Source: Zootoca vivipara
Lineage: Eukaryota
Assembly (NCBI RefSeq): GCF_963506605.1
Contig: NC_083288.1
Span: 48,980,001-49,044,000 of the forward strand
Direction of reading: 5' to 3'
DNA length: 64,000 nucleotides
Shown here: positions 1 through 64,000 of the stretch, in pieces
How positions within the stretch are numbered: position 1 is the stretch's first letter
How the letters are laid out: the number at the start of each line of letters is the position of its first letter
Notes under the pieces: model-generated
What the model was told of the DNA's origin: nothing
Database searches by the model: none
What the model saw: the letters and a program-made list of their open reading frames with translations, nothing else
Position numbers and translations under genes: made by a program

Positions 1-23
1 AGAGCTGCCTCTAGAAACAGCTA

Positions 24-310
24 CAGTGGTGCCTCGCAAGACGAATTTAATTCATTCTGTGAGTCAATTCGTCTTGCGAAAAATTCGTCTTGCGAATCCC
101 ATAGGAATGCATTGAATTGTTTTTTGGTTTTTTTTTTTGCCCATAGGAACACATTAATTGAATTTCAGTGCATTCCTATGGGAAACCGCAATTCGCTAGA
201 CGAATTTTTCACAAAACTAATTCGTCTTGCGAGGCAACCTCCAATCGCAAAACCCATTCGTCTAGCGAAAAATTCGTCTAGCAGGGCATTCGTTTAGCGA
301 GGTACCACTG
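24..310. mobile_element. Tc1/mariner (Tigger/pogo-like) MITE
   Basis: TIR CAGTGGT(G/A)CCTCGC...GCGAGGTACCACTG with TA duplication. Related copies at 10823-11067, 24954-25206, 28274-28557, 41223-41460, 50860-51637, 62445-62726, 62765-62998, 63056-63326. Confidence 0.85.
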
Positions 311-566
311 TACTTTTAAAACTTGGGCTGTGTGTGCACCAGATCTTCTGTATACATGTATACATTCAAAGCACACACAGCTGGCCGGTGTTCAGAAGCA
401 CTTCCTGCCTGCCTCCTTGGAGGCTGAGAACAGCCATCCTGGCTAGTAGCCATCAACGGCCCTTGACTCCTGGCTGGCTCGCCAAATCGTTATAAGAAAA
501 AGCTCTTCCTTTTCCCTTATGGGGTACCCAAGAGCCCGTACAGAGTTCTTATGACTGTAGATTCTC

Positions 567-1757
567 TGTCGGTAGGAGAAAATAACAGAGGCCGACCAGA
601 GAATACTGAGAAGCAAAGTATGTCTGATCTTTATTAAACTGTTGCAACAGGGTCCCCCCACTCACCACATGCAGGAGGGAGGAGAGAACACAGAACAAGC
701 CCTTATACAGTGGTACCTCGGTTTACAAACACAATTTGTTCCGGAAGTCCGTACTTAACCTGAAGCGAACTTTCCCATTGAAAGTAATGGAAAGTGGATT
801 AATCCGTTCCAGACAATCTGTGGAGTACTTAAACTGAAGCGTACTTAACCTGAAGTGAACTTTCCCATTGAAAGTAATGGAAAGTGGATTAATCCGTTCC
901 AGACGGGTCCGCAGAGGACTTAAAATACTCAAACCGAGGCGTACTTAAACCGAGGTATGACTGTATAGACTTTTGAAATTGCCCACCCTGTAGCCCAAGA
1001 CCACCCCCCAAAACATCATACATACATCACAGAAGGAGGTGGTCTACAGCAGAAATTTGAGTATGTTGCTTCTCTCCTGTCTGCCAGGATACCTGATCAT
1101 GCCTTACTTGATTGCCTTTTCTGGGTAGTCTGGCCATTCCTTTGAGATGGTAAATACTTAGTTCTTGAATCTCTCATGCATATTGATATCAGATACTTGC
1201 CAGGCTGTATTTGCAGGGAGGTGTAAGCCCCTACAGTCAAAAGGCAATTGGAAAGATTTTCCCATTTCCTTCCTCCTTGCAGAGAAATATTTGAGGTCAG
1301 TCTTCAGGATTGTTCTCCTGTACTATTTCAGACACGTGGCTTATGTATAATTATGTGTGTACTGTGTACATTTATTTTATATCTGAGACCTTTGAATTCT
1401 TATAACATCCTCCTTTTTATCTGTCCTGAACATTCCGCTTTGTGCAATGTCCTGGAGTTCTAGCAATGTGGGAGAGGGAGCGAAACTTCCCTCTATGCCG
1501 TCCTTCATTTAATAAATGTCTGTATTCCTGCTTTTCACTTGCTTTTCTCCAGGCCCTTTTTGGGGAAGGAGAAGTCCCCAGGGCTGCAGACTTTCTTTGT
1601 AGTGGAATTTCTCTCCCCCCTCCCCCCATCTCTCTGGTTGTCATTTTCTAAACCTTCTCCAACTCTGCAATATCCTTTCCGCACTGGAGACTGAACCTGG
1701 GATGTCCCTATGAGAAAGTCCTGCAGGTTTAACACCACTTCCCCTAATATCCCAACC
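567..1757 (-). mobile_element. Probable solo ERV-type LTR interrupted by a MITE
   Basis: - strand begins GTTGGGATATTAGGGG and ends CTCCTACCGACA; TATA-like sequence at the MITE junction; AATAAA at ~631-636. TSD not resolved. Confidence 0.4.
708..963. mobile_element. Tigger-like MITE with internal 90-bp-period tandem duplication
   Basis: CAGTGGTACCTCGGTTTA...TAAACCGAGGTATGACTG with TA TSD; 751-814 repeated at 841-904. Confidence 0.85.
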
Positions 1758-1760
1758 TGA

Positions 1761-1987
1761 GAGCCAGTATGGTGTAGTGGTTAAGTGCCGTAGACTCGTA
1801 ATCTGGGGAACTGGGTTTGAGTCTCTGCTCCTTCACATGCAGCTGCTGGGTGACCTTGGTCTAGTCACACTTCTCTGAAGTCTCTCAGCCCCACTCACCT
1901 CACAGAGTGTTTGTAGCGGGGGAGGAAGGGAAAGGAGAATTTTAGCCGCTTTGAGACTCCTTCGGGTAGTGATAAAGCAGGATATCA
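1761..1987 (+). mobile_element. tRNA-derived squamate SINE (Squam3-like)
   Basis: A box GGTGTAGTGGTTAAG, B-box-like GGGTTTGAGTC, core TGGGTGACCTTGG. Other copies at 3599-3835 (-) and 35650-35880 (+); partials near 47345, 47815, 58750. Confidence 0.8.
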
Positions 1988-2140
1988 NNNNNNNNNNNNN
2001 NNNNNNNNNNNNNNNNNNNNNNNNNNNNNNNNNNNNNNNNNNNNNNNNNNNNNNNNNNNNNNNNNNNNNNNNNNNNNNNNNNNNNNNNNNNNNNNNNNNN
2101 NNNNNNNNNNNNNNNNNNNNNNNNNNNNNNNNNNNNNNNN
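1988..2140. other. Assembly gap (second gap at 9372-9500)
   Basis: Runs of N. Confidence 1.
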
Positions 2141-2171
2141 CCTTTTCCCCTGCTGCCTTTTCCGACTGCAG

Positions 2172-5100
2172 GGACCTGAAGCTTGAGAACCTTCTCCTTG
2201 ACAAGCGTGAAAACATCAAGATCTCGGACTTTGGCTTCTCCAAGATGGTGTCCACCCAGACGCAGCCTCCTCCCACGCCGTCCTACCGCATGATGAGCTG
2301 CTTCTCGCACCTGAGCCAGACGTACTGCGGCAGCTTCGCCTACGCTTGCCCGGAGATCTTGCTGGGCCTGCCCTACAACCCATTCCTCTCCGACATCTGG
2401 AGCATGGGGGTCATCCTCTACACCTTGGTGGTGGCCCACCTGCCCTTCGACGACACCAACCTCAAGAAGCTGCTCCGGGAGACACAGAAGGAGGTGAACT
2501 TCCCCAACCACCTCCAGCTCAACGAGGAAATCAAGGTGAGCGGCACGACACCTAGGAGCCATACCCACAAAAGCCACCAGGGGGTGCCGTGCCAATACCA
2601 CTGAGTGTCACTAGGGATGCGGGTGGTGCTGTGGTCTAAACCACAGAGCCTCTTGGGCTTGCCGATCATAAGGTCGGCGGTTCAAATCTCCGCGACGGGG
2701 TGAGCTCCTGTTGCTCTGTCCTATCTCCTGCCAACCTAGCTTTTCGAAAGCACACCAGTGCAAGTAGATAAATAGGTACCACTGCAGTGGGAAGGTAAAC
2801 GACGTTTCCATGCGCTGCTCTGGTTTCCGTCACACCAGAAGCCGTTTAGTCATGCTGGCCACAAGACCTGGAAAGCTTTCTGTGGACAAACGCCGTCTCC
2901 CTCGGCCTGAAAGCGAGATGAGCGCCACAACGCCATCCCGTGGCTGCCTTTGACTGGACTTAACCGTACAGGGGTCCTTTACCTTTACCTACTAATGGGA
3001 CCACGGTGAGATGTCCATACCCCAGTCCTGTATCCAGGCCCTCAAAATCCACTATGGGGTACTTGTGCAATGGTGCCCATACCCTCAAATGCCACTAGGG
3101 GGTGCTGCTGCATGGATGCTACATCAATACCCTCAAGAGCCACTAGGAGGCAGTTGCGGGACGGTTGTGCTTTTGTGTCTGCCCCCTAAAAAGCCACTCA
3201 GAGGTCGTCATGTAAGAGTTGTTGTCTCCTCCCCCCTTGCCCTCACCTCACAGCTTCTCCTCCTTGGGCTTTTAACTGGCTGGTTTGGAACAGGCAGAAA
3301 TCCAACAGGTGCTGTTTCCCCAGCCAGTGCCATTCACACTCCTAGGAATACCGGCAGTCAGGCTGCAGCGTCGATACTCTCGAGTGCAGCAGGCGTACTT
3401 ACTGTGAGGCTGGCCCTGCATGAACCTCTCCACCCACCCAGCACCCCGAGGCTGTATCACGGGGGTGGCAGGAATGCCAGCAACACCCTGGTTGATTTCC
3501 AGCTTCCTCCGAGCAAGGACAAGAGCTGTTCTCCGACTCTCACTGTGCCTTCCTCCTGGAGCAGGGGTGAGTAAACTTTTTCAGAAGAAGAGAAGAAGAG
3601 TTTGGATTTGATATCCCACTTTATCACTACCCGAAGGAGTCTCAAAGCGGCTAACATTCTCCTTTCCCTTCCTCCTCCACAACAAACACTCTGTGAGGTG
3701 AGTGGGGCTGAGAGACTTCAAAGAAGTGTGACTAGCCCAAGGTCACCCAGCAGCTGCATGTGGAGGAGCGGAGACGCGAACCCGGTTCCCCAGATTACAA
3801 GTCTACCGCTCTTAACCACTACACCACACTGGCTCACTGGTCCACCGTCCCTCAGACCTTGTGGGGAGCCAGACCCACCCCCTCCTGAAAGGACCGCCAC
3901 TCACTCCACAGCCGCCGCCTCATCTTCGGCAGTGTCACCGCCGCCACCTGCCTCGGCCATGGGTTCGCCGTGTGCAGAGCCCATGCCGCAGCCCTCCCTG
4001 CCGCTTCCTCCTGCTTGGCTCTCGGCCATATGCGGCTGCCTCTGTGGCTTCAGATTGGCCGCAGGAGCTTCCTGCGGCCAATCCGAAGCTACGCCATCGT
4101 CACTGCTTCAGATTGGCTGCAGTAGCTTCCGGAAGAAATATCAACAACCTCAGATATGCAGATGGCACAACCTTGATGGCAGAAAGTGAGGAGGTAATTA
4201 AAGAACCTTTGAATGAGGGTGAAAGAGGAGAGCGCAGAATATGGTCTGAAGCTCAACATCAAAAAAACTAAGATCATGGCCACTGGTCCCATCACCTCCT
4301 GGCAAATACTGTAGAAGGGGAAGAAATGGAGGCAGTGAGAGATTTTACTTTCTTGGGTTGCATGATCACTGCAGATGGTGACAGCAGTCATGCAATTAAA
4401 AGACGCCTGCTTCTTGGGAGAAAAGCAATGACAAACCTAGACAGCATCTTAAAAAGCAGAGACATCACCTTGCCGACAAAGGTCCATATACCGGTAGTTA
4501 AAGCTATGGTTTTCCCTGAAGTGAGAGCTGGACCATAAAGAAAGCTGATCGCCGAAGAATTGATGCTTTTGAATTATGGTGCTGGAGGAGACTCTTGAGA
4601 GTCCCATGGACTGCAAGAAGATCAATCCTATCCATTCTGAAGGAAATCAGCCGAGTGCTCCCTGGAAGGACAGATCGTGAAGCTGAGGCTCCAATACTTT
4701 GGCCACCTCATGAGAAGAGAAGAAGCCTTGGAAAAGACCCTGATGTTGGGAAAGATTTAGGACACAATGAGAAGGGGACGGCAGAGGACGAGATGGTTGG
4801 ACAATGTTCTCGAAGCTACGAGTATGAGTCTGACCAAATTGCAGGAGGCAGTGCAAGACAGGAGTGCTATGGAGAAAGACAACAGTAGCACCTTAGAGAC
4901 ACTTTTTCAGATACTTCTTCAGTGTGTATCTGAAGAAGTCTGCATGCACACAAAAGCTCATACCTATGACAAACTTAGTGGGTCTCTAAGGTGCTACTGG
5001 AAGGATTTTTAAAAATTTTTTTTGACTGCGTCAGACCAACACGGCTACCTACGTGTAACTGTTACTAAGAGCGCCCCAGTTAAATTATAAAATTGTAGAA

Positions 5101-7629
5101 TCGGAAGGGACCCTGCAGGTCATCTAGTCCAACCCCCTGCAATGCAGGAATCTTTGGCCCAATGTGGGTCTCAAACCCATGACCCTGAGATTTAAAGGTC
5201 TCATGCTCTACCGACTGAGCTACCCCAGTTCCCAGACAGGAGTTTTTTCCGTTTCAAGTATTGTTCAATGCAAAGGACGGTTGTGCACACCTTGGTCTCT
5301 GAGCAGCGAGAGACTCCGGCGCTTACCTGCAATTTGGTTGCGTTTCCTTGGAAATGAAGGTCACCGGATACTACAGTGTCCTTAGGATATACATATTACA
5401 CATACATACGGCATTAACACGCCAGCAGATCTTGCCCATTCATGATTACGAGTCCAGCACACATCAAGGCCAGCCTCTGTCTCTCCAGCTTCCAGCATCA
5501 GCCAAAACTCAGAACCAACTTGCCTGGTTCTCCATCCTAGGATCATGTGGCATCCAACCAGGCGAGTTCGGAAACTAGAAGCATCTCCAGTAGTCGCTAT
5601 GGCAACACATCTCTTCCCAGTTAAAGCCGTAAGATGCTGATGAGGCCGGCCAAGACCATTACCTGAACAAAGGAACTGGTTTCCTCTTGCAGATTCTAAC
5701 CTCGCAGGTTCGGGACCCCTGGGCATCATCCAAACTGACCCCCCCAAATATATTGCTAGAATCGAAGACGACAGGCGTAATATTTTGCAGAGGGGTCTTG
5801 CTGCTTTGCTGCACAGGCCTCCCATAACCCTGAGCAGGGATGGGGAAGTTGTGGTCAAACAGCTCATCGTAAAAGGCTACAATACCCAGCTGCCCTGAGG
5901 CCATTGGCCACACTGGCGGGAGATGATGATGGGAGCTGGAGTCCAAGAAGAGCTAGCAGGGCACACCTTTCCTCTCACCCCAGATCTAGCGAAGGCCTCT
6001 TTTAAAGACGACACGCAATCCAAAACGCAAAGCAAACCAGCTTTTCCGCTTTGGAACAATCGTTTTCCAACCAGTTGCAAATTCAGTTGCTTAATCAGGT
6101 GCCTCTCGTACAGTGAAGATCTTTTTAGTTGAGAGAGCGCACTACATTCCCCATAATTCCCCAGGAAAGGAATGGATGGTTAAGAGGTGGCTCTGTGAGA
6201 GGGATAGGGGTCTCCTAGCAACTCTCAGCACCCTTAACAAACTAGTTCCCACAAGCTTCTTTTTTTTGGGGGGGGAGTCATGGCTGTTTTAAGTGGAGTA
6301 ACACTGCTTTAGAGATGTAATCATGAAGGGAATGTGCACTTCTGAATTTGACTGTGCACTACTTGGAAAAGGTTTTGTGGATGGCTACCAGCCATGATAG
6401 GGACCCAGGTGGCGCTGTGGTTAAACCACTGAGCCTAGGGCTTGCTGATCAGAAGGTTGGCGGTTCGAATCCCTGTGACGGGGTGAGCTCCCGTTGCTTG
6501 GTCCCAGCTCCTGCCAACCTAGCAGTTTGAAAGCACGTCAAAATGCAAGTAGATAAATAGGAACCACTACAGCGGGAAGGTAAACGGCGTTTCCATGTGT
6601 TGCTCTGTTTTACCAGAAGTGGCTTTGTCATGCTGGCCACATGACCTGGAAGCTATACGCCGGCTCCCTCGGCCAATAATGCGAGATGAGCGCGCAACCC
6701 CAGAGTCGGTCACGACTGGACCTAATGGTCAGGGGTCCCTTTACCTTTACCAGCCATGTTAGGGATGTGGGTGGCGCTGTGGTCTTAAACCACTGAGCCT
6801 CTTGGGCTTGCCGATCAGAAGGTCGGCGGTTCGAATCCCCGCAACGGGGTGAGCTCCCGTTGCTGTGTCCCAGCTCCTGCCAACCTAGCAGTTTGAAAGC
6901 ACGTCAAAATGCAAGTAGATAAAATAGGTACCTCTACAGCGGGAAGGTAAACGGCGTTTCCGTGCGCTGCTCTGGTTCGCCAGAAGCAGCTTAGTCATGC
7001 TGGCCACATGACCCGGAAGCTGTAAAGCGGGCCAGTAAAGCGAGATGAGCACCGCAATCCCAGAGTCGTCCATGACTGGACCGAACAGTCAGGGGTCCCT
7101 TTACCTTTACCAGCCATGTTGGCTGGGCTTGGCCTCCACACCCAGAGGCAGCAATGTTTCTGAACACCAGTTGCTGGAAACTACAGGAGAGAGGGCTCTT
7201 GTGTTCGAATCCTGATTGCAGGCTTCCCACAAGCCCCTGGGAGAACAGGCGGGCGGATTTAGCTGGGCCGTTCGCCTGATCCGGCGGCATCCTCCTCCTT
7301 CGTAGCGGTTAAACCGGGACCGCCTGTCTCTCTCGCCCCTGCAGGAATTGGTCCACCGCATCCTCCGCCCGGCTTCCAAGCGGCTGAACATCCTGGAGGT
7401 GTTGAAAGTCCCTTGGGTGCTCAAGTTCCTGGCTGAGAAGCCAACCACCGAGATCAAGGCCCTGGAAGCGATCTGCGGACCCCGGGCAGCCGACACCAGC
7501 AAGAACGCCACCACGCCCAGCACCAGGTCCCGCTCCCTCACCTTCACGCCGGACAAAAAGAAGGGCGCCAGCCGAACGCGCAGCACCGGGCAGATCAAGG
7601 GGGTTAAGAACCCGGAGAAGCCCAGCTGA
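2172..7629 (+). CDS. TSSK4: Testis-specific Ser/Thr kinase 4, 3' part (last two coding exons; earlier exons not found in the window)
   Basis: Exons 2172-2535 ([25 protein letters not shown]...[16 protein letters not shown]...[17 protein letters not shown]) and 7345-7629 ([13 protein letters not shown]...PWVLKF, TGA), AG/GT boundaries, phase 0 join. ATTAAA at 7868-7873. Synteny with CHMP4A. Confidence 0.93.
2614..2990 (+). mobile_element. Sauria SINE
   Basis: Head GGGATGCGGGTGGTGCTGTGG..GGTTCAAATC, body GGGAAGGTAAAC, (ACCTTT)n tail. Confidence 0.88.
3562..4130. mobile_element. hAT-family fragment (same terminus as 20120-20375 and 41896-42146) interrupted by a SINE and carrying GC-rich cargo
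   Basis: CAGGGGTGAGTAAACTTTTTCAG at 3562 continues after the SINE as GGTCCACCGTCCCTCAGACCTTGTGGGG; CpG-rich insert at 3880-4050. Confidence 0.55.
4131..4870 (+). mobile_element. BovB (RTE) LINE 3' fragment, frameshifted
   Basis: [11 protein letters not shown](G)[49 protein letters not shown] second BovB 3' end with (CAA)n tail lies at 50255-50460. Confidence 0.93.
4883..5060. mobile_element. Penelope-like element terminal remnant with inverted repeat
   Basis: Perfect 18-bp inverted repeat at 4883-4900 / 4982-4999 (CAGTAGCACCTTAGAGAC) enclosing CTGAAGAAG..CAC(A)AAAGCT. Confidence 0.6.
5094..5227 (-). mobile_element. tRNA-Lys-derived SINE with CR1-like 3' tail
   Basis: - strand TAGCTCAGTCGGTAGAGCATGAGAC..CTCAGGGTCATGGGTTTGAG followed by GGTTGGACTAGATGACC. 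Another copy at 61405-61536; partials at 21270-21365 and 26760-26825. Confidence 0.8.
6400..7110 (+). mobile_element. Two head-to-tail Sauria SINEs (6400-6750, 6762-7110)
   Basis: Two full heads, bodies and ACCTTT tails separated and flanked by TACCAGCCATG. Another copy at 55720-56098 (-). Confidence 0.9.
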
Positions 7630-8005
7630 AGGAGGGGAGACATCTTGGAACAAGGGGAGGGGGAGATCTCAGTGACCGGGCGATATTTTCTGGGGGGAGG
7701 TCCAGTGGGTGGGTGGTCTAGGGTGTGCACAGGCACTGTGGGGGGGGAGGGGGCAGGGAACACCCAGAAATAGTGTTGCACCCCTTTCCCTTCATCAGCC
7801 CCCAACGGAACAAAAGCAGCAGCAGCTTTCGGAACCTGACATTCGGGTGCCATCTCTGAAATGCGAGATTAAAACTGAAAACAGAACAAGTCCTTTGGGG
7901 TTTCGCGGAAGTCAATTTGGGAAGGTGGATAACGGACTTTTACGCTCATCCCTTCTCCGGGATTTCTTTTATTACCGCGTACCCACAAAACAAACCATGA
8001 ACCAC

Positions 8006-8043
<38 letters not shown>

Positions 8044-10388
8044 CTGGGGTTACTGAGCCAAAAGCCTGCGATTCTTGATTTCACAGAATGGTGAAATCCT
8101 GCGATGCAGGAATCTCAACTGGATCCCTCCACGCCAGGTGGCCACCCAACCTCTTGCTTAAAAACCTCCCAGGAAGGAGAGTCCGCTAGCTTCCGAGGGT
8201 GACCGTTTCACTGTCGAACCGCTCTTCCCGTGAGAAAACTATTCCTGGTGTTTAGCTGGAATCGGTGGTGTAGAACAGTTTGCCAGCCCCCCAGGGCACA
8301 GAGGGTGAAGAGAGCCTGCTGTGCCAGCCCAGGCCTTGCCACTGCCGCCCTGGGGGGGCCCCTCCTTCCGGGAACAAAGTGGGGTTACGCTGTGCCGCCT
8401 GCCAGCCCACATGGGGGGGGGAGCACAGCCAGCCAACGCACCCTTGGGTGGTCGGATTCCCCTGACGTCCACTGAGAGAAGGGCTGGGCTGGGCTAGCCC
8501 CTTGCCAGCCTCCCTCAGCCTCCGCCTGTGCCCGCTCGCCAAGTGCAGTGCGAAGGACCCTCTGTCGTATTCCTGAGTTCATCTCCTTCCTCAGTAAGGA
8601 AATTGGGAGTTTGCACACACACAAAAAAAGCCACCTTAGAGATAGCAAGCGTCGCAAGGAGGATCCAGGAAGCGGAGGACCAAAACACAAAGTCGTTGGT
8701 CCGTACTGTATAGCCCACAGTGCCTTCCTGCGTTTCAGAAAGCAGACCATTTCAGCCCCATGTGGCTTTTTGATAAAGGTGCCATTTAGTTGAGGGTAAA
8801 AATCATGCAGGGGAAGCTTATAAAAGATGCACAGACGCGGTCTTCTTCCCGCCTTGCCCCCCAAGCAAACACCAATGACAGTGAAGGCCGGGTTCAGAGC
8901 ATTACAAAATCCAAGTGCTTTTTCTCCGCTCAAAATAGTTTTAAACAAGGCGTAGTGATGCGTGCCGACAGTTTTCAGTGAGGAATCGGGACAGAGGTCT
9001 GGCGGTCGCTCTTACCCATGGTAACTAGGCAGAGCCTCCAAGCTCAGGAGCAGTCTACCACTGATTGCTCAGGAGAGGACCAAAGAAGGGCGGGCAGTGG
9101 CTTCGTTGGGCACATCTGATTGGGCAACGTGCGGAACAGAGGGACACACTCTCCAATCCAGGAGGATATAGAGAGCCAAGTTCGGGGGAGGGGGGAGGAC
9201 TTGAAGAGTGCTGCTTCCCTCCCCAGCCCCGTTCTTCAAACAACGAAACAGCAGAAAAATTTCCGGCCACGTTTATTTTCAGAGTTGTCATCGTAAAGGC
9301 CACTGCAGCATGTGCGCATGAAGGGGGTCGGGGTGGGGCGGAAATCCCTCCCCTTCCCCCTCCGAATTCTTNNNNNNNNNNNNNNNNNNNNNNNNNNNNN
9401 NNNNNNNNNNNNNNNNNNNNNNNNNNNNNNNNNNNNNNNNNNNNNNNNNNNNNNNNNNNNNNNNNNNNNNNNNNNNNNNNNNNNNNNNNNNNNNNNNNNN
9501 GACGAGAGAGAGAAAGCTTCCGAAAAGTTAGCGGGTTAGCACAGATTGAGTGCAAATAACATGTAAACGCCACCCCAAGCCACATTTAAACAGACACGCT
9601 GTCGATAGGAACAGAGAAAGAGAGAACGTACCTCTTCACATCACAACCCCCTCCCCACCCTCTTGGCACAATTCCACCCACCCTGCTGGGTTGGCATCAT
9701 TCGTCATCATTATTATTTTTAATCCACATGCTGGTGGGGAGAAAATCCATAGCACTGGTAATGTTAAGAGGCGGGGGGACGGACGACCAAGGCATGAGGC
9801 CCCCCCAACCAACCCCCCGCCCAGCAAACAGGAGGAGCGAAGGAACACTGAACCCCCCCCCCACAATTTGACACATGCCCCAATCCCACTCACAGCGAGA
9901 TCAGGGGGAGAACGTAGCTCTGTGGAAACCCCCCTGCCTCATTTCTGGGGAGGGGGGTTCACACACACACCCCATGAAGCCCCCTCACGTGTTTGCAACC
10001 GCGGAGAGGGTCTTGGTTTTGCACCAAGACGCGCTTGCAAAGTTTGGTCCTCGAGTTTTACAGAGGGGTAGGTAAAACGCGGGGGTGTGGGGCCAGTCTC
10101 CCGTTCCCAAGAGAAACCCCCTTCCCCTCCCCCCTGCGATACAATCTGTTCATATATGTATATATTTCATATATATAAATCTGTCTATATAAAACTCTTT
10201 ACATTCGGCACGTAAGGTTATTTCAGGCAGGGGCCGGGCGGCGAGGGGGTAGGGGTGTCGGTGTTCACCACCCCTCCCCGAATCTGGAACTGAAGGAGGA
10301 AGGGGGAAAAGGTCCTCTCCCGTCTCCCAGCCCTCCGAGGAAGGGGAGGGAGGGAGGGAAGGAAGGAGGGTTGTTTCCCCACAATGCA

Positions 10389-13300
10389 TCACGACACCCA
10401 GGCGGCGAGCTGCTTCATTTCTTCGTCGTCGTCGTCCACCGCAGAGGCGGGCACTTTGGAGGCTGGCAAAAGGACGGAGGGAGGGAAAGAGTGAAATCAA
10501 AACGTAGGAACGGCACCCCAAAACTTCAACCCTCTTCCAAATGGTCCTTGGAGATCCCGCCTTTACTTAACTCCTTGCCTCGGGGTGCCTGTTTATTTAC
10601 TGGGTTTGTATGGGCTTTGAAGATGCTCGAACTCAGGACGAAGAGGAAGAGGAAGGCACGCTTGGCAAATCCTCACCGTGATTAACTCCTGCCCGGAAAC
10701 CTACATCCCCACTGTGGAAGGACGTGTGGATCCAGAAGTGGCCTCACTTACGGACTCAATGTTAAAGCTCTGTCTATGGAAGACCATCCTACTTGGCTAC
10801 GAGTGATCGCCCAAGAAGATACAGTGGTACCTTGGTTGCCAGACTTAAATCCGTTCCGGGAATCCGTTCCGACTCCCGGAACCATTCGAAAACAGAGGTG
10901 CGACTTCCGATTGGCTGCAGGAGCTCCCTGCAACTCAATCGGAAGCTGCATCGGATGTTTGGCTTCCAAAGAACGTTTGCAAACGGGAACACTCACTTCC
11001 AGGCTTGCGGCATTCGGGAGCGAAAACGTATGCGTACCAAGGCGTTCGAGAACCAAGGTACGACTGTAGTGCTTTCAGGCGGACGTCACAAAGCGGTTTG
11101 TGTAAGGTTACGACGAGAAGAACACACGCAAAATACAAAGGGCCTTCTCTTTTTAAAAAAGTCACAATATCCAGGCTGGAATAGGACCTTGGGAGACCCT
11201 AAGCCAGGCATCCCCAAACTTCGGCCCTCCAGATGTTTTGGACTACAATTCCCATCATCCCTGACCACTGGTCATAGAATCATAGAGTTGGAAGAGACCA
11301 CAAGGGCCATCCAGTCCAACCCCCTGCCAAGCAGGAAACACCATCAAAGCATTCTTGACATATGCCTGTCAAGCCTCTGCTTAAAGACCTCCAAAGAAGG
11401 AGACTCCACCACACTCCTTGGCAGCAAATTCCACTGCCGAATAGCTCTTACTGTCAGGAAGTTCTTCCTAATGTTTAGGTGGAATCTTCTTTCTTGAAGT
11501 TTGAATCCATTGCTCCGTGTCCGCTTCTCTGGAGCAACAGATCCCTGTTAGCCAGGGATCATGGGAGTTGTAGGCCAAAACATCTGGAGGGCCGCAGTTT
11601 GGGGATGCCTGCCCTAAGCACTTAAGAGCTTTTGGTGCCCCCATACCTATCCAATTCAAAATATAAGCCATAAAATAAAATTTTATTTTTCAAAATGAAG
11701 CAGAACCTACATTCAGATGGAAAACAATGCTTATTTTGGTACGCTTCTACTTTACATCCACCCACTTCTCCAGATTTGTTGGGGCCACTACCCCCCCCCC
11801 GCACCAGCCAGAGGCAGGATGGGAGCTGTAATCCAGTCACACTTGGAGACCCCCAGGTTGGCAAAGCCAGGGCTTTGAGGGGAGCTGAAACAGCAGGCGG
11901 CGCCATCCCAAGACCCAGGGGCCTGTGCCCACCTCGCTGCCTCCGCACCCCCCCTTACCTGGCACACTGGGCAGGCGAGAGGCAGGCACGGTGGGCAGTT
12001 CGGGGGTCGGTTCCCCAACATTCAGAAGCTCCTTGTCCAAGTCTTCCTGCTCCATCTCCTCCAGCTCAGCTAGCAGCTCATCCTGAGGGCAGCAAAGGAA
12101 GGCAGAGTGGAGAGTTGAAACAAAAACAGGTACTCATTGCCAATTCCCCCTAAAGCCGACCGCCCCACTCCTCTGGGGCTCAGCCCCCCACAAAGGCAGA
12201 TCTACAGAACCGAAACAGAGCTCCCTCCCTCCTCCACTTTTCAGGAGGGAGGGGTCCCCCGCTTTTGACGTTACCTCATCTACATCGTCCCCAAAGCCGA
12301 CGGGCTTTGAGATGGCGTCCGAGATCTGCTGGGCGATGTCCTGCTGTTCTGTGATCTCAGCCATCAGGTCGTCCACTTTGTCAATGTCCCTGGAGAGACC
12401 GGGGGGGGGGGGTAGAGGGTGAGACGAAAGCAGAAAGGGCAGCTGGGGTGTGGTGGGGTGGGGGGCTGCTTTTGCCGTCGCACCAAAGTGCACCTCAAGC
12501 GCAGGAAAGCTCCACCTCGAGGGAAGCAGGGGAGGCCAAAGGCGGAGGAGGGAAGCGGCAAATCCGAGATCCGGGTCCGAAAACGCGAGGAGCCGCCACG
12601 GAACAAAATGCAAAAGGCAGGACTAAGAGGGATGGAGCCAGCCTTTGAAAGGGGAACCTTTCTTTAGCCAAGGGCTGCATTCCCACCAGGGCATTTCACA
12701 TTTCCGGACACACACACAAGCCTCTCCATCCTGGAGTTCAAAGACACGGACCAGCCAGGTAAGCTTACTGGAGGGGGGCTCAGAGATGACCCAAAAAGGG
12801 GCGTGGCCTGGGCAGAGGATTCTGGGAGCTGTAGTTCGTTAAGGCCACCAAGCGTCGCTAGGAGGGCCCTATTCCTCCTCACAGAGCAGCCATTCCCAGA
12901 ATCCCCCAGGAAGAGAGAGTGGCTGTTAAACAGCCCCAACAACCATGTGAAAGGAATAATGGAGTCTCTCAGCACCCTTATTGGACTACAACTCCCAGGA
13001 TTCTTTGCGGGAAGCCACAACTGTCAGCCTTGTGCTTTAAGTAGAGGGCATGCACATGGCCGGACAGGGTCTCCTCCTTCGCACTCGGGGCTTGCTGCTC
13101 CCTCCGCCTTCTCTTTTGCCTTTTCCAGGCTCCACACATGCCCCCCGTCTCCCTCCCTCCAGGCAGCGCAGGAGCCTGCCACGAAGGCCCCACAGCCTCG
13201 GGACCCACATGTGCTGATGGGCTTCCTTCATGGCCCGGGCTGCGTCTGACATGGTCTTGAGCACTTCAGTGTTGGTGGTGGCGTTCTCCAGAGCCTCGCG

Positions 13301-14011
13301 CTGGAACTCAATGGTGGAGAGGGTCCCGTCGATCTGCCCCAGCTGCTGCTCGTAGCGTTTCTTCCGCTTGAGGGCTTGCAGGGCAGCTGGATCGAGAAGG
13401 GTGGGAAAGAGGCAATGTGTTATTTGTTGTTAATATTTAGTTGACAGCTGCCCAGAGTGGCTGGGGCAACCAAGTCAGATGGGTAGCATATTATTATTAT
13501 TATTATTATTAGCAGGCAACTGTTCCATTTGCTCTCTAACACAGCCCACCCATTAAACCTTACAAAAACTCTATTTCTAACACCGGTCCTGAAAGACCTA
13601 CATTGGCTCCCAGTACGTTTCCGAGCACAATTCAAAGTGTTGGTGCTGACCTTTAAAGCCCTAAACGGCCTCAAAGGCCCAGTATACCTGAAGGAACGTC
13701 TCCTCCCCCATCGTTCTGCCCGGACACTGAGGTCCAGCACCGAGGGCCTTCTGGCAGTTCCCTCGCTACGAGAAGCCAAGTTACAGGGAACCAGGCAGAG
13801 GGACTTCTCGGTAATGGCACCCACCCTGTGGAATGCCCTCCCACCAGAGGTCAAAGAGAACAACAACTACCAGACCTTTAGAAGGCATCTCAAGGCAGCC
13901 CTGTTTAGGGAAGCTTTTAATGTTTGGTGGATTTCTGTATTTTAATATTTTGTTGGAAGCCGCCCAGAGTGGCTGGGGGAACCCGGCCAGATGGGCGGGG
14001 TATAAATAATA

Positions 14012-14061
<50 letters not shown>

Positions 14062-14174
14062 CTTCCCCTAAGGCTACAGGGTTCCATTCCTCAGAAATGT
14101 AGGATGTGCTGGAAGCAGGCACACAGCTCCCTAAAATCCCCCAGCTTTCGTTTTGACACTGCTAAGTTTCTTTT

Positions 14175-14210
<36 letters not shown>

Positions 14211-15573
14211 CTGAATTTAATTATTACATCATGAAAGCAGAAAGAAAATAAGAAGAATAAGAATAAGAATTTATTATTGGCCAAGTACATTTTCCAACAT
14301 ACTTGGAATTTGCTTCGGCTACATTGCAATGTAAACATACACACACTGTTCCACTCACAATATGAATAAGCAAAGAAACCCACCCATAATTGACCTCCCC
14401 TTCAGCTACACATCTACAAATTTAACAATTCAATGGCACAAGGGGAAAAACTGTTCCTGTGCCTGGCCGATTTAGTATATGAAGACCTGTAGCGACGTCC
14501 AGATGGGAGTAAATCTAGCAGATGATGACCAGGATGTTAGAGGATCTGCTGCAATTCTCTCTGCTCTTTATTTTATTTATATGTAACATTTGCTTTTTGG
14601 TAATATTTTACTTTCTACATAACATTTTTGTCAACCAATGAGTGGTGTGTTTCCTTTCCTTTTACCACTGCTAAGCTTCTAGTCCTTATGACAGCAAAGC
14701 CCTCTCAAAGCTGCTGCTTTAGGGACGAAGGAAATCTCCGTTTTGGTTTCCTTAACCGGCCCCCTCCCTGGACCCCCCTTTACCCGTATTTCCCTCCACT
14801 GCTCCATTCACCTCTCTTGTTTTTCGTCCCATGTTTCTTGGCCGAGTGAAGTTCCTGCTGGATCTTTTGCTCCAGGAATTCTTGTTTCTTGACAAGCACC
14901 TCCTCCGTCTCCCGCAGCTTCTGGATGGCCTCCTGCGGGGTAGGGGCTTTGGCCTTCTTACCTGGAAAGAGCCCCGTCCAGAAAGGGTGGGGAAGGAAGA
15001 GAGCCAGAATGCCCATTATTGCCCCATGAATCCTCCACCATCAACCCAACCTATCTAAGAGCCAACAACAACAGGGACTAGGAGCCATTGCTTGGAAAGG
15101 TTGGCGCAAAAGGGAGACGGTCAGCCCATCAAGCGGTACCCCAGGTGAATTATGGGCTTTTCCCAGCAGCCATACCTCTCCTCCCCTCTCCATGACTCTC
15201 TTGCCCTGCTTCAAAATGGTGGGGGGGGGGGGGAAACTGCCGCTCTACACCAAGAAACTGAGCACTGGGGAAGAAGATAGTAACCCCCCCCCAAAAAAGA
15301 GCGCTTTTTGGAAATATGGTACAGTCCACTCCCCCCTCCCGAAAAAGCTTGGAATGAACCGTTCCCCTTCCTTTAATACGTTTCCCTCCTTTGTTTTTCT
15401 CCATCCACCGAGCCAGATTCTTTTCTCTCCTTCCTCCCCCCCCCCAGACACAGTTGGTTTCTCCCAGCTATCCGTGATCCCCCATGGCGATTGGGCGATA
15501 CCACCCTCCTTCAGGGTGGGGAATGTAAATGTAGGGGCTCACCCTTCCCGAAGAGCTTTCCCAAGCCACTCAT
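10389..15573 (-). CDS. CHMP4A: Charged multivesicular body protein 4A (ESCRT-III Snf7 family), 223 aa, 6 exons
   Basis: Exons 15543-15573 (MSGLGKLFGK), 14812-14961, 13209-13386, 12275-12389, 11959-12082, 10389-10462 (DDDDEEMKQLAAWVS*). 672 nt, all GT-AG and in phase. Candidate AATAAA on - strand at 9272-9277. Paralog assigned from synteny and the 31-nt first exon. Confidence 0.93.
10600..10819 (+). mobile_element. RTE-clade LINE 3' end fragment
   Basis: Matches the 3' end of the RTE at 53215-53816 (CCCCACTGTGGAAGGA..GTGGATCC..TGGCCTC). Confidence 0.75.
11205..11611. mobile_element. hAT MITE (CAGGCATCCCCAAAC TIR) with nested CR1 3' end (11273-11540, -)
   Basis: 8-bp TSD CCCTAAGC at 11197-11204 / 11612-11619. 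Same family at 32986-33138 (TSD GCCTAGTG) and 51310-51444 (TSD TTATAGAT). Confidence 0.9.
13578..14060 (+). mobile_element. L2-clade LINE 3' fragment with (TAT)n tail
   Basis: [46 protein letters not shown]. Similar fragments at 38255-38720, 48290-48595, 49760-50155 (-), 58835-59255, 60790-61050, 61575-61810. Confidence 0.85.
14244..14565 (-). mobile_element. Rex1/Babar-type LINE 3' end
   Basis: - strand reads HPGHHLLDLLPSGRRYRSSYTKSARHRNSFSPCAI, followed by a (TTATTC)n tail. Confidence 0.7.
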
Positions 15574-17474
15574 CTCGCCTGGTTGGTAATTCACTGGACT
15601 TCCTCTTCCGGCTTCATCCAGCTCCCAGCCTTACACCGCCTCCATCCCCCCCCCCACCAATCACATGACAATTGGGAAGGACCAGGGCAAAGGGATACCA
15701 GTCTTCCTAGTTCTCTATAGAGACATCAGGTTCCCAATTTGAACTGGCTACACTCCTCTTATGTGCGGGGAAATAGGAATGGAATTGCATTTTTTTTAAA
15801 AAAAAAAATGGGTTCGACCTAGAGTCGACTCACTTACAAATTGCAGGCGTTGCAGTTAATTCCCAATGAGGCTAATTAATCGTGGCCCAAGTCTTATTGA
15901 TTTAATTTGGAATCTAGTGCAAATAACTTACTCTAGAAGACTGGGACCAACCCTGTGATCGGATTTATTATTACTATTACTAAAAACAACAACACCATGG
16001 CTGGTGTTCAAAGAGCAGCAACGAAAGGAGAACCTCTCGCCTTGTTTGGATTTTGACAATTGGGATTGGTTTTTAACCATAGGTTCCGTCATCGTTCCAC
16101 CACGCTTGCCCCGCACATGGGGTTCCAATGGAAACCGGAAGTTGATATTGCGGGGAGCGTCCAATTATCTTTTTGGACCAAATCTGGGCACGGGACAAAA
16201 ACGTGGGCAGGGAATCATATGACGTCTCTCCCTCTCTTCCCCCTCCCTCTCTTAAAGGAGCCGCGCCGCCCTAATGAAACCTGTTTCCAATCAGTACTGT
16301 AAACAGAATTTGCACAGTAGTCTCGAGATTAAATTATGAATATCCATTTCGTACAGGGGCCATATGATCTACCTGGTTTTATGGTTTTAATCATTTTTCC
16401 TGCAATTTGAAGGTCTCCACCCAAAGCTGCCCCACCCATCCCATAATAGCGCCCCTGATCTTTAAAAAGCTGCGGGAGATTTAACAATCCAACAGGTATA
16501 GCCTCTGGTGGAGAGAAGTAGGCGAGGGGGGGTGGCTCCCCTCCTTTTAACACTGAGTTTCCATGTTTACTATACCGTTTTAAGACTCCTGGCTCCCATC
16601 ACCCCTGTTTTATTGGCCAAGCTGATTGAGGCTGACATCCAAAAACATCTAGAATTCCTAGATGTTAAAAACACTTCTTTGTAGTCTGGCTGACATGTCT
16701 CTTCCCACTTGGCCCTGGGCATTCACACCTTTTTCTTAATGTATTATTAGGGTTGCCAGACTCAATAGTGGACAGGACTTCTGTGCCTTTAATTGCCCTG
16801 CTCTCTTTTGAGTCTGGAAACCGTAAAGAGAAACCAGCAGACCCTTTGTTTAATTTCCAAGCGTTTCCTGGCGCGGTGGGCGGGTGGGCGCGGCGCTGCT
16901 GTGCGGTGGGCGGGCGGGCAGGCCCAGCGCGATCTCTCCGGCGCCCTCCCGCCCCGTTTCCCAGCGCGGTGGGCAGGTGGGGGTCTACGACGAGCCGGCC
17001 CTGCATGCTGACATGCATTTTAATCCGGTTTTTATCTTATTGTTGATGGGGATTGTTTTTTTTAATGCTTTAGGTATTTCTTCTTAACCGATTCTTTTTA
17101 CTATGATTTCATTCTTTCATTCTTTTTATAAAGCACTTTTCACATTGTCGCCATTGCCTTTTTACAGTCAAGTAGTGCATGAATTTCACGAAGCAGACAA
17201 ATGAATAAAACTGGACCCCCCCACCCACCCCGCTTTCACAGTGCCTGCAGTCTTCAGCTGGCTCTGCATCTTAGGGGGTGTGGATCAGTTGTCGGTGAAC
17301 AGGAGCGTGGCAAGGTGCCTATAAGGTAAGTCTAGACTGTTCACACGCGTGTAAAACGATGCACGGCAGGGAAACACACAGAGGATTTATTGCACGGGGT
17401 CAAAATCCCCCAGCACACTCCACACATGACGAGAGAGAATGGGATGTCCAGTTTCCGTTAGCCACAGGCAGCAA

Positions 17475-21804
<4,330 letters not shown>

Positions 21805-21875
21805 CTCCTTTTTATTTCCAGGAAGCAAAAACGGGATAAGTAGGTGTTGCACTCTAGAAAAAGAGAGACTTTGAT

Positions 21876-21878
<3 letters not shown>

Positions 21879-21941
<63 letters not shown>
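21879..21941. repeat. (CT)n microsatellite; others: (AC)n 8009-8040, (GT)n 14179-14207, (CAT)n 45952-45984, (TAT)n 14012-14060, 49760-49820, 56515-56555, 60709-60749
   Basis: Direct reading. Confidence 0.95.
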
Positions 21942-21947
<6 letters not shown>

Positions 21948-21959
21948 AAAAGGAGGCAA

Positions 21960-22220
21960 TCAGGGGCCGGTGGAGCTGCGAATCAGGCCCCCCGCTTTCT
22001 TCCTGCGAGGAGCAACGGGAGCTGCAGAATCCGGCCCTCCAGGAACAAGCAGATCAGCAGCGGCGGCGGATGAATGACAGGCTGCCTCTTTCACTTGAGC
22101 TCGCCGAGGAGCCACGTGCTGCTGCTGCTGCGGAAGCTCCGGATGCAAACAGCGGCTGCCAGAGCGTTCCAGGGCCGCCCCGGGGTTAACCCCTTCAGTC
22201 CCGAGGGGTTGTGGCGGGGG
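21960..22220 (-). promoter_or_regulatory. Small CpG-rich region, probable MDP1 promoter or non-coding first exon
   Basis: GC/CpG-rich patch just upstream of the MDP1 ATG exon, which has its own acceptor at 21853. Confidence 0.45.
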
Positions 22221-23769
22221 CAGGAGATTGCTAACACAGCAGGGCTTCCCCCCCTTTTATGTACAGTATATAAAAAGGATGGGCTGGATTGTTGCAGGAA
22301 ATGGCAGCGAGGGAAAGGCGAGGATGGTGGATTTTGTCATGCTTATGATCATACTTTATTCTTTTGTTAGTTATGCTGTTTTAAATGTGTATTTTATTTT
22401 CGACTTCATTTAGCAATGTTTCTTTTTTCCTTTTGAAATGTTTAAGATTTGTTTTTGTTAACTATGTTTTAAATATGTATTCTGTAGTTGACCCCCTTTG
22501 TAATGTTTTATTTTGAAATCTTTAATATTTTAGTTTTCTGTTAATAATAATAATAATATTTATACACTGCCCATCTGTCTGGGTTTCCCCAGCCACTCTG
22601 GGCAGCTTCCAACAGCAGTATTAAAATACAATAATTTATTAAACAAAAAAAAAATTAATTATGTTGCTTTGACTGTTAATTACACATGTTGATTTTATTC
22701 AGAATTTTATTATTATTATTTTATTATTCATTTTATTTTAATATTTTATTATTATTATTGATGTTCTAATATGCTGCAAACCACTTTGAGATTTTTCTTA
22801 AGTAATAATTTTGCGCACACTTTGAATACAATTCTGATTGTGGCTGATCTTTCAAGGAATTATTTTTTCAGTGCTATATATATATTGTGATGTTAATTTG
22901 GGCTCTGTATAAATATTTTTAAACAAAATTTGGGCACCTCTTTAAACAAAATTTTAATTTGGGTGCTATATAACATTTACGTTTGGGTGCTATTTGAAGA
23001 GTTTTATTTTGGGCACCTCTTTAAATAATTTTTTTTAAAGTTTTGGGCACACTTTACTTTTTTTTTCTAATCCAGGCACCTCTTTAAATAAAGCGACAAT
23101 GATCTTTCTGTTGGGATTAAAGGGAGCATAGCAGAATATTGGAGTGATTTAAGATTTTTTTTTACTGTAGGTTTTATATTTGGCTTTCAAGCTGTTTTTA
23201 GGATGTCACAAACTGCTGGAGCGGTTTTCTTCAAAACATGGAAGCTTGCCTAAAATCCATCCAAATAAATCAATCTATGGCATCCAGATTTGCCAGATAT
23301 ACAGTTAAGAATAGCTCCATCTCAAAAAGTCTTCCAGAGCTATGAACCTCAGGTGTCAGAGGACGAGTGGGGCAGACCTATTTAGGATTGTACTGGACCG
23401 GTGGCTATTTCCATGTGGGGCATCTCCTGTGTTTAAAGACGCAAGGAAAGTGTTTTCAGGAAACGGTGCAGTTTGGCACAGCCTGTGGCATGGAGCGCCA
23501 ACGTGGTGCTGTCTGGATGTTGGACTCCCAACTCTCCCAACTCTCATGCGCCCAGGCAGAACGGCCAATGGTCAGGGATGATGGGAGTTGTAGTTCAACA
23601 CCCAGAGGCAATGCCATTGGCTACCCCTCGGTTGACATCAAGTCAGTTGGCTACACACTTTCTCTCATCCAAAATAAGGCAAAAACCCTCACAAACCCCA
23701 GAAATTTCATGACGATTGTGGACTTCGCTCTGCTTCCAACATCCTCCTTTCGTATAAATGTTGTAGAAT

Positions 23770-24560
23770 AATAGAATCATAGAATCTTAGAGTTGGAAGA
23801 GACCACAAGGGCCATCCAGTCCAACCCCCTGCCGAGCAGCAAACACCATCAAAGCATTCTTGACATATGCCCGTCAAGCCTCTGCTTAAAGACCTCCAAA
23901 GAAGGAGACTCCACCACACTCCTTGGTAGCAAATTCCACTGCCGAACAGCTCTTACTGTCAGGAAGTTCTTCCTAATGTTTAGGTGGAATCTTCTTTCTT
24001 GTAGTTTGAATCCATTGCTCCGTGTCCGCTTCTCTGGAGCAGCAGAAAACAACCTTTCACCCTCCTCTATATGGCATCCTTTAATATATTTGAACATGGC
24101 TATCATATCACCCCTTAACCTTCTCTTCTCCGGGCTAAACATACCCAGCTCCCTAAGCCGTTCCTCATAAGGCATCGTTTCCAGGCCTTTGACCATTTTG
24201 GTTGCCCTCTTCTGGACACGTTCCAGCTTGTCAGTATCCTTCTTGAACTGTGGTGCCCAGAACTGGACACAGTACTCCAGGTGAGGTCTGACCAGAGCAG
24301 AATACAGTGGTACTATTACTTCCCTTGATCTAGATGCTATACTCCTATTGATGCAGCCCAGAATTGCATTGGCTTTTTTAGCTGCTGCATCACACTGCTG
24401 ACTCATGTCAAGTTTGTGGTCTACCAAGACTCCTAGATCCTTTTCACATGTACTGCTCTCAAGCCAGGTGTCACCCATCCTGTATTCATGCCTTTCATTT
24501 TTTTTGCCCAAGTGTAGTACTTTACATTTCTCCTTGTTAAAATTCATCTTGTTTGCTTTG
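23770..24560 (-). mobile_element. Young CR1 LINE 3' portion (ORF2 C-terminus open for 232 aa)
   Basis: MNFNKEKCKVLHLG..LYSALVRPHLEYCVQFWAP..WNLLPRSVVESPSLEVFKQRLD; (ATTCTATG)n tail; near-identical to 11273-11540. Confidence 0.95.
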
Positions 24561-24563
24561 CTT

Positions 24564-24950
24564 TGTAGTGGGGGAACGTCCTGATGGATACACGGACAGG
24601 CAGCCCACGTGTGAAGAGATGTAAAAAGAGGCTGCTGCGGAAGGATTTTGCTAGAACCCGCTTACTCAGACTGTACGAGGAATGTTTGTGCAGGAAAAAC
24701 TCTGCCTCAGATGAGAGGTAGCAGAAACTCTTACTGCCTTGTCAGGCATCCAGGTCTGATAACAGAGCCCTGCTTTGCGTCTGAAATTTAATTTCTACGC
24801 CTGTGTAAAGCTAAGGCAAAGGAATGTCTGTAAGCCTGTGTTAATACTTAATAGCCTGGTGGACTCCACATTTATTTGACCTGCTGTGGTTCTGACCCTA
24901 TAAAAGCTGCCTTAAACATTGCAACAGGAGGGGTTAACCGAAGAAAACCC
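24564..24950 (+). mobile_element. Possible truncated LTR
   Basis: Starts TGTAGTGGGG; TATAAAA at ~24899; no poly(A) signal or TSD found. Confidence 0.3.
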
Positions 24951-25847
24951 ACTACAGTGGTACCTCGACTTACGAACGACTTGGACAACCGAATTTTTCG
25001 ACTTACGAATGGGGGTAATGGCCGTGCGCTTACGAATGTCTCGGCATCTGGAAAAAACCGTGGCGGTTTTCGACTTACGAATTTTTCCGTTTTCAATGCA
25101 TTCCTATGGGAAATCACGTTTCCAATGGTGTTTTTCGACTTACGAATTTTTCGACTTACAAAGGTGCCTTCGGAATGGATTAAATTCGTAAGTCAAGGCA
25201 CCACAGTACTGTCATGGTTCCCTCCGCAAAAAAAATCTGGGAACTGCAGCTCTGTTAGCCCTTGTTGCCCTGTGATATACAACCATACACACTATAGATC
25301 CCAGAGGAAAGGAAACACCTTTTGAGCCACTTTTGACTTGAGGATCCTGAATACCCCAGTGAAAAAGGCACATCGTAAGCAGAGTCAAACACAGTCACGA
25401 GCCTACAACTCAAGAAACCACGTGAAACACCTTTATTTAACATTCAGCCATTTCAACTGCGGGAAGGGGGGGGGCGGGGAGGACATTTGAACAAGGGGAG
25501 GCAGAAACACAGCCAATGAGCATATGCAGCACTTGAGAAGTCGCCGGGGTGTAAATGCGTGAGGATCGGGGCCGACGGGATGCGGGATCCCCCAGGAAGG
25601 CAACAAGCCATGGACTCTCCCCCCCCCCGTTTCCTTGCTAAATGGCACCTCCCTCAAATGACAGCTTGCGGAAGATCTCCGGGGTGGTGGGCGGCAGCGG
25701 CCGTTTTCTTCCTGGATCCAGGAGGAAGAAGGGGTTAGGGAGGGTAGCTATGCGCAGCCCGGCGGTGTCCCACACGCAAACGGTAGATCTGTCCTTTGGG
25801 GGAAGGGGGGAGGGGGAGGCGGGACGCGCCGAGGGATGGGTGCGCCA

Positions 25848-31359
<5,512 letters not shown>

Positions 31360-32260
31360 CGTGACCAGCCTCTTCAGTCAGCCGCTCGACCTCTGACCTC
31401 GGAAGCAGAACAGGAGCGCTCTTTCCCTCCCTCACGCCCCCGCGCTCTTTCCGGCCTATCTGACGTCACTTCCGCTTCATAGTATTTCCCCCTCCCTCCC
31501 TCCAGTCTTTTTTTGTCTCTTTCTAAAAGGAAGTTTAGAGACGTTTAGAGACCGAGATAAAGCGCGCGGTGTTGTTCCGCTTGAATTCACCTCTTCGACA
31601 CCCTTTCGCTTACTGACGCGCAGTGCACTATGGGAGATGGAGTCCTTTCCACATAACTGAACCTTTACGAACTACGTCTCCCGCGCATTTTGCTCTAAAC
31701 TGCCACATCAGCCGTCGCTTAAATGCTTTAATGGGCAGGACTATAATTCCAGCCCTGCTTAATTGTTCGCCAGCCATTCACTTCTGTTTCGCGCTCTCCG
31801 CCTTCTATTATTCGGACTACATCTCCCGTCAGGCACTGCGGCAGAAACCCATCTCCCCCCCCCGCCGTGCCCCTCCCGCTGGGAGCAGACGTCTTTTCCG
31901 CTCTTGATTGGCTAGCGCGAGATTCGCCGTTGCGCGCACGCACGCAGGTGGGGGAAAACGTTTCCCGAGGGCGGTTCCAGGCGCGTTGGTTTGTGGGAGT
32001 TGCAGTCCAGCGAGCGCTCTACACCGTTATAGGCGATGAGGGGAGAAGACTACAAGGACCACAGGGCAGTGCGCCGAAGAGGTCCAGAAGGACCAGGAAG
32101 AAAGGGGGGCGTGGTCGAGTGGAGAGAAGCCGGGTGGAACCGCGCCGTTGTGGAAAAGAGGCTCGCGCTGACTCCTGCCTTCTGAGATCGGGTAGCCGCA
32201 ACCGGAAGTGCGCGCGGGGGTGCCCAAGGGTGCACCGGAAGTAGGTCTCAATCCGGCCCT
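31360..32260. promoter_or_regulatory. Bidirectional CpG-island promoter of NEDD8 (-) and GMPR2 (+)
   Basis: CpG-rich; CRE/ETS composite TGACGTCACTTCCG at 31461-31474; ZNF143/THAP11-like ACTACnnnTCCC motifs near 31631(-), 31671, 31740, 31816, 31994(-); CCGGAAGT near 32202 and 32235. Confidence 0.8.
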
Positions 32261-33378
32261 TCGCAGTTGTCCCCTCCAAAACAAACCCCATATTCTTGAT
32301 GTGAACCACGTCCCCTTCGCTCTGAGTGGGGTCGGGGTCCGGGGCAGCGATGCAGAGTTAGCATAACTTATGCTAACATGGCAGTGCATTGCTGGGGGAG
32401 GGGTCAGGTGGTGGGTTTGATGGTTCTGTGTCACCTGCGCCCCTGTCCCAGTTTGCTGGCAGTGGCACCCTACTGGTTTCAAGAGAATCAGCCGCCCCGC
32501 AGGTGTGCTCAAATGCTGGGGTCCGCCATACAGAGGCTTCCCTGGAAGTGCATCCATTTCAAAACTTGCTGTCAATTTATAGCATTAGGATGTGGGGTTG
32601 TGTTCCTGGTACCAGCGGGATAATGAGAGATAAGAGGTGCAAAGTCTTTGCAAAAGCCTGTAATCGTCTCCGCTTCCCTTGGCGATAAGAGCTGCTGATA
32701 GGTTTGGATGCCACAGCTGAGGACGAGGTTCGTCAAGGCCTTGAAGACTGGTGACAAGCCCATAGAGAGAGACGATGGTTGAGGTTTTAATGCGGCAGGT
32801 GCTGCAGCAGGTGCTGTGGCAGGTCTAAAGTCTGTCGTGGGGTGTCTTAATCGTTAATGGTATTGGAAGTCCAAGAGGTAGCGTCTAAGAGGTGGTGGAG
32901 ATGGAGTTGTAGTTTGATGAACAACTTAACTGAAGACTAGAGACTCAGAGATTATGTGGAGATCAGGGATACAATGGGCCTAGTGCAGGCATCCCCAAAC
33001 TTCGGCCCTCCAGATGTTTTGGAATACAATTCCTATCTTCCTCGACCACTGGTCCTGTTAGTTCATGGGAGATTCACTTGCTAGATCATGGGAGTTGTAG
33101 GCCAAAACATCTGGACGGCCGCAGTTTGGGGATGCCTGGCCTAGTGTTTTTCCATAGAGTGGCATGTGTGCAATCACTGCGAGAAACTGAGGCAGAAGGA
33201 GAGGTCATGAACGGCTGTTAGTGTTAGCAAGCCGTGGTTCGTGGAAGCAACGCAAGTCACGGCCTGTAAGATAACATGCATTTTAATGCCAAAACCCACT
33301 ACTGGTTGCTATAGGAAAGTCTTTTCATTTTCATTTTCAATATTGACAAAATGGGCTTTGAAAAGAAATGTGTGTCTT

Positions 33379-34974
33379 GAGACTTCCCGTCTGCTGCGGA
33401 GCGGAATGGCGGTGTGGTTCCCTGTCGTCTGAATAAAAGACGACACGGTCCAGGCTGTCAGGGCCCCAGGGGTGAGCGCCAGGGCTAGGCGCCCCCCAAA
33501 AAACCCCCATGGGCAAGGGGGGACTCTAGGGGTCCAGCAGAGCGTTGGGAACTCGCCGTAACCCCGATGTCTCGTCGCTGTTTTTGCGAGGGGGAGGGGA
33601 AGAGGCCTGAGTCCGCTCACGGCTCCATTGCACCCTACAGCCAAAGCCACATGCTGTCACCGAAAGCAGTGGATTTTCCAATTGGAGGTAAATAAGCCAA
33701 ATAAAACTTGAAAGAAGAAATTAGGTTTAAAATTTTTGATTTGGCTTCCGATTTCTGCGGACAGGCTCTGCAGGGGAATCTTTTGTGAATGGGAGTAGAG
33801 CATTGGAGGAGGAGCTAATGGAGACTTTTAAGCAACTTTAATTTCAAGAGACTCTCTTTCTTTTGGACACATATTGGCTACAGTTGCTCTTCAGTAGGGT
33901 AACTTCGAGATACAAATTGACAGTAGGACAGAGACATAATTTGACAGATTGATACTTTGGCAGAGTAGAAAGCTAAAGACTTTTGCATGGAAGAGCTTTG
34001 GAAATAGAGGCGTTAAAATTTCCAACCCTGGAATTTGGAGGCACAAAATTGAGGCTAAGCAGCAGAATTCTCTATTCATATTGGGGGAGGAATCCAGAAT
34101 CCCCCAGAAAGAAAGGAGAACCTAGAATAGCTGGAGTTGGACTGGAATATAACTGCCTACTGAGACCAGGGAACTCGATGCAACACTAACTGCCAGCAAG
34201 TAACTTTTTAACACTTTCTGACATCTTTGGAAGCATACCTCTTAAAGTTTAAAAATGGAAGACTTGGACTATAATATACTGGATTAGAAAGTTAATGAAC
34301 TGGACTATAACATATTTGATTGCAATGAAAAGTTCGCTACTCTCCATTCACTGCCACCTTTTTGGAAAGTAAAGGAACTGCTGAAGAGAAGTATATAATT
34401 TTGCATTGATTGTTTGTGTTGGTTTGTTTATCTATTGGTTGTACTTTATGTCTGAATTGTCCTGTTTGATATTGGGCCTGTCAATTCTGACAAGTAAGAT
34501 TTGGCTGTGCTAACTAACTAACTAACCTCTGGGTGTTAAGAGGCACTGAAACATATTGACAACATCCACTTTTATTTAATTTTTATTTTCTGTCTTTCCA
34601 TTTTCTCCTTCTCTCCCTTTTAATTCTTTTTTAAGGATTTGCAGGGGGGTGGGGGAGGCCCAAAAGTGTGAAGGGGAGATTTTACGGTTCAGCTCGGGAG
34701 TGGAAAAATACTTTCACTTCTGGGCAGAACTGAAAAAAACACAGGAGTGGCCTTGAATAGACCATAATAAAGATTTTAATTGTGGGAAAATCCTCTAGTA
34801 CAGACATGCAGAGAATAATATGTATAAATAAACCAGAGAGGGGAAATAAACCAGAGAGGGGAGCTGAGGGAAGTCTTTGGAGGGTGGGGGGAGGGGGGAG
34901 GGGAAAAAGAAAAGTAATTGGCTATATTGGTTGATTATTGGTTTTGTAAAAATTATTCAATAAAAATATATAAA
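33379..34974 (+). mobile_element. Non-autonomous L1-type retroelement, ~1.6 kb
   Basis: 18-bp TSD AAAAGAAATGTGTGTCTT at 33361-33378 / 34975-34992; GC-rich 5' end; G-rich tract, AATAAA and A tail at 3' end; no long ORF. Confidence 0.8.
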
Positions 34975-35264
34975 AAAAGAAATGTGTGTCTTAAACAGGC
35001 AACGCTTTCGATAACAATTTGTTCTACAGTTGTGCTCAGGGCTTTTGGTTTTACTTTTGGAGCAGCCGGTTGCCCACTAAGAACTGGATACTAGACTTGA
35101 TGGTCCACTGGCCTGATCCAGCAGAGCTGTTCTTACGTTCACTAATTAGTTAATTTGTTATCTACTGATTAGTGCTGGTGTTTTCCAGGTCAAATAGGCT
35201 AGGATTTTCTGCCTTGTGTCCCCGAGTGTGACCTTTTTTTTGCTTTCCTTCCAAGGGGTCGAAG

Positions 35265-42581
<7,317 letters not shown>

Positions 42582-43174
42582 CCTCTGCCCCACGAGACAG
42601 CAGCCGCTCCTGGGCTACTCCAGTGGGAGGAGTATCTGCGCAGGCTGGCAAGCTGGAGCACCGGCAGGTTTACAAGCACCAGGCCTGGCGCTGACCAAAT
42701 CCACCCCATGCCCGACGCCAGGCTGGCACTCCTTACTCCCCTCCACTGCATTCCTTGCACAGTCCAGTATGGGCAGACCGCCCTCCTTTTGTGAGTAGAA
42801 AGGAGACGTGCGTCCGCGTAATTATTTTATTCCAGTATTTGTACGCCAGCCCCGCTTCTGCGCTGCACAATTTGCATCTTTCCTTCCCGAGACCAAACTC
42901 AAAAGGGAGCAGGGGAGGCGTTTTCCGTGGGAGCAGCGCCAGAAACTTTTGCACTGTTTGCCGAAACCCAAAATAAAGCCCTTAAAATCTCTTTGTGCGG
43001 ACATGTTTGGAGGAGGAGGAGAAGGAGAGCAATGGGGCGGATGTCATGTTAGATGGGATGTTGCTGAGGCTGAAGAACTAGCACATCTGGAGGAAGGGAA
43101 GGAGGAGAGGAAGAGGTTAAGGTGTGGCAAAGAACAGCGGCCCTTCCTAGGCAAGGGAGGGGGGTGGCAGCCAC

Positions 43175-45951
43175 TCACTGATTCCTGGTGTTGCTAAGGT
43201 ACTGTCGCAACGTGGGGATGAGGGTGTTGTGCCTGGTGCACTGGTATTCTCCCTGTTGGAGGAGAAAGGGGAAGAGGCCTTGGGCTGGCGGAGCCCCTTC
43301 AAATCACACCGGCACACCTCCACTTCAAGCTCAAGAAGGGACACACTCAATGCATCTCCATCAGCCTTATTTAAATATCAGGGCACACGGTACTTTGCAG
43401 AGCGCTAGAGGATAGGTCCCTGCCCTGAGGAGCTTACAATCTAAAACCTGACAGGGAACAGGGAAGCAAGATGCAGCTGTTTCAGCTGCACATGCTTGAG
43501 CTTGCTTACAGTTACAGCACAGCAGCCTTTCGCAACCGAGGGCCCTCAGTTTTGGACTACAACTCCCATCAGCCCCAGCTGGCTGCTCCAGGCGGGGATG
43601 GGGGAATTACGGGCCTGAGCCAACAGCTGTTCCTTCAACATTCATCGGGGACACCAGCCAAGGCCCTGGCCTGACCTGCACTTTCAACACACACCCCCCC
43701 CAAAAAATGGCATGCTGAGTATCTTGCTCCTCACCTTCATGAAAGGGGAATCGCATCCGTCACTGCATGAATCCAGGACAAAATCCTCGACTTCTTCTAG
43801 AAAGAGAACGGAAGGGGTTATGGGCACTTGGCACATCTTTCGCTGCTCCCCTGCATAGCCAAGGCTGCATCTTCTCCCCAGGTCAATGCAAGGATTTTTC
43901 TACCCTCCTTTGGAAAGCGGAGGGATGTGGAAATTGGGGGCAGGCCCGTCAGGTCAGGGCCCTGCAGTTAGCAAGGGGGGAGGGTGGTAGCAAGGAAACA
44001 GAAGTCCCTGCTGAGCTCCTCTAACCCTGGTCATTCCAAACCTACGCCAGGCCACAGCCCCTCCACCCTGTCTGCTCCTGATACACTCCTTCCCTAGAGA
44101 GAAAGAGAGATGTTCCCAGAAACAGGAGGCTGAAATACAGAACGGGGGAAAGCGGGGTGATTTGGGGAGCAGGGAAGAGGTGTCTCACAAGGGAGGGAAA
44201 ACAGCCAGCCCTCAAAAAATCCAAACGCTGGAACTCCCCCCCCCCCGGTGAGTCTTCATGTGGTTTTTCTTCAGCTGCTGGCCTTCCAGCTGCTTTTGGC
44301 TGGGGCTGATGGGACCTGCAGCCCAATGTACATGGAAGGGTACCAAGGCATGGAGGCTGGAGTAAACTATTTGGGGGGGGGGAATACATTCAATTCCCAG
44401 AATTGTACTTGCCCACATAGTGGGGAGAAATTCATAGAAGCAGGACTACCTACCCATTCCCTGGTTGCCCAGTCGACGCCTGGAGGAATCCCTAAAGGAG
44501 GGAGAAAAAGAAGAAGATAGTACAAGCCGTTAAGGGGCAGGGGAACCAGGAAAATGAGGACAAGGAGACACTTACTGTTCCTGGGCGCAGGGTGAACTAC
44601 TCCTGTATGCATGCGCCTGGGAGGGCTCAAGTGTCCTATGTTCCCCCTCCTCCTCGCTGTGAACTAGGGAGCTTGACAGGCGGGGAGAAGGTGGGCGCAT
44701 AGGTAATCCTGGAAGAAGGGCAAGAGGTTGCAAACAAAGGACACACAGGGAAGGAAGGCCAAGGGCCGCAAGGCAAATGTCTTCGTTACCTACCTGCGGT
44801 CTGGTACCCCATGGCGGAGAGGTAGCACGAGAGGATGCTGGAGTCCGGCTGGGGAGTCCGGCTCGGCCCTTGGAGGCAGGCAGTGTCCAGCAGCTAGGGA
44901 GGGGGGAGGCAAAAGTGTGGGCCAAGGCCTGCCCATAAAGCCTGTGCCCTACCATGGAGCCACGGGGCCCCTCCACCCCAGGAGTGCTGAAGGGGGGGGG
45001 CGACGGCAGTGGACTGCCAGCTCACCGCTTGGTTCCAGCCCATGCCCCGCTACTATTGCTACTGCTGCCTGGTACCTGGTGCAAATCGGGCTCTGGGAGG
45101 GTTTTCTCCAGTTGCCACAGGTAATCGTGAAAGAGCTCTTTGACCACCTGCATAAAGGCTTCTCCGTAATCCTTTTCCAGGTGCTCCTAAAAGGCAAACA
45201 TCCAAGAACGTTTGCAATCACCTCTGTCAGAGGTTATTACGGCTACTCCTGAGTAACGACTCTCCACATACTTGTCTTTCAGAGTCTTTAATTTGGTGCA
45301 CATTATTTACTGTGTGATGAGCTGTCGGTTTCATGTCCGCTTATTCCGTGTCAGAATCCGGCACTGCCCCTTTCCGCCCCTTGGACCAACATAAGAGCCT
45401 GGGGACAGCAAAACTCCTCCCTTTCCTCCTCCTCCTTAATTCCGGTGCCGGGGGAAAGGGTCTATGCTCCGTCTTTTCCCTCTCCCCCCTTTCCGTCTCT
45501 CTCTCTTCCCGCCTGTGGAGCAGGGGCTCTCCCACAGGCGGGAAGAAGCCCTGCTCTCCCTCTCTGCTTCCTGACTAGCTCCTTCAGACCCTGCGCTTCC
45601 ATGGCTGCTTGGGGAGGAGCTGCTACTGATGATAGGGGGAGGTTCTCTATACTCTCTCCCCCTTACAACCTCCAACCGAGGCGCTATTCCAACACCCATC
45701 TTCAGAATAGGGATCTGCCTTCTATGAGATTGTCCATTTGCCCCAGCATTTTCTGTTATCGGGTGGGGAGCCCGTGGGGCCCTGCAGAAGTCGTGGCACT
45801 ATGATCATTGGCCATGTAGCTGGGGCTGATGGGAGTTGGGAGACCACAAAGATCTGGTGGGCCAGATATTCCTTATACCTGATCTCTCAACTTAACTGAA
45901 GATGCCCTGATCAAATGTAGGATGTTCTGTATGCAAAGCATGTCCCATTCT

Positions 45952-45984
<33 letters not shown>

Positions 45985-47279
45985 GCCGTCCCTCCCTTCA
46001 CCCCAAGGTCCTAGGGCAGGTTACAGCAACCAGAACACCATATTAACAGCTTAATCAGCTTGCAATCACAAAAACAAGATGGGTCTTGGAAATAGCCCCC
46101 CCAAATGTCAAAAAAACCAGGGTGAAGAGGTGTGTTTTCAGCATTTGCAAGGAGCTGTCTTATTTAGGAGCTGTCACAGAGAATGATCCTTCCTGGGCTG
46201 CAAACCCCCCCCCCAATAGCTTCTGAGGATGGAGGAACTATTGAGCCTGTCCCTTCAATCCCAACTTCTGCCCAACACAGATAAGCAAACCCACAACCAA
46301 ACTTGCATGTTCAAGTGCACCCCAGCCCGACTTGCCTCTCAACATCGCCCCCCAGCCTCACCTGCACATACTTCTCCCTCTCCCTACGGTCACTCAGCAA
46401 CCCAAACACCAGATCCCGGAAGTTCTCCTGAGCCAGCTGCACCATCTTCACGTCCTGAGGCGTCTGGGGTGAAAGGAAAAGATGGCCACAGTAAGAAGGG
46501 ATGGCTGCTGCTTAATGAAAGGCGAACATATAGGCAGACACTCACAGCTTTGGTGTGGGGCTGAGTCTCCCCCTCTGGAAAGAACGTATCTAGATTGTCA
46601 TAGATCTTCCCATTTGGCTGCTCCTCCTGAAGCATGCTCATGATCACCTGATGCAAGAGAGAAAAGAAAAGTCAAGGAGCTGACCTCTATGGTGACCTGG
46701 GAGAACTTGTGGAGCAGGGGTGGGAGGAAAGGATCAAAGAGCCATTCGGTGATAATAAGTGAAAACCAGCAAAGACTGACCAGGCTACTGAGAGATATGG
46801 ACATCAGGCTGGCGCCTTCACCTGACTCTTCTTTGTTTAGGCCAGCCTACCCAAATATTTATAATGTTGACATGTGCTTTAAGCTGGGTTTTTTACTGAT
46901 CATTTTATTGTATTATTCTTTTTGTAAACTGCTTTGAAGCGTTTCCTCCCCCCCCCCCAAGTCAAGTGGTAGATAAGAGAAAAAACACTGGTTATTTTGT
47001 TTTTAACACCCCTCAACCCCGCCAGTGCTATCGCATGACATCTGTACACATGAAAAATGTTGGCCTGAGACCTACCTTTGCCTGCAGGCCCAACTGCAGC
47101 TTGGCAAGGTGCCGGAAGTGCACCAAGTCAGGCGCCGCCTCGTTCACGGCCTCCAGCAGCGCCAGCACGCGGGGGAAGTCGTTGACCTGCTGCTTCTGCA
47201 CCACGTGCCAGGCCGCAGCGGCCACGAGCCGCAACGCGACGCAGGGATCAGGAGCCGCCCTTGCTGCTGCTTCTGCCAT
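43175..47279 (-). CDS. TINF2: TERF1-interacting nuclear factor 2 (shelterin TIN2), tentative 388 aa, up to 12 coding exons
   Basis: Confident exons: 47076-47279 (LRLVAAAAWHVVQ..FPRVLALL..LQLGLQAK), 46546-46647, 46362-46463, 45076-45186 (LEKDYGEAF..LFHDYLWQLEKTLP), 44794-44893, 43735-43796 (EDFVLDS), 43175-43252 (YQCTRHNTLIPTLRQYL*). Tentative middle exons: 44576-44708, 44450-44491, 44189-44315, 44046-44093, 43904-43961, giving a 1167-nt in-frame model. Putative non-coding exon with donor at 49137. Confidence 0.85.
45225..45667 (-). mobile_element. Solo LTR (Gypsy-like), 443 bp, in TINF2 intron
   Basis: TG..CA ends; 5-bp TSD ACCTC at 45220-45224 / 45668-45672; homologous to 61814-62262. Confidence 0.85.
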
Positions 47280-49129
47280 CGCCTGAGGGGAGAAAAAGTA
47301 AGAAGTGAGCGGCAGCGGGAGGCTGGCAACTGCGAGAGACAGTGCGATGTAGTGCCAGATCAGGGTTCAAATCCCCGCATGAATCTTGCGGGTTGACCCT
47401 GGACACCACTCGCTGCCTCTCAGCCAAACCCACCTCGCAAGGTTGTTGTGGGGATTAAATTTGGAAGAGGTGGGGAGAGCAATGTACTCCACCTTTAGCT
47501 CCTTGGAGGAAAAGCTGAGATAGAAATGCAATAAATTGGGGGGGGGGGGAATGCCACAATTAGGACTCAGAAAGACTATTCCTGGCCTAGCTTCTTACAC
47601 CCACAGCTTCCTAGCCTCTTCTGCACTCAGGCAGCAGCTCCATCTCCCCTTCTGACCCCACCCCTTCCACAGAATAAGCCTCCATCCACTTGGCTCACCG
47701 ATTTACTTCGCCCAGCTGCTCCCTAAGGCCCCACTCCATTGCCCATCACACCTCCATTTTGTGTGCCCCTCCCTCCAATGAAGGCAACTCCCACCCCTTC
47801 ATATACCACCACCACAGTGTAGTAGGGTTCAGTGTCAGACTAGTAAGACCTGAGAGACCAGGGTTCAAATCTCCACTTCGCCCATGAAGCTCCCTGGGTG
47901 ACGTAGGAACGTAAGAAGTGCCCTGAAGCTGGATCAGGCCGGAGACCCCTCTAGCCCGGCAACCTCTTCTCACAGTGGCCACAGTGGCCAGCCTGTGGGA
48001 AACCAAGAAGCAGGACCCGAAGCCCAAGAGCCCCTCTCTCCCTCCTGAGGTTTCCAGGAACCGGTGTCCAAAAACTGCCCCGAATTGTGGAGACTGAGCA
48101 GAGGCAACGTGGCTAGTAGCCATTGGCAGCCATCAATTTGTCCGACCTCATTCTCAAGCCACCCGGATTGGTGCCCGTCGCTGGCTCCTGAGGGAGCGAG
48201 TTCCACAGATTAACCTAGCCATCATAATTCATGCAGCTGTCAATAATTTTGTGAGCAAGTCCTTCCTAGCCTGCGAACCTTCCACCCCATCGTGAGATCA
48301 AGCGCCGAGGGCCTTCTGGCGGTTCCCTCATTGCGAGAAGTGAGGTTACAGGGAACCAGACAGAGGGCCTTCTTGGTAGTGGCACTTGCCCTGTGGAACA
48401 CCCTCCCATCAGATGTCAAGGAAATAAGCAGCAATCCTATTTTAAAAAGACATCTGAAGGCCGCCCTATTTAGGGAAGTTTTTAATATTTAATGCTGTAT
48501 TGTTTTGATATTCGATTGGCAGCCGCCCAGAGTGGCTGGGGAAACTCAGCCAGATGGGCGGGGTACAAATAATAAATTATTATTATTATTATTAATCGAT
48601 AATAATGCTACCTCTGGACTTTTAGTCAGCTTTAGCCCAGTGGTTTCTGTTATCTCCATTGCCAGAAAAATTGTACATATTTACACCCCCACCATACGTG
48701 AACATAATTCCAGGTTTTCTGGCATCCTCCTCCAACATAACATCGAATATTCCTTGTTTATTTGATGCAATCTGACCCATGGCTGCTTCCTGAGTGAGAG
48801 AGTTCTGCAGATTAACTGTGTGCTGTGTGGAGAAGGACCTTCGTTTTCTCTGCTCTTCCTGAAAGTACCGTAAGAGCCATTATACAGCGGAACGGACTCC
48901 CTCGGGAGGTGGTGGGCTCTCCTCCTTCCTTGGCAGGTTCCTGCATCGCAGGGGGTTGGGCTAGATGACCTCGGGGGTACCTTCCAACTCTACCGCTCTC
49001 CATGCCAGTCATAATTTCTGCCAACTTCCACTCGGCCTAGCCCACCTCGCGGAGTTGTTGTGGCCACCTTCAGCTCCCTGTGTGGGTTAAAAGGGCGAAA
49101 GAAGCGCAATAAATAAACAAATAAACAAG

Positions 49130-49500
49130 CGTCATACCCTTCTTCGTTGCCCTTGGCAACCTTTAGCCCCCGAACGGGCTTTTGGCGGCTTCACTTCCGG
49201 CTGCGCATGCGCCCTTTTAACTCTTTCCTATCCTCTTTTTCGGGACCCAGAGCCGCTTCGCCGCTCCGACACTCGCTTGGTTCTCCTCCTTCTACGGCTA
49301 ACCCCGGGAATTTCGTTTTTTTATGTCCCGCCGCGCTTCCGGCGCGTTTCTATGGGGATGCGCCTGGCGTCACCCCGGCGCTTTCGTCACATCCGCTGGC
49401 GTTCCGTGGAAACCTTGGAGACGCGCGCTTTCAACACCACCGCCGCTCGAGATGAGCCACACAGCGACCCCTGGCGGTCATTCTGTGAACCGCGGCCTCT
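49130..49500 (-). promoter_or_regulatory. TINF2 CpG-island promoter and non-coding first exon
   Basis: ETS ACTTCCGG next to NRF1-like TGCGCATGCGC at ~49193-49212; RFX X-box GTTGCCCTTGGCAAC at 49146-49160; donor AGG|gtatga at 49137; acceptor at 47282 just upstream of the ATG. Confidence 0.7.
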
Positions 49501-49775
49501 TAGAGCAGCAGCCAACCAGGAACGAGGAGGTGGGTGGAGAGAGGAGTTTATGCAGATTTCAGAGCAGGATGCCCACCTGACCAGGTGGAGGTGGGCGGGG
49601 CCTAGCGCCTTACACCAGCCCTGCAGTGTAGGCCGAGGTTAATATTGCAGGTCGGGGAGCAAGAACATAGTCTACAACTGCCCTGCAGTGTGGCCCAGTG
49701 TTAGTGCTCTGTTGCAGGCTGATCTTTGTGTATACATGAGATCCAATGCACATATTGTAATTATTATTATTATTA

Positions 49776-49823
<48 letters not shown>

Positions 49824-51858
49824 TTATTGTATGCCACCCAGCCACTCTGGGTGGCATACAGCACATTTTTTAAAAAATGCAAAACATTAGACATTAAAAA
49901 TTTCCCAATACAGGGTTGCCTTCAGATGTCTTCTAAAAGTCAGATAGTTCTTTGTTTCCTTAACATCTGATGGCAGGGGGCACCACCACCGAGAAGGCCC
50001 TCTGCCTGGTTCCCTGTAACCTCATTTCTCGCAGGGAGGGAACCGCCAGAAGGCCCTTGGAGCTGGACCTCAGTGTCCGGGCAGAACGATGGGGGGTGGA
50101 GACGCTCCTTCAGGTATACGGGGCCATTTAGGGCTTTCAAGGTCAGCACCAACACTGTGCCGCCCTATATTGACTATATAATTATGACTGTAAGAAACAC
50201 TTGCCAATTGCTGTGTTGGTTGCAATCTCCTGTAATAAGGCTTCACAAGCCGTATAGGAAAAGACCCTGATGTTGGGAAAGATGGAGGGCACTAGGAGAA
50301 GGGGACGACAGAGGATGAGATGGTTGGACAGTGTTCTCGAAGCTACCAACATGAGTTTGACCAAACTGTGGGAGGCAGTGGAAGACAGGAGTGCCTGGCG
50401 TGCTCTGGTCCATGGGGTCACGAAGAGTTGGACACGACTAAATGACTAAACAACAACAAGCTGTTGTACCGCAAAACTGCTCCATGCCCGTCTCCCTGTC
50501 CCGTTTGGATTAGGGTGCTATGTTTGCAGCTCAGTCGCAGCTCTGGTAAAAACTTGGGTTTCTCCACTGATTAATATGGAAGCTGCTCCCAGACTATTGA
50601 AACTAGACAAATGCTAGATGTGCTTGCAAGGAAGTCTCTTGGTGGTGTGAGTGTGTCAGTTGGGGTGGTCCAGTGCTTAATAAAAACCCCTAGCCAGACA
50701 ATGGATGATGCCTTTGCGTCCGTCCCCACCAAGGCTGTGGATTTATATCTGTAAGATGGGAGTCTGGAGTAGAATGGGCAGTTGAAGTGGTCAAACAAGT
50801 CTTTGTTGAGTTAATGGTCCTAGCTAAGCTTGTTAAAGCATCATTTTACATGTCTATATACAGCGGCACCTTCAAACGCTGAAAACGCGGAAGTAAGTGT
50901 TCAGGTTTTCGAACCTTTTTCGGAAGCCGAACGTCCAATGCAGCTGTCAACTATTGTTTCTGGGGCACCTGCATCAATCAGAAGCTGCACCTTGGTTTTC
51001 GAACATTTCAGAAGTCAAATGGACTTCCGGAACGGATTAAGTTTGGCGCTTTTGTTTTTGCTATTTATTTTGCTTTTTTTGTTTATGAGGCTTTTTCGGT
51101 TCATTTGTTTTTGTGACTGCGTGGAACCCAGTTCAGCTACTGACTGATTGATTGTGTGACTGCATAAACGGATAAAATCCCCCCCATCCAAACAATGACT
51201 ATCATCAGTGCAGGTAAGGGGAAAGAATAACTTTAATTTTTATCATTGACAATACTGTCTTATTTATTTTATACTACAGTGTATTGATTATTGCTTTCAT
51301 TTTATAGATCAGGCATCCCCAAACTGCGGCCCTCCAGATGTTTTGGCCTGCAACTCCCATGATCCCTAGCTAAGAGGACCAGTGTCAGGGATGATGGGAA
51401 TTGTAGTCCAAAACATCTGGAGGGCCGAAGTTTGGGGATGCCTGTTATAGATCAATGGCCTCGTTAGATAGTAAAACCCATGTTAAATTGCTGTTTTAGG
51501 GGTTGTTTTTAAAAGTCTGGAACGGATTAGTCCATTTTGCATTACTTTATATGGGAAAGCACGCCTTGGTTTTGAAATGCTTTGGTTTTGGAACGGACTT
51601 CTGGAACGGATTAAGTTTGAGAACCAAGGTACTGCTGTAATTGGTAAAGTACAGATGCATTGTCATAGGAGCAACTAGCTCAGAAGGAAGAGGGATAGGG
51701 CCTTTATTCCACCTCTACATTGCCCCCAAATAAAGCTTTCAAACAGAGATAATCCTGACATGTCTCAAAGGGGGCTGTCTCCCGGTCAAGTAGATGTACG
51801 ATACGAGGCATTCTTATTCAGACTGTGACTATCGAAGAGGAAATAGGAACAGAGTTTG

Positions 51859-52599
51859 CAGGCCCGTCTTAACCACATCCAGCGCCGTGGTGCAAAGGTC
51901 CCTCTGGCGCCCCCTCCCTTCCCAAAATTTAGCTTGGAGCGGAGGGCGCTGTTGGGGCCGCTGCCGGCACTCTCGCTGCTGCCCAGCAGCCGCGAGGAGC
52001 TGGGCTGGCCAGCGAGTCGCTTAGGAGAGGCACGCAACGCTGGGTGAGCGCGGCCCCCTTTGGCCCCGGCCAAGCGAGAGCGACGGCACCCGCCGCAACA
52101 GGTCGCCGCTGCCTGCTGGCTTTGTGCAGCCGCTGCCATCTGCGGCAGGAAGGGAGGCGGTGCGGCACAGCGGCTGACGGGGACCCTGCCCAGCGGTAGT
52201 GAGCCCACCGCTGCCTGCCTGCTGGGCTCCCCTGGGCAGGCATCGGCTGGCGGTGTGGCTGGGGGAGCTCTGTCCGCGCAGTAGCGTCGGCACGGGGCCG
52301 GTAGGAGCCGGAGTCCCGCTCGCCTCCCCCGGAGCAAAGCCGCACCATGCTGCGGTTCCTGCGCAGGACCTTCGGCCGTCCATCAATGCAGCGCTACGGG
52401 TGAGCAGCCGGCGAAGGAGACGAGCGCGACAGGGCGCCCCGAGTGGCCTTGGTGGGAGTTCTGCTGGCCGCGCCAGGCGCCCCGGCACCTCCGCACATCC
52501 CCTCCCTAGCTGTGGCCCCTGGACCTCTTCCCTGGCGCCCTCCAGAGCCCAGCGCCGTGGTTCCCTGCGCCACTAGCCTCTATGGCTAAGGCGGGCCTG
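51859..52599. mobile_element. 741-bp non-autonomous hAT element with captured gene fragment
   Basis: TIRs CAGGCCCGTCTTAACCA / CAGGCCCGCCTTAGCCA (15/17); 8-bp TSD AGAGTTTG at 51851-51858 / 52600-52607. Confidence 0.9.
52347..52510 (+). pseudogene. EPB41L4B: Transduplicated fragment of EPB41L4B exon 1 with premature stop
   Basis: gcaccATG then MLRFLRRTFGRPSMQRYG*AAGEGDERD..., matching the N-terminus of human EPB41L4B as I recall it (MLRFLRRTFGRRSMQRY...GDERD). Confidence 0.75.
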
Positions 52600-53214
52600 A
52601 GAGTTTGTCAGCCTTACTCATTTCAAAGGAAACTCACTTCTCATCCAGTGACGTTTGAAAATTGCGTCTCGCACCCCCTCAACTCTCTAACTGGAAATTG
52701 CTAATCCAAGCAATGAGATGCAGGCCATTACCCCTTTTATATCTCTACTAAGGGTGGCTCTGCTTCAATTTCCTTCCCTGAGTTTCCTTCTGTGGAATTA
52801 CAGCAGCATCCCCTCTCTCCCTGCCTCAGTTTACCTTCAAGACCAAATTTCCCTTCTCCCTTTCCCTCTCCATGACCACATCTCCCCTCCCCACACTTCA
52901 CTTTCCTTCCCCAATGCCATAATGGGTTGTTTCTTTCTCAGCTTCTGAACCTACAAGAGTGTCAGAAATATCTGCTCCTCCAGCTTCTCTTCCACCCACA
53001 GCTTCCCACAAAAAATCCCCTTCGCTTGCTCTCTTGCCTGTGGGGTGGGGGAAGCCTCCTATGGTGCTGGGGACTAAGAAAGGGAGAACACCCCCACCCC
53101 ACCCCAAGCAGGTCATTTTGCTCCCTAACTCTCCTATACTCCTCCTCCTGAAATGACCCAAATGGATACCATGAAAGGGCCAAGTTTGGCTCCATTCACA
53201 TGCCTGGTGTGAAT

Positions 53215-53816
53215 TAGTGTATGTTTGTGAAACATGGACCACTTATAAACACCATCTGCAACTCCTCGAAAGATTCCATCAACGGTGTCTCCGAAATATT
53301 TTGCACATCACTTGGGAAGACAGGCGAACTAATATCAGTGTACTGGAAGAAGCAAAGATCACCAGTGTTGAAAGCAATGATTCTTCAACATCAACTTTGT
53401 TGGACTGGTCATGTTGTGCGGATGCCTGATTATCGTCTTCCAAAGCAACTACTCCATTCCGAACTTAAAAATGGAAAGCGTAATGCTGGTGGTCAACAAA
53501 AGAGGTTTGAAGACTGTCTCAAGGCAAATCTTAAAAAATATAGTATAAACACCGACAATTGGGAAACACTTGCCTGTGAGCGCTCCAATGGGAGAACAGC
53601 CTTTACGAAAGGTGTCATGGACTTTGAAGACGCTTGAACTCAGGACGCAAGGGAGAGGAAGGCACGCTTGGCAAACCCTCACCATGATCAACTCCCATTG
53701 GGAAACCTATGTCCCCACTGTGGAAGGAAGTGTGGATCCAAAACTGGCCTCCACAGTCACTTATGGACAGTCACTATGGAAGACTTACTAGGCTATGAGG
53801 GATTGCCAAAGAAGAA
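53215..53816 (+). mobile_element. RTE-clade LINE 3' fragment (non-BovB)
   Basis: CETWTTY..LERFHQRCLRNILHITWEDRRTN..WTGHVVRMPDYRLPKQLL..RNAGGQQKRF; (GAA)n tail. Confidence 0.88.
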
Positions 53817-53831
53817 GTGCCCCCTAGTGGC
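53817..53831 (-). promoter_or_regulatory. Consensus CTCF site between the TINF2 promoter and the TGM1 3' end
   Basis: GCCACTAGGGGGCAC on - strand matches the CTCF core CCAC/GYAGRKGGCRS. Confidence 0.55.
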
Positions 53832-55228
53832 TGTCATAATCACAGTGTGACGACAGACCAGTACAAATACTATATAGGAGAGAGAGGATGTGCAAGGAAA
53901 AGCCAATGTGGCTTTGAGGGGAGGTCAGCCAGGACAATACCACAAAATGCAACAGCTGCTAATGTGGGTTTGTGACATGTTGAGTGCTCCAAGTAAAGAA
54001 GAAACCCACACAACCATTTAAAAAGCCAGGTTTAGAGTTAAAAATCATTTATTTTCAAATAAATACCTATATGAAGTGTGAAAAATAATAGTAACAGGCT
54101 TTGGCTTCACTCGTTTGCATGTAGTTTAAATGTAGCGCAGTCTATCATATCTTCACATAATCACAGAGCTGGCTGGTTACAAACATGTTATTTTGGCTCT
54201 TTTTAAAAGAGCGCACAGCTTGGCTTCAGTGCAAAGTTAAGGAAGATTGTGGAAATTTGGTGTGTGCATACATTTAAATAAGTGAACGGAGGCAAGGCAG
54301 CCAATGGCCAATCGATGCATTTTGCGGTGGGTTAGTAGTGTTCCTCAAGCAGTTTCCCTTCTCTTCCTTGTTGGTACTATTTTAGGAGGGCAGGGAGAAA
54401 AATCCCCCCCCCACACCACAACCGGTGTATGATAACCTCCTTGCATGGGGACCAAGGAGAGAGATAAGAAAGTGGCAAGATTCATCTAATGTAAATGTGG
54501 CATTAAATCTCCAGGGGATATGGTTGGGGATCAAGCCGGATTCACTTAGGAGGACTTAAAAAAACAACCTGTGTATCTTCTCCCTTCGGAAGCTCATTGC
54601 TTGCCTTTTTTGGGGGAGCAAGTGTTGTTCCTGTGCGAGAGAGTGAGGTTAAGTGTATTATTCAAAAACAAAAAAGTGTGCGAAGGAGCAAAAGAGAACA
54701 ACCAGTACAAAAATATTTCGGGGGATCCCAGCGATCAAGAGAGAGGGAGTGGATTTGTAGGGTGCTGGCAACGCTTGGCCCTTGGGCTTGGGAGAGAGTG
54801 AAATTGACAGTGCAGGTATGTGAGGGGATGGCAAACATTCAGGTGGAAGAAGATGGACGGACAGGCAGAGAGGGGCAGGTCGGCATGGGCTCAGAGTCGC
54901 GAGTTTTGTAGGAAGCGGGTACGGAGAGCAAGGAAAAGGGGCAGGAACAACAGAACAAATTGTGCGAGGGGACGGGGAAAGCGGAGATATAACTGGGCAA
55001 TGGCAAATAATGGGCAGGGCCGGCAGGGTGGGCTCTATATGGGTGATGGACGGCTGAGAGACAACCAAATATTGAGGCCTCGGCACGTCCACATCCTGCA
55101 GAACTCCTGTGGTTCTGTGGCTCATGCATAGCACGCCCCCCTCCCCATGTTGCTCCCGGTTCTGCTGGCACCGTATGCAATTCATCACACAGTACATGAC
55201 ATTAAAAAAAAAGCTAAAAAGGTCTGTC

Positions 55229-56511
55229 TCAGACCGGCCGCCCCGCCCGCACGGCAGGTGACCCACGGGCATTGGGGGAGCCTCGAGGGTCTGGCTGGCG
55301 GGCCGGAGACCCGCGGGCATTGGCTGGGCTGTTGCGGCCTGTCGGCTGGCGAGCTGGAGATGCTCTGGTGAGGGCAGGAGAAGGTGCAGGCGAGGCTCGG
55401 GCAGGGGCCGGAGAAGCCCGTCCGTGGGCCGGGGAAGCTCGTCCGCGGGCCGGAGACCCCCGAACAGGGGCTGGAGAAGCCGACGAGGGGCCTCTTGGGG
55501 GACCCTGGGTCACCTCGATCGTCAGCACCCCGTGGACCTGGGAGAGCTGAGGGCTGTCCAGGCTGGCAACCAGCTGGCGTTGGCCTGCACGGAGAGGTGT
55601 GAACGTCTGTCGTAGCGTCACTGTTTGGTGTGGGCCGATATTTCTGGGAAAAGGGGAAAAAGAGAGAGTCAGGTTCCCCAGCTTGTGTTTTCAGAAAGGC
55701 CAGAGTTTGTAAGTAACATGGTAAAGGTAAAGGACCCCTGGACGGTTAAGTCCAGTCAAAGGTGACTATGGGGTTGTGGCACTCCTCTCGCTTCAGGCCG
55801 AGGGAGCCGGCGTTTGCCCACAGGCAGCTTTCTGGGTCATGTGACCAGCAGGACTAAACCGCTTCTGGTGGAACGGGACACCGTGACGGAAACCAGAGCG
55901 CACGGAAACGCTGTTTACCTTCCCGCCCCAGTGGTACCTATTTATCTACTTGGGCTGGCATGCTTTTGAACTGCTAGGTTGGCAGGAGCTGGGACAGAGC
56001 AACGGGAGCTTCACCCCGTTGGGGGGATTCAAACCGCCGACCTTCTGATCAGCAAGCCCAAGAGGCTCAGTGGTTTAGAGCACAGCGCCACCCATGTCCT
56101 GGTCCGGAGGCCAGGGCTTGAGGAGTCCAACCCTCCAATTCTGGGTATGCGAGAATCTAATTGCAGGTTCTTACTAGAAACATTCTGCCTTACTTTAGTC
56201 AACTCTTCACAAATTTGGTTTAAGGTTCTACTGCAAAGCCTCTGTCATAAGCAACTCCCAAATTAAGGACAAAATGAAAACTAGGGAGCCGTCTGGCAAC
56301 CGAGCCGGATGGGCAGGGTATAAATATTACCAGTGCTTCCCCCCCCCCAAAAAATATTTAGGGGTTCTCTCATTTTCCTACTCATATTGAAATACTGCCC
56401 ATCAATGAGGCTGAATTTAGATTAACAAAATTTTAAGGGGTATGCGTACCCCTGCATCCCCCCCCCAGAAAAAAGCACTGAATATTTCAATAATAATATC
56501 ATTTTAATATA

Positions 56512-56556
<45 letters not shown>

Positions 56557-59500
56557 CTGTAGATTGAATCAAATTTGGGGAGTTTTTCATTTGCCCTTTT
56601 CCTCCTTTCAGCTCTGATTTGTTGAGTGTTTAAAATTGCATCTGTATTACGCGATGTGAATTTTGCTGAACGCTTTCGTACAGCGCCTGGTAATCTTCCG
56701 ATGAAGGGAAGATGGCTATTGTTTCAGATGCATAACACACTTAAATGGCAGCCCCCTCCCAAAGAATCCTGGGGAAAGGTAGGGTTTACTCACCCCACTG
56801 TCATCGTATTTGGGGTGGAGAGCCCCGACCCCTCCATATGGAAGATGGCCCCAGTCAGCGTCACCGGAAGCGGGTTCTTGAAGACAATCTGGACTTGGGT
56901 TTCTTGTCCAACGATAGCTGGGCCCAGCAACTGTTGTCGGGGGGAGAGAGAGGAGAGAAGAGAGAAAGTATTGTCAAGGGTGAGCATATAGAGGGTTTGC
57001 TAGGTGGTAGAAGCAATTGGGCAGGGAAGCCCAGAGGTTGCAAAAAAAAAACCACACCCTTGTGAGCAAAGACATTGTCACGAGGATTACTCCAAGGGGG
57101 AACTGTGGGATGTGATAGATAAGAAGCAGTCAAATACAACATTCCTTGTTTTCCTAGAGTGGACATGCAAGGGGGATGTTTGGTCCAGCCAGCCCAAACT
57201 TCCTGTTTCCCTCCCCACTAGAGGTGGGATGTGACCTTACCTGTGCAGGTTACAAAAGCACAAGGCAACCAGCACTCTCTCTTTTTTTTACTTCCTCCGT
57301 CGTTGGAGCAGTTTTTTAGTTAGAAATGCTCTTGTTGGCTTTCAGCCACACACAGTTTAGGAAAGGGGGTGTCCTCCCCACTTCATGAACACCTGGCTTT
57401 CTAGGCATATGCCATGGGTGTGGGACCTCAACCCTAAGCGCCAAATGTGCCTCCCCATGCTTCTTTATCTGACTCTCAAAACCCTCCTTCGGACGACACT
57501 CCTGCTTGCTAGTCCTGCTACACACCTCAAATCTGTCCTCAAACCCCTTGAATTCCCTTTGGCTTGTCTACACTGAGGATGCACACAAAGACAATGTTTA
57601 CATCCATTGCTCCACCCTCTTTGGTCTCTGGCCCCACCCACCATGGCACCTGGCCCTCCAAAGGCTGCCCAGAAGGGTATGCGGCCCTCAAGCCCCACCC
57701 CCCACCCCAAAGAGTTCCCTCCCTCGCCCCTGACTCCAGACCACAGCCCCTGTGCCATACCGTCAGAGTGAGGTCCGGTGTTCGCAAGCGGAAGGTGTGC
57801 TCCTTCGCGATCACCTGGCCGGTTTCGGCCACTTTCCCTGAGATGCTCAGCTTCATGGCTCCCTGGTCAACCAGGTGGGGCTTGTACTCGGCATAGGAGA
57901 CCACCATGGGAACAGCCTGGCCTGGAAGGGAAAGGCAGGGGAAGGGTTACGCAAACTGGGACCGAAAATCACAGCAAGCTCTACGGCACAACCTGTGGCT
58001 CTACACAGCTCAGGACCGGGTTCCCCGAGAGACAGACCACTTTATTATCTACTAGTCTCATTCAGCCCGTTAAGAAAACGGGCGCTAGAGGTGCGACGGG
58101 GCCGCGGCCTTCCCTCCCTTTCTGCGCTCGGCCGCGGGGCGCACCAGGAACGCAATTAAACAAAGCGCTCTCCCGTCGTGTCCCGCGGCCGAGCGCAGAG
58201 AGGGAGGGAAGGCCGCGGCCCCGCCGCTCCTCCCACGGGCCAGGTAGGGTTGTCAGGAGGCGGAGGCGGCGGACCAATGCCGCCATCTTGGTCCGCCGCT
58301 GCAGGGGGACGGGAGGCAGAGGGTTGAGGGGGTCCCGCCTCTTTGTCCAGTCCCTGTGTCCGTGGGGCACATGTGCATTAGCACGGACACAGGGACACAG
58401 GGACTGGACGCAGAGACACAGGGACTTTATTATATAGGATTTACTTTATCCCTTAAACACTCAGTCGATTGCCACAGTCTTCAGCAAGTTCCAAAGCCTG
58501 GAGGCTGTTGGGGGATGGATGGCAGCTAACAGATTGAGGTTGAATCAATTCCTCAAGAGATTGAGGATTTCCTCCCTGCCCCCCCCCCGACTCCACCTGG
58601 GGAGCAGTGTGTCCCACCTCTACCTGTTTTGCCACGTCCAGCGGCTATTGCCCCGTCATGGGGACACCCCTCACAATGGGGTTGTTTGATGTGATGCAGA
58701 GGGGCCCATGCAGATACAAACAGATGGCCCTGTGATTTAAGGCGACCGAGAGCCAGTGTGGCGTAGCAGTTAGTGTTTTGGACCAGGACCTGGGAGAGAG
58801 CCGGGTTCGAATCCCCATTCAGCCATGAAGCTCAGGACCACAATACCTCAAGGACCGCCTCTTTCCATATGAACGAACCTACCTGTACCCTGAGATCATC
58901 TTCTGAGGCCCTCCTTCGTGTGCCTCCTTCTCGAGAGGTCCGGAAGGTGGCAACGCGAGAACAGGGCCTTTTCTGCAGTGGCTCCCCATCTGCGGAATGC
59001 TCTCCCCGGGGAAGTTCCCCTGGCGCCTTCATTATACACCTTTGGGCGCCAGGCAAAAACGGTCACTTTTGATCAGGCCTTTGGTTGAGCTGGTGGACAC
59101 TGACCTATACCTTTTTAAAACGTGGCTCTTTTTGAGGGGGAGTTGTTGGGTTATTGTTCTTATTTTGATTTTATATATTGCGATCTTTTCTGTGAACCAC
59201 CATGAGACCTCCGGATATAAGAGCGGCATATAAATTCAATAAATAAAAATAATAAAGTTCCCTAGCCTACCTCGCAGGCCTGTCGCGAGGGGGAAAGAGA
59301 GGAGAAGTTGGCCCACCACCCTAAGAAAAAGGTGGTATACGAATGTGGGGGGGAGGGAAACCACAAATCAATAAAGTGTCGTACTTCCGCTGGCCGGCAC
59401 CTGGACCTCCCTCTTCTCCTGCTTGAAGTTGCTGCCCGTTACGCCGGTGTAATACATGACGGCCACGAAGAGGTTGAGGGAGACGCTGCGGGGCATGGAG

Positions 59501-60704
59501 CTGCGATTCTTCAGGATGACCCTCAAGGAGATGTCTTGGCCCGTGTAGGCCTCTTGGGTGTCCACCGTCACGGAGATGTCGTCGCCCCACTCCTTGTTGG
59601 TGTAGATGTGGGCCTTGGTGCCGTGCTTGGCGGCCGTTTCGACCGCTTTGCGCTCCGCTTCGGAGCCTGAGAGAGAAAAAGAGGGAGAAGGATGGAGAGA
59701 GATGCTCAGGTGTTGCTACTGCAGCCAAGGAGGCAGGTGAAGACCTCGGGTGAAGACGGATTCATTCCGACAGGCCTTCGGAAACTGCCCAGAATGGTGC
59801 TTTTTCTTTATTGTAATTAAATTTTCGGTTTTACATTTTCGAATATTCATTCAAGCAACCTCAAAATACCAATGGCTTCCCTTCTTCTCTTTCCATGGTT
59901 CATTTTGCAAAACATAAATCCCTGCATATTTTATAGCAAAAAATGTTCCTTTTTAACCAGGCCTTTGGTTAATCCAATTTACATCCTATGCCCTTTTAAA
60001 ATGTGGTTGTTTTTTTTGGGGGGGGGGCTATTGGGTTATTGTTTTTATTTTTATTAGGTATTTTGTGGTTTTATATCTTGATTTTAATCTGTTAACCGCC
60101 TTGAGACCCCTGCGTATAGGGCAGTATATAAATTCAATAAATAATATCAATAACAACAATAATAATATAAACTAAACCATTCAGTATTCCATTATTACAT
60201 CCATCAAAACTTATCTACACTGTTGAATTTATCTTAATGCTGCCCACGTTTTCAAATAAACACAATTTCCCTCCATATATTCATGAAACATTTTCCAGTC
60301 TTCTTCAAGCTTACATTCTCCTTATTCTCTTATTCTATATGTTAGGTCCGCAAGCTGCACATAGAATGGTGCTTTTTAAACCCCCCCCCCCATATAAAAA
60401 AATCTCCCCTCACAAGAGCACAAAATGGTGGGAGCTTCTGGTTTAACTAATATCACGAGGGCTCACCAACCACAAACCCTTTAAGGACATTTCCTAGGTG
60501 CTAAACCCCAAGGCTTTCCAAAATCCAGACTGCTATTGAAATTCCAGCGGAGCTGAACCAAAGCGATTTCAGAGCATTGCAATAAGAATGGAATGGGGGG
60601 GATTTTTTTTTAAAAAAATGTTGTATCATGTTTTGATACAGCCTGGAAGCCGCCCAGAGTGGCTGGGGCAACCCAGTCAGATTGGCAAGGTACAAATACT
60701 AAAA

Positions 60705-60749
<45 letters not shown>

Positions 60750-63700
60750 GAATAGGACGTCCCTATTTTCATCAGTGAAATGTTGGAGAGTTCCCTCACT
60801 GTGAGAAGCGAGGTTGCAGGGAACCAGGCAGAGGGCCTTCTTGGTGGTGGCGCCCGCCCTGTGGAACGCCCTCCCATCAGATGTCAAGGAAATAAACTTT
60901 TAGAAGACATCTGAAGGCAGCCCTGTTCAGGGAAGTTTTAAATGTTTGATGTTTCATCATGTTTTTAATATTCTGTTGGGAGCCGCCCAGAGTGGCCGGG
61001 GAAACCCAGAACCCAGGCAGATTCGTGGGGTATAAATAATAAATTGTTGTTGTTGTTTATTTGTGTGTGTCCTGCCTTGGGAACCCCAGCTGCCTGTCGC
61101 CTTGTCCACACAGCACATTACCTTCAGGATGTTTGTAAATGTCGGTGACATCGTGGCGCTGATTTGAGCCCACTGCCTTGGTACTGATTAAGTGACCGAT
61201 TGCCTTCTCCTCCACATAGACAATCTTGAAGCTGCCGTCAGACTGGCGCTGCCAATAAACCTTGTCACTGTTCACCTGCAGAGAGAGAGAAAGTGGGTCA
61301 GAGAAACCCATCAGCAGGCCTGCCGCAGTAAAAACCAACCCCTGTGTTTGCCCATGGTTCTGTTTGGGGGAGAGGGGCATCTCTCTGCCCTTTTGCATTT
61401 CACATAATGGTTGGGTTGGAAGGGACTACGAGGGCCATCTTGTCCAACCCCCTGCAATGCAGGAATCTTTTGCCCAACGTGGGGCTCGAACCCCTGACCC
61501 TGAGGGTCACAGCCTCATGCTCTACCAACTGAGCTAAACTTGTCCCAAAACTGAACCTTGCTTAATGAACTAGGGAGATGGCCTTCTCGGTAGTGGCACC
61601 CGTCCTGTGGAACACCCTCCCATCAGATGTCAAGGAAATAAGCAACTATCTGACTTTCAGAAGACATCTAAAAGCAGCCCTGTTTAGGGAAGTTTGAATG
61701 TTTGATATTTTATCGTGTTTTTAATATTCTGTTGGGAGCTGCCCAGTGGGCTGGAGAGGCCCGGCCAGATGGGGGGGGGGTATAAAAATTAAATTTATTA
61801 TTATTATTACTTCTGTGAGGGGGAAAGAGTACAGAGAGCCCCCCCCCATCTTGAGGAGCAGTTCCTCCACCAGCAGCGGAGCCAGCGGGGAGGGGGAAGA
61901 GTCCAGTGGGGAAGAAGGAAGTAGGAGACGAGGCTCTGGCAGGATAGCAGAGCCTCTGCTGCACGTGGGAGAGGAAGTGAGAGAGGGGGAAAAGGGGGAG
62001 AAGGAAAACATGGAAAGGAGACCTTTTTTCCCTCCGGTTCCGGAATTACGCAGGAGGAAACACGGGAGGAGATTTGGGGTACCCAGACTCTTATGTTGGA
62101 AGAAAACGCGGGAAGCACCATTCCAGGGTTCTGGGTCAGACTGAGAACATGTATCCTGTACAGCTCTAGCACTGTAAATAGCCTGCACTCAATAAAAGCA
62201 TGAAAAGGCAAAGGTCTGGAGAGTCGTTACTCTAGAGTAGTTGCAACGCACCCCCTGTGACAACTTCTTCTCTTTACCTACATGATCCCTGGAGAAGGTT
62301 TACCCAGAAGTCAAGTCACAACAAGTTCAACAGGCCGGCAGCCCACAGCAAACTGTTGCCAGCTCAAAATTGCTACCGTAAACTTTGAAGAGAGAGATAC
62401 CTGTATAAGGTATTCATTCCCGTTTCTGTGGCGAAGACCTTGTACAGTGGCCCCTCAACTTACGAATTACTCGACATCCGAAGTTTCCGGCTTGCGAACG
62501 GGACAAATGGTTGCACGCTTACGAATTTTTCTACACCCGAACGGAACACCGTTGGCGGTTTTAGATGTGGTTTCCTCAACTTACGGATTTTAAATGCGGT
62601 TTCCTCGACTTTCGAATTTTTCCGAATACTTTTTTTCCTATGGGAAACCGCTTTTCGACTTACGAACCTTTCGGCCTACGAGTGTGCATTCGGAACGGAT
62701 TAAGTCCGTAAGTCGAGGGACCACTGTATATCTATGTCTATCTACCCATCTAGAAAGATGGATACAGTGGTCCCTCGACTTACGAATTTAATCCGTTCCA
62801 AACGGACCTTCGTAAGTTGAAAAAATCGTAAGTAGAAGCCTATGGTGGGGGGGGGGATTCGTAAGTCGAAAAAATCCTACCTAAAAATTCTTAAGTCGAA
62901 AAAATCCTATCTAAACCGCATCCAAAATGGCGGACGGAGCTCCGTTCGTAACTCGAAACATTTGTTAGTCGAGTTATTCGTAAGTCGAGGTACCACTGTA
63001 TTTCAATTTCATTGGAAGTTCTAGCAGAAAACCAAGTTTAGTGATGACAAGGATTACAGTCATAACTCATGATACGTCCGCTTCATGTTGCTTCTTTTCA
63101 GGTTACGGACGCGCCGAACCCGGAAGTCCCGGAACGGGTTACTTCCGGGTTCAGCGCACCTGCAACCTGCACGCATGTGCAGAAGCGCTAAATTGTGCTT
63201 TGCGCACGCACAGAAGTGCCGCATTGCGTCACGCACGTGTGCAGATGCGGCACTTCATGTTGCGGCCTTTTCATGTTGTGAACGGGCCGCCAGAATGGAT
63301 CCCGTTTGCAACAAGAGGTACCACTGTATTATGATTGTGTCTCTGAGCAGTTTCCCTCAATCTGGCATTATCAGGATGTTGTTGAAACCTTTCATCACCT
63401 TCAGTCTTTGACTGTGACATTAGCTGGGGCTGATGGGAGCTGGAGTCCAGCAAAATCTGGAGGGCACAGGTTGGGGAAGGTTGCTCTAACCTTTTGTTTA
63501 TCCACAGCTGCAATTGAAATTTATTCCACCCCCCGTTGCAAATCAGGCGAGATTCAGCGGGAAACGCAACGTATTCTGGCTTCTCCAGTCTCACTATAAG
63601 TTGCAATTTCAGCTGAATTTGGGGAAACCACTCGACGCCTCTGTTGTGTGGAGCGATTGCCATTGGTGTTGTTGGTTTTGCTCCTTGCAAACAGTCTGCA

Positions 63701-63987
63701 AATTTTTCAGAATAAACCAGATTTGCAATGGGTGGTTGTGTAATCATTTCGATTGCAACTGTATGTGATGGAATCGACGTCTGCATTCCTGGGGAGCTCT
63801 CCCTGGTGCTGAAGGTTCCAAGCCTGAATCAGAGATATGGTGACAGAGCAGCCCTGCTTCTTTCAGTAGCGAATGTGAAACCATTCAGAAACAAGTACCT
63901 CAGCAAAGCAGAAGGACGCATCGTATTTCATGTAGACCAGCCCGTTCTTGATGGCCTCTACGGAGCAGGGACCGCAGCAGAAAATGC
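55229..63987 (-). CDS. TGM1: Keratinocyte transglutaminase 1, last six exons (5' part beyond window)
   Basis: Exons 63899-63987 ([23 protein letters not shown]), 61122-61275 ([11 protein letters not shown]), 59385-59666, 57761-57921, 56794-56930, 55229-55643 ([16 protein letters not shown] plus tail). GT-AG and in phase; AATAAA on - strand at 54048-54053. Confidence 0.95.
56331..56480. mobile_element. Small hAT-like MITE
   Basis: CAGTGCTT..AAGCACTG termini; near-8-bp TSD AATATTAC / AATATTTC. Confidence 0.6.
58052..58439 (-). mobile_element. Non-autonomous Helitron
   Basis: - strand A|TCCTATATAATAAAG...hairpin GCCCGTT-N5-AACGGGC (58065-58083)...CTAG|T. Confidence 0.85.
61814..62262 (+). mobile_element. 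Solo LTR (Gypsy-like), 449 bp, in TGM1 intron
   Basis: TG..CA ends; 5-bp TSD ACTTC at 61809-61813 / 62263-62267; AATAAA at 62191-62196. Confidence 0.88.
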
Positions 63988-64000
63988 CTGTTGAGGAAAG

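What the first reader, a model, noticed from the sequence alone, without database searches (positions are those of the whole stretch)
51859..52599. hAT transposon carrying a captured EPB41L4B first exon (Pack-TIR-type gene capture)
Seen: an intact 741-bp element with 17-bp TIRs and a perfect 8-bp TSD. Its CpG-island-like interior has a Kozak ATG at 52347 followed by MLRFLRRTFGRPSMQRYG*AAGEGDERDRAPR...APPHIP. Known (from memory): human EPB41L4B starts MLRFLRRTFGRRSMQRY...GDERD and is not part of this syntenic block. Inference: a cut-and-paste DNA transposon copied the 5'UTR and start of exon 1 of a distant FERM-domain gene and moved it about 2.5 kb upstream of the TINF2 promoter. The TGA is a plausible CGA>TGA CpG decay. 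Such capture is well known in plants (Pack-MULEs) and much less documented in vertebrates.
Basis: partly seen in the sequence, partly recalled or inferred. Interest (0 to 1): 0.85.

Follow-up and report, generated by a model that had tools for sequence, protein, structure and literature searches.

The report
Lizard hAT transposon carrying a gene start
A 741-base cut-and-paste (hAT-type) transposon between the TGM1 and TINF2 genes carries a dead copy of another gene's promoter region and first 51 codons (most likely EPB41L4B). Read data suggest this cargo is present in roughly ten to thirty copies in this species, a known kind of gene capture that is rarely seen amplified in vertebrates.

Summary
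Element 51859-52599 has 15/17 inverted ends and a perfect 8-bp target duplication (AGAGTTTG). It also has the stated ATG (52347) and peptide with a TGA at codon 19.

Reads add four things:
- The outer ~75-80 bp on each side belong to a hAT-type family with thousands of copies. It is present in this species and in two related ones.
- The GC-rich interior (73% GC, CpG o/e 0.80) occurs in about 10-30 diverged copies in a second individual. A related species has about one copy, in a context that does not continue into the transposon end.
- All other copies, the related species and the few sense RNA reads have CGA, not TGA, at 52401. They also have Arg, not Pro, at codon 12.
- This copy is not detectably transcribed.

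Nested shared substitutions argue that copying went on after capture.

No tool could confirm that the gene is EPB41L4B; that rests on the recalled human N-terminus. The element lies 4.6 kb from the TINF2 start codon, not 2.5 kb from its promoter.

Pack-hAT capture in animals is published (Tan 2021), so this is a new member of a known kind. The scan has noted similar first-exon cargoes (MCAT, OSBPL10, UNC13B, GALNT12) elsewhere in this genome, but not this cargo.

The parts
51851..51858 (.). left target-site duplication AGAGTTTG
   Evidence: Direct reading; identical to 52600-52607; scan.
51859..51937 (+). Left terminus from the hAT-type family. It includes the 17-bp TIR (51859-51875) and a 13-bp motif CCAGCGCCGTGGT (51879-51891) that recurs in direct orientation in the right terminus.
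   Evidence: Summed contig depth in bin 51859-51932 is 20668 in X2, against about 12-15 in unique flank. It is 11403 in organism B and 2542 in organism C. It drops to 1492 in the next bin. TIR pair I4 and direct repeat D8. The inner boundary is approximate, taken from depth.
51938..52346 (+). Cargo, upstream part: CpG-island-like DNA read as the promoter and 5'UTR of the parent gene.
   Evidence: GC 73%, CpG o/e 0.80. Depth in X2 is 176-1492, i.e. multicopy; in organism B it is 3.6-14. Sense RNA reads from another copy start at about 52230. The promoter/5'UTR role is inferred.
52347..52499 (+). Cargo, coding part: the ATG and the first 51 codons of the parent gene (EPB41L4B-like N-terminus). 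Broken here by TGA at 52401-52403 and changed at codon 12 (Arg to Pro).
   Evidence: Translation. An organism B contig of 995 bp matches 52288-52500 at 91% without gaps and then runs on unlike the stretch (record 5). Other copies, organism B and RNA reads read C at 52401 and GG at 52381-52382.
52401..52403 (+). Private stop codon TGA (CGA in all other copies). The T also creates a GGTGAG splice-donor-like string.
   Evidence: At 52401 T>C, 359.7 of 376.8 depth (17 contigs) in X2, organism B 12.8/12.8, RNA 3/3. The context is CpG-decay type.
52501..52524 (+). 24 bp of unassigned origin between the end of the parent-like homology and the high-copy right terminus (filler, or a low-copy part of the transposon).
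   Evidence: The organism B contig match ends at 52500. Bin 52451-52524 has interior-level depth (522), and bin 52525-52598 has 29014.
52525..52599 (+). Right terminus from the hAT-type family. It includes the TIR (52583-52599) and the second copy of CCAGCGCCGTGGT (52549-52561).
   Evidence: Depth 29014 in X2, 2879 in organism B, 231 in organism C. At 52589 and 52591 the family majority reads G and A, which gives a right TIR closer to the left one. Repeats I4 and D8.
52600..52607 (.). right target-site duplication AGAGTTTG
   Evidence: Direct reading. The X2 contig covering 52570-53247 spans this junction with 0 differences (record 24).

Best explanation
This is a non-autonomous hAT-superfamily transposon of the Pack-TIR (Pack-hAT) kind. 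About 79 bp on the left and 75 bp on the right come from a hAT-type family with thousands of copies. The roughly 560-590 bp between them is a copy of a host gene's CpG-island promoter/5'UTR and first 51 codons, most likely EPB41L4B.

The inferred history is as follows:
1. The host DNA was copied into a family member by template switching during repair or replication.
2. The chimera kept both transposase-recognised ends, so a hAT transposase supplied in trans moved and multiplied it to roughly 10-30 copies in this species.
3. One copy landed in the TGM1-TINF2 intergenic region and made the 8-bp duplication.
4. It then decayed, mainly at CpGs: CGA>TGA at codon 19, and CGG>CCG>CCA at codon 12.
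5. Here it is a silent relic, not a gene.

Shown: the TIR/TSD anatomy, the high-copy termini, the multicopy interior, the private stop, the lack of transcripts from this copy, and an intact expressed version elsewhere. Inferred: the capture mechanism, transposition of the chimera as a unit, and the gene's name.
For: Anatomy:
- TIRs match 15/17 and the TSD is a perfect 8 bp. There were 0 such structures in 40 shuffles.
- A second, smaller element with related ends (CAGGGCCGTCTTAAGCA, 27/35 over the first 35 bp) and its own 8-bp TSD ACCCTGCT lies at 26143-26407.

Copy number:
- Termini depth is 20668 and 29014, against about 12-15 for unique flank in X2. The termini are also high in organisms B and C.
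- Interior depth in X2 is 176-1492, with 15-19 distinct contigs over the ATG region at about 87-90% identity.
- In organism B the interior depth is 3.6-14. One 995-bp contig there matches only 52288-52500 (91%, no gaps); its other 782 bp are unlike the stretch.

Substitutions:
- At 52401, C is read in 359.7 of 376.8 depth in X2, in organism B, and in 3 of 3 RNA reads. The remainder equals one locus, so the stop is private to this copy.
- At 52381 and 52382, 7 and 9 contigs read G while subsets share C or A. This nested series (CGG, CCG, CCA) implies copying continued after capture.
- 6 of 11 changes specific to this copy are of CpG-decay type.

Expression and presence:
- RNA reads on the interior all have the first mate on the minus strand. 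In the usual stranded library that means sense RNA. Each carries 9-11 differences from this copy and the ancestral letters, so they come from another copy.
- Flank depth in RNA is 0.
- X2 contigs span both junctions with 0 differences (records 17 and 24).

Gene identity:
- Substituting the letters read elsewhere gives MLRFLRRTFGRRSMQRYGRAAGEGDERDGAPR. Both amino-acid changes move towards the recalled human EPB41L4B N-terminus (recall, not a tool result).

What is not here:
- There is no homologue of the cargo elsewhere in the 64-kb window.
- No FERM-like motifs occur in any frame.

The kind is published: Pack-TIRs in animals, most of them hAT (PMC8277862).
Against: - No other copy was seen with its ends, so shared chimeric junctions and distinct TSDs are not shown.
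- Three X2 contigs (records 20, 22, 23) lose likeness inside the cargo, at 52116-52157 and 52335-52360. They have 100-235 bp of unlike sequence beyond those points, so the copies are not all collinear with this element.
- Depth dips at 52155-52228, which could mean the cargo is a mosaic of two repeated pieces.
- Summed contig depth is a poor copy-number measure.
- The parent locus was never located, and its FERM exons were never seen.
- EPB41L4B identity failed every tool route: searches gave nothing usable.
- No empty site was seen in organism B. Its flank contig stops at 51850, and 149 joints were not shown.
- The fifth base of this element's TIR (CAGGC) departs from the hAT YARNG rule, and the TSD does not fit the weak nTnnnnAn preference.
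Confidence: 0.72

Rival explanations
1. In-situ gap filling without transposition. An ordinary family member was already at this site, broke, and was repaired by copying the host gene's 5' end into it. This is the main route Tan et al. propose for single-copy animal Pack-TIRs. On this reading the TSD dates the plain element, not the chimera.
For: This is the commonest origin of animal Pack-TIRs in PMC8277862. No empty site was seen in organism B. That species' flank contig ends at 51850, just before the site.
Against: The interior is multicopy in this species, with nested shared substitutions. That needs copying of the chimera, or many independent fills from one parent. The cargo has no source within the window, whereas gap filling shows a strong bias to sources less than 15 kb away. 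In Tan et al. the multicopy cases are the distal ones. Organism B shows only one copy of 52288-52500, and it is not in this context.
Confidence: 0.12
2. The interior is multicopy for a reason unrelated to these hAT ends. The gene's 5' region, or part of it, would have been spread by another repeat (a Helitron, another transposon, a segmental duplication). This element would then be a single capture of one such copy, or a mosaic of two repeated pieces.
For: Contigs 20, 22 and 23 lose likeness inside the cargo and run on unlike it. Depth dips at 52155-52228. First-reader notes from this genome mention a Helitron with a first-exon cargo (a lead only).
Against: The nested substitution series includes this copy's own states. 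That places this copy inside the family of copies rather than beside it. The depth steps at about 51937 and 52525 coincide with the edges of the termini.
Confidence: 0.12
3. The likeness to EPB41L4B is misremembered or coincidental. The cargo would come from another gene's 5' end (for example the paralogue EPB41L5) or from non-coding CpG-island DNA.
For: No tool confirmed the gene. The match is a 17-residue peptide plus a short GDERD stretch, known only from recall.
Against: The letters in the other copies restore Arg12 and Gly29. Both were predicted by the recalled human sequence before the reads were seen. The open frame runs from a good ATG for 51 codons in the intact version. The few RNA reads are in sense. 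The recalled EPB41L5 start (MLSFF...) fits worse.
Confidence: 0.15
4. It is the genuine first exon of a FERM gene at this place, or a misassembly.
For: None beyond the ATG and the CpG-island look.
Against: The TIRs and TSD are exact. Both junctions are reproduced with 0 differences in contigs of a run from another study. The stop is at codon 19. No FERM-like motif occurs anywhere in the window. The downstream DNA is the 3' end of TGM1 on the other strand. No RNA covers this copy or its flanks.
Confidence: 0.01

Closest known systems
Animal Pack-TIRs, in particular multicopy Pack-hAT such as Pack-hAT-N8_XT of Xenopus tropicalis (Tan et al. 2021, Nat Commun, PMC8277862)
   Same: Both have non-autonomous hAT ends around a few hundred bp of host DNA taken from a gene's 5' region; the frog case carries 291 bp of the CAPSL 5'UTR. 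In both the parent is distant and the copies are amplified.
   Different: The apparent copy number here is about 10-30, against 3 in the frog case. Only 4 of the 370 Pack-TIRs in that survey were multicopy. The cargo here includes the start codon and 51 codons as well as upstream DNA. The host is a lizard, and that survey found 0 Pack-TIRs in its one lizard genome, where only 77 TIR elements were counted. TSDs of the other copies were not seen here.
Pack-MULEs of rice and other grasses
   Same: DNA transposons that pick up gene fragments, prefer GC-rich sequence and raise local GC where they land (PMC5861414). Here a 73% GC cargo sits in 41-47% GC flanks.
   Different: The superfamily differs: hAT with an 8-bp TSD and 17-bp TIRs, against Mutator with 8-11 bp TSDs and long TIRs. 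There is no evidence of expression here. A bias to 5' exons in this lizard is so far only suggested by unchecked notes of this scan.
Ordinary hAT MITEs of this genome (for example 11205-11611, 32986-33138 and 51310-51444 with TIR CAGGCATCCCCAAACTT, and 26143-26407 with TIR CAGGGCCGTCT)
   Same: 8-bp TSDs, CAG... ends, short length and no transposase gene.
   Different: Those with TIR CAGGCATCCCC belong to another family. The element at 26143-26407 shares about 27/35 of the first 35 bases with the element studied, but its 74% GC interior is unrelated and of unknown origin.

Membership tests
hAT superfamily (non-autonomous member) | 8-bp target-site duplication | tested here: met
   AGAGTTTG on both sides, 8/8. 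The related element at 26143-26407 has ACCCTGCT on both sides.
hAT superfamily (non-autonomous member) | Short terminal inverted repeats (about 10-25 bp) | tested here: met
   17 bp, matching 15/17. The family majority letters at 52589 and 52591 change the match.
hAT superfamily (non-autonomous member) | Terminal motif YARNG and the weak TSD preference nTnnnnAn (from the established literature, recalled) | tested here: inconclusive
   This element starts CAGGC, with C instead of G as the fifth base. The relative at 26143 starts CAGGG, which fits. Neither TSD fits nTnnnnAn on either strand.
hAT superfamily (non-autonomous member) | Mobilised by a transposase with the hAT dimerisation domain, i.e. 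an autonomous partner with matching ends | not testable with these tools
   The element and the window contain no transposase ORF, and the genome cannot be searched here.
hAT superfamily (non-autonomous member) | Ends belong to a repeated family | tested here: met
   The terminal bins have over 1000 times the unique depth in X2. They are also high in organisms B and C.
Pack-TIR (as used by Tan et al. 2021) | Internal sequence that is not transposon-derived and has an identifiable parental copy elsewhere | tested here: inconclusive
   A roughly single-copy homologue in a non-transposon context exists in organism B, and an intact expressed version exists in organism A. The parental locus itself was not located.
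Pack-TIR (as used by Tan et al. 2021) | For the multicopy class: the same chimeric structure at several loci with distinct TSDs | tested here: inconclusive
   The interior is multicopy with nested shared substitutions. Junctions and TSDs of the other copies were not visible, and some contigs are not collinear.
EPB41L4B (parent of the cargo) | N-terminal sequence of the annotated protein matches codons 1-51 | not testable with these tools
   All protein routes failed or were barred by length limits. The match is to the recalled human N-terminus only. Letters read in other copies move two residues towards it.
EPB41L4B (parent of the cargo) | Parent copy followed by FERM-domain exons | not testable with these tools
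   The parent locus is not in the window. No FERM-like motifs occur in the window.

The most novel reading that the evidence does not exclude
The hAT elements of this lizard may act as a vertebrate counterpart of rice Pack-MULEs. On this reading they repeatedly pick up CpG-island promoters with first exons of unrelated genes (this EPB41L4B-like piece; by unchecked notes also MCAT, OSBPL10, UNC13B and GALNT12). They then multiply each chimera to tens of copies. That would scatter ready-made promoters, start codons and, after CpG decay, new splice-donor-like sites (GGTGAG here) through the genome.
Probability: 0.3. Interest if true: 0.7.

Novelty: new member of a known kind. Interest (0 to 1): 0.45.

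Why it matters
Gene-fragment capture by cut-and-paste transposons is a major source of new gene structures in plants. In animals it is catalogued but almost always single-copy and thought to arise without transposition.

This would be a lizard hAT chimera carrying a promoter and start codon, amplified to perhaps tens of copies, in a genome where other such first-exon cargoes have been noted. It points to a still-recent, transposition-dependent capture system in a vertebrate. With the assembly in hand it gives a direct test of whether capture is biased to CpG-island 5' ends.

For this locus itself the consequence looks nil. The copy is broken and silent.

Tried and rejected
Attempts to confirm the gene name, none of which worked:
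- phmmer of the 32-aa stop-free piece (52305-52400) against 1.84 billion representatives gave one chance hit, a repetitive 784-aa protein matching the translated UTR part.
- The search for homologous proteins on the 61-aa piece after the stop found nothing.
- The same search on the 155-aa antisense ORF, meant to fish out other copies or the parent locus, found nothing.
- The 32-aa piece is below that tool's 40-aa minimum.
- PDB sequences gave nothing.
- The ESM Atlas gave nothing.
- Pfam gave nothing on either piece.
- A full-text search for the peptide gave nothing.
- The scan's own index has no note for FERM or EPB41L4B beyond this finding, and nothing by sequence.

These blanks say little. 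The length windows of the tools exclude a 500-900 aa protein matched by a 17-residue stretch.

Other points:
- The idea that the TGA is really part of the parent's splice donor (G|GTGAGC) was rejected. Other copies, organism B and the RNA all read CGA there, and the frame stays open to codon 51. The donor-like string is a by-product of the mutation.
- A genuine gene or a misassembly was rejected (see rivals).
- An empty site in organism B could not be judged.

Full report
**1. What is in the sequence.**

- The element runs from 51859 to 52599 (741 bp).
- Its ends are CAGGCCCGTCTTAACCA and, reverse-complemented, CAGGCCCGCCTTAGCCA. They match 15/17 (pair I4).
- It is flanked by AGAGTTTG at 51851-51858 and at 52600-52607.
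- A scan for a perfect 8-bp duplication around inverted ends matching at least 15/17 found this structure and six others in the window, and none in 40 shuffles. Most of the others are plainly further DNA transposons.
- The element is 71% GC. Its interior 51946-52500 is 73% GC with 59 CpGs (o/e 0.80), in flanks of 41-47% GC.
- The ATG at 52347 opens MLRFLRRTFGRPSMQRYG, then TGA (52401-52403). The frame then reads AAGEGDERDRAPR...APPHIP and on to a TAA at 52587.

**2. Context.**

- The ORF at 47028-47279 on the minus strand matches Pfam TINF2_N (E 2e-13), so TINF2 starts there.
- The ORF at 55229-55621 on the minus strand carries the end of a transglutaminase C-terminal domain. The Pfam match is weak (E 0.007) and agrees with a first-reader note on TGM1.
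- The element therefore sits in the TGM1-TINF2 spacer. It is 2.6 kb beyond the TGM1 stop and 4.6 kb upstream of the TINF2 ATG, with its ATG on the opposite strand to both genes.
- No FERM-like motif occurs in any frame of the window, and the cargo has no second copy in the window.

**3. The ends belong to a large transposon family.**

One call of read laying was available. It covered 51119-53338 in 74-bp bins aligned to the element. The runs were:
- X21: RNA raw reads, same species.
- X2: contigs from another study, same species.
- X14: DNA contigs of a related species B, whose flanks differ by 4-5.5%.
- X16: contigs, probably RNA, of species C.

Unique flank has summed contig depth of about 12-15 in X2 and 10-14 in X14. 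The two terminal bins of the element stand far above that:

| Run | Left terminal bin | Right terminal bin |
|---|---|---|
| X2 | 20668 | 29014 |
| X14 (species B) | 11403 | 2879 |
| X16 (species C) | 2542 | 231 |

- Depth falls to interior values within a few bases of 51937 and rises again at about 52525.
- The termini are therefore about 79 and 75 bp of a family with thousands of copies, shared by related species.
- A second, 265-bp element at 26143-26407 has ends CAGGGCCGTCT (11/11) and its own 8-bp duplication ACCCTGCT. It matches the first 35 bases of the element studied at 27/35, and its 74% GC interior is unrelated.
- The 8-bp duplication, the short CAG-initial inverted ends and the high copy number point to the hAT superfamily.
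- The YARNG rule is met by the relative (CAGGG) but not strictly by this element (CAGGC). No transposase could be looked for.

**4. The interior is host-gene-like and multicopy in this species.**

In species B:
- The interior has depth 3.6-14, about one copy.
- One 995-bp contig matches only 52288-52500, at 91% and without gaps.
- Its other 782 bp are unlike the stretch. It therefore does not continue into the transposon terminus or the rest of the element, on whichever side the unmatched part lies.
- That contig accounts for all the depth there. Species B thus seems to have one homologue, in a non-transposon context, and no copy at this site. Contigs show presence better than absence.
- The match ends right after codon 51 (His-Ile-Pro), 24 bp before the high-copy terminus begins.

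In the same species (X2):
- The interior has depth 176-1492.
- The region around the ATG is covered by 15-19 distinct contigs at about 87-90% identity, some with gaps. That is roughly 10-30 copies.
- X2 contigs also span both junctions of this insertion with no differences (records 17 and 24). The insertion is real and present in a run from another study.

**5. The stop codon and the history of the copies.**

- At 52401, C is read by 359.7 of 376.8 depth in X2 (17 contigs), by species B, and by 3 of 3 RNA reads. What remains equals one locus.
- At 52381-52382, 7 and 9 contigs read G (CGG, Arg) while smaller subsets share C or A. The series CGG to CCG (which makes a new CpG) to CCA is nested.
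- That nesting is what is expected if the chimera went on being copied while it mutated. It is hard to get from independent captures.
- Of 11 positions where this copy departs from the others, 6 are of CpG-decay type.
- Only two departures in 213 bp (52401 and 52461) look private. This insertion therefore seems younger than the split from species B.
- The T at 52401 also creates GGTGAG, a splice-donor-like string. No RNA uses it.

**6. Expression.**

- In the RNA run the flanks next to the element have depth 0. The interior has depth 1.7-3.9 over about 52230-52460.
- Every such read has its first mate on the minus strand, which means sense RNA in the usual stranded library. Other bins show the library is strand-biased.
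- Each read carries 9-11 differences from this copy. The reads show the ancestral letters but not species B's private ones.
- That is what mRNA of this species' parent gene would look like.
- This copy shows no transcription in that sample. The tissue is unknown and only about 6% of the run was read.

**7. Which gene.**

- Putting the letters read elsewhere into the frame gives MLRFLRRTFGRRSMQRYGRAAGEGDERDGAPR....
- From my own recall, human EPB41L4B begins MLRFLRRTFGRRSMQRY and has GDERDGGPR a little further on. The paralogue EPB41L5 begins MLSFF.
- Both residues restored by the reads (Arg12, Gly29) move towards that recalled sequence. This is modest independent support.
- No tool could test it. 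The tools' length windows exclude a long protein matched over 17 residues.
- I put the gene name at about 0.8 and mark it as resting on recall.

**8. Mechanism and rivals.**

The best reading is a Pack-hAT:
- Host 5' DNA was copied between the ends of a family member by template switching.
- The chimera was then moved in trans and amplified.
- This copy inserted here and decayed.

The main rival is in-situ gap filling of a resident element, which is the usual origin of single-copy animal Pack-TIRs (PMC8277862).
- It fits poorly with the multicopy interior, the nested substitutions and the absence of a nearby source.
- It is not excluded for lack of a visible empty site.

A second rival is that the copies were spread by something other than these ends.
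- Three X2 contigs lose likeness inside the cargo (52116-52157, 52335-52360), and depth dips at 52155-52228.
- The copies are therefore not all collinear, and the cargo could be a mosaic.

A genuine gene or a misassembly is excluded.

**9. What is known.**

- Tan et al. 2021 found 370 Pack-TIRs in 100 animal genomes. Of these, 208 have hAT ends and only four are multicopy (three in frog, one in alligator).
- One frog case carries a 5'UTR in three copies.
- Their one lizard genome yielded 0 Pack-TIRs, with only 77 TIR elements counted. Lizards were effectively not surveyed.
- Rice Pack-MULEs prefer GC-rich gene pieces (PMC5861414).
- This element is a new member of that known kind. It is notable for its apparent copy number and for carrying a promoter-like region plus a start codon.

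**10. Notes from the rest of this scan.**

- Other notes on this genome list hAT elements said to carry first exons of MCAT, OSBPL10, UNC13B and GALNT12, and a hAT-bounded CpG island. For MCAT, a follow-up reports tens of copies by depth.
- I did not test these. They are leads for the wider reading given in the section on the most novel reading.

**11. Limits.**

- Each reads tool could be called once, and only part of its tables was printed.
- No tool here searches this genome.

Noticed in passing
window 26143-26407 (TSD ACCCTGCT at 26135-26142 and 26408-26415): A second hAT-type element of 265 bp. Its TIRs CAGGGCCGTCT match 11/11, and its ends are related to those of the element studied. The interior is 74% GC (CpG o/e 0.67) and of unknown origin. 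It holds an ATG-initiated open frame ([12 protein letters not shown]...) and a 12-bp perfect hairpin (CTGAGAGGTGCG / CGCACCTCTCAG). It may be another GC-rich cargo.
   Followed up: partly
window 11205-11611, 32986-33138, 51310-51444: Three MITEs of another hAT-like family (TIR CAGGCATCCCCAAACTT/G, 16/17), each with its own perfect 8-bp TSD (CCCTAAGC, GCCTAGTG, TTATAGAT). The third is nested in a very high-copy SINE-like repeat. Contigs and RNA reads show that repeat without the MITE (joints skipping 143 bp at 51301/51306 to 51445/51450).
   Followed up: partly
window 18311-18420: A 110-bp element with TIRs CAGAAGCGACTTTTGGT / CAGAAGTGACTTTTGAT (15/17) and the palindromic 8-bp TSD AGCATGCT.
   Followed up: no
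window 51879-51891 and 52549-52561: A perfect 13-bp motif CCAGCGCCGTGGT occurs once in each terminus of the element, in direct rather than inverted orientation. It may be a subterminal transposase-binding motif.
   Followed up: no
window 52398-52406: The C>T change that makes the stop codon also makes GG|GTGAGC, a consensus-like 5' splice site right after codon 18. No RNA read uses it.
   Followed up: partly
window 51119-51710 and 53191-53338: The flanks hold very high-copy repeats, with summed depth up to 4 million in DNA contigs. They are abundantly and partly strand-specifically represented in RNA-seq. They are shared by species A, B and C.
   Followed up: no
window 47028-47279 (-): The first coding exon of TINF2 (Pfam TINF2_N, E 2e-13).
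   Followed up: yes

Follow-up and report, generated by a model that had tools for sequence, protein, structure and literature searches.

Two solo LTRs lie in the 64,000-nucleotide stretch of the Zootoca vivipara genome analysed here (the window), and their U3 regions hold a conserved reading frame for a Ser-, acidic- and Arg-rich peptide. They raise the question of why an LTR remnant should retain such a frame and to which protein it once belonged. The initial annotation proposed that the parent retroelements encoded a protein running through the polypurine tract into the 3′ LTR under purifying selection, either as a C-terminal extension of integrase or as an accessory gene analogous to nef or sag.

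A conserved reading frame in the U3 of two LTR subfamilies

The copies represent two subfamilies, A and B (Table 1). As had been claimed, the subfamily A frame is open from the second base of the LTR, with 109 codons at 61815-62141 followed by a TGA at 62142-62144, and the subfamily B copy shows two blocks in different frames with one net shift between them. The codon pairs that had been cited are indeed present in the A/B alignment; the account given of these differences left out some non-conservative changes, namely R/S (twice), T/P and G/A. Within the N block (20 codons) we counted six synonymous and four non-synonymous codon differences, with mismatches distributed 2/1/9 over the three codon positions (9 of 12 in third positions), and within the C block (24 codons) five of each, distributed 2/3/10 (10 of 15 in third positions).

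Table 1. Features of the two solo LTRs in the window
Feature	Position	Strand	Remarks
Left target-site duplication ACTTC	61809..61813	.	Flanks subfamily A LTR
Solo LTR, subfamily A	61814..62262	+	TG...CA, 449 bp; 1905 first-look genome candidates, 40 scored
Reading frame	61815..62144	+	Very probably the last 109 Pol/integrase residues, plus stop; relic without upstream pol
N block	61815..61874	+	YRxxPP and Ser run; overlaps U3 att end; dN/dS 0.24-0.27
C block	62028..62099	+	Pro-rich, Arg-rich, LxCW; dN/dS 0.13-0.14
Complement (11 nt) of the family's primer-binding site	62120..62130	+	Putative self-primer and U3/R boundary
AATAAA	62191..62196	+	Likely poly(A) signal in R
U5 palindrome	62228..62239	+	Read by eye
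Right target-site duplication ACTTC	62263..62267	.	Flanks subfamily A LTR
Solo LTR, subfamily B	45225..45667	-	Target duplication GAGGT; single frame break between blocks
Putative self-primer segment, subfamily B	45365-45355	-	

A search of the 1.44-Gb genome gave 1905 (A) and 2143 (B) first-look candidates, 40 of each being scored. Among the 30 closest A copies from the DNA search, 18 are open to the same stop and 25 are flanked by exact 5-bp duplications, and 14 of 29 B copies are open through LxCW. This conserved-frame pattern exceeds chance, and the solo copies in the window make no tail protein themselves. Frames of 578 codons that hold the peptide were set aside as solo LTRs that had landed in frame in a LINE by chance.

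To compare rates of change, 134 distinct LTRs were grouped into 15 clusters, and 54 copies representing 12 of these were aligned as nucleotides (three single-copy clusters were dropped, and at most four copies per cluster were compared). Computed pairwise between clusters, dN/dS in the LTR peptide frame was 0.33 (codon-bootstrap interval, shared ancestry ignored, 0.26-0.42). The other two sense frames gave 1.30 and 1.13, and the antisense frame with the same third positions gave 0.44. Purifying selection on this frame is thus borne out, with a value that is not near 1 across 12 LTR subfamilies. By block, dN/dS was 0.24 (N), 0.46 (middle) and 0.13 (C), and 0.89 in the last 12 codons, which are therefore unconstrained as protein; after the stop it was 1.04 in the same frame, although one other post-stop frame, which served as a control, gave 0.52 (0.34-0.78). 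The C block is the most conserved part of the LTR frame and is also present in relatives from Podarcis. Codon phase gave a parallel result: the commonest U3 length is divisible by three in all 15 clusters, across eight different lengths, whereas R+U5 lengths are distributed 7/4/4 over the three phases.

Conservation at the DNA level, imposed by the att end, by a promoter element near -30 under LxCW or by RNA structure, might mimic coding. The inferred start site (see below) does follow LxCW by about 20-30 nt, and in the last codons it is primer pairing that imposes the constraint. Nevertheless, dS under the block is 1.7, close to saturation, with codons varying freely, and each of the seven length changes that separate subfamilies is a multiple of three. 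Taken together, dN/dS and phase largely refute this explanation, which we regard as extremely improbable.

Parent elements and the continuity of pol into the 3′ LTR

Both window copies are solo LTRs of a large lizard Ty3/gypsy chromovirus family. One subfamily A copy is a 3′ LTR preceded by gag and chromodomain sequence, and searches with its internal region led to 5.8-kb full-length elements with TG...CA LTRs, a 5-bp target duplication and a polypurine tract. On their sense strand gag and pol are the only frames of at least 300 codons, and there is no env. The Pfam order is a Ty3-type gag with DUF4939, PR, RT, RH, IN, SH3_Tf2-1 and a chromodomain (PF00385, above cut-off) at the integrase C-terminus, followed by a tail of about 225 residues without Pfam assignment. 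The U3 peptide alone has no Pfam match and the parent gag no PDB match; searches of Pfam, PDB sequences and the ESM Atlas with the U3 peptide, the repeats of the tail or the tail itself gave nothing usable.

A protein query ending before the junction of internal region and 3′ LTR gave 150 listed matches, 59 of them with equal scores, and 32 of these 59 lie in one and the same 1384-codon frame. The young full-length elements thus obtained show the LTR frame contiguous with pol. At least 32 loci of this young subfamily have the 1384-codon pol frame. Among 20 elements hand-picked to span differing frame lengths, pol crosses the polypurine tract in the frame of the LTR peptide in 17; 13 of these continue through about 300 nt of LTR to the homologous stop and four shift later within the LTR, whereas the other three elements end before the junction. 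Pol is also continuous with the frame in independent relatives, namely protein P0041 and the Podarcis muralis proteins P0045, P0047 and P0049. The suggestion that the parent protein runs through the polypurine tract, and does so as an extension of integrase, is therefore upheld, and the window peptide is very probably the C-terminal end of Pol/integrase. The pol frame would run uninterrupted past the polypurine tract and take in all of U3 in the 3′ LTR, and the tail would remain part of integrase after processing.

Several observations concern the structure of individual elements. LTR pairs of the very young subfamily (L143-L161, on many contigs) are identical or near-identical, and its gag and pol frames overlap; they are accompanied by a GGGAAAC heptamer that presumably resembles the -1 frameshift site of PEG10. 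L159 (C6:89478400-89488399) is a tandem element with a shared middle LTR, and a comparable pair of matches 5.4 kb apart occurs on C15. An internally deleted element (L031:109-2109) has a gag fragment and has lost most of pol, with chromodomain and tail kept; its 5′ LTR is cut to the first 28 nt and fused to gag.

The same continuity bears on the idea of a separate accessory gene with its own start or splice site. HIV/SIV nef and MMTV sag overlap U3 as separate spliced genes, and the lizard frame shares with them the coding use of U3, although its peptide would be the end of pol instead of a separate gene. Some copies do have an upstream in-frame ATG, and conservation persists where the junction is broken. 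However, the start codon is not conserved, the upstream part of the frame is unconserved and often closed, intact elements have the frame running on from pol without interruption, and no splice joint into the 3′ end of the element was found in three RNA runs of low depth. The nef/sag analogy is accordingly abandoned as highly improbable.

The older subfamilies, A and B included, are less uniform. In a tally of distinct junctions, all eight young junctions were in frame, as opposed to 12 of 40 older ones; the other two phases accounted for 11 and 17 of the older junctions, so that the in-frame share shows no excess over one third. Out-of-frame junctions common to several loci were found in cluster 1 (five) and cluster 3 (two). 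Subfamily A was in frame in one of three junction copies, a thin sample, and no clean subfamily B junction occurred among those tallied. The junction region holds up to three G runs, and 16 LTR pairs differed by seven indels, all in one G run, as against 27 substitutions. Since such indels are present even between otherwise identical LTRs, and since older elements are also broken elsewhere in pol, decay or assembly error is likely behind the older out-of-frame junctions; instability of the G run can account for them without proving that cause. Because some out-of-frame junctions are shared across loci, tail-less copies must have spread, and these were either complemented in trans or able to do without the tail.

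Alternatively, the older subfamilies might reach the U3 peptide by slippage on the G runs at the polypurine tract, with translation, transcription or reverse transcription as the slipping step; short and long integrase would then be made in regulated proportions. The 28 out-of-frame cases among the 40 older junctions, several of which share one state across loci, would fit this explanation, as would an older element whose 1117-codon open frame stops at the LTR border. Young elements and relatives in other datasets are, however, plainly in frame, the out-of-frame states are of both kinds, and the G-run indels and the decay elsewhere in pol noted above likewise argue against it. We consider slippage improbable and retain it at that level because of the shared out-of-frame states and the thin A and B sample.

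Our literature search found no paper on a vertebrate chromovirus Pol that extends into U3; Butler et al. 2001, Repbase reports or supplements may mention such an overlap. The layout itself is already known from other hosts: the Pol frame of plant CRM group A and of the beet elements Bingo1-4/7 continues into the 3′ LTR, where it encodes a conserved motif (CR) thought to target integration (PMC3059260, PMC3605345). The likeness is one of layout, not membership. Plant CRM group A has a tRNA-Met primer site and a CR motif that replaces the chromodomain; the lizard element lacks such a primer site, carries its tail behind a chromodomain and resides in a vertebrate. In addition, the plant elements cluster at centromeres, whereas young lizard copies, judged by position along the contigs and not by mapped centromeres, are spread along chromosomes. 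If pol is read as we propose, this is a vertebrate LTR whose whole U3 doubles as promoter and protein-coding sequence, and thousands of solo LTRs would carry an orphan integrase tail, which matters for annotation and for LTR evolution.

Putative self-priming and the layout of the LTR

No tRNA-type primer site was found 3′ of the 5′ LTR. Instead, 24 of 25 5′ LTRs contain, close to where the reading frame ends, an 11-nt segment exactly complementary to the primer site, and the two co-vary through seven variants. This pattern matches the self-priming described for Tf1 and Tj1 (PMC4600332), and we infer that the family primes itself in the manner of Tf1, from its own 5′ end instead of a tRNA. The match would place the transcript start at 62120, so that U3 (306 nt here) would be wholly coding and the last codons would lie within R, where their lack of protein-level constraint would be expected. 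A TAAATA at 62176 was rejected as a TATA box because the primer match sets the start about 55 nt upstream of it. In full-length copies the 3′ half of the U5 palindrome complements, by eye, the sequence directly after the primer site, and the two likely form a U5-leader stem.

In the three RNA runs, coverage of the family was low and two-stranded, with a depth below 1 at the subfamily A LTR of the window, and the shallow reads from both strands showed no pile-up of starts at the 11-nt segment.

The family shares with the Tf1/sushi group its domain order, chromodomain, Tf2-type SH3, DUF4939 in gag and LTR-complementary primer site (PMC4600332), and differs in the tail of about 225 residues after the chromodomain, the FxGF repeats and the fully coding U3. 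By domain content and priming it thus appears to be a Tf1/sushi-like chromovirus, the tree described below having been built without a Tf1 or Sushi sequence.

The post-chromodomain tail, its relatives and candidate host factors

Between the chromodomain and the polypurine tract lie two repeats, in each of which a short hydrophobic helix is joined to FxGF by an acidic Ser/Thr linker. Across nine longer elements dN/dS was 0.16 in these repeats, compared with 0.08-0.09 in the catalytic domains, 0.14 in the U3 C block and 0.47 in the U3 middle. The tail is predicted to be disordered (mean pLDDT 51, pTM 0.11), and the first and third aromatics of the cage are missing from the chromodomain. Ahead of both FxGF repeats lies a third helix-acidic-aromatic repeat, which is degenerate (L143:5654-5780 and relatives).

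Published work on TND-interacting motifs describes the same layout and reports that the FxGF part is required for binding of LEDGF and HRP2 (PMC9987994). Motifs that bind the integrase-binding domain (IBD) of these proteins are described for JPO2 (CDCA7L), IWS1, MLL1, POGZ and JIL-1 (PMC9987994, PMC7835958, 10.1101/624023). The lizard repeats have the hydrophobic helix, an acidic Ser/Thr linker of 8-16 residues and FxGF, in tandem and in a disordered region; they differ in sitting in a retrotransposon integrase and in being known from sequence pattern alone. Host genes of the CDCA7/CDCA7L type carry the same pattern (helix-F, acidic linker of 8-10 residues, FxGF), and HRP2 is encoded by the host genome. 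A profile of the element repeats, run against 3239 translated segments from 72 kb around host CDCA7/CDCA7L-type genes, ranked the motif of one of these genes top, weakly (9.8 bits, E 0.1; next 4.8), with two other host motifs outside the top 8. The pattern, defined after the repeats had been seen, occurred in 3 of 20000 shuffled tails. The FxGF repeats resemble host motifs that bind LEDGF/HRP2, and it is somewhat more likely than not that they would bind the integrase-binding domain themselves, in place of methyl-lysine reading by the chromodomain.

The first protein search with the tail region, against full-length proteins, gave no match at E<=0.001. A tail profile searched against 1.84 billion representatives gave four matches, three of them true relatives with the basic block and LxCW; the fourth, P0043, was discarded as a repeat artefact. 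P0041 has the full order in one frame, and P0041, P0045, P0047 and P0049 all show FxGF motif(s), a Gly-rich junction, the basic block and an LxCW-like end. Among 120 Pol proteins listed in a second search, three from Podarcis muralis have an LxCW-type end or a close variant. FxGF occurs in eight of the 120 (six Podarcis, two Anolis) and in none of the 82 that have the third cage aromatic; because the FxGF-bearing proteins are mostly from one clade, this association with cage loss reflects no more than two origins. In a tree of 28 rows, 27 of them picked from the 120 proteins, the element family groups with six Podarcis muralis Pols (support 100/99) and the Anolis FxGF pair forms a separate long branch, and the Anolis family may have gained the motif independently.

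The two Anolis carolinensis Pols (P0128, P0137) have no Pfam chromodomain and a single FxGF motif much like that of host CDCA7L. This motif follows a junction-like stretch and may itself be LTR-coded. P0055 (Podarcis muralis) and P0051 are further gypsy Pols in which a long tail, first acidic and then basic, follows the chromodomain. In P0055 the aromatic cage is retained and FxGF is absent; the protein ends in RRSARL, which we take to resemble the nucleosome-binding core of HMGN.

For the Arg/LxCW block encoded in U3, basic composition and the precedents of the plant CR motif and of the C-terminal signals reported for Ty1 integrase slightly favour a role in nuclear localisation and/or in docking on nucleosomes or nucleic acid. 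Several other motif labels (CENP-C-like, BC-box, PP1 RVxF, cyclin RxL, SH3 class I and MLV ET-binding) were each considered and dropped as unsupported. The disordered tail would likely carry the integration complex to the nucleus and attach it to chromatin; within it, the FxGF repeats may engage LEDGF/HRP2 and the U3-coded block may act as a signal or docking element.

We tentatively extend this to squamate chromoviruses: a modular integrase tail mimicking host FxGF motifs would have taken over from histone reading by the chromodomain and would ride LEDGF/HRP2 into transcribed genes, and the entire U3 promoter would have been recoded as a second, basic module for docking on chromatin. To this full model, convergent with HIV yet acting by short-motif mimicry, we give somewhat less than an even chance. 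HIV integrase binds LEDGF through a folded surface and not a short FxGF-type motif (PMC6382798). If the FxGF repeats do bind LEDGF/HRP2, a retrotransposon would reach the tethering factor of HIV by mimicking a cellular motif, which would suggest, in directly testable form, how insertion sites are selected by vertebrate gypsy elements whose chromodomains are degenerate. The literature searched, with Repbase and supplements outside its scope, contained no FxGF motif in a retrotransposon integrase and no such post-chromodomain tail.

The positions of 54 young copies along the contigs were not different from uniform (p=0.54), with no centromere-like clustering and no clear chromosomal bias. With copies on C4, C10, C19 and small contigs left out of the counts, solo LTRs lean to the outer parts of chromosomes (A, 23 of 32, p=0.001; B, 26 of 35, p=0.0001), and young full-length copies show no clear lean (28 of 54). 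Within the window, a transglutaminase exon lies at 61123-61275 (-), about 540 nt from the subfamily A LTR, which is probably intronic and antisense to that gene. A spliced exon at 45077-45185 (-), supported by RNA joints and without a Pfam match, lies 40 nt downstream of the subfamily B LTR and is presumably TINF2-like.
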